Below are positions 1-64,000 of a DNA stretch of 64,000 bases, in pieces. The position numbers and the translations under genes are program-made. The notes under the pieces are model-generated. The model was not told the DNA's origin. It worked only from the letters and a program-made list of their open reading frames with translations, and did not search any database. How positions within the stretch are numbered: the first letter of the stretch is position 1; each line of letters starts with the position of its first letter. Origin of the DNA: a plasmid; sequence record NZ_CP044080.1, one strand, 5' to 3'.

Positions 1-604
1 CGGCAAGAAGGTCGTCACGACCAACCCCGATGCGGCCCAACCCTGTCCGGACGACAAGGTGAACCGGGTCTTCGTGGCAGACATGCCGAACCAGCTGTGG
101 GTCAGCGATTTCACCTACGTCTCAAGTTGGCAGGGCATGGTTTATGTGGCCTTCGTGATCGACGTCTTCGCCCGCAAGATCGTCGGCTGGCGCGTCTCGA
201 CTTCGATGACCACCGGTTTCGTCCTCGACGCTCTGAATCAGGCCATCTGCCAGCGCGCGCCGTCCGAGGCTGACAAGCTGATCCATCACAGCGACCGGGG
301 CAGCCAATATCTCTCGATCCGATATACCGAGCGGCTGGCCGAGGCGGGCATCGACACCTCGGTCGGCAGCGTCGGTGATTCCTATGACAACGCTCTGGCT
401 GAAAGCATCATCGGCCTGTTCAAGACCGAGGTCATCAAGTTCCTCGGCCCTTGGAAATCCGTGGGTCAAGTCGAGTGGGAAACCCTGAAGTGGGTCGACT
501 GGTATAACAAGACGCGCCTGCACAGCGCCATCGGTTACGTCACACCGAACGAAGCAGAGGAGGAATTCTACACAAGCTTGAACGCCGCCGCAAAAGCAGC
601 CTAA
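1..604 (+). CDS. IS3-family transposase OrfB (DDE integrase core), 5'-partial (runs off window start)
   Basis: Frame-2 ORF is open from nt 2 to a stop at 602-604. The translation VSDFTYV...AFVIDVFARKIVGW...HSDRGSQY...YNKTRLHSAIGY matches the rve/DDE core and C-terminal tail typical of IS3 OrfB. Confidence 0.85.
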   Translation, partial: GKKVVTTNPDAAQPCPDDKVNRVFVADMPNQLWVSDFTYVSSWQGMVYVAFVIDVFARKIVGWRVSTSMTTGFVLDALNQAICQRAPSEADKLIHHSDRGSQYLSIRYTERLAEAGIDTSVGSVGDSYDNALAESIIGLFKTEVIKFLGPWKSVGQVEWETLKWVDWYNKTRLHSAIGYVTPNEAEEEFYTSLNAAAKAA

Positions 605-644
605 TCATTGAACCAGAAACTCTCCGGTAAACCCGGGGCGGTTC
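1..644 (+). mobile_element. IS3-family insertion sequence, 3' part, ending in a terminal inverted repeat ...GGAAACCCGGGGCGGTTCA
   Basis: OrfB is followed by about 40 bp ending in CA. The reverse complement TGAACCGCCCCGGGTTT resembles IS3-family terminal repeats. The element abuts the truncated LysR reading frame. Confidence 0.6.
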
Positions 645-1508
645 ATGACCTCCGGGGCAATCAGCCGCCAGATCAAGGCCCTGGAAGCCGAGCTTGGCGT
701 ACCGCTGTTCATCAGGACGGGGCGTGGCGTGCGCCCGACGCAGGCAGGAACCGAACTGTATGCGAGTGTAGCCGCCGGATTTTCCCGCATTGCGGATGTC
801 GCGCGTGACATCAAGCGCGGGGATCGGTCCCGCAATGTCACGATCGCAACGACCGACACCACGGCCACCATGTGGCTGGTTCCGCGCATGCCCGAGTTCT
901 GGCATCGTCACCCTGAAATCGTCATCAACCATCAGCTCGCCGAGAACAGCCGGTACTTTCGGCCCGAAGAGGTGGAGCTTCGCATTCGTCACGGCATGGG
1001 CGGCTGGATCAACGACGTCATGGAGCCGCTGTTCGACGATTGGCTCTATCCCGTCTGCAGTCCGGCACTCGCCAAGCGCCACGCCGGTGCGACGGTGGCC
1101 GATCTTCCCGACATGCCGCTTCTGGACATCGACTGGGTCGCGCCCGACTGGGTGACATGGGAGCAGGCGCTGCTGCAGGGCGGTGTGTCGTCCCGGTCGT
1201 TCGCCGCCCGCCGCCTGGGAAAATTCAGCCTTGCCATGCAGGCCGCCGCGGCGGACCAAGGTGTGGCGATCGGCTGGCACCGCATGATCACGCCCATGCT
1301 GGAACGGGGCGAGCTGGTCCGTCTGACCGAACTGGTCTTTCGCGCACCCGGAACCTATTATCTGACCTGGCATCGCGGGCGCGCGCTGTCCCCCGCCGCC
1401 GAATTGCTCCGGGAGTGGGTCCATGAGCAGGCGGAAGCGGAACGGGCGCGGCCTCTCCCTTGGCAATCCGTCGAAGGCGGTGATTTGCTTCCGACGGAGG
1501 GGGCGTGA
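645..1508 (+). pseudogene. LysR-family transcriptional regulator, N-terminal HTH missing (truncated by the IS3 element)
   Basis: Translation begins mid-motif (...SRQIKALEAELGVPLFIRTGRGVRPT) and continues into a LysR substrate-binding domain. No wHTH residues lie upstream, where IS sequence is present instead. Confidence 0.75.
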
Positions 1509-1750
1509 GCATGCGGACATTTGGCAAGCCTTGCAGTTTGTTCGGTCTGGATAGTGGACGCTGACCCTGCAACCCGCATTCCGCCCGGGCCTCCGCAACG
1601 CGCGTTGAACGACTGACTTTTCGGCTCAATGACCTGTTTGGGGCAGCCTTCGCCAGGGACGCCTGACAGGCCGCTGAAGAAGTCAGCTCTCGACCTGTTA
1701 ATGTGGAACATGCTTCTCCCATCTTTGGACAGGTTTCTGGGTGATTTAAG

Positions 1751-2068
1751 CTACTGCCTGCGCCTACTGATCGGTTTCGATGCTATTGAAGTAGACCATG
1801 GCGGGCGGCTGCCCGCCATGGGCGGTATGAGGCCGCCGGTGGTTGTAGAATGTGATCCAGTGGCCGATGGCTGCCTTGCCTGTAACCCTGTTTCCCATGC
1901 GTGAAGGTAAACGCATTCATACTTCAGGGACCGCCAGAGGCGCTCGATGAAGACGTTGTCGATGCAGCGCCCTTTTCCGTCCATCGAGATCCGGGTGCCG
2001 ACGCGCTTCAGCCTGTCCGTCCATGCAAGGGACGTGAACTGGGCGGATTCAACCGGTCGTCGCAACAC
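1751..2068 (-). pseudogene. IS3 OrfB C-terminal fragment
   Basis: Contains IDNVFIERLWRSLKYECVYLH, the typical IS3-family OrfB C-terminal motif. It is separated from the rest of OrfB by the IS30 insertion. Confidence 0.75.
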
Positions 2069-3407
2069 CTTTCATATCCTGTTTGAGCAGCCGGTCGAGA
2101 GCCTCTGCCGGTGTTTGCCACGCCAGCGTTTTCCGGGGGCGCGTATTCAGCGCATGGGCTACGGCGCTCAGCTCTTCGGCACCATGTTGGCTGAGATCCG
2201 TGCCCTTTGGGGAGTATTGGCGGAGCAGGGCATTGGTGTTCTCGTTGCTGCCGCGTTGCCAGGGGCTCTGAGGGTCACAGAAATAGATCTCGAGACCAGT
2301 ATCCATCCGAAGCTGCACATGTTGGGCCATCTCGGCGCCTTGGTCCCAAGTCAACGAGCGACGTAGCTGGGCAGGCAGGCCGCTGATCGTCCCTGCGATG
2401 GCATCCCGAACGGCCTCAGCGCCGTGACCGGCAAGGGCTGGCCCGTTCTTGACGGACTTGCCTGTCCCGTGCCCTTCCATGCGCGGCAAGTGCAGGAGCA
2501 TGGTGAAGCGGGTCGTGCGTTCGACCAGCGTGCCGATCGCCGAACTGCCAAGGCCGGGAATGAGGTCACCTTCCCAATGACCAGGAATAGCCCTGTCACC
2601 GATTTCAGCTGGGCGGTCGCTGATCATCAACGCGTCGGCAATGAAGGCCTTGCCGCGGTTCCGGGCACGTTCTCGTGGGAACCTGAGGGCACGGCCGGAC
2701 CTCAGGCAGGCTGAGAGCTCTCGCCTCAGTCCGCCGCGCCCCTGAATGTATAGCGCCTGATAAATGGCTTCGTGGCTGATGCGCATGGTCAGATCCTCGG
2801 GGAAGTCCAGCTTCAAGCGCTGTGAGATCTGCTCCGGGCTCCAGGCCGATGACCAGCGTCGGCTTTGCCGGTGAACGGCTCGCCGTCCTTTCCATACCAC
2901 GACAGGCCCATCGAAGGCGATGCCGTCCGGCGTGGTAATGAGGCCGGACAGCCGATCCTGCACGTCGTCGCGCAGGGCGGGGTTGAGCGCGAGCTTGCTG
3001 ATTTTTGGACGTCTGGCCGCACGATCCGCATGCCACTGTGCGGCAATGGCCCGATAGTCGAACTCTCCGCCGCGCGTTGCCGAGTTGCGGCTGATCTCAC
3101 GCGGGATCGTGCTGGCGGATCGGCTAAGCTTGCGCGCGATTGCCCACACGCCGGTGCCCCGAGCGCATTCGAGGGCTATCTCCTCGCGTTCGGAGAACGA
3201 AAGGCTACGGCGCTTCGGCACAGGAGCCCATGGTGCAAGATGAGTGGGAGGCATTCCGCCAGAACTCCGAATCCATCGGGTTCCGACCGGAGCTGAAACA
3301 CCTGCTGCAACAGCGGCTTCTTCGCTGGACAAGCCTGCCGCTATTTCTCGCCAGAACCGGCACAGATGTTCACGCTGCCAGACTGGCGGCCGACCTGGCG
3401 AGGACAA
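2049..3407 (-). CDS. IS30-family transposase
   Basis: 452 aa protein with an N-terminal HTH and a DDE domain (GHWEGDLI...FCDPQSPWQRGSNENTNALLRQYSPKGTDLS). It is intact-looking and nested inside the IS3 OrfB. Confidence 0.85.
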   Translation of the reverse strand: MSSPGRPPVWQREHLCRFWREIAAGLSSEEAAVAAGVSAPVGTRWIRSSGGMPPTHLAPWAPVPKRRSLSFSEREEIALECARGTGVWAIARKLSRSASTIPREISRNSATRGGEFDYRAIAAQWHADRAARRPKISKLALNPALRDDVQDRLSGLITTPDGIAFDGPVVVWKGRRAVHRQSRRWSSAWSPEQISQRLKLDFPEDLTMRISHEAIYQALYIQGRGGLRRELSACLRSGRALRFPRERARNRGKAFIADALMISDRPAEIGDRAIPGHWEGDLIPGLGSSAIGTLVERTTRFTMLLHLPRMEGHGTGKSVKNGPALAGHGAEAVRDAIAGTISGLPAQLRRSLTWDQGAEMAQHVQLRMDTGLEIYFCDPQSPWQRGSNENTNALLRQYSPKGTDLSQHGAEELSAVAHALNTRPRKTLAWQTPAEALDRLLKQDMKGVATTG

Positions 3408-3422
3408 TTTGCGCCGCGTCGA

Positions 3423-4090
3423 TCACTCCGACTTCCGTTTGCCTGTCGTCATCAGCACCTCCAAAATCGGGTGTTGCGACGACCGGTTGAATCCGCCTTG
3501 CGCGCCGCGATCCGTGTGGTGAATACAGCCTGGTGGCGGGCGGCGCAGGGCAACAGCCATATTCAGCGCCCTGATCGCCAGATCCTGTTTCATCCGGTTG
3601 CTGATAGCCCAGCCAATCACGCGCCTTGAGAACAGGTCGATGATGACGGCCAGATAAACCCAGCCTTCACGCGTCCAGATGTAGGTGATGTCGGCGCACC
3701 AGACCTGACCGGGGCGGTCCACGCGCAGCCCGCCCGAGCCAGATAGGGATAAGTCTTGTGCCCCTTTCTCGGCTTGCTGGTGTTGGGCTTTTGATAGATC
3801 GGCATCAAACGCATGAGCCGCATCAGACGCCGTATGCGCTTCTGGTTCACGCCATGCCCTTCGTTCTGCAAGTGCCAGGTCATCTGCCGGACGCCGTAGA
3901 AGGGCGTGTCCAGGAACTGCTGGTCAATCACTCTCATTAGCCCAAGGTTCACCTCGGTCTCCCGTGCGGCTCGTGATAGAAGGACAAGCGAGATCGACAG
4001 CAGACGGCACTGCGCGCCGATCGACAATGCCGGATGGCCCTGCTCGATCATCCCGCGCCTCACTTGCCGGTCCACGGCTTGAGCTTTCAT
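3423..4090 (-). pseudogene. IS3 OrfB N-terminal and core fragments, frameshifted (two overlapping frames: 3617-4090 and 3423-3722)
   Basis: Carries the HTH_21-like segment (RRLMRLMRLM) and the DDE core start (VWCADITYI...LAVIIDLFSRRVIGW...HTDRG) in a different frame. Confidence 0.7.
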
Positions 4091-4416
4091 GACAAAAAAT
4101 CGTTGGCTACGGCCAGCTCCCCGATTTTGGCGTGCAGCGACCGGACTGTCTCCTCATCCACCTCCGCAACGGGCTTTCTGCCACCGCAACCGAAGATATC
4201 CGCAGCCCCGTCGAGCAGCGTCTTCTTCCATTGTTGGATCATCGTCGAATGCACGCCGGATTCAGCCGCCAGTTCCGAGACCGTGCGCTCGCCTTTCACT
4301 GCTTCCAGCGCCACGCGCGCCTTGAAGCCAGCGTCATGGTTGCCTCGCGTTTCCGCATTCCTGATCTCCTCGCCATTGGAGACCAGCCGGAGGGGGTCTG
4401 CGACGGTTCCCATTGA
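4087..4416 (-). pseudogene. IS3-family OrfA (HTH transposase) remnant
   Basis: Contains FKARVALEAVKGERTVSELAAESGVHSTMIQQWKK...LHAKIGELAVANDFL, a classic IS3/IS911 OrfA. The start is unclear. Confidence 0.7.
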
Positions 4417-4896
4417 TGCGAAGGAGGTAACCCTGGAAAAGCTGCTCGACCAAACCGCTACTAGGACGATCCGGTCTGTCCAAGACTTCGGCAATGACCG
4501 GGACCACAGTGTCCGGATCTGGGGCCTGCCCGAGGACGTCGGCGACGCCGGGGGCGACGAGGAGTTCCTGAAGCGCTTGCCGATCTCGATCATGAGCAAC
4601 ACGAGAACATAGTCCACTGGTCGGGTGGGGACCTCGACATCGAAGATGCCGGAACCGACAGCTTCATCGAGCGCTTTGATCGGCTTGCCAACATGTCTGA
4701 GCAAAGGGCGGGACCATCCGCAAAGGGCCGAGGAAGCCGCTCAGATCTCCTTTGAGGCCCGAAATGGCCGTGGTTATCGCCACACCTGATAACCCTTGGC
4801 ACCTGCGTTGCCGTGCCAGCCCTTTCTCAGCCTTCCAGCCTTGCCCTGCCTTGACCCCAAACCCGCCGCGTGCAGCGCCGGAGGCCCACGGCCCTT

Positions 4897-5541
4897 CTAC
4901 CGCGATACACCGCCGAAACGTCGTTCCAGCACTGCCACCTGGTCGGGCGAGAGCAGGCGGACGGGCAGTCCGCGCAGCAGGATCGCCAGGCGCGCCGTTT
5001 CCTCGAGTTCCTCGGCGGCGTGGACGGCCGAGGCCAGGTCGCAGCCCGCCACCACCGGGCCGTGGTTGGCCAGCAGGACGGCGGCATTCCGCCCCCCACG
5101 CGCCCGGATCAGGTCCCCCATCGCCGGGTCGCCCGGCGGCACGTAGTCCAGCAGCGGCACCCGGCCCACGCGCATGACCACATAGGGGGTCAGGGGCGGA
5201 ACGCAGTCCTCGGGGTCCTGGGCGACAAGGCAGGACAGCGCCGTCGCATGGGTCGAATGCAGGTGCACCACTGCCCCGGTGCCGGGCCGCGTCTCGTAAA
5301 AGGCGCGGTGCAGGAACACCTCTTTCGAGGGCCTGTCGCCGCCGACATGGGACCAGTCGCGGTCCAGCTTCGAAATGCGCCCGGCGTCCAGGTGGCCCAG
5401 GCTGGAGTTCGTCGGCGTCATCAGCCAGCCGTCCGTCAGCGCCACGCTGATGTTGCCGGCCGTGCCGACCGAAAAGCCGCGCTGGAACAGCGAGGCCGCC
5501 AGCCGCACCAGTTCGGCGCGCAGATCGTCCTCGGTCATGGC
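4897..5541 (-). CDS. otnC: Class II aldolase/adducin-family protein, probable 3-oxo-tetronate 4-phosphate decarboxylase
   Basis: The protein begins MTEDDLRAELVRLAASLFQRGF and carries class II aldolase motifs (GNISV..., HLHSTHATAL). It overlaps the otnK stop by 4 nt. The long N-terminal extension in the ORF track is GC-driven. Confidence 0.7.
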   Translation of the reverse strand, partial: AMTEDDLRAELVRLAASLFQRGFSVGTAGNISVALTDGWLMTPTNSSLGHLDAGRISKLDRDWSHVGGDRPSKEVFLHRAFYETRPGTGAVVHLHSTHATALSCLVAQDPEDCVPPLTPYVVMRVGRVPLLDYVPPGDPAMGDLIRARGGRNAAVLLANHGPVVAGCDLASAVHAAEELEETARLAILLRGLPVRLLSPDQVAVLERRFGGVSR

Positions 5542-6788
5542 CGGTCCTCCATCCCGTCCAGCGCGCGCGCCAGGAAATCCTCGGCCCCGAAGTTGCCCGA
5601 TTTCAGCGCCAGCGCAAGGCCGGATGCCGCGCGCAGCACCGGCACGCCCGGGTCGATCTCGGCCCCCACCTCCAGCGCGCCGGGGGCGAGCGCCGAGACG
5701 ACCGCGCCCGAGGTCTCGCCCCCCGCGACCACCAGCCGGGTCACGCCGGCCGCGACCAGCGCGCGGGCCAGATCGCCGAAGAACCCGTCGAGCCGCGCCG
5801 CCACCGCCTCGCGCCCGTACTCGGCCTGCATCCGCGCCACCTGCTCGGGGCTGCCCGAGGAGAACGCCAGCGGCGCCTGCGCCACCAGCGCCAGCAGCTG
5901 CCGCGCCACCGCCTCTGGCGTCAGCGTCCCGGCCATGACGGCAGGCACGTCGATCTCGATCACCGGATGGGCCGCGCGATGATGCTCGATCTGGCGCCGG
6001 GTCATGCCCGAGCAGCTGCCCGCCAGCACCACCCCCGGCCCCGGCGCGGTGCGCCGCGGCGCCGCGACCCCCGGTCCCGCCACGTCCAGGTTCTGCGCCA
6101 GCCCCAGCGCGATGCCCGAGCCGCCCGTGACCAGCCGCGCCCCTGCGAGCGCGGCGCCGATCGCCATCAGGTCCTCGTCCGAGGTCGCATCGGTGACGAC
6201 CAGCGTGGCATCGCTTGCCTCCAGCGCCGCCCGGATCGCCGCCGCGCCCTGCCGGACCACGCAGAGCGGCACCAGCCCGACCGGCCCCGTGCCCTGCCGG
6301 CCCAGCCAGCGGCGCAGGTCGGGGTCGGTCATGGGCGTCAGCGGGTGGTCCTGCATGCCGCTTTCCGACAGCAGCCGGTCGCCGACGAACAGGTGGCCCT
6401 GATAGATCGTGCGCCCCATGGTCGGAAAGGCCGGGCAGACCACCACGCCGCGCGCGCCCAGCCGGTCGGCCAGGGCCATCGCCACCGGGCCGATGTTGCC
6501 CTGCGGCGTCGAATCGAAGGTCGAGCAGTATTTGAACACCACCTGCTTGCAACCCTGCGCCAGCAGCCAGTCGAGCGCCGCCAGCGACTGCGCCACCGCC
6601 CGGTCCGCCGGGATGGAGCGGCTTTTCAGCGCCACCACCCCGGCCTGCACCGAGAGCGCGGCGGGCCGGTCCGGCACGCCCAGGTATTGCACCACATGCA
6701 GCCCGGGGCTCGCGCCATGGCCCCGCGCCAGAGTGTTCGCGATGTCGCTGGCCCCCGTGAAATCGTCCGCAATGACCCCGATCAGCAT
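5535..6788 (-). CDS. otnK: Four-carbon acid sugar kinase family protein (3-oxo-tetronate kinase)
   Basis: 417 aa protein starting MLIGVIADDFTGASD... (DUF1537/DUF1536 kinase N- and C-domains). It is adjacent to and coupled with the class II aldolase gene. Confidence 0.75.
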   Translation of the reverse strand: MLIGVIADDFTGASDIANTLARGHGASPGLHVVQYLGVPDRPAALSVQAGVVALKSRSIPADRAVAQSLAALDWLLAQGCKQVVFKYCSTFDSTPQGNIGPVAMALADRLGARGVVVCPAFPTMGRTIYQGHLFVGDRLLSESGMQDHPLTPMTDPDLRRWLGRQGTGPVGLVPLCVVRQGAAAIRAALEASDATLVVTDATSDEDLMAIGAALAGARLVTGGSGIALGLAQNLDVAGPGVAAPRRTAPGPGVVLAGSCSGMTRRQIEHHRAAHPVIEIDVPAVMAGTLTPEAVARQLLALVAQAPLAFSSGSPEQVARMQAEYGREAVAARLDGFFGDLARALVAAGVTRLVVAGGETSGAVVSALAPGALEVGAEIDPGVPVLRAASGLALALKSGNFGAEDFLARALDGMEDRP

Positions 6789-7020
6789 GATCCGCCCCCC
6801 TGTCCCAACAGCGCCCGCAACCGTTCTACCGCCGCTTGCGGGCTCGCGAAAACAGGAATGTCCGTCGAAAGGGCGGCTTTGGCTTGTACCGGTGGGCGCG
6901 CGGCCGGGCTGGCTGCGTCAATCCGATGGAGTTCCGGGCCAGCGCCATGCTAGCCTGCCGAACCGGCAGCAGGCCAGAGTACCGCGCTTCATTGTCGCCC
7001 ACGTACAGGAAGAACCGCTC

Positions 7021-7734
7021 ATGTCCATTCGTGTCGGTGTCGCCGGCTGGTCCATACCCTCCGCGCTTGCCGGGCGGTTTCCGTCAGAAGGCACGCATCT
7101 CGAACGCTATGGCGCATGCCTTTCGGCCGTCGAGATCAACAGCAGCTTCTACCGGCCGCACCGGCGCGCGACATACGAACGCTGGGCGGCAAGCGTGCCA
7201 CCCGGGTTCCGCTTCTCGGTCAAGCTGCCGAAAGCCATCACGCATGAGCGCCGACTGGAGGACTGCACGGCGCTGGTCGAGCGCTTCGCCGAGGAAACGG
7301 GCGGCCTGGGCGACAAACGCGGTCCGATCCTGGTTCAGCTTCCCCCGAGCTTCGCCTATCCCGGCGAGCGCGCGGACCGTTTCCTTGACGAGCTGCGGAC
7401 CGCGATCACCGGGCCCATCGTGCTGGAGCCGAGACATGCCAGCTGGTTCCAGCCGGACATCGACCGCATGCTGGAGCGACGGCGGGTGTCGCGGGTTGCC
7501 GCGGACCCGGCAAAACCGCCAGCTGCCGCGCAGCCCGGTGGCTGGAGCGGGCTCGCCTATTTCCGACTGCACGGATCACCGCGGATGTACGAATCGACCT
7601 ATGGACAGGACGCCATCGAAGCCCAAGCAGAGCGCGTCGCCTCCCTCGTTCAGCGCGATATCGATGTCTGGACCGTCTACGACAACACCACCTACGGCGC
7701 GGCCACGCAGAACGCTTTGGTCCTCCCCCACTGA
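7021..7734 (+). CDS. DUF72 (YecE-like) family protein; its stop codon lies inside the IS left inverted repeat
   Basis: MSIRVGVAGWS...YGACLSAVEINSSFYR...RFSVKLP is the DUF72 signature. The TGA at 7732-7734 coincides with the first bases of the IS repeat TGAAGTGGTCC. Confidence 0.75.
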   Translation: MSIRVGVAGWSIPSALAGRFPSEGTHLERYGACLSAVEINSSFYRPHRRATYERWAASVPPGFRFSVKLPKAITHERRLEDCTALVERFAEETGGLGDKRGPILVQLPPSFAYPGERADRFLDELRTAITGPIVLEPRHASWFQPDIDRMLERRRVSRVAADPAKPPAAAQPGGWSGLAYFRLHGSPRMYESTYGQDAIEAQAERVASLVQRDIDVWTVYDNTTYGAATQNALVLPH

Positions 7735-7773
7735 AGTGGTCCGCCGTTATGTTTAGGAAACGGAGGATCGAGA

Positions 7774-8052
7774 ATGGCAAACAAACGACCGAAGCCGGAA
7801 GAGATTGTCTCGAAGTTGCGGCAGGTTGAGGTTCTGATGGGGCAAGGCTTGTCCCGTCTGGACGCGATCAGGCGTATCGGCGTTGTCGAACAGACCTATT
7901 ACCGCTGGCGCAAGCAATACGGCGGAATGGGCGTAGACCAGTTGAAAGAGCTGAAGCGCCTTCAGCAGGAGAATGAGCGGCTCAGGCGTGCGGTGTCTGA
8001 CCTGACGTTGGACAAGCTAATCCTGACGGAGGCGGCCCGGGGAAACTTCTGA
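7774..8052 (+). CDS. IS3-family transposase OrfA
   Basis: 92 aa protein (RWRKQYGGMGVDQLKELKRLQQENERLRRAVSDLTLDKLIL) with the HTH and leucine zipper typical of OrfA. Confidence 0.85.
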   Translation: MANKRPKPEEIVSKLRQVEVLMGQGLSRLDAIRRIGVVEQTYYRWRKQYGGMGVDQLKELKRLQQENERLRRAVSDLTLDKLILTEAARGNF

Positions 8053-8126
8053 GCCCCGCTCGCCGCCGGGCCTGTATTGACCATGTCCGCCGTGAGCTGG
8101 GCGTTTCCGAGCGTCGCGCCTGCCAA

Positions 8127-8900
8127 GTGCTTCGCCAACATCGTTCGACACAACGCAAGTTCCCGAGAGGTCGAGCGGACGAGGTCCGCCTGGCCGCCGA
8201 CATGATTGAGCTGGCCCGCCAATATGGCCGTTATGGCTATCGCCGGATTGCGGCTCTGTTGCGGGATGCCGGGTGGCAGGTGAATGACAAGCGGGTTGAG
8301 CGCTTGTGGCGGCGAGAGGGGCTGAAAGTGCCGATGAAACAGCCGAAGAAAGGGCGATTGTGGCTGAACGACGGATCCTGCGTCCGGTTGCGGCCGCAAT
8401 ACCGGGATCATGTCTGGTCGTATGATTTTGTTCATTGCCGCACCGATGATGGCAAGGTGTTCCGGACGTTGAACATCCTTGATGAGTTCAGTCGCGAATG
8501 TCTGACGATCAAGGTGCGGCGCAGGCTGAATTCGACAGACGTGATTGATGCGCTGACCGATCTGTTCATCTTGCGCGGCGTGCCCGCCTTCATCCGTTCC
8601 GACAACGGTCCGGAGTTCATTGCCCTGGCCGTTCGTGACTGGATCGGGGCGGTCGGGGCAAAAACGGCTTACATCGAACCGGGATCGCCTTGGGAAAATG
8701 GCTATTGTGAGAGCTTCAACGCCCGCTTCCGCGATGAAATGTTGAATGGGGAAGTTTTCTACAGCCTCCGTGAGGCACAGATCCTGATCGAACAGTGGAG
8801 GAAGCATTACAACACGAAACGACCGCACAGCGCATTGGGCTATCGCCCACCAGCCCCAGAAGCCTTTGTGCCGGTGGACCAAAGGCTGGTCATGCACTAA
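8127..8900 (+). CDS. IS3-family transposase OrfB (DDE integrase core); likely expressed by -1 frameshift from OrfA, so the true N-terminus is upstream of this ATG
   Basis: Contains WSYDFV, LNILDEFSRECL, RSDNGPEF, YNTKRPHSALGYRPPAPE. Confidence 0.85.
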   Translation: MLRQHRSTQRKFPRGRADEVRLAADMIELARQYGRYGYRRIAALLRDAGWQVNDKRVERLWRREGLKVPMKQPKKGRLWLNDGSCVRLRPQYRDHVWSYDFVHCRTDDGKVFRTLNILDEFSRECLTIKVRRRLNSTDVIDALTDLFILRGVPAFIRSDNGPEFIALAVRDWIGAVGAKTAYIEPGSPWENGYCESFNARFRDEMLNGEVFYSLREAQILIEQWRKHYNTKRPHSALGYRPPAPEAFVPVDQRLVMH

Positions 8901-8920
8901 CTTTCAAAATGGACCACTCA

Positions 8921-9524
8921 GGTGGGGCTGATCAAGAGCCCCTTCGTCACCTTCTTCGGCGCCATCGGTATCGAGGGCGCGGACGTGGTGATGAACCTGG
9001 TCGTGCTGACGGCCGTGCTGTCGTCGCTGAACGCGGGGCTTTATTCGACGGGCCGCATCCTGCATTCCATGGCGATCTCGGGCTCGGCCCCGGCGGCGCT
9101 GGCGCGGATGAACAAGGCGGGCGTGCCCTATATGGGGATCGGCGTCACGGCGGCCGTCACCGTCCTGGGGGTGGTGCTGAACGCCTTCATGCCCTCGGAT
9201 GCCTTCGAGATCGCGATCAACGTGGCCGCGCTTGGCCTGATCTGCGCCTGGGGCACCATCGTCCTGTGTCAGCTGAAGTTGTGGAACCTGTCGCGCCAGG
9301 GCCTGATCCAGCGCCCCGAGTTCCGCATGTTCGGCGCGCCCTTCACCGGCATCCTGACGCTGGCCTTCCTGCTGGGAGTCGTGGTCCTGATGGCCTTCGA
9401 CTATCCGGTCGGAACCTGGACCGTCGCCTCGCTTCTGGTGATCGTGCCGGCGCTGATCCTGGGCTGGCATCTGGCGCGGGGCCGCATCGCGGCCATCGCC
9501 GCCGCAAGCGAGGCGGGCCAGTGA
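8921..9524 (+). pseudogene. Amino-acid permease (APC family, AnsP/GABA-permease-like) C-terminal fragment; 5' half deleted at the IS junction
   Basis: 200 aa of C-terminal transmembrane helices beginning immediately after the IS right end. No N-terminal part or start codon is present. Confidence 0.7.
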
Positions 9525-10447
9525 CCGCAGATGCCGGCAAGCCCCTGGTCGCGGTCATAGCGACCGGGGGCACCATCGCCAGCCGCAAGGACGCAAGCGG
9601 GGCCGCCCAACCCGTGCTGCGCGGGCAGGACCTGCTGGACCTGCTGCCGCCCCTGGACCTGCGCCTGCGCGCGGTGGAACTGCCCGCCAAGGACAGCTCT
9701 GCCCTGACGCTGGCCGACATGCAGGCGATCAGCGACGCGGTGGGTGCGGCCCTGGCCGATCCTGCGGTCGCGGGCGTCGTGGTCCTGCACGGCACCGACG
9801 CGATGGAGGAAACCGCGCTGCTGATCGCCCTGCAGCATGGTGCGCGCGGCCCGGTCGTGCTGACCGGGGCGCAGTTCTCCGCCGACAGCGACCGGCCCGA
9901 CGGGCCCGGCAACCTGGCCGATGCCCTGCGCGCGGTGCTGGCGGGGCCGGCGGGCGTGCGGCTGGCCTTCGGCGGCCGGCTGTTGCCGGTCTGGGGGCTT
10001 TACAAGGCCGCGTCCGACCGGGCCGACGCCTTTCGCCTGGCGGTGCCGGGCGACCATCCGGTGCCGCACCTGCCCGCGTCGCTGGGGCCGCAGCGCGTCG
10101 ATCTGGTTGCGATCCATCCCGGCGCGGACGCGCTGCATCTGGACGCCAGCCTGGCCGCCGGGGCGCAAGGGATCGTGCTTGTCGCGCTGGGATCGGGCAA
10201 TGCCTCGGCCCCCGTGGCCGAGGCGGTCGCCCGCGCCCATGCGGCCGGCGTGCCCGTGGTCGTCTCCAGCCGGGTGCCGGAGGGGGTTCTGACCCCTGCG
10301 TATGGCGGCGGCGGCGGCGGCCACGACCTGATGCGGGCCGGGGCCATTCACGCCCGCATCCTGCGCCCCGGACAGGCCCGCATCCTGCTGGCGGCGCTGA
10401 TCGCGAACGGCGTCCCGCCGGACCGGATGGCGGCGCATTTCGACTGA
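9521..10447 (+). CDS. ansA: L-asparaginase (bacterial type, AnsA/AnsB family)
   Basis: GTG start overlaps the permease stop. Contains [12 protein letters not shown] and [10 protein letters not shown] motifs. Confidence 0.8.
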
Positions 10448-10522
10448 AACGCGGGGCAGCGCGATTGCATTCCGGGGCCTGCTGGCGCAGAACCCAGCCA
10501 AATCCTTGCCATCGGGCCGGCC

Positions 10523-11518
10523 ATGAACCCATCCTCTCCCTGGACCGCGCGGGCCCTGCAGCTTTTCGCGGCCGCGGCGATCTCGTTGATCCTTGCGGTG
10601 CAGCTTGGGCTGCAGAACCCGTTCTGGGCGGCCATGCCGGTCTGGGTCGTGGCCCAGCCGAACCGGCAGGACCTGCTGCTGCGCGCCGTGCTGCGGGTTC
10701 TGGGAACGGCATTCGGCGCAGGGATCGGCTGGCTTGTGCTGATGTCGGTGCCGGGCGACGCGGCCCGGGTCGCGGTCCTGGCGCTGGGGGTCGGGCTCGG
10801 GGCCTCGGTCGCCTTCTGGATCGGCACGGTCTACAGCTATGGCGTGATCCTGGCCGCGATCACGCTGGCGGTGGTGCTGGTGCCGGCGATGGATCATCCG
10901 GTCGATGCGGCCCATCTGGCGCTGGACCGGATCTGGTGCACGCTGATCGGTGTCGTCGCGGTGACGGTCATCACCTTCCTGTTCACCCCCCATCGCAGCG
11001 GCCCGCTGCCGCCGCGCACCGTCCCGCCGCTGGGCGATGTGATCCGCCAGGGGCTGATCGCCGCAGCGGCCGCCTTGGCGGGCGGGGCGATCCTGCATGC
11101 GGTGGGCGGACCTGCGGGGATCGCGGCGGCCCTGTCCCTGACAATCTTCAGCCTGATTCTGGGAACCTCGCGCAACCCCGCGCCGATCCTGGCCTATATG
11201 CCGCCCGGGGCCGCCGTGGGGGTGCTGGCCGCGCTGGCCTATCGGGCGCTTGACATGGCGCTGCCCGATCCGGCGGGAACCGCGCTGTGGCTGGCGCTGC
11301 CCTTCATCGCGGCGGGCGCCAGCCTGCGCAGCTATCCCCGCACCGCCCCGCTGGGACTGGACGCCAACATGTGCTTCCTGCTGGCCGCCGAGGCGGGCAC
11401 CGCCGGGCATGGCTTTGGCGCGCATCTGCAAGGCGGGCTTGCCACGGTCCTCGCAGGCTTCGCCATGGCCGGGATCTTCCGCCGCTTCGGAGCGGTGCGG
11501 GCGCCCGCGTTGAAATAA
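10523..11518 (+). CDS. FUSC-family (fusaric-acid-resistance / aromatic-acid exporter-like) inner-membrane protein
   Basis: 331 aa, multiple transmembrane helices, with a FUSC-like N-terminal region (AAMPVWVVAQPNRQDLL). Confidence 0.6.
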   Translation: MNPSSPWTARALQLFAAAAISLILAVQLGLQNPFWAAMPVWVVAQPNRQDLLLRAVLRVLGTAFGAGIGWLVLMSVPGDAARVAVLALGVGLGASVAFWIGTVYSYGVILAAITLAVVLVPAMDHPVDAAHLALDRIWCTLIGVVAVTVITFLFTPHRSGPLPPRTVPPLGDVIRQGLIAAAAALAGGAILHAVGGPAGIAAALSLTIFSLILGTSRNPAPILAYMPPGAAVGVLAALAYRALDMALPDPAGTALWLALPFIAAGASLRSYPRTAPLGLDANMCFLLAAEAGTAGHGFGAHLQGGLATVLAGFAMAGIFRRFGAVRAPALK

Positions 11519-11581
11519 TTGCGAGCGGTGAACCCCGCCGGGCATCCCGGTGTTCTGTCGCAAACAGAATGGGGGCTCAGC

Positions 11582-11836
11582 ATGGCAAGAATTCCGAACG
11601 ACCTGATCGCAGACCTGCGCAATGCGCTGCACGACCTGGGGGGCGCCTCGGCCGAGGCGTCCGACCTGATCCGCGAACAGTTGGGGGCCGATGCGTCGCG
11701 TGCCTTCGACGATGTGCTGGCGGCCTGCTACCAGATCGTCGAGGCCGCAGCGGAATCGCGCACACTTGCAGACCCTGGCCTGGTGCCGCCCCGGCAACTC
11801 AACGGCCAGGCCATGCGGATCGCGGCGGCGGCCTAG
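11582..11836 (+). CDS. Small hypothetical acidic protein
   Basis: ORF only (MARIPNDLIADL...). No recognisable domain. It is convergent with the LuxR gene. Confidence 0.3.
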   Translation: MARIPNDLIADLRNALHDLGGASAEASDLIREQLGADASRAFDDVLAACYQIVEAAAESRTLADPGLVPPRQLNGQAMRIAAAA

Positions 11837-12999
11837 TCCAGCGGGTCCATCACAAAGCTGGCGCCGATGCTGGACGCCAGCCGGATCAGCTGCGTCCGGT
11901 TCGCGCAATCGGCCTTGGCCAGCAGCGACTTGACCTGCGAATTGATAGTCTCGACCGAGCGGTTGCGCCGGTCCGAGATCTGGCGGTTGGTCAGCCCCTC
12001 GGCCAGCAGCCCGACCAGCCGGGTTTCCGATTGCGTCAGCGTCAGCACCTTGGCCAGCAGGTCCAGGTCCAGCGGCAGCTCCCGCCCGGTATCCAGGCTG
12101 TAGATCGCATAGCCGTCCAGCCGCCGCTCGCCAAAGGCATCGGCGGACGTCAGCGGAGAGATTTCCACCGCAAGCCGCCCGCAACTGGCCTGACGCCCGC
12201 CAAGCGCCTCTTTCCGGGGCCGGGCGCCGCAGCGGCCGTGGTCGCGCGCATCCGCCGTCATCGCGTGCAGCCATTGCCGGTCGGGCGCGGCCCGCATCTC
12301 CAGCCGCCCCGCCCCATCGCGAAAGAACACCCCCGCCGCTTCGCGCTGGCGGGCGAATTCGACGTTCTCGCAGATGATCTGGCGATCGCCCCGGATCAGG
12401 CAGACGCCGATGCGCAGCCGGTCCATGGCCTCGGCCAGGCCCGCATAGGCGGTGCTCAACTGACGCAGCGGACGGCCCAGGTGCAGGGCCTTGGCGACAT
12501 GGGGCAGGATCGTGGCCAGGGCCGCGCGCTCGGCCCCGCTCATCGGCCCGTGCCGGCGCGAGAACTGGACCGAGAAGCGGTCGCGCGACAGGTCGTCCTT
12601 GTTCAGGACGGCGCCGGCCCGGTAATGGACGCCGTGCCGGGCCATCTCTTGCGCATTGGGTCGCAGGGCCAGGGCGCTGTGCTCGGGCGCCAGGACATCG
12701 TCGCCCACGATCTCGATCCGGTCGCCGCGCGCGGAATGGCGGGCGATGATCTCCTGGTCGGCGAACTCCTCCTCGGCAAAGCGATGGATGTAGCCGTCGA
12801 CCAGAACCGGGTCGTAGGCGGCCGAGAAATGGGGCGCCCGCAGCTGACGCGCGCGCGGATCGGCCTCGTCCAGTTCAAAGATGATGCAGCCCCGCGCACC
12901 CACGGCCCGCGCGATCCGGTCAAGCACCCCAGGCCACCGACCGGCGTCCAGCACGGTGTCGTAGATGTCCAGGATGACCTGTTCGTCGGGCTCTTGCAT
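11833..12999 (-). CDS. LuxR-family transcriptional regulator (C-terminal GerE-type HTH, large N-terminal sensory region)
   Basis: The C-terminus TQSETRLVGLLAEGLTNRQISDRRNRSVETINSQVKSLLAKADCANRTQL is a LuxR HTH. It is divergent from the haem-protein operon. Confidence 0.75.
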   Translation of the reverse strand: MQEPDEQVILDIYDTVLDAGRWPGVLDRIARAVGARGCIIFELDEADPRARQLRAPHFSAAYDPVLVDGYIHRFAEEEFADQEIIARHSARGDRIEIVGDDVLAPEHSALALRPNAQEMARHGVHYRAGAVLNKDDLSRDRFSVQFSRRHGPMSGAERAALATILPHVAKALHLGRPLRQLSTAYAGLAEAMDRLRIGVCLIRGDRQIICENVEFARQREAAGVFFRDGAGRLEMRAAPDRQWLHAMTADARDHGRCGARPRKEALGGRQASCGRLAVEISPLTSADAFGERRLDGYAIYSLDTGRELPLDLDLLAKVLTLTQSETRLVGLLAEGLTNRQISDRRNRSVETINSQVKSLLAKADCANRTQLIRLASSIGASFVMDPLD

Positions 13000-13272
13000 C
13001 GCCGATCCCTATCCGCCCGGCCCCCTATGGTAGTCCAGTTCGCGGTCCTTGCAAAAGAAAAGCGTCGACGCCCGTTGCAGAGCAAAAATCCCCCGAACTG
13101 GTGATGCGGGACAGGGGACGGCCGCGCTAGGGTATGGTCACGGCCCGATTTCATTCAGCAAGTGCTTTGCCGATCCTTCTTCAACGGTTACGCTTCTTCC
13201 CAGCCTTACTCAGTATCCGTCGGCCGGCCGGGCAGGCTGGCCGACAATTTGACCCTTGTTCGGAACGGTTCC

Positions 13273-15135
13273 ATGCGCACGGGGAAAGCATCTTGCCTTG
13301 CGGCCGGCCTGGCCATCGCGGTTCTGCTGGCTGGCCCGGTGGCGGCCCAGCCCGAAAACGACACCCCCCCTTGCGAGGCGCGCGAGGCACTGGCCCATGC
13401 GCTGGCCCGCAACCCCGACCTGCGCTGGCCCCAGATCCGCGCCGCCTGCGACCAGCGGATCGCCGAGGCGCGGGCCGCCGACCCCGTGGGACGCGCCTGG
13501 TTTGCCAATGCGGCGAACGGGTTCGAAGGCGTTCCCCTGGTCCTGCTGAAGGTGCTGCCCGACCTCGCCCCGGAAATCTGGGGCCGGCCCGAGGACTTCT
13601 TTTCCGGTTTCGGCCTGTTTCCCGACCCGGACATTCCCGACCGCATCCTGCCGCGCGGCCTGGGGGTCGCGGGGGACGGTCGCCCCCTGGACGACCAGGG
13701 GCGGCCCCTGGGCGAAATCGACTATGGCGCAAAGGGAAAGCCGCTGTTCGTCACGCTGGCCTGCGGCGCCTGCCACAGCGGAGAGGCCGAGATCGACGGC
13801 CGCCGCATCGTCTATGACGGCGCGCCGAACACCCGGTTCGACGTGCGCAAGTGGCGGGCCGCCTTCAGCGCGCTGCGCCAGGACTATCTGTCCGACGAAC
13901 AGATCGGCACCCCGGACAAGCCGGGCGAGACCACCCGCCGGCTTCTGGCGCTGGTCGCCGCCAAGCCCGCCGGTTTCTTTGCCCGGGGACTGCCCGGCAT
14001 CCCCGAGGACCGCGTGGCCCCCGTGGACGCGGGGCAGCGCGCCATCTTTGCCGCCGCGGCCCCGCAGATCCTGTCCGCCCTGGCCAGGGGCAGCGAGGTT
14101 CGCGCGGCGGCCGTCGCGCTGCAACAACGCGCGGGGTCAAGCTATGGCCACCCGGATTCGCCCGGCCTTGCCGGCGAAAGCGCCGGCCAGTCGGACGGCA
14201 GCGGCGATCTTCTGGCAGACCTGCTGGCCGCGCAGGCGGCCGACCGGCTTGACGCCCTGCAGGCCGACCCCCTGCCCGAGGCGCTGCCGCGCTTTGCCAC
14301 GGTGACGGACATGCCGGCGGTCTGGAACCAGGCGGACCGCGCGACCGGGCAATGGGACGGCAGCGTGCTGGACCGATTCTGGCGCAACATCGCGGCCCAG
14401 TTGCCCATCGTCGGCAAGCCCGGCAGGCTGGACCTGTGGAACGCCGCGCTGGCCGGGGAATACCTGACCACCCTGCCCTCGCCGCCCTGGCCTTTTGACG
14501 TGGACCTGCCCAAGGCCGCACGGGGCGAGGCGATCTTTGCCCGGAACTGCGGCACCTGCCACCGGCCGCGCAACGACAGCCGCTATCCCCAGATCGGCAC
14601 CGATGCGAACCGCGCCCGCGTGCTGAACGCCGCCGCCAGCCAGGTGCTGTTGCAGGGGTTCCGCGCCGCCTGCCACGACCCGGATTTCCACTATCAGGAC
14701 CGGCTGGGCCGCCGCGTGGCGCCCTGCGCCATGCCCGATTACCGCATTCTGCGCGACACGGTCCGGCCGGCGAACCAGGGCTACCTGGCCCCGCCGTTGG
14801 ACGGGATCTGGCTGCGCGCGCCCTATCTGCACAACGGATCGGTCCCGACGCTGGCGCAGCTTTTGCAGCCCGCGACAAGGCCCGCGCGCTTCCTGCGCGG
14901 CGCCATCGCCTATGATGGCGCGGGCATGGGCTGGGTCTGGCAGCCTGACCAGCGCGAGCGGCTGGCGCCGCGTCATCCGACGCTGTGGGTCCACGACACG
15001 GGGCGGGACGGGCTGGGCAACGGCGGCCATGACACCGACCTGATGATCGACGGCCGCCTGCACCGGCTGGACTGGTCCGACCCCGCCCATGCGGCCGAGT
15101 TCGAGATGCTGATGGAATACCTCAAGACCCTTTGA
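13273..15135 (+). CDS. Secreted di-haem c-type cytochrome (two CxxCH motifs), about 620 aa
   Basis: Signal-peptide-like N-terminus (MRTGKASCLAAGLAIAVLLAGPVAAQ). Haem motifs CGACH and CGTCH are about 260 residues apart. First gene of the operon. Confidence 0.75.
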   Translation: MRTGKASCLAAGLAIAVLLAGPVAAQPENDTPPCEAREALAHALARNPDLRWPQIRAACDQRIAEARAADPVGRAWFANAANGFEGVPLVLLKVLPDLAPEIWGRPEDFFSGFGLFPDPDIPDRILPRGLGVAGDGRPLDDQGRPLGEIDYGAKGKPLFVTLACGACHSGEAEIDGRRIVYDGAPNTRFDVRKWRAAFSALRQDYLSDEQIGTPDKPGETTRRLLALVAAKPAGFFARGLPGIPEDRVAPVDAGQRAIFAAAAPQILSALARGSEVRAAAVALQQRAGSSYGHPDSPGLAGESAGQSDGSGDLLADLLAAQAADRLDALQADPLPEALPRFATVTDMPAVWNQADRATGQWDGSVLDRFWRNIAAQLPIVGKPGRLDLWNAALAGEYLTTLPSPPWPFDVDLPKAARGEAIFARNCGTCHRPRNDSRYPQIGTDANRARVLNAAASQVLLQGFRAACHDPDFHYQDRLGRRVAPCAMPDYRILRDTVRPANQGYLAPPLDGIWLRAPYLHNGSVPTLAQLLQPATRPARFLRGAIAYDGAGMGWVWQPDQRERLAPRHPTLWVHDTGRDGLGNGGHDTDLMIDGRLHRLDWSDPAHAAEFEMLMEYLKTL

Positions 15136-16106
15136 CCCTTCCCCCGCCAGGCACGAGGCCCGCCGTGATCCAGCAAGATGCCCAGACCGTCGCCGATATC
15201 CAGACCCAGATCATGCAAGCCACGGCCCCGCATTTGCGCGGGCAGCATCCCAAGATGCACGGCTGCGTCGCCGCCCTGTTCGAGGTCCTGCCGCTGCCGC
15301 CGCCGCTGGACCAGGGCCTGTTCGCCCGGCCCGCCCGGTTCGATGCGCTGGTGCGCCTTTCCAACGGCAGGGAAAGGGACGACCGCAAGCCGGATGCGCA
15401 TGGCATGGCGATCAAGCTGCTGGGTGTTGCGGGCGAAAAGGCCATGCCCGAGGCGCCCGAGGGCGAACAGGATTTCATCCTGGTGGACAACCCGGTGTTC
15501 TTCATTCGCAACGCGGCGGATTATGCCCGCTTCATGGCTCTGGTCGCTGCCGACAGGAAGGCGGAGTTCCTGGCCTATCTTCACCAGACCCACCCCGAGG
15601 ATGTTGCCGTGCTGACGTCATTCGCGCAGCACATCCAGGCCGACCCGCTGTCGGCGACCTACTGGGGACAGGTGCCCTATGCGCTGGGACCGGACCCCGC
15701 CACCGCCTGCCGCTATCGCGCGGTGCCGCGCGTGCCCGCCCCGGACGACAGCCCCGGCGCCACGCCCGATTACCTGCGCGAGCGGATGGTGGCGCGGCTG
15801 GCGCCCGAGGCGTCGCCGGTGGTCTATGACCTTCAGGTGCAACTGCGCCAGGACGCCGATGCGGCGGTGATCGAGAACCCGACCGTCGAATGGGACACCC
15901 CCTTCGTGACCGTCGGCACGCTGACCATTCCGCCCCAGGACTTCGATACGCCCGAACGCCGCGCCCGGGGCGAGGGCCTGCGCTTTTCGCCCTGGCACGC
16001 CCTGGCGGCGCATCGTCCCCTCGGAGAGATCAACGCCGTGCGGCGCGTGGTCTATCCGGCCAGCCAGGCGCTGCGCGCCGCCAGCAGCGGGAAGGCCGCG
16101 TCATGA
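15132..16106 (+). CDS. Catalase-related haem protein (mini-catalase / catalase-related hydroperoxide-transforming enzyme family)
   Basis: Catalase-core-like distal region (RGQHPKMHGCVAALFEV, LVRLSNG). Size about 320 aa. The start codon is uncertain (TTG 15132 or GTG 15165). The stop overlaps the next start (ATGA). Confidence 0.65.
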   Translation: MTLPPPGTRPAVIQQDAQTVADIQTQIMQATAPHLRGQHPKMHGCVAALFEVLPLPPPLDQGLFARPARFDALVRLSNGRERDDRKPDAHGMAIKLLGVAGEKAMPEAPEGEQDFILVDNPVFFIRNAADYARFMALVAADRKAEFLAYLHQTHPEDVAVLTSFAQHIQADPLSATYWGQVPYALGPDPATACRYRAVPRVPAPDDSPGATPDYLRERMVARLAPEASPVVYDLQVQLRQDADAAVIENPTVEWDTPFVTVGTLTIPPQDFDTPERRARGEGLRFSPWHALAAHRPLGEINAVRRVVYPASQALRAASSGKAAS

Positions 16107-17749
16107 CCGCCACCGCCCGGCCCCACCCCCCGCGCGACACCTCGGCCGACGGCTGGGGCAACCGCCTGCAAGCCTATGCGCTAAGCCATTTTCCGGCGCT
16201 GTGGCGCGGCGTCATGGCGGTGCCGCCGCTGCGGCGCCTGGCCAACGACAAGATCGTGGACATGGCCGTGCGCCGTGCGCCCGCCCGCCCCATGGCCTTC
16301 GGCGCGATGACCGCGCGCGCAGACAGCGCGGCCAGTTGCAGCGCCGAATACACCTCGTGGGAAATGCTGACCGACCTGGGCTGGTACAAGCGCCACCTGC
16401 CGCAGGTTCCCCTGCGCACGGACCCGCCGCTTGACGACGTGGTCGCGCTGTTTCGGACCGATCCGGGCGGCGGCGTCCCGTCCGAGGACAGCAGCGTCCT
16501 TTTCATGTCCTTTGCGCAATGGTTCACCGACGGCTTCCTGATGACGGACGCGGTGGACCGGCGCCGCACCCACAGCAGCCACCAGATCGACCTGAATCCG
16601 CTTTACGGCCTGACGCGGGCCGAAACCGATGCGGTGCGCCTGCGCTCCGAGGAACGGGGGCGCCGCGGCCGGCTGAAGGTCGAGCGGATCAACGGCGAGG
16701 ACTTCGCGCCCCGGTATTACGACGACGCCGGCAACCCTCGCGCCGAATTCGGCGCGCTGCGCAAGCCGCTGCGTCTGGACGAATGGCGATCCAAGGCGCC
16801 ACCGGACCGGGACGAGGCGGTCAAGGCAACCCTGTTCGCCTTCGCGGGCGAGCGGGCGAACAGCACGCCTTATACCGCCATGCTGAACACGTTGTTCCTG
16901 CGCGAACACAACCGCCTAGCCGGCGTGATCGAGAAAGCCCACCCCGGCTGGGACGACGAGCGCGTGTTCCAGACCGCGCGCAACGTGACCATCGTCCTGC
17001 TGATCAAGATCGTGATCGAGGAATACATCAACCATATCTCGCCCTATCATTTCCAGCTGACCGCCGATCCGGCCGTCTGCTGGCGCAAGTACTGGAACCG
17101 GCAGAACTGGATTCCTTTGGAATTCAACATGCTTTATCGCTGGCACAGCCTGACGCCGGACCGCTTTGCCATAGCCGGTCAGGAGATCCTGGCAACTGAC
17201 CTGCTGTTCAATCACCAGCCGCTGGTCCAGCATGGGCTGAATGCAATGATGCAGGCGGCAAGCGACCAGCGCGCCCGCCAGATCGGGCTGTTCAACACGC
17301 CCGATTTCCTGATCCCCGTCGAGGCGAGCACCCTGCAGCAATCCCGAGACCAGCGGCTGGCCTCGTACAACGACTACCGGCAGGCCTTCGGCTATGGCCG
17401 GGTCAGGCGGTTCGACCAGATCACCGGGGATCCGCGCCGGATCGAGGCACTTCAGGCGCTTTACGGCGACGTGGATCAGGTCGAGTTCATGGTGGGACTG
17501 TTCGCCGAGGACATCTCGCCCCGCTCGGCGGTGCCGCCGCTGATCGGGCGGATGGTGGCTCTGGACGCCTTTTCGCAGGCGCTGACCAATCCCCTGATGG
17601 CGGAATGCGTGTTCACGCCGGCCACCTTTTCGGAACCCGGATGGCAGGCGATCCAGGAAACCCACCGCTTGCAGGACATTCTGGACCGCAACACGCCACC
17701 CGGGACGGCCCCGCCCCGGGTTACGATGACGCTGCCGCCCGCGACCTGA
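16103..17749 (+). CDS. Animal-haem-peroxidase family protein, cyclooxygenase / fatty-acid alpha-dioxygenase-like
   Basis: COX-like motifs are present: [14 protein letters not shown] (distal His region), [28 protein letters not shown] (matches the COX [20 protein letters not shown] region), and NMLYRWHSL (catalytic Tyr plus proximal His, NxLYHWH in COX). Confidence 0.8.
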   Translation: [548 protein letters not shown]

Positions 17750-17753
17750 GCGC

Positions 17754-17939
17754 TCAGTCGCCCTTGTGCTCGGGCTTGCCCTTGCGCTTGGTATGGGCCA
17801 TGTCCTTCAGCTCCTTCTCGGTCATGGACTTCTCCATTTCCCTGGACGCGCCGCGCAGTTCGCTTTTGGGCGTGTCCCCGCGCTTGGCCGACAGGGCGGC
17901 CCCTGCGGCCTTTTGCTGGGCCTTGGATTTGGCGGGCAT
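17754..17939 (-). CDS. DUF3008 small protein
   Basis: MPAKSKAQQKAAGAALSAKRGD...KSMTEKELKDMAHTKRKGKPEHK matches the DUF3008 signature. Confidence 0.65.
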   Translation of the reverse strand: MPAKSKAQQKAAGAALSAKRGDTPKSELRGASREMEKSMTEKELKDMAHTKRKGKPEHKGD

Positions 17940-17959
17940 GGCTTTGCTCCTGTTCCGAC

Positions 17960-18271
17960 TCAGCCGCGCTTGGCGCGAGCCGTTTCGGCGTTCAGATAGG
18001 GGGTCGGGCCGTCGTCGCCCTTGAGCATCGACTGCTCGACCTCGTCGGTCGAGGGTTCGGAGTTGCTGGCAAGGTCGATGCCGCTGACGGCGGCGGCCGA
18101 TGCGGCTGCGGCCGGATCCTCGGCGGTGCTGTCGGATTGCGCCGGGTCCGATCCGTCCTGCAACTCCTGTCGGGCGCGGCTCCAATGGTCCTCGGCGCGG
18201 CCCTCGGGGCGCCCCTCCTCTTCCCAAAGCTGATGGGCGCGCTGGCGGATCCTGTCTTCTTCCTGGTCCAT
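17960..18271 (-). CDS. DUF2934 small protein
   Basis: IRQRAHQLWEEEGRPEGRAEDHWSRARQEL is the DUF2934 signature. Confidence 0.65.
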   Translation of the reverse strand: MDQEEDRIRQRAHQLWEEEGRPEGRAEDHWSRARQELQDGSDPAQSDSTAEDPAAAASAAAVSGIDLASNSEPSTDEVEQSMLKGDDGPTPYLNAETARAKRG

Positions 18272-18289
18272 GGTCTCTCCTCCTCGGGG

Positions 18290-20347
<2,058 letters not shown>

Positions 20348-20361
20348 TCCTGTCACTCCGT

Positions 20362-21489
20362 TCAAGCCACGATGCGGCGGGTCGGGACGGCGACCGGCGC
20401 CATCAGCCGTCGCGTCGCCTCGCGCCGGTCCAGCATGGCCTGGGTGACAAGGGTGGTGCCCTGCGCATCGCGGCGGAACCAGGGCAGGTCGTCGTCCGGG
20501 TCCTCGCCCGCCACCAGCCCCGGCGGGATGCGCGTTCCGGGCGCGACGATGCAGTTGACCAGCCGGGCCGAGGCGGGGACCCACGCCCCCGGCATCATGA
20601 TGCTGCCCCGTCCCAGGGACCATTCCGCCTGAGGCGCATCCTGCGGCAGCCGGGCGGGTGCCCGGTCAAGAAAATCCAGATGCGCGCGGCGCAGCGCCGT
20701 CAGCGTGCCCACGTCGCGCCAATAGCTTTCGCCCGACGGGCCGGGGGGCAGGCGAAAGGCCGCGGCCTCGCCCCGGGCCACGGCCTCGGGGATCAGATCG
20801 TGGCCGAAATCCAGCGCCTCCGGCTGGCCGCTCAGGCGGTCGCGCAACCAGGCCGCGTCGAACAGATAGATCCCCATCGACACCAGGGCGCTGTCGGACT
20901 GACCCGGCATGGCCGGCGGATCGGCAGGCTTTTCCAGGAAGGCGGTGACGCGCCCGCCGTCATCGACCTGCATCACGCCAAAGCCCTGCGCGTCGAGCCG
21001 GGGAACGACGTCGACGGCGATGGTGACGGCGGCGCCCGAGCGTTCGTGGGCCTGCACGAGCGCGCCATAGTCCATGTCATAGATATGATCGGCGGCCAGC
21101 ACCAGGACGTGGTCCGGCCCGCATGACTCAATCCGGGACCAGTTGCAGCGCACGGCATCGGCCGTGCCGCGATAAAGCCCGCGCCCGTCGCTCAGTTCGA
21201 TCCCTCCGGCCGGGAAATGGCGGCCCCAGCGCTCCGGCAGGTGACGATGCAGCGTCGCGGGGGCGAATTGCGTGGCGACCACCAGGCGTTCCAGCCCCGA
21301 GCGCACCACGTTGGCCATGACAAAATCGACGATCCGGTTGCGGCCCGCAAAGGGCACGGCGGGCTTGCTTTCGTTCGTCGTCAGCTCATGCAGCCGGGAC
21401 CCCTGCCCCCCGGCCAGCAGGAGGGTCGCCGTAGAGTTCTGGGAAAGACGGGAACGGGTGGCAGGCAGACAGGCAAATGAATCGGTCAC
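20362..21489 (-). CDS. glgC: Glucose-1-phosphate adenylyltransferase (ADP-glucose pyrophosphorylase), short form
   Basis: Contains LLAGGQGSRLHELTTNESKPAVPFAG and, at the C-terminus, left-handed beta-helix-like repeats. Confidence 0.8.
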   Translation of the reverse strand: MTDSFACLPATRSRLSQNSTATLLLAGGQGSRLHELTTNESKPAVPFAGRNRIVDFVMANVVRSGLERLVVATQFAPATLHRHLPERWGRHFPAGGIELSDGRGLYRGTADAVRCNWSRIESCGPDHVLVLAADHIYDMDYGALVQAHERSGAAVTIAVDVVPRLDAQGFGVMQVDDGGRVTAFLEKPADPPAMPGQSDSALVSMGIYLFDAAWLRDRLSGQPEALDFGHDLIPEAVARGEAAAFRLPPGPSGESYWRDVGTLTALRRAHLDFLDRAPARLPQDAPQAEWSLGRGSIMMPGAWVPASARLVNCIVAPGTRIPPGLVAGEDPDDDLPWFRRDAQGTTLVTQAMLDRREATRRLMAPVAVPTRRIVA

Positions 21490-21649
21490 CGGCGAATTCC
21501 TTTGGCTTGGGGCTGAACCGCCGGCGAACCGACGGACAACCGCGCAACCCCTGTGTGAACCGCCTGTTCCCTGAAGCTATCAAATGTTTATCAGGTTTGC
21601 GTGACCCCCGGGATAGTCCCGAGGGTCGAGGGCAAGACTGTCCCGGACG

Positions 21650-22834
21650 TCAGGCGACTTCGGCAGGCGTCGGCGCGGGTTGTGCCGCCGCTGCAATGTC
21701 CTCGAGCCAAGCCACGGGCTTGAGGCCGGTACCGCGCAGGAATTCGATGTAGCGGGCGCATTTCATGGCCCGGAAACGGTCGTATTCCGCGCCGTCGAAC
21801 TTGACGAGCTGCTTGAGCCGCGCACGGGTCAGGGGCTGCTTGAGGTCCTGGGCCCGCAGATAGGGCACCCCGGTTTCGCGGCACATCTCTTCGGTGCGGG
21901 TGTCGATGGTGACGGTGCAGGCCATGCGTTCCGCCTGGATCGCCAACTGCGCCCCATGGAAGCGCGGGCCGATCAGCAGATCATGGCGGCGCAGCTCGTC
22001 CATCCAGGCAGCCACATCGTAATAGGATCGCGCATAGTTCCGCGCCCAGTCCTTGAACTGGTCGAGGGTGTAATGGGGGACGGTGTGGCGGTGGATGCGA
22101 GCCAGGGCATCGGGCTCGATCTCGTCGAACAACCCGCGCGAGATCTTGATCATGTTGCCCATCGACTGGACGATGTAGACGCCGGGGAACTGCGGGTCCA
22201 TCATCATGGCGATCAGCTGCTGCTCGATCTCACGCGTGTCGCGCCAGCTTTCGTGCCCACCTGCGACGGTGATCCGCTGCGGCAGGGGGTTCGCCTCCCA
22301 GTTCGCCTGGATGCGGCGCCCCAGGTCGGGCCGGGGGTTGATGAAATGGGAAGGGCAGCCGTTCGCCAGAGTATCGGCGCCGGTCAGCTTCTTGATCTGT
22401 TCCGAGGTGTAGGGGCCCCGGGTATAGATGTTCTGGATGCCGTGCTTGCGCCCGTTCTCGATCAGAACGTCAAGCCAGGCGCGGGTGCCCTCGGTCAGCT
22501 CGACGTCTGCGCCGAACTCTGGTGCCTGCGCACCAAGCCCGATGGCGACGATGGGCTTTTCGACCTGCGCCAAATTTTTGGCCAGCCCACCCAACTCAGT
22601 GTGCTTGCCAAGCTGGTTAGCGCCGGGAAAAACAACGAAGTCGACGCGCTCGTTCAGAACCTCTCGCTTGGTATGCCAAGGGAAATACTCGATCTCGGCA
22701 TCAATCTGGCTTTTGATAGCATGAACAAAAGCCAAGTTGCCGTTGTTGTGCCCGACTTGCCTGTAAAGGGTGTTGAAATTGGTGTTCGCGTAAAGCCCGC
22801 AGTTTTCGCTTTCCCACAAAAGGCCGATCTTCAT
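21650..22834 (-). CDS. Polysaccharide pyruvyl-transferase-family-like protein (putative)
   Basis: 394 aa. The C-terminal LIGPRFHGAQLAIQAERMACTVTIDTRTEEMCRETGVPYL resembles the PF04230 C-terminal motif. The gene has markedly lower GC than its flanks. Confidence 0.45.
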   Translation of the reverse strand: MKIGLLWESENCGLYANTNFNTLYRQVGHNNGNLAFVHAIKSQIDAEIEYFPWHTKREVLNERVDFVVFPGANQLGKHTELGGLAKNLAQVEKPIVAIGLGAQAPEFGADVELTEGTRAWLDVLIENGRKHGIQNIYTRGPYTSEQIKKLTGADTLANGCPSHFINPRPDLGRRIQANWEANPLPQRITVAGGHESWRDTREIEQQLIAMMMDPQFPGVYIVQSMGNMIKISRGLFDEIEPDALARIHRHTVPHYTLDQFKDWARNYARSYYDVAAWMDELRRHDLLIGPRFHGAQLAIQAERMACTVTIDTRTEEMCRETGVPYLRAQDLKQPLTRARLKQLVKFDGAEYDRFRAMKCARYIEFLRGTGLKPVAWLEDIAAAAQPAPTPAEVA

Positions 22835-22934
22835 TCTCGCGTCTCCTTATAGATTGCGATCCGGGTTGCCGTGGCGCGCGTCGCCAGCGGTTGCTTTATT
22901 GTTTTGAATTGCCATCTCACCCGATTCCGGACCT

Positions 22935-24191
22935 TCACGCCGCCCCCTCGCGCAGGACCCGCGCCGGGGTCAAGCCGCAGGCCTCCACCCACTCGGCGTG
23001 GAAGCCAGCAAGGTCCAGCGGCGGGGTGATCCGGGCCTTGTGGTCGCGCAGCACATCGGGGCGGGCGTGGACCGACAAAATCGCCTGGGCCAGCGACGCG
23101 GGGTCGGCGGTGCGGAACGGGATGCCCCAGCCTGCGGTCTTCTCGGCCATGCCGCCGATGTCCGAGGCGATCATGGGCGTGACCGCCGCGCGCGCCTCCT
23201 GGATCACCACGGGGCTGTTCTCCCACCACACCGAGGGAATGACGATCCAGCCGTAGCCCCGCATGATGTCGACGCAATCCTGCGGGCGATAGCGGCCGCG
23301 AAAGCGCACACAGTCGGGAATTTCCAGCTTGGGCCAGAGCCGGGTGAAGCCTTCTTCGTCGACGCCGTGGATCTCGATGTCCAGGGGCACCTCGGTCTCG
23401 GGCATGCCGGCCTCGATCAGGGCGGCAGCCCGGATCAGCACGTCCAGGCCCTTGGTCGGCGTGGCCTGGCCGAAGAAGGCGAAGCGGCCGGACTTGGCCA
23501 GCAGCTCGGCCTCGGTCTCGGGGGGGTATTCGGCGTGGTGGTCCAGGCCGTTCTCGATCACCGCGATGCGGCCGGGCGCGATGCCCCAGTCCTCGAAGCG
23601 GTCGCGCAGGAACTCGCTGGGCGACAACAGGTGGTCGAACAGGTCCAGCATCTCGATCATGCGCGCCTTGCGCAGCACGAAATCGACCGGCGGCCGGCCG
23701 AGGCAGGCTGCGCAGGCCACCTCGGCCGAGGCATGGCACAGTTCGCCCGAACGCTTGACCATCTGGCCGTGATTGGCGCAGATCGCCGTCAACTCGTGCA
23801 GGGTGCAGATGAACCGCGCCTTGGGCAGGGCCGCGCGAAGCCGCCGGATGGTGCCCGCGCCGATGTTCCAGAAATGATGAAAGTGATAGACCTCGGCCTG
23901 GAAGGCGGACAGGAATTCGACGATCCAGTCCTCGTCCTCGATCCGGGCCTGCTCCATCTGGAAGGCGTCCATGCCGCGCCCCTGCAGGCAGAAGTCGCGC
24001 GGGTCGAAGCTGATGACCTGCTGGCCGGGGCCGAAGAACTTGGCGCTGTCCTCGGGACCGATGGTCGAGCCGACGAAATAGGCGTCCTCGCCCAGGGACA
24101 GCAGGTGCTGGAACTGGCGATAGGCCGCAACTTCGCCGCCGCCGTAGCGCAGGTTCGGGTGGGAATGGGATACAACGACGATCCGGGTCAT
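22935..24191 (-). CDS. Glycosyltransferase family 4 (retaining GT-B)
   Basis: Begins MTRIVVVSHSHPNLRYGGGE. The C-terminal GT4 signature is WWENSPVVIQEARAAVTPMIASDIGGMAEK. The long N-terminal ORF extension is GC-driven. Confidence 0.75.
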   Translation of the reverse strand: MTRIVVVSHSHPNLRYGGGEVAAYRQFQHLLSLGEDAYFVGSTIGPEDSAKFFGPGQQVISFDPRDFCLQGRGMDAFQMEQARIEDEDWIVEFLSAFQAEVYHFHHFWNIGAGTIRRLRAALPKARFICTLHELTAICANHGQMVKRSGELCHASAEVACAACLGRPPVDFVLRKARMIEMLDLFDHLLSPSEFLRDRFEDWGIAPGRIAVIENGLDHHAEYPPETEAELLAKSGRFAFFGQATPTKGLDVLIRAAALIEAGMPETEVPLDIEIHGVDEEGFTRLWPKLEIPDCVRFRGRYRPQDCVDIMRGYGWIVIPSVWWENSPVVIQEARAAVTPMIASDIGGMAEKTAGWGIPFRTADPASLAQAILSVHARPDVLRDHKARITPPLDLAGFHAEWVEACGLTPARVLREGAA

Positions 24192-25747
24192 GCGGCAGAC
24201 AACGCCTCCATCAAAGCGCGGCTTTCCGCGTCGAACGTGTGCAGGTCCAGCCCGCCGGGCAGGGGCTGGTTCAGGGGGCCGGATTTGCCCGCGAAATGCC
24301 GCGTCGGGGCGAGCCCCTCGGCATGGGCCGCGCCGGCGCCCAGCAGGTGGCGCGCGATGTCGCGCAGACGCGCCTCCTCGGTCAGGTAGGCGCGCGGAGC
24401 CTGGGCCAGCAGCGGCCTCAGCAGGGCGGTCGGCGCGCTGAGCGCGAAGGCCAGCTGGTCGCGCAGGAAGCGCTGCCCGGGATCGCCCCCCGCCACGGCA
24501 AAGATCGGGTCCAGGATCGACAGCTGCACCGGCTGGCGCCGCAGGGTCGCGTCGAACACGCGCGCATCCTCGTCCAGCTGGAACAGGGTCGAACTGCGGC
24601 CGTAAAGCGCCAGTTCGGCCATCGGCGCCTCGCGGTCCAGCGCCATGCCGGTGCCGCGCAGGACCAGCCCCTGGGGCAGGTCGCGCTGCGCGCCCTCGAC
24701 CGCGGCGGCCAGGGAACGGGTCAGGCCGGGGCGCAGCAGGAACAGTTCGAGCGGCCGGTCCAGCCGCAGGCCCACGCGGCGCAGCACATCTCGCAGGTCC
24801 GCATCCGGCAGATCGTGGTCCAGGACCAGCAGCACCCGACCCGCCCGAACCGGCGCCACCCCGGACGGCGGCTGCCAGGCGGGCAGAGGCTCCAGCATGG
24901 CGCGGCGCAAGCGCGTCTGGCGGGTGGGGTCGGGCAGTTCCAGCTGGACCTGACAGGTCTGGATCGCCAGCGCGGCCGCGGGGGTGGGTTCGGCGGCGAC
25001 AAGGACGCCCGCGGCGGCATGCTGGCCAGGGATCAGGAACAGCACGCGCACCGGGCCGCTGGCAGGCTCGGCCAGAAGGAAGCTGCCGCAGAACCCGTCC
25101 GTCCCGCTGAAGCGATAGCGCGTGGCATAGGGTTGCAGGTCCGCGCGCGGCAGCGCACCGGGCATCAGTTCGACCCGGCACAGCTGCCGGTCGTCCATGG
25201 CCAGGGCGGTCAGCGCCTCGGTCTGGCCCTGGGCCGGCATGAACCAGCCCGAAACCAGCCCCTGCCCCGCCTCGCCCACCAGGCAGCGGTCGGTACCCAG
25301 ACCGAAATCGTCGCTTTCGCGCGCGAGCAGCGGCGCAAAGCGCAGCCGGGTCATCACCGCCTGCGCCGTCTCGCCCTTGGGCGCGGTCAGCGTGCCCTGC
25401 CCGACAAGGCGCAGCCAGGCGAAGAAGACCTCGTCCACGCCGACCTCGATCAGGCGCAGCTCGTCCGTCACCAGCCGTTCGGGCGAAAGCTCGGTGAACT
25501 CGTGCCCGGTCCTGAGATGGATCGCGGCGTTTCCGGGCAGGTCCAGCCCGCCAAGGTCGAAGACCGCCAGATACCCCATCGGCTCGGCCGTGCGCAGGTC
25601 GCGCCGGGCATGGCGCGTGACCAGCACGGGCGACAGCCGCGCATCCTCGGCATGAAGTTCGAGGTCAAGCCAGGGGTCTGCGCTCCAGCCTGCCAGGACA
25701 AGGATGGCCCGGGCGTCGGCAAAGCAGAAATCCATGTTCAGGCCCAT
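24188..25747 (-). CDS. Hypothetical protein (about 520 aa), translationally coupled to the downstream GT4
   Basis: Long ORF with compositional coding bias. Start is MGLNMDFCF. No recognisable domain. It overlaps the GT4 start by 4 nt. Confidence 0.45.
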   Translation of the reverse strand: MGLNMDFCFADARAILVLAGWSADPWLDLELHAEDARLSPVLVTRHARRDLRTAEPMGYLAVFDLGGLDLPGNAAIHLRTGHEFTELSPERLVTDELRLIEVGVDEVFFAWLRLVGQGTLTAPKGETAQAVMTRLRFAPLLARESDDFGLGTDRCLVGEAGQGLVSGWFMPAQGQTEALTALAMDDRQLCRVELMPGALPRADLQPYATRYRFSGTDGFCGSFLLAEPASGPVRVLFLIPGQHAAAGVLVAAEPTPAAALAIQTCQVQLELPDPTRQTRLRRAMLEPLPAWQPPSGVAPVRAGRVLLVLDHDLPDADLRDVLRRVGLRLDRPLELFLLRPGLTRSLAAAVEGAQRDLPQGLVLRGTGMALDREAPMAELALYGRSSTLFQLDEDARVFDATLRRQPVQLSILDPIFAVAGGDPGQRFLRDQLAFALSAPTALLRPLLAQAPRAYLTEEARLRDIARHLLGAGAAHAEGLAPTRHFAGKSGPLNQPLPGGLDLHTFDAESRALMEALSAA

Positions 25748-25800
25748 GTCCAGGCTCCTTCCGTCGGGCAAGGCCATGCCGGGGCATGGCCGTGCCGGGT

Positions 25801-26358
25801 TCAGATCAGGGTCAGCGCCAGACCGCTCAGGACCAGCCGCTGGGCCGGTTGGCGCAGGTGGATGATGACGCGGCGGCCGGTCGCCTCCTCGTCCGCGGCG
25901 GGCAGGTCCAGGCTGCACAGCGACACGGAATCCTGCTGGATGCGCCATTCGACATGGCCGCTGTCCTGCGCCTCGCCCTCGGCATCGAAGCTGCGCAGGA
26001 AGACATCGGCGACCAGCGGCACCTCGCCATGGGCCTGACATTCGATGAAGCATTTGCGCGCGATGACGCCATCGGGCAGCGGCGCTTCCAGCGTCATCCA
26101 CTGCAGGCCGGCGCTGCGCAGTTCGACGGCATGGGCATCGCTGGCCACGGGCAGCACGTCGCAGCGCGTCCCGCCGGGAACGCAGGCGCCAAAGGCGGCG
26201 GTGACGGTGTTGTAGCCGCCCGACAGGCTAAGCTTGGGCCGGCCGACCATGGCGGCATGGACCTCGGCCACGAGGTCCAGCCGGTTGGATTGCAACGCGG
26301 TCAGGACCGCGGCGGCGGCTTCGTAATTGCGAACCGCAGCAGCGTAGATCGTCGTCAA
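25801..26358 (-). CDS. Hypothetical protein (185 aa)
   Basis: ORF overlapping the end of the GT2-GT4 gene by 4 nt. No recognisable domain. Confidence 0.4.
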   Translation of the reverse strand: MTTIYAAAVRNYEAAAAVLTALQSNRLDLVAEVHAAMVGRPKLSLSGGYNTVTAAFGACVPGGTRCDVLPVASDAHAVELRSAGLQWMTLEAPLPDGVIARKCFIECQAHGEVPLVADVFLRSFDAEGEAQDSGHVEWRIQQDSVSLCSLDLPAADEEATGRRVIIHLRQPAQRLVLSGLALTLI

Positions 26359-28976
26359 TTTGATTTCCTTCCATGCGTTTCAGGAAAAGTCTGCTGATCG
26401 CCGCAGACAGGCGCCTCCCATTTCGTGCCGAGCCAGGCCAGCAGCGGGGCGGCGGCATCGGCCCAGTCGCGCGATCCCGAGGCCACGGCACCGGCCGACA
26501 CCGCCCGCAGCCGCGCACGGTCCCGGTCGAGATCCAGAACAAGGCGCACGAAGGCGTCCTCGCAGCCATCCTCGGGCAGGATGAAACCATCGACGCCGTC
26601 GCGGATCGCCTCGCGCATGGCGCCGACATCGGTCGCCAGCACCACCACCCCCAGCCGCTGCGCCTCGAGAACCGACAGCGGCAGCCCTTCGTAATGCGAA
26701 GGCAGGATCATCACGTCGGTGTCCGCCAGAAGCGCGGTCAGCGCATCGGGGCCGCGCACGGCGCCCAGCATCCGCACCTGCGGCGGAAAGGCCAGGTCGG
26801 CGGGCGCATCGACGACCGCCTGACCCGCGACGGAAAGCCGCATGTCCGGGGCATGCCGCGCCAGATCGCCCAGGATCGCGGCCAGCCGGTGGACGCCCTT
26901 TTGCGGGTCCAGCCGGCCCATGAACAGCACGCGCAGCGGCCCGTCGCCCGGTCGGGTGGCACGGTCGTCCAAGGCCTTCGCAAGCCGATCCGCCTTCAGC
27001 GGATAGCCGGGCGCATTGACCAGCGGGCACAGCTTGCGGCGCGGCATCCCCTGGGCGTTCAGCCAGTGGGCCAGCGTCCTCGAACAGGTCAGCACCAGGT
27101 CGTAGGCGTGCTCATAGGCCAGCGCCAGCTTGGGCGGGCCATAGTTGCGGCCGTAGGTGCTGCGCTCGACCAGATGCTCGTGGTCGATCATCAGGATGCC
27201 CTGCTGGCGCAGCCGGCCGGCGACCTTGTGCAGCGCCGCCGAATGGGCGTTGATGACCGCATCCATCGACGACAGCAGCCCCGCAAGATCGGCGCGCTCG
27301 GTGCCGTTGCCCCAGCTGGGCTCGGCCGTGCCCAGGTATTCGGGGCCCGACCAGTCCAGGGTCGAGGCGTCGGGCAGCCAGCTGACCGTGGCGAAGGGCT
27401 CAAGCGCCCAGGCGTCGGAATGGATCGGGCGGTCGCTGGCGATGAACAGGTGCAGCCGGTGCCCCGCCGCCGCCAGTTCGCGCGCCAGGCTTGCCGCGAC
27501 CTTTTCCACTCCGCCGAAATCGAAGATCGGCAGGACCATCCCGATGTCCTTGCGGCCGGGCTGTTTCAGCAGCGGAAAGACGATGCCGCCCGAAACGGCC
27601 TTGCGCGGGATCTCGACCGCCATCGCGCGGCTTGCCGCGCCGCCGGTCTCGCGCCAGTTCCAGCTTTGGTCCAGCGCCGGACGATAGCGGCTGCGGTGCA
27701 GCGCGACCAGAAAGCCGCGCATCACCTCGGCGGCGCTGTCGCTGTCGGGACGGGCGGCGCGCCCGTCCGCCACCTCGAGCCCCCAGCTTGTCACGGGATG
27801 GGGACAGGGTGTCCGGTCGATCTCGCGCGCCCAGGCGGCATCGGTTTCCAGCAGGATGCGGCGCAGGCCCTGCATCGACAGGACCGCCCCGTCCGACGGG
27901 CGGTCGGGATTGCCCAGGTCGCTGTGGACCGCATGGCCCGCGTCCGAAGCGTCCAGGAAGAACAGGTCCACGTCGCCCGGCCATTCCAGCCGCGCCTGCC
28001 GCCGTTCGCAGTTCCACAGGAAGCCGTGCAGCAACCGGGCCTGGGCCAGCCGGGCACGGGTGCCGTCGCGCAGAAAGATCAGGACGGCGGGCGCGTGGTT
28101 GCGGTGGGGATCGGCCAGATGGGCAAAGATCCGGCGCTCAAGCTCGGCCAGGGGAACGCTTTTGCCCTGGTCGGGGTCCGTGCACAGAAAGGCCTGACCG
28201 CCCTCGACCAGCGCATAGCGGGGAAAGCGCGCCGCCTCGAGCGCCAGAAGCGCGGGACAGGAAAACAGCCAGCGGTGCTTTTGTTCCAGAAAGCGACGCA
28301 GTTCGCCGTCGCGGTCGTGGGAACCGGCCAGCATGCTGGCGGGACGCTTGCGGTACAGCAGCACCGGCTCGGCAAAGGGCTGGCCCCGGAACCCGCGGCT
28401 GGCGGCCGACAGCCAGAAATCCCAGTCCTCGTAGCCCTGCTTCATCGTCTCGTCAAAGCGCAGCCCGGCGTCCAGCACCCGGCGGCGGATCAGGCTGCCG
28501 GCCTCGCACAGGTTGACATGGGCGTGAAACAGCAGGTCCGGTTCGCGGTCGGTGACGTAATGGCCCTTTTGGCCGAAGAAGTCGAAATCGGGATAGAACC
28601 AGTCCCGGTCGGGGTGGCGCGCCAGCGCACGGCCGAACGCGGCGCCCGCGCCCGCCGCCAGGACGTTGTCGGCATCCAGCAGCAGCACGGCCGCGATGTC
28701 CTGATCCAGCGCCAGCGCGGCGTCGATCCCGCAGTTGCGCGCGGTGCTGAGCCCGCCGTTCGGCACATGCAGCGCCGCCATGCGCTCGCCCAGCAGCGCC
28801 TGCCAGCTTGCGATGCTGGTCATGGTCTCGTCATGCTCGCAGCCGTCATTGACCACGACCAGCCGACGGATGGTGCCGCTGGCCATTTCGCGATGCACCG
28901 CGCCGATGGCGTCGTCCAGCAGAACGGGATGGCCCCAGACCGGGATGACGACGCTGACCTGGTCGCGCGGGCTCAT
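26355..28976 (-). CDS. Fused two-domain glycosyltransferase: N-terminal GT2 (GT-A) plus C-terminal GT4 (GT-B)
   Basis: Start is MSPRDQVSVVIPVWGHPVLLDDAIGAVH (GT2 VVIP motif, DxD LLDADN). The C-terminus carries GT4 motifs (MILPSHYEGLPLSVLEAQRLGVVVLATDVGAMREA). The six-frame ORF is over-extended to 29903. Confidence 0.75.
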   Translation of the reverse strand: MSPRDQVSVVIPVWGHPVLLDDAIGAVHREMASGTIRRLVVVNDGCEHDETMTSIASWQALLGERMAALHVPNGGLSTARNCGIDAALALDQDIAAVLLLDADNVLAAGAGAAFGRALARHPDRDWFYPDFDFFGQKGHYVTDREPDLLFHAHVNLCEAGSLIRRRVLDAGLRFDETMKQGYEDWDFWLSAASRGFRGQPFAEPVLLYRKRPASMLAGSHDRDGELRRFLEQKHRWLFSCPALLALEAARFPRYALVEGGQAFLCTDPDQGKSVPLAELERRIFAHLADPHRNHAPAVLIFLRDGTRARLAQARLLHGFLWNCERRQARLEWPGDVDLFFLDASDAGHAVHSDLGNPDRPSDGAVLSMQGLRRILLETDAAWAREIDRTPCPHPVTSWGLEVADGRAARPDSDSAAEVMRGFLVALHRSRYRPALDQSWNWRETGGAASRAMAVEIPRKAVSGGIVFPLLKQPGRKDIGMVLPIFDFGGVEKVAASLARELAAAGHRLHLFIASDRPIHSDAWALEPFATVSWLPDASTLDWSGPEYLGTAEPSWGNGTERADLAGLLSSMDAVINAHSAALHKVAGRLRQQGILMIDHEHLVERSTYGRNYGPPKLALAYEHAYDLVLTCSRTLAHWLNAQGMPRRKLCPLVNAPGYPLKADRLAKALDDRATRPGDGPLRVLFMGRLDPQKGVHRLAAILGDLARHAPDMRLSVAGQAVVDAPADLAFPPQVRMLGAVRGPDALTALLADTDVMILPSHYEGLPLSVLEAQRLGVVVLATDVGAMREAIRDGVDGFILPEDGCEDAFVRLVLDLDRDRARLRAVSAGAVASGSRDWADAAAPLLAWLGTKWEAPVCGDQQTFPETHGRKSN

Positions 28977-30322
28977 TGCAGCAGCGCCGCGTTTCCGCCG
29001 CGGCTGGCAATGCGAAAGCCGCGGAACAGCCCCCAGCTCATGTCGTTCGGGCCGTCCGTCGCCAGCGAGGCCGCCAGCAGGATATCGGCCCGCCCCTCGA
29101 TCCGCTCCTGCGGGATGCAATGGGCCTGCGCCCAGCCGTGCGGCGGCAGGCCATGCACCCAGGGGCCCATGCGGCGCTGCCAGAAACCGTCTTCGTCCAC
29201 CCGGCCATGCGGGGCAACGCCGACGGCAAAGTTCAGACTGGGCGCGCGCGGATGGCCGACGTTGACCAGGGCCGAGATATGGGACATCGACGGCAGATCC
29301 ACGTCGCGGATGATGGCGCAGACCGGCCCCTGGCGCGAGGGGTGGACCATGACCGCGTCCTCGTTTTCCCAGAAGGCGGCCGAGATGTGGTCCTGGGCCT
29401 GCGGCGGAACCGCGAACAGTTCGGGCCGAGGCAACAGCGCGGGCGAAACGAAGCCCGCCTCGTCGACCAGGGCGGCGCCTTGCACCTCGGCCGGCAGACG
29501 GACACCGGGCAGGCCCTTCCAGACCCGCAGCGCAAGCACCTGTTCGCACGCCGGACCCTTGGGAAGCCGCAGGGCGAAGCGCTGATCGGGGACGGCATGG
29601 CCCAGGCCCAGCGACAGCGGCACCGAACCCTTCCAGTCCAGCCGCAGCATGCAGTCGCGCTCGACCCCGCCGATCGGCTGGTCGGGCTGCAAGCGCAGCC
29701 AGCCCGCGCCGGCCCCGCCCTCGGCCGGGCGCAGCGCATGGGACACGCCGGCCGCATCGACCAGCGCCGCCTGCAGCCCCTGGGCGTTCGTGCCCTGCGG
29801 CAGCCACAGATCGACCGCCGCGATGCAGGCGATGCTGAGCGGCAGAACCTGTTCGGCCACCGAGCGCGGCTCGATCCGGGCGATCTGGCCGACCGGCTCC
29901 CACGACAGGGATTTCATATAGCGGGGATTGCCCAGGCTATACATGAAATCCTCGACCGCTTTCAGGCTTTCCTCCAGCGCGTTATTCTCGTTCCGCAGAA
30001 TCGAGGCGGCGAGTCGGGCCGATCCGGCATCGCTTTCGACCGAATTCATCTGATCCAGCAGCAGGCCGATAATATCGGCGGCCAGTTTCTTCTGATTGCG
30101 GGGATCGAATTCCAGCCGGGGCAGCATCTGCAAGGCGGCCGGCAGCGCGGGCATCTTGGCGGCCGCGCCTTTTCCCGTGATGACGCCCGCGGGACGGCGG
30201 CCGTCCAGACGTCGAATCGCGGCCATTCCGTCCGACAATCCAACACATTCAACGCAATCGGCAGGCATGATCGCGGCGATCTGGTCGCGCAGACCCTCCT
30301 GGACGAAAAACACGGCGCGCAT
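28973..30322 (-). CDS. Hypothetical protein (449 aa), first gene of the glycosyltransferase operon; N-terminus weakly receiver-like
   Basis: ORF coupled (ATGA) to the GT2-GT4 gene. The N-terminal roughly 110 aa have an alternating hydrophobic pattern reminiscent of a degenerate REC fold. There is no confident domain call. Confidence 0.45.
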   Translation of the reverse strand: MRAVFFVQEGLRDQIAAIMPADCVECVGLSDGMAAIRRLDGRRPAGVITGKGAAAKMPALPAALQMLPRLEFDPRNQKKLAADIIGLLLDQMNSVESDAGSARLAASILRNENNALEESLKAVEDFMYSLGNPRYMKSLSWEPVGQIARIEPRSVAEQVLPLSIACIAAVDLWLPQGTNAQGLQAALVDAAGVSHALRPAEGGAGAGWLRLQPDQPIGGVERDCMLRLDWKGSVPLSLGLGHAVPDQRFALRLPKGPACEQVLALRVWKGLPGVRLPAEVQGAALVDEAGFVSPALLPRPELFAVPPQAQDHISAAFWENEDAVMVHPSRQGPVCAIIRDVDLPSMSHISALVNVGHPRAPSLNFAVGVAPHGRVDEDGFWQRRMGPWVHGLPPHGWAQAHCIPQERIEGRADILLAASLATDGPNDMSWGLFRGFRIASRGGNAALLQ

Positions 30323-30740
30323 GGCTGATGACCTTCAAAATCGGGTTTCAGACCCCTTTCGGGATCGACGGCTTGAATGTGTCGGCTGACAGACGCCCTC
30401 GCATTTCCGGCCATTTGCCAGCGCAATGCGACGCGCTACTCGGTAATCTGGAACAAATTATCTTTTTCGACGTTTCGGCTATTTCCACGATCCGCTGCAA
30501 GGCTGATAGCGCCCTCAAAATGGTCCGTCAACACTGGTTAACGCAAGAATCCGCCGACATATTTGTGACATCGGTGCCTATTTCGCGTAGGAAAGATCAT
30601 TATGTTTGCGCTGTTTGGAATATTGATTGGGTTAACGAAGCATATGTTCTTTTTGTCTGCGACCCTGCACCTCAATGGCGTGATCCCTGCGCGGGCAGTT
30701 GCTGCCCGAGGGTTCGGCACTGCCTGCCAGGTGCGCATCC

Positions 30741-30752
30741 CGCGTTAACGCG
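30741..30752. promoter_or_regulatory. 12-bp perfect palindrome CGCGTTAACGCG in the AT-rich leader upstream of the glycosyltransferase operon; related GGTTAACG copies at 30536-30547 and 30629-30640
   Basis: Direct reading of the sequence. TTAA-containing palindromes are rare in this GC-rich background. The element is located in a 580-bp intergenic leader. Confidence 0.35.
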
Positions 30753-30901
30753 ACAAGTCGGGCGCTCTGGCGACCTTTGCCAGAGCCGCCGCCCCGCCGA
30801 AACACCGGACAGCCGGGCTGTCACGCAAGCGTCGCGAAACCCGCGCCCCTGACCCGGCGTTCCCCCGGCTCAACGCGCGAGGCGCCAACCGGGGATCTGC
30901 C

Positions 30902-31711
30902 ATGGCCGAGAAAGTCGAACTGCACGTCGAGGACAGCGGAGGTGCCGGGCGCCCCGTCATCCTGATTCACGGCTGGCCCCTGTCCGGGGCGGCATGGGAA
31001 AAGCAGGTGCCCGTCCTGCGCGACGCGGGCTTTCGTGTCCTGACTTACGACCGGCGCGGCTTTGGTCGGTCCTCGAAGCCCGCCACGGGCTATGATTACG
31101 ATACACTGACCGCCGACCTGCATCAGGTGATTCTGGATCGCGACCTGCGCGACGTGACCATCGTCGGCTTTTCCATGGGCGGGGGCGAGGCCGCACGCTA
31201 TATCCCGAACCACGGCGCGGATCGCGTCCACAGCCTCGTCTTTGCCGCCGCCGTGCCGCCCTATCTGATGCAGACCGACGACAACCCCGAAGGCCCGCTG
31301 ACGCCCGAGCAGGCCAAGGCCATGGAGGACGCGCTGAAGGCGGACCGCGACACCTTCTTCGACAGCTTCACCCAGGATTTCTTCACCGCGAACGAAGAGC
31401 TGAAGGTTACCGAAAGCGACCGGCAAAAGGCCATCGAACTGGCGCATCAGTCGTCCCAGGTCGCGGCGCTTGGCTGCATGAAGGCCTTCGGCACCACCGA
31501 TTTCCGCGACGACCTGCGGCAGATCCAGGTGCCGGTGCTGGTGCTGCACGGCGACGCCGACGGCATCGTGCCGCTCGAGGGCTCGGGCCAACGCACGCAC
31601 GAGGCGATCCCCGGCAGCGAGCTGGTGGTGATCGAGGATGCGCCCCACGGCCTGAACGTCAGTCACCCCGACGAATTCAACGCGGCGCTGCTGGCGTTCC
31701 TGCGCCGCTGA
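30902..31711 (+). CDS. Alpha/beta hydrolase, non-haem haloperoxidase/arylesterase-like
   Basis: Contains PVILIHGWPLSG, YDRRGFGRS, GFSMGGGE and a C-terminal HG. Length 269 aa. Confidence 0.8.
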   Translation: MAEKVELHVEDSGGAGRPVILIHGWPLSGAAWEKQVPVLRDAGFRVLTYDRRGFGRSSKPATGYDYDTLTADLHQVILDRDLRDVTIVGFSMGGGEAARYIPNHGADRVHSLVFAAAVPPYLMQTDDNPEGPLTPEQAKAMEDALKADRDTFFDSFTQDFFTANEELKVTESDRQKAIELAHQSSQVAALGCMKAFGTTDFRDDLRQIQVPVLVLHGDADGIVPLEGSGQRTHEAIPGSELVVIEDAPHGLNVSHPDEFNAALLAFLRR

Positions 31712-33142
31712 GAAAGGCTGCCGCCAGCGCCAGGTCGTCCTTGAACTGGCGCGTGGCGACGGCGGCCTGCACGGCATCCGGCAAGCGCAGCAGATAGGCC
31801 GGATGCCACGTCGGCAGAATGGCCGGGCCCTGCCCCCGCTCGATGATCCGGCCGCGCAATTCGCCCATCTTGCCGCTGCGCCCGGTCAGGCCCAGCATGG
31901 CTGTCGCCCCCATGGCGACGATCAGGCGGGGGCGCACCATCCCGATTTCCTGCGTCAGCCACCAGCGGCAATGCGACACCTCGCCCGCGTCGGGTCTTTG
32001 GTGAATGCGCCGCTTGCCGCGCGGGGTGAACTTGAAGTGCTTGACCGCGTTCGTCAGATAGCTCCGGCTTCGGTCGATCCCGGCCCCGGCCAGCGCCAGG
32101 TCCAGCACCTGTCCCGCCGGGCCGACGAACGGCCGGCCGGCCAGATCCTCAAGATCGCCGGGCTGTTCGCCCACGATCATCAGGGCCGCATCCTGCGGCC
32201 CCTCGCCCGGCACTGCGCCCGTGGTCTGGGCGTGAAGCGTGCAGCGCGTGCAGCCCAGCACCCCCGCGCGCAAGCCCGGCCAGCCATCCGGCGCGGGGGG
32301 CTCGGCCGGCACCGCACGCCGGGCCCGGATGGCCGCGTGAAAGGCCGGCGGCACGCGATCCGCCTGCGCCTCCATCCGCGCTACGGCCTCGCCCGCCCCC
32401 GCGATCATCTGCGGGATCAGCGCGGCCTCGGGCAGGTTCTTCCAGTATTTGCGCGGCATTTCGGATTGCATGGCGCGAACCTTCAGCCGGGCGGGGTTGA
32501 AGATGGCCCCGAAATAAGTCCGCCACAGGTTTTCGGTCGGGTCCTCCAACGCAGGCTTTTCGGCGGGAACCTCGTCGGTCCGCAGCTGCCCATCGGCAAA
32601 GCCCGCGCGGCCGCGCGGCGTCAGGATCAGCCAGTCCATGTCGGCAAAGCGGCGCGCGAAAAAGGGCGCGGCACGGGCGACGATATGGTGGTCCGGCTCG
32701 AACCAGGCGACAAAGCTGCGCCGCCCGTCCGAGGGGATTTCCCGAAACCGCACAAAGGCGTGCATCTTGTGGACATCGCGCCGCACGGATTTCACCGCCC
32801 GATGCAGCCATTGCACATCGGGGTCGGGCGCGACCTCCAGCAGATGCGGCTGATCCTGCAGGCGCCAGAGCAGGCGGTAGAGCATTGCAAACCGACAGGG
32901 GTCGCTGTGACACAGCGCGGCCTCCAGCAGGTCGGGAAAGCGACGCGGAACCCGCGCGGGAACCGCGCCGGCGCCTGGCCGCGGCAGCGCATCGCCGGCG
33001 CCGGCGCCGGCGCCGAACAGATCGCCCGCAGCCGCCACGCTCCAATCGACATCCCCGGGGGCCACGCCCGCCAGCACCAGCGCCCGTGCCGCGTCGCGCC
33101 ATTCCCGCGCATCGGTCTGCGAGGACAGCGCGACGCGCAGCA
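31677..33142 (-). CDS. DUF4130 plus uracil-DNA-glycosylase family 4-like domain protein (TIGR03915-type partner of the DNA-repair radical SAM protein)
   Basis: The C-terminal UDG-fold motifs are GEQPGDLEDLAGRPFVGPAGQVLD and HPAYLLR. The gene lies immediately downstream of the radical SAM gene, with stop and start adjacent. Confidence 0.7.
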
Positions 33143-34369
33143 TCACAGCAACGCAAGCTGCCGGGGCGGCGGCGCGAACAGCGTCCGCAGGTCGGCGCGG
33201 TCGATCAGCCGCAGGGGCGACCAGCCCGCGGCCGAGACGAACGGACGCAGCTTCTTCACCGAGACCCGCATCCGCCCCAGGTCGTCCAGCGTCAGGCTGC
33301 GGTGGCGGCGCGCGGCCAGGATGGCATCGACGGTCCTGGTGCCCAGCCCCGGCACCCGCAGCAGCATCTCGCGCGGGGCGCGGTTCACGTCGACGGGGAA
33401 ATCCGCGCGATGCGCCAGCGCCCAGGCAAGCTTTGGGTCCAGGTCCAGGTCCAGCATCCCATCGGGCCGAGCCGAGGTGATCTCGTCGATGGAGAAGCCG
33501 TAAAAGCGGTACAGCCAGTCGGCCTGATACAGGCGGTGTTCGCGCATCAGCGGCGGCTTGGCGGGCGGCAGCCGGGTCGAGGCATCCGGGATCGGGCTGA
33601 ACGCCGAATAATAGACCCGCTTCAGCCCATAGCTGCTGTAAAGCCGCGCGCTGGACCCCAGGATCGTCGAATCGCTCGCCCCGTCCGCGCCGACGATCAT
33701 CTGCGTCGACTGGCCCGCCGGGGCAAAGCGCTTGCGCCGTCCGGTGTGGGTCGGCTCGGCCCCCGCCTCGATGCGCAGACGCAGGTCGCCCATGGCGCGG
33801 CGGATCTGGCCCGGCTGCTTTTCCGGCGCGAAGTCGGCAATGCCCGCATCTGTCGGCAGTTCGATGTTGATCGACAGCCGGTCGGCGTAAAGTCCCGCCT
33901 CGTCGATCAGTGCGCCCGAGGCCTCGGGGATGGTTTTCAGGTGGATATAGCCCTTGAACCCGTGCTTTTGCCGCAAGTCGCGGGCGATGCGCACCATCTG
34001 TTCCATCGTGTGATCGGGCGAGCGCGCGATCCCCGAGCTTAGGAACAGCCCCTCGATGTAGTTGCGGCGATAGAACTCCAGCACCAGCCAGACCACCTCG
34101 TCGGGGGTAAAGCGCGCCCGCGCCACATTGCTGGAACTGCGATTGATGCAATAGGCGCAATCATAGATGCAGAAATTCGTCAGCAGGATTTTCAGCAGCG
34201 AGATGCAGCGCCCGTCCGGCGCATAGGCATGGCAGATCCCCATCCCCTCGGTCGAGCCGATGCCACCTTGCCGCGCATCGCGCCGCTCGCTCCCGCTCGA
34301 GGCGCAAGAGGCGTCGTATTTGGCCGCGTCGGCCAGAATCGCCAGTCGCTGCTGCAGATCCCGTTTCAT
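33143..34369 (-). CDS. Putative DNA modification/repair radical SAM protein (TIGR03916-type) with C-terminal HhH
   Basis: CIYDCAYC is a CxxxCxxC radical SAM motif. The C-terminal LLRVPGLGTRTVDAIL is a helix-hairpin-helix. A LexA box overlaps its promoter. Confidence 0.75.
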   Translation of the reverse strand: MKRDLQQRLAILADAAKYDASCASSGSERRDARQGGIGSTEGMGICHAYAPDGRCISLLKILLTNFCIYDCAYCINRSSSNVARARFTPDEVVWLVLEFYRRNYIEGLFLSSGIARSPDHTMEQMVRIARDLRQKHGFKGYIHLKTIPEASGALIDEAGLYADRLSINIELPTDAGIADFAPEKQPGQIRRAMGDLRLRIEAGAEPTHTGRRKRFAPAGQSTQMIVGADGASDSTILGSSARLYSSYGLKRVYYSAFSPIPDASTRLPPAKPPLMREHRLYQADWLYRFYGFSIDEITSARPDGMLDLDLDPKLAWALAHRADFPVDVNRAPREMLLRVPGLGTRTVDAILAARRHRSLTLDDLGRMRVSVKKLRPFVSAAGWSPLRLIDRADLRTLFAPPPRQLALL

Positions 34370-34373
34370 ACAT

Positions 34374-34388
34374 GTTCTATAAATGTTC
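34374..34388. promoter_or_regulatory. Alphaproteobacterial LexA (SOS) box GTTC-N7-GTTC (GTTCTATAAATGTTC)
   Basis: Exact match to the GTTCN7GTTC direct-repeat LexA operator of alphaproteobacteria. It lies 5-19 bp upstream of the radical SAM start codon (34369). Confidence 0.7.
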
Positions 34389-34548
34389 TGGCGCCTGCGA
34401 TCAACCGTCTTTCAGAATCTGGACCGGGCAGTTCAAATGCCACGCAGTCGGGCCTTGAGCAGGGCGATGGGTTATTATATCAATACCGACGCGCTCTGTT
34501 TCACCGTCGTCCGTTCTCCCGTCCCCGGCGCAAGCGACCCGTGGAGAG

Positions 34549-35199
34549 ATGATGACCCAACAGGACAGGGCCCCGGCCGACCGGGCCCATGACCCAGCCA
34601 GCGGCACGGCCTTTGCCCATGCCATCGAGGCGGCAGGCCGGCTTGCCGCGCAGGATGGCAACATTCCCTCGCTGGACCGGATCGCCGCCGACCTCGGGAT
34701 GGAGACCGCTGCGCTTCTGGCCGTGGTCGGCTCCGAAGATCAGCTTCATCGGGCCATCGCGCAGAACGCCTTCGTGCTGCTGAACGACCAACTGGTGCGC
34801 AAGGTCGTCCAGGTGGGCGAATCCGACGTCTTGGGCCAGTTCGAGGCGATTGCCGATGCCTATGTCGAATGGGCCTGCGACCATCCCGCCGCCTTCCACA
34901 TCATTGCCATGATGCCGGCCAGGGAGTTCAGCCAGGACGCGGGGCTGGCCCGGTATGAACAGTCCATCCACGATCTGATGCTGCGGCTGCTGCGCCAGGC
35001 GCAGGCCCTGGACCTGCTCGCCCCCGACGAGGATCTCGAGATGCTGGTCGCCCTTGCCCATGTCTGCGCCTATGGCGCGGCCAGCCGGATGCTGTCCGGC
35101 GATCTGCAGCGCTGGCTGCCCGATCACGACGCCCGCACCGGCGCGCGCAAGGCGATGTCGGTCTTCACCCGCAAGGTCCTGCGGCCTCCGGCCCCCTAG
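34549..35199 (+). CDS. TetR/AcrR-family transcriptional regulator
   Basis: The N-terminal HTH-like segment is GNIPSLDRIAADLGMETAALLAVVGSEDQLHRAI. Length 216 aa. Confidence 0.55.
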   Translation: MMTQQDRAPADRAHDPASGTAFAHAIEAAGRLAAQDGNIPSLDRIAADLGMETAALLAVVGSEDQLHRAIAQNAFVLLNDQLVRKVVQVGESDVLGQFEAIADAYVEWACDHPAAFHIIAMMPAREFSQDAGLARYEQSIHDLMLRLLRQAQALDLLAPDEDLEMLVALAHVCAYGAASRMLSGDLQRWLPDHDARTGARKAMSVFTRKVLRPPAP

Positions 35200-35203
35200 G
35201 CGC

Positions 35204-36001
35204 TCACCTCATCATGTGCTCGACCTCCGGCGCGGCGACGAAGCGCCAGGCCCTTTTCGGTCCTGCCATGACGTTGAGGTAGTAGAGTTCGAAGCCATGG
35301 GGGGCGCCGCAGGGGTGATGGCCGCGCGGCACCAGGGCGACGTCGCCGTCCCTGACCGCCATCACCTCGTCCAGGGACCCGTCGTCGGTATAGACGCGCT
35401 GCACCGCCCAGCCGTCCCTCGGGTTCAGGCGGTGGTAGTAGGTCTCCTCCAGATAGGTGATGCGGGGGAAATCGTCCTCGTCATGGCGGTGGCTCGGATA
35501 GGACGACCAGTTGCCCGCGGGGGTGAAGACCTCGGTCACCAGCAGGCTGTCGCAGACATCCTCCGCCTCCATGGCGATGTTGTTGATGAAGCGGGTGTTC
35601 GGCCCCTCGCCGCGCTGGGTCAGGCTGATGCCGTCCGGTCCGATGCGGCGCGCGGCATGCCCGCCCGTGCCGGGGGCCGAGCAGACCGCGATCACGCAGT
35701 CGGTCCGGGCCTCGGCGCGCCAGTCCTGGCCGGGGGGCACATACAGGCAATGCGGCGGCGTCCTCTCGAAGACATCCATGCGGTCCCCCAAGACGCCCCA
35801 GTCCTGCCCCGCGGCATGGACACCGGCCTTGCCCTCGACCATGACCAGGATGACCTCGCGCCCGCCGGTCGCCTCGGCCGCAACCTCGCCCACCCGCAAC
35901 CGGTAAAGCGAAAAGCCGACATAGCGCCAGCCTGCCGATTGTGGGGTGATCTCGTGCACCTTGCCGTGGCTGCCGAAGGGTCTGCGCAACAGCGTGTTCA
36001 T
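35204..36001 (-). CDS. iolB: 5-deoxy-glucuronate isomerase
   Basis: The cupin-like IolB region is SYPSHRHDEDDFPRITYLEETYYHRL. The gene sits in the iol locus. Confidence 0.8.
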   Translation of the reverse strand: MNTLLRRPFGSHGKVHEITPQSAGWRYVGFSLYRLRVGEVAAEATGGREVILVMVEGKAGVHAAGQDWGVLGDRMDVFERTPPHCLYVPPGQDWRAEARTDCVIAVCSAPGTGGHAARRIGPDGISLTQRGEGPNTRFINNIAMEAEDVCDSLLVTEVFTPAGNWSSYPSHRHDEDDFPRITYLEETYYHRLNPRDGWAVQRVYTDDGSLDEVMAVRDGDVALVPRGHHPCGAPHGFELYYLNVMAGPKRAWRFVAAPEVEHMMR

Positions 36002-36066
36002 CGTCCGGTCCTTCCTCGTTGTCGAAATACCCCGGAGGGGAGGCGCCGCGCATCGCGCGATGCCGT

Positions 36067-36085
36067 GGGGAGGCAGCGCCTCCCC
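36067..36085. promoter_or_regulatory. Intra-operon GC hairpin GGGGAGGC-AGC-GCCTCCCC preceded by motif AAATACCCCGGAGGGG (36023-36042)
   Basis: Perfect 8-bp stem with a 3-nt loop. A near-identical motif-plus-hairpin unit is present at 38944-38980. Confidence 0.45.
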
Positions 36086-36119
36086 GCCCGCCGCGGACGC
36101 GGCGCAAGCATCGCGGCCC

Positions 36120-37031
36120 TCAGGCGGCCACGGTCTGGTCCAGCCCGGCCTCGCGCGCCGCGGCCTTCAGCGCCTTCAGGCCCATCGACTGATACTCCAG
36201 CGGGTTGCGCAGATCGGGGTCCTGCTCGGCCTCGATCACCAGCCAGCCGTCATAGCCCGCCCCGGCCAGGATCCGCAGCAGGGGCACGAAGTCGATGGCC
36301 CCTTCGGGATCGCCCGGCACGGTAAAGGCCCCGGCCAGGACGCCCTGCAGGAACGACAGCCCCTCGGCCCGCACCCGCGCCGTCACCGCGGGGCGGATGT
36401 TCTTGGCATGGAAATGCGCGACCCGGGACGCGTGGCGCGCCAGCACCGCCGCGGGGTCGCCGCCGCCGAAGGTGCAATGGCCGGCGTCGAACAGCAGATG
36501 CGTGGCCGGGCCGGTCGCGGCCATGAAGGCGTCGATCTCCTCGGGGCTTTCCACCACGGTGCCCATGTGGTGGTGATAGGCGAGCCGGATCCCCTGCCCC
36601 GCCAGATAGGCCGCAAAGGCCTCGACCTTCGCGCCGAAGTCCGCCATCTCGGCCGCGGTCAGCCGCGGCCGGTCGTTCACCGCCACATCGGGACGCCCGT
36701 GCACCGTGTTCGAACATTCGCAGGCGATGCAGACCGTGCAGCCATTGGCCTTGAGCTTGGCCAAATGCCCCTGCACGGCGGCGATCTCCTCCTCGACCGA
36801 GCGGGTCAGCAATTCCGTCGAATACCAGCCCGAGACGAAGACCAGCCCATAGCGGCCCAAGAGCGCCTTGAGCGCCTGCGGGTCGTCGGGCCAGCGATGG
36901 CCGTTCTCGATGCCGTCGAAGCCGATGACCTCGCCCGCCTCGTGCAGGATCTGTTCGGTCGGGATATGGGCGCCGATCGACGGATCGTCGTCATTGGCCC
37001 AGGCGATGGGATTGGTGCCATAGCGGATCAT
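36120..37031 (-). CDS. iolE: Inosose dehydratase (myo-inosose-2 dehydratase)
   Basis: Begins [20 protein letters not shown] (xylose-isomerase-like TIM barrel). It has the conserved iol context. Confidence 0.8.
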
Positions 37032-37042
37032 GGGATTTCCTT

Positions 37043-38896
37043 TCAATTCGCGGTCGCCTGTTTCCTGGCGTTTTCGATGTATCGGGCATGGGCGTCGCGC
37101 AGGCTGTCGTGATCGCTCACCTCGGGCACGGCGACATCCCACCAGTGGCCGGCGCCCTCCAGCCCGTCGCCCGGGCCGGGGGCGGCGGTGGTGTCGATGA
37201 CGATGACCGTGGGGATGGCGCGAGAGCGCGCCTCGGCGATCTCGGCCTCCAGGTCGGCGATGCTGCCGGCCTTGACCGCATGGGCGCCCATGGATGCGGC
37301 ATGGGCGACATAGTCGATCTGCGGCTGCGCCTCGACGGCGCAGTCGACATACATGTTGTTGAAGGCCGCGCCGCCGGTCCCGGCCTGCAGGCGGTTGATG
37401 CAGCCATAGCCGCGGTTGTCGGTCAGGACCACGGTAAAGGGCACCCGCCGCATCACCGCCGTCGCCAGCTCGCTGTTGGCCATCATGTAGCTGCCGTCGC
37501 CGACGAAGCAGACCACCTCGCGGTCGGGTCGCGCCAGCTTCAGCCCCAGGGCCCCCGCGATCTCGTAGCCCATGCAGGAATAGCCGTATTCCATGTGATA
37601 GCCGCCCTGGGCGGGCTGCCACAGCAGCTTCAACGCGCCCGGCATGGTGCCCGCCGCGCACATCGCGACGGCCTCGGGGGCGGCGCGCTGCACCGCGCCG
37701 ATCACCTGGGCGTCGGTCGGCAGGGCACCCTCGCCGGCGGGCGCCGCGCAATGGGCATCGACCGCCGCCAGCCAGGCCGCGCGACCCGCGCCGTCGAAAG
37801 CGACGCGATGATCGCCCAAGGCCGCCGACAGCTTCTCCAGCGCCACCCTGGCATCCGAGACCAGCGTCACCGCGCCATGCTTGGCCGCGTCATAGCCCTG
37901 CACGTTCACCGACACCAGCCGCCCGGAAAACAGCGTGCGCGAGCCGGTGGTGAAGTCCTGCAGCCTTGTGCCCACCCCGATCACCAGATCCGCCGCGGCG
38001 AGCGCCGCATTGGCCGCGGCCGAGCCGTCGACCCCCGCCGCGCCCAGGTTCAGCGGATGGGCCTGGGCCAGGGCCGACTTGCCGGCCTGGGTCTCGGTGA
38101 CGGGAATGCCATGGCGGGTGGCAAAGGTCGCCAGCACGTCCTCGGCCCCGGAATAGATCACGCCCCCGCCGCAGACGATGACCGGCGCCGTCGCCGCCCG
38201 GATCAGCCCGGCGACCTCGGCCAGCTCGGCCGCATCCGGCTCGGGCCGGCGGATGCGCCAGACCCGCTCGGCAAAGAAATCCTCGGGCCAGTCGAACGCC
38301 TCGGCCTGCACGTCCTGGCAAAAGGCCAGGCAGACCGGCCCGCAGTCCGCCGGATCGGTCATCACCCGCAGCGCGCGCGGCAGCGCCGACAGCAACTGCT
38401 CGGGCCGCTGGATGCGGTCGAAATAGCGCACCACCGGACGGAAGCAGTCATTGGCGCTGACCGTGCCGTCGCCGAAATCCTCGACCTGCTGCAAGACCGG
38501 ATCGGGCCGCCTGCTAGCGAAGACATCGCCCGCGATGAACAGCACCGGCAGCCGGTTCACATGCGCCAGCGCCGCCGCCGTCACCATATTCGTGGCCCCC
38601 GGCCCGATGGAACTGGTCACCGCATGGGCCCGCCTGCGCGCCTTGGCCTTGGCCCAGGCGATGGCGGCATGGGCCATGCTCTGCTCGTTCTGGCCGCGCC
38701 AGGTCGGAAAGGGCGTGTTGCCGCACAGCGTGCCGTGCTGGCCCTGGTGCAGCGCCTCACCGATGCCGGCCACGTTGCCATGGCCGAAGATCGCCCAACA
38801 GCCCTCGACGAAACGCTCGCCCTCGTCGGTCATCTGCATCGACAGCCAGCGCACCATCGCCTGCGCCGCCGTCAGCCGGATCGTCCCGCCATTCAT
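37043..38896 (-). CDS. iolD: 3D-(3,5/4)-trihydroxycyclohexane-1,2-dione acylhydrolase (ThDP-dependent)
   Basis: 617 aa ThDP-enzyme fold with GDGS and NN motifs. It has iol context. Confidence 0.85.
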
Positions 38897-38961
38897 GCCT
38901 TGCCTCCCGGACGCGCGCGGCGCCCCTGTCCTTCATCGTTTCCCAAATACCCCGGGGGGTG

Positions 38962-38980
38962 CGGGGGGCAGCGCCCCCCG
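38962..38980. promoter_or_regulatory. Intra-operon GC hairpin CGGGGGGC-AGC-GCCCCCCG preceded by motif AAATACCCCGGGGGG (38944-38958)
   Basis: Perfect 8-bp stem with a 3-nt AGC loop. It is paralogous to the element at 36023-36085. Confidence 0.45.
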
Positions 38981-38984
38981 TCCG

Positions 38985-40907
38985 TCACGCGGCCACCCGC
39001 GCCCCGGCCCGGGCCTTGTCCCAAAGGCCGCTCAGCCGGGCAAAGCGCGCCGCCATCTCCTCGACCGCCGCCTCGTCGCCGATCTTCCCCGCCAGCCAGT
39101 CCCGCGCCACCGTGCCAAAGATCGTGCGCCCGACGGCAAAGCCGCGCACCAGCGGAAAGGCCGCCGCGACCGCAAAGCTCGCCGCCAGCTCCGCCTCGGG
39201 CGCATCCAGGCCCAGCACCACGATGCCACGGGTATGGCGGTCGTGATCCTCGATCGCGGCCACCGCCTTGGCCCAGGCGGCCGGCGTCCGCATCGGCTCG
39301 AGCTTCCACCAGTCGGGATAGACCCCCGCGGCGTAAAACTGCCGGATCAGCGTGGCGGTCGTGTCGTCATCGACCGGGCCCACCTTCGAGGGAATGATCT
39401 CCAGCAGGAACTCCAGCCCGTTCCGGCGCGCCGCCGCAAACAGCCGCTTGAGCGTCGCCTCCTGATCCGCGCGCAGGGCCGCGTCGTCGTCCGGGTGGCA
39501 GAAGCACAGGACCTTGACCACGTTCTCGCGCGCCCAGGCCTCCAACCCGCCGCAATCGGGCCCCAGCGCCGGCTCCAGCGCCAGCGGGCGCGAGCCCGGC
39601 CATTCGCAGGGCCGCCCGATCCAGAGCCCGCTGCCCGAGGCCGCATGCAGCGCCCGCCGCCCGATGCGGTCGTCGCAGAGGATCCCATAGCCCGGCCGGC
39701 CGTCCGCCACCCGCAGCGCCGCCTGCAGGCACAGCTCCTTGAAGGCGCCGCCCTGCTCGGGGCTGTAGCCCGGCATCGCCTCGAGCTGGGCGCGGTGGTC
39801 GAAGGCGAACACCCGCATCGTGGACCAGTCGCCGCCGTGGTTGCGGGCGCGGTTCGTCGACCAGTGGATCTGCTCGAGTTCGGGATCGTTGCGCAGGTCC
39901 GGCCGCACCACCCCGCGCCGCAGGAAGAACTGCAGTTCCTCGAGGCTCGGGTAGGCCGGCGTGCAGCCGTGGCGGCTGACCGCGAAGGCGCCGCAGGCAT
40001 TGGCGTATTCCAGCGCCCGGGGCCAGCTCTCGCCGTCCAGCCAGCCCTTCAGCAGCCCCGAAAAGAACCCGTCGCCGGCGCCCAGCACGTTGAACACCTC
40101 GATCGGAAAGCCGGGGCCGGTCTCGCCGTCGTCCAGGCTCGCGGGAATCGCGCCCTCGAAGGCCACCGCCCCCCTGGCGCCGCGCTTGCAGACCAGCGTG
40201 GCGTCCGACACGGCCCGCACCGCGCGCAAGGCCGCGATGGTGTCCGTGCTGCCGCCGGCGATGTGGAACTCCTCCTCGGTGCCGACGATCAGGTCGAAGA
40301 AATGCAGCGTCGCTTGCAGCTTCGCCGTCACCGCGGCGCTTTCGACGAAGCGGCTCTCGCCCGCGCCGTGGCCTGCCACACCCCAGAGGTTCGGGCGATA
40401 GTCGATATCCAGCGCCGTCCGCGCCCCGTGCTTGCGGGCCAGGTCCAGCGCCCGGATCACCGCGGCCTCGGTCCGGGGGTTCGACAGATGCGTCCCCGTC
40501 GCCAGCACGCTCCGCGTCTCGGCGATCAACCCCTCGTCGATGTCGTCCTCGCACAAGGCCATGTCGGCGCAGTTCTCGCGATAGAAGATCAGCGGAAAGC
40601 TGTCCTCGTCGCGGATCCCCAGGATCACCAGCGCGGTCAGCCGCTCGGGGTCGGTCGCGACGCCCCGCACATCGACCCCCTCGCGCACCAGCTGCTCGCG
40701 GATGAAGCGGCCCATGTGCTCGTCGCCCACCCGCGTGATCAGCCCCGACCTGAGCCCCAGACGCGCCGTCCCGCAGGCGATGTTCGTGGGACTGCCCCCG
40801 ATATACTTCGCAAACGACCCCATGTCCTCAAGCCGGCTCCCGACCTGCTGGCCATACAAATCAACCCCCGCACGGCCAATCGTGATAACGTCAAGCAGCT
40901 TCGTCAT
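38985..40907 (-). CDS. iolC: Bifunctional 5-dehydro-2-deoxygluconokinase (PfkB) / DUF2090 aldolase-like domain protein
   Basis: The N-terminal PfkB ribokinase-like kinase starts [19 protein letters not shown] and carries GAGD. The C-terminal roughly 300 aa form the DUF2090/IolJ-like domain, as in rhizobial IolC. Confidence 0.8.
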
Positions 40908-42030
40908 GGCTTTCCCCTTGCAACTGGACCGGACGACCGCCCGAGGCGGCCATGGCATGGATGACGCGTTCGATGGCCAGACCCGCCGCAAAATCGGGCC
41001 CGCAGGCCGGCCCCCCGGCGATGGCCGACACCAGGTCGCGGGCCTCGATCACCTTCTGTTCGTTGAAGCCGAAGTTGTGGCCCGCGGCCGGGCAGAAGGC
41101 GGCGAAATCGGGCTGCTCGGGCCCGGTCAGATGGCGGGTGAAGCCCGCCTCTCCCGCGCGATACAGCCAAAGCTCGTTCATGCTCTCCTGGTCAAAGACC
41201 AGCGTGCCGTCCGATCCGTGAACTTCCCATTGCAGCCGGCACTTGCGCCCATGCGCCACGCGCGAGGCGGCAAAGGACCCCTGCGCGCCGCTGGCAAAGC
41301 GGACCAGAGCCAGCGCGCTGTCCTCGTTCTCGACCGGCTTCGGGCCCTCGGGCGAAGGCCGGGTCGGGATCGCGATCTGGGTCAGGGCGGTCACCTCGGC
41401 CACCGGTCCCATCAGCGCGACCATCTGGCTGACCAGATGGCAGCCGATGTCGCCAAGCGCGCCAAGCCCGCCTTCGGCATGGGTCAGCCGCCAGGACCAG
41501 GGCAGGGCCGGGTCCGCCGAGTAATCCTCGTCATAGGTGCCGCGAAACGCCTTGGGCGTGCCGATGGCCCCCGACCCGATCAGCCGCACCGCTGCCTGGA
41601 AGGCCGGAGAGCGCAGGTAGTTATAGCCCAGGATCGTGACCTGGCCCGGATGCGCGGCGGCCAGCCGCGCCATGGCCTCGGCATCGGCCAGCGTCAAGGC
41701 CATCGGCTTTTCCAGCCAGACATGCTTGCCCGCGCGCAGCGCCGCTTCGGCCATCGGGCGGTGCATGCCGTTCGGCGTGGTGATGGACACCACGTCCACG
41801 GCCGGGTCCGCCACCGCCGCGCGCCAGTCGTCGGTGGCGCGGGCAAAGCCGAACTGCCCGGCAAAGGCCTGGGCGCGGTCCAGGGGCGTGTCGCACAGCA
41901 CCTCCAGCCGGGGATGCGCGCCGCCGAAGGTCGCGGCCACGGTCCGCCAGGCCAGCGCGTGGCATTTCCCCATGAAGCCGGTGCCGATCAGGGCAACGCC
42001 AAGCGGGGTCTGGGGCATGGGATGGGTCAT
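40891..42030 (-). CDS. Gfo/Idh/MocA-family oxidoreductase (inositol/inosose dehydrogenase-like)
   Basis: The Rossmann start is [14 protein letters not shown]. Length 379 aa. Start MTHPMPQTP. Confidence 0.8.
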
Positions 42031-42073
42031 GTCGGGCTCCGGGACGGGGCGCGGTTCCGGCCGCGCCCGGATG

Positions 42074-42859
42074 TCAAAGGGTGGCGCGGATATGGCCGAT
42101 GCTGTCGGCCAGCGCGGCCTGCGGATCGGGATGATCGTGCACTTCGGGGGCGAAGGGCTCGAAGCTGTAGGGCCCGGCATAGCCCGCGTTCCGCAGCGCG
42201 CGGATCTGGGGCAGGTTCTCCAGCCGGTCGGCGCCGTCGACCAGCACACGATGGGGGTCCAGCATGGCCTCGACCGCCACGTCGGGGTCGGTCACGCCCG
42301 AGATGTGGACCAGGCCCGTCCAGTCCGCAAAGACCTCGGTTTCCCCGGCCAGATGGTGATGGAAGGTGTCATGGACCAGCCTGTAGGTCCCTTCGCCCCC
42401 CGCCGCCCGGATGGCGCGGATCGCCTCGGCCTTGCTGCGCAGGGACGAGACCGGAAAGCCCAGCGGCTCGACCAGCCCGGTCAGTCCGCGCTGCTCCAGG
42501 ATCGGGCGCATGGCCGTCAGCGCCGCGACCAGATCGTCGAAGGCGACGGGGCTGCCGTCGTTCAGCGGGCACATGACCAGCGCCCTGGCCCCGCAGGCGC
42601 TGGCGTAATCGGCCATCGCCTCGGCCCGCGCCGGAAGGTCGCCCGACCAGACGTTGAAGGGATAAAGCGCGTTGATCGAGATGATCGTGACGCCCGCCCG
42701 TTCGGCGGCGGCCTTCACCTCGGCGGGCGACCGGCTGCCCAGGACGTCGGGCAGGTCGTTCCTGATCTCGACCTCGGTCGCGCCAAGCGCGCGGGCCATG
42801 GCAAAGAAATCCTCGAGCGACAGCTTCGGCGCGGCGATATGGTTCATGGCAAAGCGCAT
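42074..42859 (-). CDS. Sugar-phosphate isomerase/epimerase (xylose-isomerase-like TIM barrel; IolI-like)
   Basis: Begins [19 protein letters not shown]. Length 261 aa. Confidence 0.7.
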
Positions 42860-42867
42860 GATGGACC

Positions 42868-43878
42868 TCAGGCGTAAAGGGCGGGACGGTCGGGATAGGT
42901 GATGGCCACCGCCTCGCCTTCGGATTCCTGCGCCTTGACGCAGGCGTCCGAGGCGACGGCCGCCATGTAGCCGTCCCACGAGGTCGGACCGGCGGCGGTG
43001 CCCTGCGCGGCGGCCTTCAGGAAGTCCTGCAGCTCGACGTCATAGGAGGCGACGAAACGATCCTTCCAGTCGGTCAGGATGTCGTTTTGCAGCCTCGCGT
43101 CCAGCCGGGTTTGGATCGCCATCGGCTCGGGCAGGCGGGCCACGCCGTCCTCGCCCACGACCTCGCACTGGATGTCATAGCCGTAATGGCAGTTCACGAA
43201 GATCTCGGTGTCGATGACCACGCCCCTGGCGGTGGTCAGCGTCACGATCTGCGGATCGCGCAGCTTGGCGTGGCTGCGGGCGCAGGTGCGCGGGAAGGTG
43301 ACGCGGGCCGAGACATAGTCGTCGTCCAGAAGCCAGCGGAACACGTCGATCTCGTGGATCAGGGTGTCGTGGATCGCCATCGGCGTGGTATAGGCCTCGG
43401 GCACCGTGGGGTTCCTGTGCGCGGCATGGACCATGATCGGTGCGCCGATGCGGCCGTCCACCACCTGCTTCAGCGCAGCGTAGCCCTGGTCATAGCGGCG
43501 CATGAAGCCGACCTGGACCAGGCGCGTGCCATGGGCGACCTCGGCATCGACGATGCGCTTGGCGCCCTCGGCGGTCGTCGCCAGCGGCTTTTCGCAAAAG
43601 CAGGGCTTGCCGGCAGCGATGGCGGCCAGCACGTATTCCTCGTGCGTGGCGCCCCAGGAGGTGACCAGCACCGCGTCCACGTCGGGGCTGGCGATCAGTT
43701 CCTGCCCGGTGGCGTAAACGATCGCGTCGGGGGCGATCTCAGCCTTGACGGCCTCGGCCGAGGCGCGGTTCAGGTCCGACAGCGCGGTGATGGTGCCGCC
43801 CGACAGCACCTGGTTGATGCGGCGGGCGTGATCGCGGCCGATGGCTCCGGTGCCGATGACACCAATTCTGACGGTCAT
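42868..43878 (-). CDS. iolG: myo-Inositol 2-dehydrogenase (Gfo/Idh/MocA)
   Basis: Begins [17 protein letters not shown], with EKPLATT. Length 336 aa. Confidence 0.75.
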
Positions 43879-43889
43879 GGTCTTGGACC

Positions 43890-44786
43890 TCATTTCCAGT
43901 ATTTTGCGACGTAGTCTTTGGTTTGCTTCAGGACGGACCTTGCGCTGTCCTCGGCGCGGTCTTCCCAGGCGAAGACGCAGTTCGACAGCACGCCGTCGAA
44001 GTTCATGTCGGCGAGGGTCGCGAAGAACGTGTCCCAGTCGATCTCGCCCTGGCCCAGGTCCAGGTGCTGGTGCACGCGCACCTTCGCGCCCGGCGGGTTG
44101 ACGATATAGCGCAGCTGCGACGACTTGGTGTGGTCGTAGGTGTCGGCCAGCCGGACGTGTTCCAGAAGGCCTTCCGTCGCGCGCAGGTTCGCCACCATGT
44201 CGGGGCCGTAGAAGAACGTGTGCGGCGCGATGAAGGACGCCCGCACCATGGGCGAGTTGATCGTCCGGATGATATCCATCGCCGGGGCGATTTCCTCCAG
44301 CCAGTCCTCGGGGTGGGCCTCCAGCGACAGCTTGATGCCCTCGCGCTCCAGGATCGGGACCAGCACATCCATGGCGCGAAAGAAGGCGCCCTCGCAGGTC
44401 TCGGGCCGGTGCAGGCCCGAGCGGTCGTTCAGGCTGCGGTCGGGGCTGCCGCCGCGGCCGAATTCGCTGACGAACAGCGGGCATTCCAGCTCGACCGCGA
44501 ACTCGATGGCGCGCTTCCAGTTGTCGATCGCCACCTCCCATTCATCAGGGTATGGGCTGGCCCAGCGATACATCGGCTGCAGCGAGGCCAGGCCCACGTT
44601 GTTGTCACGCAGCGCGCGTTTGAAGCTCTTGATGCGCTCGGGGTAAAGCTTGGGGCGCGTCCACCAGGACAGGAAGTCGGGGCGCGGCGACATCTCGATA
44701 TGGTCATAGCCAAGCTCGGCCACCTTGCGGACGGTATCCTCCAGCGACAGGTGGCGGATCATGTGCGGGTCAAGCGTGTGTTTCAT
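43890..44786 (-). CDS. Sugar-phosphate isomerase/epimerase (TIM barrel), second copy
   Basis: Begins [31 protein letters not shown]. Length 298 aa. Confidence 0.7.
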
Positions 44787-44870
44787 GGGGATTGCTCTGG
44801 TTTTCTGGACAAGCGGGGACAACCCGGTGGCCCGGCTGCTGCGGTGACGGGACGCGCGCGGGGGTGCGCG

Positions 44871-45887
44871 TCAGCTTTTCCTGCGTTTTTTCTGCCTGTA
44901 GGTGTCGGCGACGACGGCGGCGACGATGATGACGCCCTTGATCATCTCCTGGTAATAGGCGTCGAGCCTGAGGAAGGTGAACCCCGAGATGATGACCCCG
45001 AAGATCACCATGCCGATGGCCGTCCCCAGGATCGAGCCGCGCCCGCCGTTCAGCGACACGCCCCCGATCACCGCCATGGCGATGGCGTCCAGTTCATAGG
45101 CAAGGCCCATGCCGGCCTGCGCGGTCTGGCCGCGGGCGGCGACCACCATGCCCGCCAGCGCCGCCAGCATCGCCGCGATGACATAGACCTTGACCAGGTG
45201 GCGTTCGACATTGATGCCCGAGACGCGCGCGGCCTGCGCATTGGCGCCGATGGCATAGGTGAACTTGCCGTAGCGGGTGTATTTCATGGCGACGTGGAAG
45301 ATCAGCGCCACGGCGATGAAGATCACCACCGGCATCATGCCCTTGCCGATGGCGGCAAAGCCCTCGGTCGGAAAGCTGATCGGCTGGCCCTTGGTGTACC
45401 ACTTGGCAAAGCCGCGCACCGTGACCATGGTGCCCAGCGTCGCAATGAAGGGCGGGATCCTGGTATAGGCGATCAGCCAGCCGTTGATGAGGCCGACGAC
45501 CGCCCCGCAGCCCAGCCCGATCAGGATCGGCACGATGGCCGGCAGGTCGGTCAGCCCGGGATAGATCGCGCGGGCATAGCTCGATGCCTGGGCGAACGAC
45601 ATCGCGACCATCGCCACCGCCCCCACCACGGAGCCCGACGACAGGTCGATCCCGCCCGAGATGATGACCTGCGTCACGCCGACCGCGATGATGCCGATGA
45701 CCGAGACCTGCAGGATCATGATCTTGACCCGGTTCAGCGAGAACAGGAACGACTGCCCCTGAAAGACCCAGCCCAGGATCTCGAAGACCAGCGCGATGCC
45801 CACCAGGACGATCAGGATGTTGACCTCGGCGGGCAGGCGGCGGTGGGACCGCGCGCGGGCGGGCACGGTAACGTCTTGGGTGCTCAT
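44871..45887 (-). CDS. Sugar (inositol/ribose-type) ABC transporter permease
   Basis: 338 aa with about 9-10 transmembrane helices, in the RbsC/AraH family pattern. Confidence 0.8.
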   Translation of the reverse strand: MSTQDVTVPARARSHRRLPAEVNILIVLVGIALVFEILGWVFQGQSFLFSLNRVKIMILQVSVIGIIAVGVTQVIISGGIDLSSGSVVGAVAMVAMSFAQASSYARAIYPGLTDLPAIVPILIGLGCGAVVGLINGWLIAYTRIPPFIATLGTMVTVRGFAKWYTKGQPISFPTEGFAAIGKGMMPVVIFIAVALIFHVAMKYTRYGKFTYAIGANAQAARVSGINVERHLVKVYVIAAMLAALAGMVVAARGQTAQAGMGLAYELDAIAMAVIGGVSLNGGRGSILGTAIGMVIFGVIISGFTFLRLDAYYQEMIKGVIIVAAVVADTYRQKKRRKS

Positions 45888-45905
45888 GAATTTCCCCCCT
45901 TGGGT

Positions 45906-47444
45906 TTACTTGGCCGCCAGTTCCATGACGCGCACCTGGTCGGCCTCGGCCCGGTCCAGGAAGCCCGAGACATGGCCTTCGTGCATCACCATGATGCGGT
46001 CGGACATGCCCAGCACCTCGGGCAGTTCCGAGGAGATCATCAGGACGGCGACCCCCTGGCCCGCAAGCTGCGTGATCAGGCGGTGGATTTCGGATTTCGC
46101 GCCCACGTCGATGCCGCGGGTGGGTTCATCAAGGATCAGGATGCGTGGCCGGGTCAGCAGCCAGCGCGCGATCAAGAGCTTCTGCTGGTTGCCGCCGCTG
46201 AGGTTCTCGACCGTCTCGTGCAGGTTCGGCGTCTTGACGCGCAGCTTCTGGGCCATGTCCTCGGCCAGCGCGGTCACCGTCTTCTGGTCGATGAAGCCCG
46301 CCTTGACATGGTCGCGGGTGATCAGCGCCGACTGGATGTTTTCCAGGCAGTCGAGGATCAGGAAACAGCCGGTCTCCTTGCGGTCCTCGGTCAGGAAGGC
46401 CAGGCCGTGGTCCATCGCGACCTTGGGGCTGGTGATCTGGACGGGCTTGCCGTCGATCAGGATCTCGCCCGAGGCGGCGGGACGGACGCCGAAGATCGCC
46501 TCGGCCACGTTCGAGCGCTTGGACCCGACCAGCCCCGCCAGCCCCAGGATCTCGCCCTTGCGCAGGGTGAAGCTGATGTCATGAAAGACGCCGGGCAGGG
46601 TCAGGCCCCTCGCCTCCAGCACCGTCTCGCCAATCTCGCAGTCGACTTTCGGGAACATGTCGGTGATCTCGCGCCCGACCATCATGCGGATGATGTCGTC
46701 GCGGGTCACGTCGCTGGCATTGTGGGTGCCGACATACTTGCCGTCGCGGAACACGGTGAATTCGTCCGCGATCTCGAACAGCTCGTTCATCTTGTGGGTG
46801 ATGTAGACGATGCCCACACCGCGCGCGCGCAGGTCGCGGATGATGGTGAACAGGTGCTCGACCTCGGATTCGGTGATCGCGCTGGTCGGCTCGTCCATGA
46901 TCAGCACGTCGGAATTGTGGCTGACGGCCTTGGCGATCTCGACCATCTGCTTTTGCGCCACGGTCAGGTCGCCCACCATCGCCGCCGGGTCCAGCCGGAT
47001 GTTCAGCCGGTCGAACAGCTCCTGGGTCTGGCGGTTCATCCGGCCGTGGTCGACCAGGCCGAAGGCGCCTCTGGGCTCGCGCCGGATCCAGATGTTTTCG
47101 GCCACCGTCATGGAGTTCATCAACAGCAGTTCCTGGTGGATCATCGAGATGCCCTGTTCCAGCGCATCCAGCGGCGATTTCAGCGTCACCGGCTGGCCGT
47201 GCAGGCGGATTTCGCCGGCGTCGGGCTGGTAGATGCCGGCGATGATCTTCATCAGCGTCGACTTGCCGGCGCCGTTCTCGCCCATCAGGGCATGCACGGT
47301 GCCGGGCCGGACGCGCAGCTGCACGTCGTCCAGCGCCAGAACGCCCGGAAACTCCTTGCGGATGCCGCGGATCGACAGGACGCCCTCATGCGCGATGCCC
47401 TGCTTGACGCGACTTATCGCCGCCTGTGTCGTGGCGCTGACCAT
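45906..47444 (-). CDS. Sugar ABC transporter ATP-binding protein (tandem ABC domains)
   Basis: Contains GENGAGKST and a second Walker A, plus LSGGNQQK. Length 512 aa. Confidence 0.85.
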
Positions 47445-47508
47445 CTCGGCCCCTTTCCTCTTCGGCTTGCTGCGGTCGCAGGGGGCGCGAAGGCCCCCCG
47501 CGCGGGCC

Positions 47509-48453
47509 TCAGTTCTTGGCCTGGTAGTCGGCCAGGTTCGCCGGCGTCACCAGTTCGAAGGGCACGAAGTTGTTCTTCTCGACCGCCTCGCCCCGCGCCA
47601 GCTTCAGCGCGGCGTCGACGGCGCCCTGGCCCTGGCCGGCGGCGTTCTGGAACACGGTCACGTCCAGATCGCCCGCCTCCATCGCGGCCAGCGCGTCCTG
47701 GGTCGCGTCGATGCCGGCGACGATCACGTCCTTCATGTCGCGGCCCGCGCCCTTCAGCGCCTGGATCGCGCCGATGGCCATTTCGTCGTTGTTCGAGATC
47801 ACGGCGTCGAACTCCAGCCCGGCGGTGATCCAGTTGGTCATCAGGTCCGCGCCTTGTGTGCGCGACCAGTTCGCGGTCTGCTCCTCGACGATCTGCATGA
47901 AGCTGCAATCGGGGGTCGCGATCACGTCCTTGATGTCCTGGGTGCGCTGGCGGGCCGCCTGGTTCGACAACTCGCCCATCATCACCACGACCTTGGCCTC
48001 GGTCTTGCCGGCCTCTTTCAGCAGGCGGCAGACCTCCTGCGTCTCCAGCGTCCCCGATTCGCGTTCGTCCGAGGCGACGAAGGCCTGCTTCTCGGGAAGG
48101 CTGTCCAGGTTCACCGGCTGGCGGTTGACATAGACCAGCGGGATGCCGGCATCCGCGGCGGCCTGGGACATGGCGACGGTGGCGTCGGTGTCGACCGGGT
48201 TCACGATGATCGCGTCCACGCCCGAGGCGACGAAGTTCTGGATCTGGTTCAGCTGCTTGCCGACGTCGTTCTGCGCATCCTCGATCTGCAGGGTCACGCC
48301 GTCCTGGGCGGCGGCGTAATCGCTCATGCCATTGCGCAGCACGGTCAGGAAGTTGTCGTCGAACAGCGCCATCGAGACGCCGATGTTTTCGGCATGGGCG
48401 ACCGACCCCATCAGCGCCGTCGTCAGGGCGCCCGCCATCACGAATGTCTTCAT
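47509..48453 (-). CDS. Sugar (myo-inositol-type) ABC transporter periplasmic substrate-binding protein
   Basis: Signal peptide [21 protein letters not shown]. RbsB-like type I periplasmic-binding-protein fold. A GC hairpin at 47482-47500 follows the gene. Confidence 0.8.
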
Positions 48454-48650
48454 GTCTTTCCTCCGCTTGCGGCGTCCGGCACGCCATTTTTTGCGCAGAA
48501 GGCACCGGGCAACCGGAAACGGGTCCCGGTCGCCGATCCGTTCCGGCCGGCTTTGGCTGGGGGGCGCCTCTCCTCTGCGTTCCACCCGCCGCAAGTCTTG
48601 GGTCAGGACGCGATTCCGGTCAATCAAGGAAATCGCAGGTTTCCATCATT

Positions 48651-48670
48651 CATGATAGAAAATCATCAGG
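48651..48670. promoter_or_regulatory. Candidate LacI-family operator CATGATAGAAAATCATCAGG (second copy CCATGATAGAACCCATCACC at 49757-49776)
   Basis: The same ATGATAGAA...ATCA motif occurs upstream of the transporter operon and upstream of the LacI gene itself. It is embedded in a larger imperfect palindrome GGTTTCCATCA...TGATGGGAAACC. Confidence 0.4.
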
Positions 48671-48687
48671 TATCTGATGGGAAACCA

Positions 48688-49716
48688 TCAGATGCTTTCC
48701 GGGGTCAGCAGATAGGGCGCGACAAAGCGCTGACCGGGGTTTTCCGCCATGCCCTGTTCGATGGTGTGCACCACCGTCGCCATCAGGTCGGCGCACAACT
48801 CCTTCAGCGGCGTCTGGAACACGCCGCTGATGCAGCGCTCCAGCAGCGCCTGGCGCGATTCCGGGGTCAGTTCATGGACCAGGCAGGCAATGCGCTCGCC
48901 CGCGCCGGCCTCGCGCAGGGCGGCGATGGCGCCCTCCATGCCGCCGCCGGCGCAATAGACGCCCACCAGGTCCGGATGGCGGGCCATGACCCCCAGCAGC
49001 GCCTCGTGCGTCAACTGCCGGGTTTCCAGATTAACCACCGCGTCCAGCACCTCGAACCGGGGGGCGCATTCGCGGATATAGGCGCGAAACCCCGCCTCGC
49101 GCAGCGCATGGCCGTGATAGCGATGGCCGCCGACGAACAGCGCGATCTTGCCCTGCCGCTCGGCCAGCTTAGAGATCAGCCAGGCGGCGGTACGGCCTAC
49201 CTTCATGTTATTGGTGCCGAAATAACCCTCGCGTTCGCCCTGCGCAAAGTCGGACAGCAGCGAAAAGGTAGGGATGCCCCGCCCCCGCAGGACCGAGACG
49301 GCGTTGGTCACGTCGTGATGGTCCAGCCCCGTCGCCGCCACCGCCTGCACCTTGCCCGAGGCCTGCAGCAGCAGGTCGGCGACCTCGGCCGGTTCCGAGG
49401 ACCGCGCATAGCGGATCGACACGCGGATGCGGCGGTCGCGCACGTCCGCCGCCGCCTGCATCAGCTTGGCGGCAAAGCTTTGGTAAAAGGCGTGGCGTTC
49501 CTTTTGCAGAACGATGGCCAGGTGATATTCCGGCACGTCCGCCAGCAGCCTTTGCCGGATCACGTTGGCCGCGTGATAGCCGATGCGCTCGGCCGCCTCG
49601 GACACCTTGCGGGCGGTTTCCTCGCGCACCTTCAGGCGCCCGTTCAGCACCCGGTCGACGGTCGCGACGCTGACCCCGGCGGCCTCGGCAAGGTCGGTGA
49701 TGGTCGGCCGTTTCAT
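48688..49716 (-). CDS. LacI-family transcriptional regulator (likely inositol-locus repressor)
   Basis: HTH is MKRPTITDLAEAAGVSVATVDRVLNG. It has a periplasmic-binding-protein-like effector domain. Confidence 0.85.
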   Translation of the reverse strand: MKRPTITDLAEAAGVSVATVDRVLNGRLKVREETARKVSEAAERIGYHAANVIRQRLLADVPEYHLAIVLQKERHAFYQSFAAKLMQAAADVRDRRIRVSIRYARSSEPAEVADLLLQASGKVQAVAATGLDHHDVTNAVSVLRGRGIPTFSLLSDFAQGEREGYFGTNNMKVGRTAAWLISKLAERQGKIALFVGGHRYHGHALREAGFRAYIRECAPRFEVLDAVVNLETRQLTHEALLGVMARHPDLVGVYCAGGGMEGAIAALREAGAGERIACLVHELTPESRQALLERCISGVFQTPLKELCADLMATVVHTIEQGMAENPGQRFVAPYLLTPESI

Positions 49717-49811
49717 GACATGCTCCTTGCGCAGGAAGGTGAGAGGATCCATCAGCCATGATAGAACCCATCACCTCGGCAAGGAACCCCTCATTCCGCT
49801 GCCACCCCGCG

Positions 49812-50255
49812 TCAGGCGACAACCGACCGGGGCAGCGGAAAGACCCGGTCATAGGCCAGGTTGAAGAAGAAGGTATAGACCAGGTAAAAGGCCACGATCG
49901 CCAGGTCCATCAGCAGCGCCTGAAGCAGGCCGATGCCCAGATACCAGGCGATCATCGGGATCAGCAGGACCAGCAGGCCCCCTTCGAACAGCAGGGTGTG
50001 CAGGATGCGCACGGCCAGCGATTTTCGCGGGCTGCCGGTCAGCCGCACCATGGCGCGGTCGAAGCCGATGTTGAAGACGAAGTTCCACAGCGTCGCCACC
50101 GTGGCCGACACCACGCCCACCACGCCCATGTGCCCGGCCGGCTGGTCGAAGACCACCGCCGCCAGCGGGATGAAGATGGCCAGCCCCAGCCCTTCGAACA
50201 TCAGGGCGTGGCGGATACGGTCGGGAAGGCTGCGGGTCTGCATGATACGTCTCAT
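49812..50255 (-). CDS. PACE-family (AceI-like, bacterial transmembrane pair) efflux protein; start uncertain (50243/50255/50285)
   Basis: Two BTP repeats (HALMFEGLGLAIFIPL... and HTLLFEGGLLVLLIPMIAWYLG). Length about 145 aa. Confidence 0.65.
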   Translation of the reverse strand: MRRIMQTRSLPDRIRHALMFEGLGLAIFIPLAAVVFDQPAGHMGVVGVVSATVATLWNFVFNIGFDRAMVRLTGSPRKSLAVRILHTLLFEGGLLVLLIPMIAWYLGIGLLQALLMDLAIVAFYLVYTFFFNLAYDRVFPLPRSVVA

Positions 50256-50327
50256 TCCTGTTTGCAGCGGGGTTTCTATCTGCAATCATGCGAAATGAAA
50301 GTTAGCTCGTATCTGGAAAGCAGATGG

Positions 50328-51221
50328 ATGCAGGTGTCCATTGAACAGCTCGAAGCCTTTGCCGCCGCCGCCGAGCAGGGCTCGTTCTCGGCGGCGGGGC
50401 GGGCCTTGGGCAAGGCGCAATCCGCCATCAGCACCCAGGTCGCGAACCTGGAAATCGACCTCGGGGTCGAGCTTTTCGACCGCTCGGGCCGCAGCCCCGT
50501 GCTGACCGAGGCCGGCGCCCGCCTGCTGCCCGAGGCGCGGGTGATCCTGGACCGCCGCATCCACCTGATCGGCGTCGCCGCCAGCCTCGAGGCGCATGTC
50601 GAGAATCGGCTGGTCGTCGCCATCGACGAACTGTTCCCGGAACCGGCCGTGGGCGCGCTTTTTGCCGATTTCGCCGCCCGCTTTCCCCATGTCGAGCTGG
50701 AGCTGCTGTTTCCCATGATGCAGGACGTCAGCCGCCTGGTCCTGGACGGCAAGGCGGACCTCGGCGTCATGTGGCGGCAAGAGGTGCTGCCGGCCGAGCT
50801 GGATTTCCTGACGCTGGGCTGGGTGCCGCTGCAGCTGGTCTGCGGCCGCGACCACCCGCTGGCGACCGGGCCCGTCGGCTGGGAGGACCTGAAGCGCCAC
50901 CGCCAGATCATGGTCGCCGGCCGCACCGAAGGGCCGGAAAAGCAGCGCCTGCGCGTCGCGGCCGAGGTCTGGTGGGTCGAAAGCCATTGGGTGATCCTGC
51001 AGATCCTGCGCCGGGGCCTGGGCTGGGCGCTGATCCCGCGCCACATCATCGAGGATTCGCCGCTGGCGCCCGAACTCGCCACCCCGACGCTGGCCTTCGA
51101 CCGGGGCGACCTGCCGGTGGCGCTGGAAATGGTCTGGCACAAGCAGCGCCCCTGCGGCCCGGCCGCCGCCTGGCTGCGCCGCAGGCTGGCGGCCGCCAAG
51201 ATCGCCGAGATGACGCGCTAG
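50328..51221 (+). CDS. LysR-family transcriptional regulator, divergent from the PACE gene (AceR-like arrangement)
   Basis: HTH is IEQLEAFAAAAEQGSFSAAGRALGKAQSAISTQVANLE. An alternative start lies at 50295. Confidence 0.8.
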   Translation: MQVSIEQLEAFAAAAEQGSFSAAGRALGKAQSAISTQVANLEIDLGVELFDRSGRSPVLTEAGARLLPEARVILDRRIHLIGVAASLEAHVENRLVVAIDELFPEPAVGALFADFAARFPHVELELLFPMMQDVSRLVLDGKADLGVMWRQEVLPAELDFLTLGWVPLQLVCGRDHPLATGPVGWEDLKRHRQIMVAGRTEGPEKQRLRVAAEVWWVESHWVILQILRRGLGWALIPRHIIEDSPLAPELATPTLAFDRGDLPVALEMVWHKQRPCGPAAAWLRRRLAAAKIAEMTR

Positions 51222-51356
51222 GGCCCGAATTCCGCCCCCGAGCGGGGATTTCGGCCGTGGCCCGGCGGGATCCTTGGCCTCGGGCCGATCTTGCGTTAAC
51301 GTTTCCCGGCCAGCATCGCATGCCAGCCCCGACCTTCGACCCGGAATCCGCGCGCG

Positions 51357-52253
51357 ATGAGCTATCTTCACTCCATGGCCTGCGACACGCAGGGGATCAG
51401 ACCCACGGTGCCCGTGCAATGGCGGGGGCTCGACGGGCTGGTCGGCGTCTACTGGCAGGCCGAGGGGCGGGCCGGCGCCAGCGGCTACTACCTGTCGCCG
51501 GACCCGCGGATCGTCTTTTTCCTGAACGACGTGTCGGGCCATATCCGCGTCTCGAACCAGGACGATCCGGCGGCGGGCGGGCGTCCGATGGTGCGGGCGC
51601 TTTATGTCCCGGCCGGCGTGCCGATGTGGACGCGGTTTTCCGCCAACCATGCGTTCGCGCATCTGGACCTGCATGTGCACCGCGACCGGCTGCTGCGCTT
51701 TCTGGCGCCGTCGCTCGGCCGGTCGCAGGCGCTCACCGCCCTGCGCCGCCCCGTCGAGATGCAGGACGCCCCCGCGCTCGACACCCTGGCGCGCCTGCTG
51801 ATCGACGAGATCGCCTCGCCCACGCGCCACGGCGTCTATGCCGAGAACCTGGTCGGCAGCGTCTTCGGTTATCTGCTGCAGGCGAGCGGGCCCGCGCAGG
51901 ACCCCGCGCCGGGGCTGACCGCCGCCCAACTGGCCGCGCTCGAAGCCCGACTGGCAGAGCGGCCTGACCACCGGATGAGCGTGGCCGAGATGGCGGACTG
52001 CCTGGGCCTGTCGGAAAGCTGGTTCGCGCATCGCTTCAAGGCGGCGACAGGCACCACGCCGCTGCAATGGCAGCTGTCCCGCCGGGTCGAGCGCGCGCAG
52101 CACCTGCTGCTGCACTCCGACCTGCGGCTGGCCGATATCGCGGGGCAGCTGGGCTTTGCCGACCAGGCGCATCTGACCCGGGTGTTCCGGCAGACCTGCG
52201 GCGCACCGCCCGCCGCCTGGCTGCGCCAGAACCGCCAGCCCCGGCCCTGCTAG
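51357..52253 (+). CDS. AraC-family transcriptional regulator
   Basis: C-terminal AraC HTH pair (MSVAEMADCLGLSESWFAHRFK...ADIAGQLGFADQAHLTRVFRQ). Confidence 0.8.
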   Translation: MSYLHSMACDTQGIRPTVPVQWRGLDGLVGVYWQAEGRAGASGYYLSPDPRIVFFLNDVSGHIRVSNQDDPAAGGRPMVRALYVPAGVPMWTRFSANHAFAHLDLHVHRDRLLRFLAPSLGRSQALTALRRPVEMQDAPALDTLARLLIDEIASPTRHGVYAENLVGSVFGYLLQASGPAQDPAPGLTAAQLAALEARLAERPDHRMSVAEMADCLGLSESWFAHRFKAATGTTPLQWQLSRRVERAQHLLLHSDLRLADIAGQLGFADQAHLTRVFRQTCGAPPAAWLRQNRQPRPC

Positions 52254-52450
52254 GCAGCCGTTGCCGAAAAGTCACAGGCTCTGCCGGTCATGGCAGGGCC
52301 GGACAGCTTTCGACAAGAACCGTGGAATCCTTCAAGACAGCGGCCCCCGCCACCCCGTAACCGCGCGGCTACGACACCGATCCAGCCAGGGCCTCCCGAC
52401 CGCCGACGCCAGCCAGATCTCCGCGATAGTCCATACCACAGGAGCGCCTT

Positions 52451-54586
52451 ATGGCTGAGCATCGACCCGGTTTCGGCCGGACCCCATCCCTGTCCCATCG
52501 TGCCGCCCGGTCCCTGCTCTGGTCGGGAACCGCGATCCTTCTGGCCAGCAGCGCGCTGGCGCAGGACAGCACGGACAGCGAAACCGACCAGCCGATCCGG
52601 CTGTCCCCCGTCATCCTGCAGGCCGGCGCATCGGTCGACGACGACGCTAATGCGATCGTCGCGCGCGAGCTTTGGGTCGGCGGCAAGGTCGCGACCAGCA
52701 TCCTCGACACGCCCGCCTCGGTCTCGGTCATCACCGCCAAGGAAATCGAGGTCCGCAATGCCCAGACCGTCGAGGAGGTGCTGCAATATTCCGCCGGCAC
52801 GGTGACGGACTATTACGGCAGCGACGACCGCAACGATTACTACCTGGTCCGCGGCTATCAGGCGACGACCTACCGCGACGGGCTGACGCTCGGCTCGATG
52901 CGCGGTGTGCGCGAAGAACCCTTCGCCTACGAGCGGGTCGAACTGCTGCGCGGCGCGAATTCGACGCTGTTCGGCATGGCCGATCCCGGCGGCTCGGTCA
53001 ACTTCGTGACCAAGACCCCGCGCCCCGAGCGGTTCGGCGAGGTGCAGCTGACCTACGGCTCCTTCGACCATAAGGCGGCGGCGGTCGATTTCGGCGACCT
53101 GCTGAACCCCGAAGGGACGCTGGCCTATCGCTTCACCGCCAAGGTGCAGAAAAGCGATCTGGAATACGACTATTCCCGCGACGACGAGACCTTCCTGATG
53201 GCCGGCCTGGGCTGGGAGATCACGCCCGACACCAAGCTGAATGTCGTGCTGGACTATCTCAAGCGCGACGGCACGCCGAACAGTGGCGGCTATCCGCTGG
53301 ACCGCGAATACGACCGCGGCGATTTCTTTGGCGAGCCCGACTTCAACGACCACGATGTCGAACGCAAAAGCATCACCGCCATGCTGTCGCATGACTTCGG
53401 CAACGGGCTGAGCCTTCAGGGCAATCTGCGCTACAGCGACCTGAGCGACGATTTCGGCTATGTCTACCTTTTCGACTATGCCGGCCGGCCCGGCACGACG
53501 CTCTCGCGCTATTACTACGGCCAGGATTCCAGCGGCCACGAACTGATCGGCAACGCGATCCTGAAATACGACGCCAGCTTCGCGCGCTTCGACAGCAGCA
53601 CGCTGGCCGGGGTCGAGTTCCGCGATGCCGCGACGGACCAGACCAGCTATTACGGCCCGGCCTCCTCCATCGACATCGCTGATCCGGTGTTCTCCGGCGC
53701 GCCCTCGGCGCTGACCGTCTACAGCGAAGCCAAGAACGACTATCGCGCCAAATCGGCCTTCCTCACCCAGAACCTGTCCTTCGACGACCGCTTCATCGCC
53801 ACCGTCGGCCTGCGGCACGACTGGCTGGATCTGTCCAGCAGAGGCCAGTCCTCCGGGGCTGCCTTCGACGACAGCGACGACTTCTCGGAAACCTCGTGGC
53901 GCGGCGCGCTGACCTACAAGGTCACGCCCGAGATCTCGACCTATGTCAGCTATGTCGAATCGGTGGCGCCGCCCGCGATCGGTGTCGAGCCCGAGCGCGG
54001 CGAGCAATACGAGATCGGCGTGAAATACGAACCGGCCGGAACCGATGCGCTGATCTCGGCCTCGGTCTATGACCTCAAGCAGGAAAACATCACCGTGGCC
54101 GAGGTCCAGGACGATGGCAACATCATCCGCCGCACGGTCGGCAAGACCCGCGTGCGCGGTTTCGACATCGAGGGCAAGGCGCAGCTTGATGACAACCTCA
54201 GCCTGCTGGCCTCGTATTCCTACATGGATTCGGAATATGTGAACGACCCGAACTACAAGGGCCGCCAGTTCGCCTCGGTCCCGAACCACCTGGCCTCGGT
54301 CTGGGTCAATTACACCGTGCCGGGCAGCGGCGCGCGGGGCGACATGACCCTGGGCTTGGGCGCGCGCTATGTCGGCTCGTATTACTTCAACGGCGCCAAC
54401 ACCGGCGGCAAAAGCGAGGCGGCGACGCTGCTGGACCTGGCCTTCAGCTATCAGGTGCAGGAAAACACCGACCTGACGCTGCATGTCGCCAACCTCCTGG
54501 ACGAACAGCATGTCGTCGGCACCGGCACGGCCGATTACTACAACCCCGGCCGCAGCGTGCAGGCCACCCTGATCCGCCGCTGGTAA
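52451..54586 (+). CDS. TonB-dependent siderophore receptor
   Basis: Signal peptide, plug (VSVITAKEIE, NAQTVEEVLQ), beta-barrel, and a C-terminal Phe/Trp terminus (LIRRW). Confidence 0.85.
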   Translation: MAEHRPGFGRTPSLSHRAARSLLWSGTAILLASSALAQDSTDSETDQPIRLSPVILQAGASVDDDANAIVARELWVGGKVATSILDTPASVSVITAKEIEVRNAQTVEEVLQYSAGTVTDYYGSDDRNDYYLVRGYQATTYRDGLTLGSMRGVREEPFAYERVELLRGANSTLFGMADPGGSVNFVTKTPRPERFGEVQLTYGSFDHKAAAVDFGDLLNPEGTLAYRFTAKVQKSDLEYDYSRDDETFLMAGLGWEITPDTKLNVVLDYLKRDGTPNSGGYPLDREYDRGDFFGEPDFNDHDVERKSITAMLSHDFGNGLSLQGNLRYSDLSDDFGYVYLFDYAGRPGTTLSRYYYGQDSSGHELIGNAILKYDASFARFDSSTLAGVEFRDAATDQTSYYGPASSIDIADPVFSGAPSALTVYSEAKNDYRAKSAFLTQNLSFDDRFIATVGLRHDWLDLSSRGQSSGAAFDDSDDFSETSWRGALTYKVTPEISTYVSYVESVAPPAIGVEPERGEQYEIGVKYEPAGTDALISASVYDLKQENITVAEVQDDGNIIRRTVGKTRVRGFDIEGKAQLDDNLSLLASYSYMDSEYVNDPNYKGRQFASVPNHLASVWVNYTVPGSGARGDMTLGLGARYVGSYYFNGANTGGKSEAATLLDLAFSYQVQENTDLTLHVANLLDEQHVVGTGTADYYNPGRSVQATLIRRW

Positions 54587-54718
54587 CGACCGCCTGCGGG
54601 CTGCCGTTCCGACGGTGGCCCGTGTGCTGTCCGGGCGGCCCAATCCGTTCCAGACCGTCCCGCCTTGCCTTGACCTGCGCGGGACGGCATGAAGCCCGCC
54701 ATCCCCGAAGGAGCGCGC

Positions 54719-55723
54719 ATGACACCCCGAGACCGTATCCGCCTGCCGCTGGTCCTGGCCCTTGGCGCCATTCTGGCCCCGCTCGCGGGCCATGCCCAGA
54801 CCGCGCCCGAGACGTCCTTTCCCGTCACCGTCCGCCACGCCCTGGGCACGACCACCATCCCGGCCAGGCCGCAGCGCATCGCCACCGTCGCTTGGGCCAA
54901 CCAGGAGGTGCCGCTGGCCCTGGGCATCGTGCCCGTGGGCATGGCACGCGCGAATTTCGGCGATGACGACGGCGACGGGGTGCTGCCCTGGGTCGCGGCC
55001 CGGCTCAAGGAGCTGGGGGCCGAGACCCCGGTGCTGTTCGACGAGGGCGACGGCATCGACTTCGAGGCGGTGGCCGCCACCCGCCCGGACGTGATCCTGG
55101 CCGCCCATTCCGGGCTGACCCGGGCCGATTACGAAACGCTCAGCCAGATCGCGCCGGTGGTGGCCTATCCCGACCAGCCCTGGACGACCGGATGGCGCGA
55201 CATGATCCGGCTGGACAGCGCCGGCATGGGCATGGCGGCCGAGGGCGAGGCGCTGATCCGCCGGCTCGAGGGGCAGATCGCCGACACCGTCGCCCGCCGT
55301 CCCGGCCTTGCCGGCAAGTCGGCGATGTTCGTCACGCATCTGGACACCACGAACCTCAGCCTCGTCAGCTTCTACACCACGCATGACACGCGGGTGCAGT
55401 TCTTTCACGACCTGGGCCTGACCTCGCCCAGCAGCGTGGTCGAGGCATCGGCCGACGGGCTTTACGCCGGCCAGATCAGCGCCGAGCGCATCGACGCCTT
55501 CGAGGACGTGGACATCGTCGTGACCTATGGCGGGCGCGCCCTGTTCGACGCCGTCAAGGCCGATCCCCTGCTGTCGCACATGCCGGCCGTGGCGCGCGAC
55601 GCGCTGGTGCTTCTGGGCAACGACCCGGTCGGCACGGCGGCCAGCCCGACGCCGCTGTCGATCCCCTGGGTGCTGGACGATTACGTCGCCCGGCTGGCCG
55701 AAGCGGCCGCCCGAACCGAATGA
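54719..55723 (+). CDS. Iron-siderophore ABC transporter substrate-binding protein (FepB/FhuD-like)
   Basis: Signal peptide MTPRDRIRLPLVLALGAILAPLAGHA. Type III periplasmic-binding-protein features. Confidence 0.8.
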   Translation: MTPRDRIRLPLVLALGAILAPLAGHAQTAPETSFPVTVRHALGTTTIPARPQRIATVAWANQEVPLALGIVPVGMARANFGDDDGDGVLPWVAARLKELGAETPVLFDEGDGIDFEAVAATRPDVILAAHSGLTRADYETLSQIAPVVAYPDQPWTTGWRDMIRLDSAGMGMAAEGEALIRRLEGQIADTVARRPGLAGKSAMFVTHLDTTNLSLVSFYTTHDTRVQFFHDLGLTSPSSVVEASADGLYAGQISAERIDAFEDVDIVVTYGGRALFDAVKADPLLSHMPAVARDALVLLGNDPVGTAASPTPLSIPWVLDDYVARLAEAAARTE

Positions 55724-56727
55724 CCGGGCCCGCCGCCCTGCCCCGCCGGGGGCTGGCGCTGCTGGCGCTGGCGCTGGCGGTCGTGGCGCTTTGCGCGCTG
55801 TCGGTCGCCGTCGGCACCCGCAGCGTCCCCTGGTCCGAGATCCTGGGCGCCCTGTCCGGCCGCACGGATACGATCGGAGAGGCCGCCGTCGCCGCCCGCC
55901 TGCCCCGCACCGCGCTGGCGCTGCTGGCCGGGGCGGCGCTGGGGATGGCGGGGGCGCTGTTGCAGGGCATCACCCGCAACCCGCTGGCGGACCCCGGCAT
56001 CCTTGGGATCAACATGGGCGCCGCGCTGGCCGTGGTGGTGGGCGTGGCGTGGTTTTCCATGACCTCGGCCCTGGCCTATATCGGGGCGGCGGTGCTGGGC
56101 GCCGGGCTGACGGCGGTCTTTGTCCAGGTCATCGGCTCGCTCGGACGCGGCGGGGCGACGCCGCTCAAGCTCGCGCTTGCGGGGGCCGCGACCTCGGTCG
56201 CCTTCTCGTCCCTGGTGATCGCGGTCGTGCTGCCGCGCAACGACATCGCCGGCGGCATCCAGTCCTGGCAGATCGGCGGCGTCGGCGGGGCGACATTCGC
56301 CCGCATCCTGCCGGTGCTGCCCATGCTGGCGGCGGGCCTGGCCATCGGCCTGATCTGGGCGCGGCGGCTGAACGCGCTGGCTCTGGGGGACGAGCTGGCG
56401 GCGGGCCTGGGCGAAAACGTCCTGCGCACGCGGCTGGTGGCGGGCCTTGCGGCGGTGCTGCTGGCGGGGGCCGCCACGGCCGTCTGCGGGCCCATCGGCT
56501 TTGTCGGCCTGGTCGTGCCGCACCTCTGCCGGCTGCTGGTCGGGACCGACCACCGCTGGCTTCTGCCCTTCTCGGCGCTGGCCGGGGCGGCGCTGCTGCT
56601 GGTCTCGGACGTCGCCGGCCGCCTCGTCGCCCGGCCCGGAGAGCTGGACGTGGGCATCGTCACCGCCTTTGTCGGCGCGCCCTTCTTCATCTGGATCGTC
56701 CGCCGGCAAAGGCTGCGCGAGCTATGA
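55720..56727 (+). CDS. Iron-siderophore ABC transporter permease (FecCD family)
   Basis: 335 aa with FecCD motifs (LAGAALGMAGALLQGITRNPLADPGILG). Confidence 0.85.
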   Translation: MTGPAALPRRGLALLALALAVVALCALSVAVGTRSVPWSEILGALSGRTDTIGEAAVAARLPRTALALLAGAALGMAGALLQGITRNPLADPGILGINMGAALAVVVGVAWFSMTSALAYIGAAVLGAGLTAVFVQVIGSLGRGGATPLKLALAGAATSVAFSSLVIAVVLPRNDIAGGIQSWQIGGVGGATFARILPVLPMLAAGLAIGLIWARRLNALALGDELAAGLGENVLRTRLVAGLAAVLLAGAATAVCGPIGFVGLVVPHLCRLLVGTDHRWLLPFSALAGAALLLVSDVAGRLVARPGELDVGIVTAFVGAPFFIWIVRRQRLREL

Positions 56728-57751
56728 CCGCGACTCTCGACACCGTCCGCGCGGCCCGCAGCCTGCGCCACCGCCGCCGCTCGCGCGGGCTGGCGGTCAT
56801 GGCGGGGCTGATCCTCGCGGGCCTTGCCCTGACGCTGAGCCTTGGCCAAAGCCTGACGCCCCCCGGCGACGTCTTGCGCGTGCTGATGGGCCAGGACGTG
56901 CCCGGCGCCAGCTTCACCGTGGGCCAGCTGCGGCTGCCGCGCGCGGTGCTGTCGATCCTGGCCGGGCTCTGCTTCGGCATGGGGGGCGCCGCGTTCCAGG
57001 TCATGCTGCGCAACCCGCTGGCCAGTCCCGACATCATCGGCATCACCTGGGGCGCCAGCGCCGCGGCGGTGCTGGCCATCGTCGTTCTGGGCATGACCGG
57101 ACCGGGCGTCGCCGTGTTGGCGGTCGCGGCGGGCCTGGGCGTCGCGCTGGCGATCTATGGCCTGGCCTGGCGGGGCGGCGTCGCCGGCACCCGGCTGATC
57201 CTGATCGGCATCGGCACCGCCGCCATGCTGCAGAGCGTCGTCGCCTATGCCCTGGCCCGCGCGCCCGCCTGGGACCTGCAACAGGCCATGCGCTGGCTGA
57301 CCGGCAGCGTCAACGGCGCGCAACTGTCCCAGGCCGCGCCGCTGGCGCTGACGCTTGCGCTGGCCGGGGGGGTGCTTCTGGCGCGCGCCCGCGACCTGGA
57401 AACGCTGCGCATGGGCGACGACACCGCCGCCGCGCTTGGCGTGCGGGTCGGGGCGACGCGCGTCGCCGTCACCCTGGCGGCGGTCGGGCTGATCGCCGTC
57501 GCCACCGCCTTCACCGGGCCCATCGCCTTCGTCGCCTTCCTGTCGGGCCCCATCGCGGCGCGGGTCATGGGCCGGACCGGCTCGATCCTGCTGCCGGCAG
57601 GGCTGGTCGGCGCGCTGCTGGTGCTGGCGGGCGACTATTGCGGCCAGTTTCTGATGCCCGGCCGCTATCCGGTCGGCGTCGTCACCGGGGCGCTGGGGGC
57701 GCCCTATCTGATCTATCTCATCATCCGGGTGAACCGGAGCGGAGGCTCGTT

Positions 57752-57755
<4 letters not shown>
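56724..57755 (+). CDS. Iron-siderophore ABC transporter permease (FecCD family), second
   Basis: Contains LAGLCFGMGGAAFQVMLRNPLASPDIIG. ATGA overlap with the upstream gene. Confidence 0.85.
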
Positions 57756-60596
<2,841 letters not shown>

Positions 60597-60653
60597 GGGA
60601 AACCTTGTGGGAATGGGACGCCGGGGACCGCTGCGGCCCCCGGCGCGCAGGCG

Positions 60654-61592
60654 TCAGTCGTAAAGCACCGCGGCGATCTCGGGGCTGTCGATGTTGGTCT
60701 TGTCGTACCAGAAAAAGCCGGTGTCGATGGACTTCGGGACCGTCTCGCCCTTGGCGGCGGCGACGGCGGCCTTGACCGTCTCATAGCCGATCCCGACCGG
60801 GTTCTGGGTGATCGCGCCCGCCATGGTCCCGTCGCGGATCGCGGCCTTTTGCGCCGCGCCCGAGTCGTAGCCGATGACCACGACCTTGGACCCCATCTCG
60901 CGCACCCCGTTCAGCACGCCGATGGCCGAGCCCTCGTTCGCGCCGAAGATGCCCTTGATGTCGGGGTTCGCGGCCAGGATCGCCTTGGTGATCTCGGTCG
61001 ATTTCAGCTGGTCGCCGTCGCCGTATTCGGTCGCGACGATCTGGATGTCGGGGTATGTCTCGGCGATGCGGTTCACGAAGCCGTCGCGCCGGTCGATCCC
61101 GGTGCGCGAGGTCTGGGAATGCACCACCAGCGCGATCTTGCCCGACCCGCCGATCAGTTCGGCCATCTTGTCGGCGGCAAGGGCCGAGGCGGCCAAGTTG
61201 TCCGTCGCCGCCGTCGCCACCGGAATGTCGCTGTCGACGCCCGAGTCGAAGGCGATGACCGGGATCTTGGCGTCCTGCGCCTGGCGCAGCAGCGGGATCG
61301 CGGCCTGGCTGTCCAGCGCGGCAAAGCCGATGGCGGCGGGCTTGTTGGCCAGGGCGGCGGCCAGCATGTCCATCTGCTTGTCGACCTGGGTTTCGTTGTC
61401 CGGCCCCTCGAAGGTGACGGTCACGCCCAGTTCCGCCCCGGCCTTGTCGGCGCCGACCTTGACCGCCTGCCAGAACTGGTGCTGGAACCCTTTCGAGATC
61501 AGCGGGATCAGCATCTTGTCCTGCGCCATCCCGGCGGTGGCGCTCAGCGCCAGCGCGGCGGCCGCGCCCATCAGCATGCGTCTTGTGAACAT
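60654..61592 (-). CDS. Sugar ABC transporter substrate-binding protein (monosaccharide/fucose-type, RbsB-like)
   Basis: Signal peptide MFTRRMLMGAAAALALSATAGMA. Type I periplasmic-binding-protein fold. Confidence 0.8.
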   Translation of the reverse strand: MFTRRMLMGAAAALALSATAGMAQDKMLIPLISKGFQHQFWQAVKVGADKAGAELGVTVTFEGPDNETQVDKQMDMLAAALANKPAAIGFAALDSQAAIPLLRQAQDAKIPVIAFDSGVDSDIPVATAATDNLAASALAADKMAELIGGSGKIALVVHSQTSRTGIDRRDGFVNRIAETYPDIQIVATEYGDGDQLKSTEITKAILAANPDIKGIFGANEGSAIGVLNGVREMGSKVVVIGYDSGAAQKAAIRDGTMAGAITQNPVGIGYETVKAAVAAAKGETVPKSIDTGFFWYDKTNIDSPEIAAVLYD

Positions 61593-61623
61593 CGGTTTCC
61601 TCCCTTGGTGTTCGGTTTCTTGG

Positions 61624-62622
61624 TCAGCCCGCCCTCCCCCGGCGCAGCTGGTCGGCATAGACGGCGACGATGATGATCGCGCCGGTCACGACGGTCTGCC
61701 ATTCCGGCGCGACCGACAGAACGCGCAGCCCGTTGGTCAGGACCGCCATGATCAGCGCGCCGATCAGCGTGCCCAGGATGGTGCCGCGCCCGCCCGCAAG
61801 GCTGGTGCCGCCGATCACCACCGCGGCGATCGCCTCAAGCTCGTATCCCAGCCCCAGCGCGGGCTGGGCCGAGTTCAGCCGGCTGGCGATCAGCAGGCCG
61901 CCGATGCCGACGATGCCGCCCGACAGCGCATAGATCGCCACCTTCCAGCGGTCGGTATCGACGCCCGACAGGCGCACGGCCTCCTCGTTCGATCCGAGCG
62001 CAAAGGTATAGCGCCCCAGCACCGTGCGCCCCAGGATCCAGGCGACCGCGCCCGCGACCAGGAACAGGATCAGGACGCCGTTCGGCACCGGGAATGCCGG
62101 GACCAGCGCGCCGATGACCGAGCCTTGGGCGATCTGCGTGAACCCCGGCGTGTCGTTGAAATAGATGGGCTTCGTGCCGGTCACGATCAGCGACAGCCCC
62201 TTCAGCATCAGCATCATCCCCAGCGTGGCGATGAACGGCGGGATCTTCATCTTGGCCACGAACGTCCCCGAGATCAGCCCGCAACACGCCCCCGTGGCGA
62301 TGGCGGCGACGATCCCCAGGGGCAGCGGCATGCCGCCCCAGGTCAGCACCACCCCGGCCATGACCGCGCAGAAGGTCATCAGCGTGCCGATGGACAGATC
62401 AATGCCTCCGGTGATGATGATCAGCGTCACGGCCACCGCCAGCACCCCGTTGACCGAGGCGGCCTGCAGGATCGCCATGATGTTTGTCATCTGAAAGAAG
62501 TTCGGGCTGGCCAGCGAAAAGCCCGCGACCAGCACGATCAGGCTGGCGAAGGCCAGGATCTTTTGCTGCGCCGCGCCGCGCCGGGCCTGCCGCGCGTCCA
62601 TGGTTCCCTCGCCTGCGCTCAT
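61624..62622 (-). CDS. Sugar ABC transporter permease
   Basis: About 332 aa from [12 protein letters not shown] with RbsC-like transmembrane helices. ATGA overlap with the ATPase gene stop. Confidence 0.8.
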
Positions 62623-64000
62623 TCGACGACCATCCCTTCGCGTTGTGTGGCCAGCGCCATGATCCGTTCCTGGCTGGCGCCGCCCGGCAGGATGCCGGTC
62701 AGCCGCCCCTCGCACATGACGGCGATGCGGTGCGACAGCCGCAGGATCTCCGGCAACTCGCTGGAAATCACGATGATCGCCTTGCCCGCCGCCGCCAGAT
62801 CGTTCAGCAGCCGGTAGATTTCCGATTTCGCGCCCACGTCGATGCCGCGCGTGGGCTCGTCAAAGATCAGGATGTCGCAATCGCGCAGCAGCCATTTCGC
62901 GATCACCACCTTCTGCTGGTTGCCCCCCGACAGCAGCCGCACCGGCTGGCGGTCGTGCGGCGTGCGGATGCGCAGCCGCGCGATATAGTCCCGCGCGATC
63001 CCGGCCAGCGCGCGTTCGTCGATCCGCCCGAGGGCGTCGGCGTGGCGGCCCAGGCTTGCCAGCGCGATATTGTCGCGCACGTCCATCCCCAGCGCCAGGC
63101 CATAGTGCTTGCGATCCTCGGACAGATAGCCGATGCCGGCGCGCACGGCATCAGAGGGGCTGCGGATCAGGGCGGGCTTGCCATGCACCAGAACCTCGCC
63201 CGCCTCGGCGGGTTCGGCCCCAAAGATGGCGCGGGCGGTCTCGGTGCGGCCCGCCCCCATCAGCCCGGCAAAGCCTAGGATCTCGCCCTTTTTCAGCGAA
63301 AAGCTGACGCCCCGCACCTCGCGCCCGCGCGTCAGGTTCCGCACCTCCAGCGCGACCGGGGCCGCGCTCAGATCGGGGATGCTGACGGTTTCCTCGCCGA
63401 TCTCGCGGCCGACCATCATGGCGATGATGCGCGCCATGGGGGTGTCCGCCGCCTCGACCGTGCCGACATGGGCGCCGTCGCGCATGACGGTGATGCGGTC
63501 GGCGATGCGCTTGATCTCGTCCATCTTGTGGCTGATGTAGACGATGCCCACGCCCTCGGCCCGAAGCTGGCGGATGATGGTGAACAGTTCCGCGATCTCG
63601 GCCTCGGTCAGGGCGGCGGTCGGCTCGTCCATGATCAGGACGCGGGACCGGTGCGACAGCGCCTTGGCGATCTCGACCATCTGCTGACGGGCGATGGTCA
63701 GCCCGCCCACGGCGCCGCGCGGGTCGATGCCCAGGTTCATGCGCCGGAACAGGGCGGCGGTGTCGGCGTTCTGGCGCGCCTCGTCGATGCGGCCCCAGGA
63801 CAGGCGCGGCTCGCGCCCGATCCAGATGTTCTGCGCCACGGTCAGGTCGCGCATCAGGGCCAGTTCCTGATGGATGATGCCGATGCCCAGATCCTGCGCT
63901 GCCTTGGGCGAGGGCACGCCGACCTCGGCCCCGTCGATCAGGATGCGCCCGCCGTCGGGCTGATAGACCCCCGACAGGATCTTCATCAGCGTGGACTTGC
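62619..64000 (-). CDS. Sugar ABC transporter ATP-binding protein, 5'-partial (runs off window end)
   Basis: Tandem ABC domains ([21 protein letters not shown]). The N-terminus lies beyond 64000. Confidence 0.8.

Follow-up and report, generated by a model that had tools for sequence, protein, structure and literature searches.

The gene at positions 16103-17749 most plausibly encodes a fatty-acid dioxygenase with non-covalently bound haem b, belonging to the bacterial COX-like clade that has the 10S-dioxygenase (10S-DOX) of Nostoc as its characterised prototype, and set within an oxylipin operon; we put the probability of this reading at about 0.7. Its probable products are not prostaglandins but fatty-acid hydroperoxides, on which the haem enzymes encoded by two neighbouring genes would act. 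The window, that is, the whole stretch of DNA analysed, comprises 64,000 nucleotides of a plasmid (sequence record NZ_CP044080.1). Its source is Paracoccus yeei, a species isolated from the skin, eye and urine of humans, and not the marine-type alphaproteobacterium proposed in the first-pass annotation. The genes concerned are as follows.

11833-12999, minus strand: HTH regulator with a LuxR/GerE C-terminal domain, divergently transcribed
13273-15135, plus strand: RoxA-like di-haem c-type cytochrome, 620 residues, assigned from motifs and fold
15165-16106, plus strand: catalase-related mini-haem protein, 313 residues by the PGAP start
16103-17749, plus strand: predicted COX-like haem dioxygenase, 548 residues, from the open reading frame and homology

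The COX-like reading frame is real: its product is identical to WP_150349632.1, a 'peroxidase family protein' of P. yeei, and PGAP calls the gene with matching coordinates on pTT13-1, a P. yeei plasmid of 98.5% identity. All three peptides on which the first-pass annotation had built its case are present in the protein (residues 156-169, 286-313 and 342-350). The protein matches Pfam An_peroxidase (PF03098; E 1.6e-45), and its top PDB matches are PGHS-2 and PGHS-1; the pairwise alignment with human PGHS-2 covers query residues 25-530, nearly the full length (E 3.7e-61), and the family profile matches PGHS-2 with an E-value of 1.5e-85. Peroxinectin, LPO, MPO and alpha-DOX are matched far more weakly, at ~1e-9 to 1e-18 in single-sequence comparison, with values of ~1e-13 to 1e-25 for LPO, MPO and alpha-DOX when the family profile is used. 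Judged from these alignments, the similarity to COX is homology and not chance, and the PF03098 match with PGHS as the best hit places the protein in the Family 4 'cyclooxygenase' branch of the peroxidase-cyclooxygenase superfamily. The EGF domain is absent: the alignment begins at COX chain residue ~57-58, past that domain, and only 24 query residues precede it. Neither the COX-like protein nor the catalase-related protein has a signal peptide, and neither has a match in NCBIfam. The GTDB species representatives scanned with the COX-like protein include no P. yeei locus, and the best match among them, from Rhodovulum, is 62% identical. Relatives are named 'prostaglandin-endoperoxide synthase 2' by JGI pipelines, a label that overstates the sequence support, just as 'peroxidase family protein' understates it. 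COX residues are given in ovine COX-1 numbering, taken from the PGHS alignment, in which the chain indices reproduce 385, 388, 526 and 530.

The predicted catalytic Tyr and proximal His lie as follows.

17126-17152, plus strand: NMLYRWHSL (residues 342-350), containing the YRWH signature of linoleate dioxygenases, from alignments
17135-17137, plus strand: Tyr345, equivalent to Tyr385, radical-forming in COX, from pairwise and profile alignment
17144-17146, plus strand: His348, equivalent to His388, the proximal haem ligand, from pairwise and profile alignment

Both alignments set Tyr345 and His348 against their COX counterparts, which bears out the earlier proposal that NMLYRWHSL holds the equivalents of Tyr385 and His388. 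Leu384 and Trp387 of COX are kept as well (LYRWH at 344-348, with Trp347 at the Trp387 position). Tyr345-Arg-Trp-His348 is invariant among the aligned relatives (n=21), and LYRWH is found in 119 of the 120 best matches.

The ATG of the COX-like gene overlaps the stop codon of the catalase-related gene upstream (ATGA), an arrangement of translational coupling, and the gap between the latter and the di-haem gene is 29 nt; together these indicate one operon. A consensus scan of the operon for promoters and terminators gave nothing above shuffled expectation. The HTH regulator, assigned by position only, could possibly control it. The haem site of the catalase-related protein consists of R25-x-x-H28, with the distal His, Asp108 at the position of catalase Asn148, and R293-x-x-x-Y297, with the proximal Tyr; the distal His and the proximal Arg and Tyr are invariant. 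Because a sequence search of the PDB gave only a non-significant match to cAOS (E 0.62), the fold was assigned through an AF2 model (pLDDT 91), whose top Foldseek matches are the M. avium 33-kDa catalase-related protein and coral allene oxide synthase (E 5e-16 to 7e-14). Chanoclavine synthase is also among the fold matches. Cyanobacterial homologues have Ala-His where this protein has Gln-His, and Asn where it has Asp at the catalase Asn148 position; as both distal positions differ, its reaction may differ too. The di-haem cytochrome has an N-terminal signal peptide, haem motifs CGACH (164-168) and CGTCH (426-430), a MauG-type PYLHNGSVP at 517 and a conserved C-terminal EYLKTL. It matches PF21419 (E 1.2e-19) but scores too low to pass the NCBIfam thresholds of the RoxA, RoxB, RoxC and CytoC_perox models; RoxA (4b2n) is its sole significant PDB fold match, with a TM of only ~0.42.

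The cluster of di-haem, catalase-related and COX-like genes is conserved in further alphaproteobacterial genera, namely Rhodovulum, Amaricoccus, Roseibium, Mesorhizobium and Methylobacterium. A catalase-related gene lies within 10 kb of the COX-like gene in 14 of 80 species-level loci, adjacent to it in most, and in 22 of the 80 its place is taken by a cytochrome P450, directly upstream and unfused. Cytochromes P450 are the other known class of hydroperoxide-converting partner. The two partner types are interspersed on the dioxygenase tree and therefore do not define clades. Patatin-like phospholipases are encoded by the next gene downstream in Rhodovulum and, with one small gene in between, in Mesorhizobium; catalase-related and patatin parts are also found fused in one protein. 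An acyltransferase neighbour is also seen in relatives.

These neighbours bear on the nature of the substrate. A radical oxygenase acting on a hydrophobic substrate other than a fatty acid, for instance a polyene, an isoprenoid or the precursor of a secondary metabolite, would suit the polyisoprene-cleaving activity of RoxA, which among proteins of solved structure is closest to the di-haem protein, and the ability of catalase-fold enzymes such as chanoclavine synthase to serve alkaloid biosynthesis. It would also suit the lipids of Paracoccus, in which cis-vaccenate (18:1 delta-11) is dominant and linoleate is not known to occur. We nevertheless regard such a substrate as quite unlikely: all characterised dioxygenases of the COX, LDS, alpha-DOX and 10S-DOX types use fatty acids, patatin lipases and the acyltransferase adjoin the gene in relatives, and neither flank of the operon carries a biosynthetic core gene of the PKS, NRPS or terpene synthase kind. 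For a fatty-acid dioxygenase, the lipid composition of Paracoccus means that the natural substrate may be exogenous or different.

The distal side of the haem pocket departs from that of COX.

16511-16537, plus strand: distal-helix motif FAQWFTDGF (alignments; PMC13049297)
16529-16531, plus strand: Asp143, at the position of the COX distal His207 (pairwise and profile alignment)
16568-16609, plus strand: 14-residue block (residues 156-169) once called the 'distal-His block' (alignment)
16853-16855, plus strand: codon of Arg251, an invariant Arg at the COX Val291 position (alignments; PMC13049297 section 6)

Gln139 keeps COX Gln203. The distal residue itself is Asp, because COX FAQHFTHQF, which contains His207, is aligned with FAQWFTD143GF in the pairwise and profile alignments alike. 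Asp143 is invariant in 21 aligned relatives, and FAQWF[TA]D[GS]F is found in 112 of the 120 best matches; of the two haem-His positions, therefore, the proximal one (His348) is kept and the distal one is not, contrary to the earlier claim that both persist. The block previously taken to hold the distal His aligns with COX TNGLGHGVDLNHIYG, the His226/His232 loop. Its His160 is invariant in the COX-like family; as distal His, both His157 and His160 are rejected on the register of the pairwise and profile alignments. The COX His226/His232 region is homologous to the Ca-loop of animal peroxidases. Asp143 is paired with Arg251, which by register count against the MPO sequence would also correspond to the distal Arg239 of MPO. 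Thr142 occupies the position of the ester-forming Asp94 of MPO and Ser254 that of Glu242, in registers from the pairwise alignment read with the motif definitions of PMC4420034 and the MPO sequence. Classical animal-type peroxidases (MPO/LPO-like) carry their distal His in a GQxxDHD motif (PMC4420034); with FAQWFTDGF, no distal His and neither haem-ester residue, the COX-like protein falls outside that class.

An enzyme that is a peroxidase only, detoxifying H2O2 or lipid hydroperoxides in an operon devoted to oxidative-stress defence, would agree with the peroxide-handling names of all three families (PF03098, catalase and di-haem CcP) and with the presence of Arg251 and Gln139 from the distal site of animal-type peroxidases. 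We consider it improbable: the catalytic distal His is missing family-wide, the haem-ester residues are replaced, and this reading would offer no explanation for the strictly conserved YRWH tyrosine, for the membrane-binding helices or for the residues that make the fatty-acid channel COX-like. The frequent P450 partners directly upstream and the patatin phospholipases close by favour lipid oxygenation over stress defence. The earlier suggestion of a dioxygenase rather than a simple peroxidase is supported at the level of sequence, partly on grounds other than those first given, namely YRWH, the lack of peroxidase hallmarks, FTDxF with Arg251 and the coupled catalase-related gene.

The substrate channel can be followed through three further features.

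16958-17041, plus strand: 28-residue substrate-channel helix (residues 286-313), from alignment with COX
17045-17047, plus strand: Tyr315, equivalent to COX Tyr355, just after the channel helix, from alignment
17549-17569, plus strand: terminal substrate motif GRMVALDA (alignment; PMC13049297 Table 2)

The helix matches COX as had been proposed, with Tyr308, Ile309 and Ser313 equivalent to Tyr348, Val349 and Ser353. The position of COX Arg120 is an invariant Ala55, and in the terminal motif Arg483 stands at Glu524, Val485 at Gly526 and Ala489 at Ser530; among the channel residues Arg120, Tyr355, Glu524, Gly526 and Ser530, only Tyr355 is kept. The proposed likeness to COX holds for the equivalence of the Tyr and the proximal His and fails for the residues of the prostaglandin endoperoxide reaction. 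A true cyclooxygenase (prostaglandin G/H synthase) converting arachidonate to the endoperoxide, as might be read from the PGHS matches, the JGI label and the kept Tyr385, His388, Tyr348, Tyr355, Trp387 and Gln203, is extremely improbable given these swapped anchoring and cyclisation residues, Asp143 in place of His207, the absent EGF domain and a host that is not known to make C20 polyunsaturated fatty acids. The sole characterised member of the bacterial clade, the Nostoc enzyme, also argues against it, since its product from C18 acids is a simple 10S-hydroperoxide (PMC13049297). By its residues, the P. yeei protein is not a prostaglandin endoperoxide synthase.

For the fatty-acid dioxygenase that we favour, a mechanism can be proposed from the chemistry of COX, linoleate diol synthase and 10S-DOX. 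A hydroperoxide would oxidise the His348-ligated haem, with Gln139/Asp143/Arg251 instead of Gln/His in the distal pocket, and the oxidised haem would form a radical on Tyr345. A C18 unsaturated fatty acid, lying in a channel presumably walled by Tyr308, Ile309, Ser313, Tyr315, Val485 and Ala489, would lose an allylic or bis-allylic hydrogen to this radical, and O2 would join the resulting fatty-acid radical to give the hydroperoxide. The product may then be passed to the catalase-related protein (His28 distal, Tyr297 proximal) and rearranged or cleaved in a lyase-, allene-oxide-synthase- or peroxidase-type reaction. A third oxidative step, in the periplasm, could fall to the RoxA-like di-haem cytochrome encoded by the first gene of the operon. 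The three enzymes do not readily line up as one simple linear pathway, because the COX-like and catalase-related proteins lack signal peptides and the di-haem cytochrome must be periplasmic. Alternatively, the RoxA-like enzyme and the Gln-His/Asp pocket of the catalase-related partner could reflect undescribed chemistry.

A more specific proposal, which we hold to be unlikely on present evidence, is that the operon encodes a three-haem-enzyme oxylipin pathway acting on host-derived unsaturated fatty acids, for example skin linoleic or oleic acid. If so, and if the products parallel those of the Nostoc 10S-DOX and lyase, a skin or eye bacterium could form (R)-1-octen-3-ol together with 10-oxo-decenoic acid; signalling oxylipins of the P. 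aeruginosa kind are another possible output. (R)-1-octen-3-ol on human skin is a mosquito attractant whose biosynthetic source is unclear, with the skin microbiome suspected (2026 study, PMC13127324). Were the operon active on host lipids, it would give bacteria a new way of making oxylipins or volatile C8 alcohols. Sequences of bacterial "cyclooxygenases" have been on record for a long time (PMC4420034); within the literature searched, the cyanobacterial enzyme is the only characterised bacterial COX-like member, and no relevant paper connects P. yeei with a cyclooxygenase, a peroxidase or oxylipins. With the present gene, the 10S-DOX type of enzyme and its unusual Asp/Arg distal pocket would be carried on the plasmid of an opportunist associated with humans, in an operon shared with two haem enzymes that have fatty-acid-oxidising or hydroperoxide-converting relatives.

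A 10S-dioxygenase of Nostoc punctiforme and its catalase-related hydroperoxide lyase were reportedly described by Brash and co-workers in 2014. The linoleate 10S-dioxygenase (Npun_R5469) is teamed with a neighbouring catalase-related 10S-hydroperoxide lyase and is marked by YRWH, FTDxF and an Arg at Val291, its distal helix being printed as F143tdsF against F205thqF in COX (PMC13049297). Compared through these printed motifs, not through a sequence alignment, the P. yeei protein shares YRWH (LYRWH at 344-348), FTDxF (FTDGF at 141-145) and the Arg at the Val291 position (Arg251). It is also alike in its length of ~545 residues, the lack of an EGF domain, its N-terminal helices of membrane-binding-domain type and the adjoining catalase-related gene. 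The printed central motif IMxxYIxxITPYxxxL is approached with conservative M to V and T to S changes, giving the joint form I(M/V)xxYIxxI(T/S)PYxxxL. The printed terminal motif ARxIGxDAFxQA, with joint form RxI/VxxDAFxQA, has Val485/Ala486 here, unlike Ile483/Gly484 in Nostoc. Cyanobacterial homologues with the gene pair are 44-46% identical to the COX-like protein (Scytonema 45%, E 1e-158), and those of Scytonema adjoin catalase-related genes. Unlike in Nostoc, the gene order is reversed, with the catalase-related gene upstream and translationally coupled; an extra RoxA-like di-haem cytochrome c gene is present; and the operon is plasmid-borne in a heterotrophic, human-associated alphaproteobacterium.

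With COX-1 and COX-2 the protein shares full-length homology (E 1e-61 to 1e-85), non-covalent haem and residues His388, Tyr385, Tyr348, Tyr355, Trp387, Leu384, Ser353 and Gln203. It differs from them in the changes His207 to Asp, Val291 to Arg, Arg120 to Ala, Glu524 to Arg, Gly526 to Val, Ser530 to Ala and Tyr504 to Met, and in lacking the EGF domain and signal peptide. The YRWH tyrosyl-radical motif is also that of the fungal linoleate diol synthases and DOX-CYP fusions (8R-, 9R- and 10R-DOX), which likewise couple a hydroperoxide-forming dioxygenase to a second, hydroperoxide-transforming haem enzyme. The fungal enzymes, however, keep the distal His and have the P450 fused, whereas the P. 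yeei dioxygenase is paired with a catalase-related protein encoded by its own gene; sequence identity to the fungal enzymes is much lower, with ~21% between 10S-DOX and 10R-DOX (PMC13049297).

The catalase-related partner resembles cAOS (1u5u) and the M. avium protein (3e4w/3e4y) in its mini-catalase core fold (TM ~0.7), its distal His and its proximal Tyr with Arg four residues upstream. It differs from them in being only 19-23% identical, in having Gln (not Thr or Val) before the distal His and Asp for catalase Asn148, and in the absence of a lipoxygenase fusion. RoxA served as the modelling template for the P. aeruginosa fatty-acid 10S-DOX and 7,10-diol synthase (PMC4496055). The di-haem protein resembles RoxA and P. 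aeruginosa PA2077/PA2078 as a periplasmic protein of ~620-680 residues with two CXXCH haems, a PY(L/F)HNGSVP motif and a C-terminal Leu; its haem motifs are 262 residues apart, compared with 199 in RoxA and 245/235 in PA2077/PA2078.

The COX-like gene of Paracoccus yeei closes a run of three genes that share one orientation:

13273-15135, plus strand: RoxA-like di-haem cytochrome c, 620 aa
15165-16106, plus strand: catalase-related protein ('catalase family protein', WP_099650331 type), 313 aa
16103 (ATG)-17749 (stop), plus strand: COX-like protein, 548 aa

The first-pass annotation had drawn this last reading frame correctly, and the three peptides it had singled out are found at residues 156-169, 286-313 and 342-350; the NCBI pipeline annotates the same coordinates on the 98.5%-identical P. 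yeei plasmid pTT13-1. The protein matches the Pfam An_peroxidase family (E 1.6e-45). In a single-sequence search human PGHS-2 was matched over query residues 25-530 with an E-value of 3.7e-61, and lactoperoxidase, myeloperoxidase, peroxinectin and plant alpha-dioxygenase were matched at ~1e-9 to 1e-18; a family profile made from 21 relatives improved the COX-2 match to 1.5e-85. At the level of sequence, the likeness to cyclooxygenase is one of homology and not of chance.

Residue equivalences were read from a pairwise alignment, with ovine COX-1 numbering obtained as the 5f1a chain index plus 31, which recovered Tyr385, His388, Gly526 and Ser530.

Residues of the COX-like protein and their COX-1 equivalents (pairwise alignment)
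Tyr345: Tyr385, kept
His348: His388, kept
Trp347: Trp387, kept
Leu344: Leu384, kept
Tyr308: Tyr348, kept
Ser313: Ser353, kept
Tyr315: Tyr355, kept
Gln139: Gln203, kept
Asp143: His207 (distal), replaced
Arg251: Val291, replaced
Ala55: Arg120, replaced
Arg483: Glu524, replaced
Val485: Gly526, replaced
Ala489: Ser530, replaced
Met463: Tyr504, replaced

Because of these equivalences, two of the three peptides stand where they had been placed, namely the NMLYRWHSL block with the tyrosine and proximal histidine (Tyr345 at Tyr385, His348 at His388) and the helix of residues 286-313 (Tyr308 at Tyr348, Ser313 at Ser353). The supposed distal-His block (156-169) aligns not with the COX His207 segment but with TNGLGHGVDLNHIYG, the COX His226/His232 loop, which lies ~20 residues downstream of that segment. 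The His207 segment itself, FAQHFT-H-QFF in COX, aligns with FAQWFT-D143-GFL, a register on which the profile and pairwise alignments agree. The proposal that both haem histidines are kept holds for the proximal residue, His348, but fails for the distal one, where Asp143 takes the place of His207. No variation was seen among 21 relatives (49-79% identity) at Asp143, Gln139, Arg251, His160, Tyr308 or Tyr345-Arg-Trp-His348, and among the best 120 database matches FAQWF[TA]D[GS]F occurs in 112 and LYRWH in 119. His160 (window 16580-16582), invariant in the bacterial family, lies in a loop equivalent to the Ca-binding loop of animal peroxidases and is not the distal histidine.

In a 2026 structural comparison of linoleate dioxygenases, the sole characterised bacterial member is the 10S-DOX of Nostoc punctiforme, a protein of 542 aa in which the membrane-binding helices B-D are present and the EGF domain is absent (PMC13049297). 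The motifs printed there for the Nostoc enzyme are 'F143tdsF' (COX 'F205thqF'), a 'unique and conserved Arg' where COX has Val291, a central IMxxY305IxxIT310PYxxxL, the catalytic Tyr342, and Ile483 and Ala487 at the positions of COX Gly526 and Ser530 (PMC13049297). Set against these, the window protein has the corresponding F141TDGF, Arg251 and Tyr345, a central IVxxY308IxxIS313PYxxxL, and Val485 and Ala489; it shares 45% identity (E 1e-158) with homologues of this type from Scytonema. Thr142 and Ser254 occupy what we take, from the myeloperoxidase register, to be the haem-ester Asp and Glu positions. In this presumed register, neither the distal His nor the haem-ester Asp/Glu was found in the window protein, and its identity as a plain peroxidase was rejected on the lack of these residues; the hallmark motifs of the classical peroxidases of the superfamily are defined in PMC4420034. 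Identity as a prostaglandin H synthase was also rejected, with the distal His207 changed to Asp and Arg120, Glu524, Gly526 and Ser530 all replaced. Judged by its sequence, the protein is best described as a putative fatty-acid haem dioxygenase of the 10S-DOX type; the earlier call of a dioxygenase rather than a simple peroxidase is thus a prediction favoured by the 10S-DOX motifs and the missing peroxidase hallmarks.

The three genes are tightly packed, with a gap of just 29 nt between the di-haem and catalase-related genes and an overlap (ATGA) of the catalase-related stop with the COX-like ATG; a LuxR/GerE-type regulator gene lies upstream and is divergently transcribed. The di-haem protein, taken to be periplasmic, has a signal peptide, CXXCH motifs at 164-168 and 426-430 and a MauG-type PYLHNGSVP, and its sole significant PDB relative, by sequence and by Foldseek with an AF2 model (pLDDT 84), is the rubber oxygenase RoxA. 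The di-haem fatty-acid 10S-dioxygenase and 7,10-diol synthase of P. aeruginosa were modelled on a RoxA template (PMC4496055). A homologue of the di-haem protein (P0243, 62% identity) is 'y4iM' of Sinorhizobium fredii HH103, and more distant COX-like 'peroxidase family' genes also lie on rhizobial symbiosis-associated replicons. For the catalase-related protein, the best matches to the AF2 model (pLDDT 91) are coral allene oxide synthase and a 33-kDa catalase-related protein of M. avium; throughout the protein's family the distal His of catalase and the proximal Arg-x-x-x-Tyr are unchanged.

The COX-like family comprises 3199 matches at E<=1e-10, spread over Alphaproteobacteria, Planctomycetes, Cyanobacteria and Actinobacteria, with 385 loci among GTDB species representatives. 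The three-gene cluster recurs in Rhodovulum, Amaricoccus, Roseibium and Mesorhizobium, and in rearranged order in Methylobacterium. Among the best 80 of the 385 loci, counted at species level, a catalase-related gene lies <=10 kb from the COX-like gene in 14, adjoining it in most, and in 22 a cytochrome P450 gene takes its place directly upstream (for example L027, 8542-9972, and L023, L037-L039, L041, L048, L049, L052, L054, L066 and L071). On the dioxygenase tree, loci with the one partner type lie scattered among loci with the other; the bacterial P450 and COX-like pair is an unfused equivalent of the fungal DOX-CYP fusion enzymes. Tandems of two catalase-related domains (664-668 aa) were seen in the clusters of Roseibium (L084, 4948-6954), Mesorhizobium (L085, 4632-6635), Rhodovulum (L001, 7958-9952) and Amaricoccus (L003, 6498-8504), each in its locus's own coordinates; the second domain has Thr-His, as in coral allene oxide synthase, and the P. 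yeei protein is equivalent to the first domain only. In Rhodovulum the COX-like gene is followed directly by a patatin-like phospholipase gene (L001, 11703-13940), and in Mesorhizobium one small gene separates it from the patatin-like gene downstream (L085, 9326-12238); a catalase-related-patatin fusion protein of 542 aa (P0164) also exists. The patatin neighbours and fusion suggest that substrate is released from phospholipids, and the partner genes together (catalase-related, P450, patatin) link the family with fatty-acid release from lipids and with the making and conversion of fatty-acid hydroperoxides.

The host is not of the 'marine type' that had been proposed: the window DNA shares 98.3-98.5% identity with plasmids from three isolates of P. 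yeei, whose sources were human skin, eye and urine, and the protein is identical to WP_150349632.1/QEU07113.1 of P. yeei. Vaccenate is abundant in the lipids of Paracoccus, which are not known to contain linoleate. The P. yeei protein shares its 90%-identity cluster with a 511-aa protein (GLC62885.1) deposited under the name of the green alga Pleodorina starrii, probably Paracoccus contamination of the algal assembly. Elsewhere in the window, an amino-acid permease (8076-9524) that is intact on pTT13-1 (482 aa) is split into two frames, 8127-8900 and 8922-9524, suggesting a frameshift, a pseudogene or an error of sequencing. Other cargo was placed approximately, by collinearity with pTT13-1:

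~20-30 kb: exopolysaccharide block (glycosyltransferases, pyruvyl transferase, GlgX)
~31.7-34.3 kb: UdgX-family uracil-DNA-binding protein and radical-SAM DNA repair partner
~35-42 kb: iolBCDE inositol catabolism cluster and sugar ABC transporter

In the mechanism that we infer, with catalysis predicted, a hydroperoxide would oxidise the His348-ligated haem via the Gln139/Asp143/Arg251 pocket; the Tyr345 radical then formed would strip a C18 unsaturated fatty acid of an allylic hydrogen, O2 addition would give a hydroperoxide, and the catalase-related protein would convert it. There is an outside chance that human-associated P. yeei makes oxylipins or (R)-1-octen-3-ol from the skin lipids of its host; the origin of the latter compound on human skin is described as unsettled (PMC13127324). 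Both the family and its prototype were already known, and public databases already list the P. yeei gene, under generic names; in the literature searched we found no paper on the P. yeei protein, any alphaproteobacterial member or the three-gene cluster.

In Nostoc, 10S-DOX converts oleate and linoleate to 10S-hydroperoxides, which are cleaved by a catalase-related protein, the product of the adjoining gene (PMC13049297). The P. yeei catalase-related protein differs from its cyanobacterial homologues in having Gln-His where they have Ala-His, and Asp rather than Asn at the other distal position.
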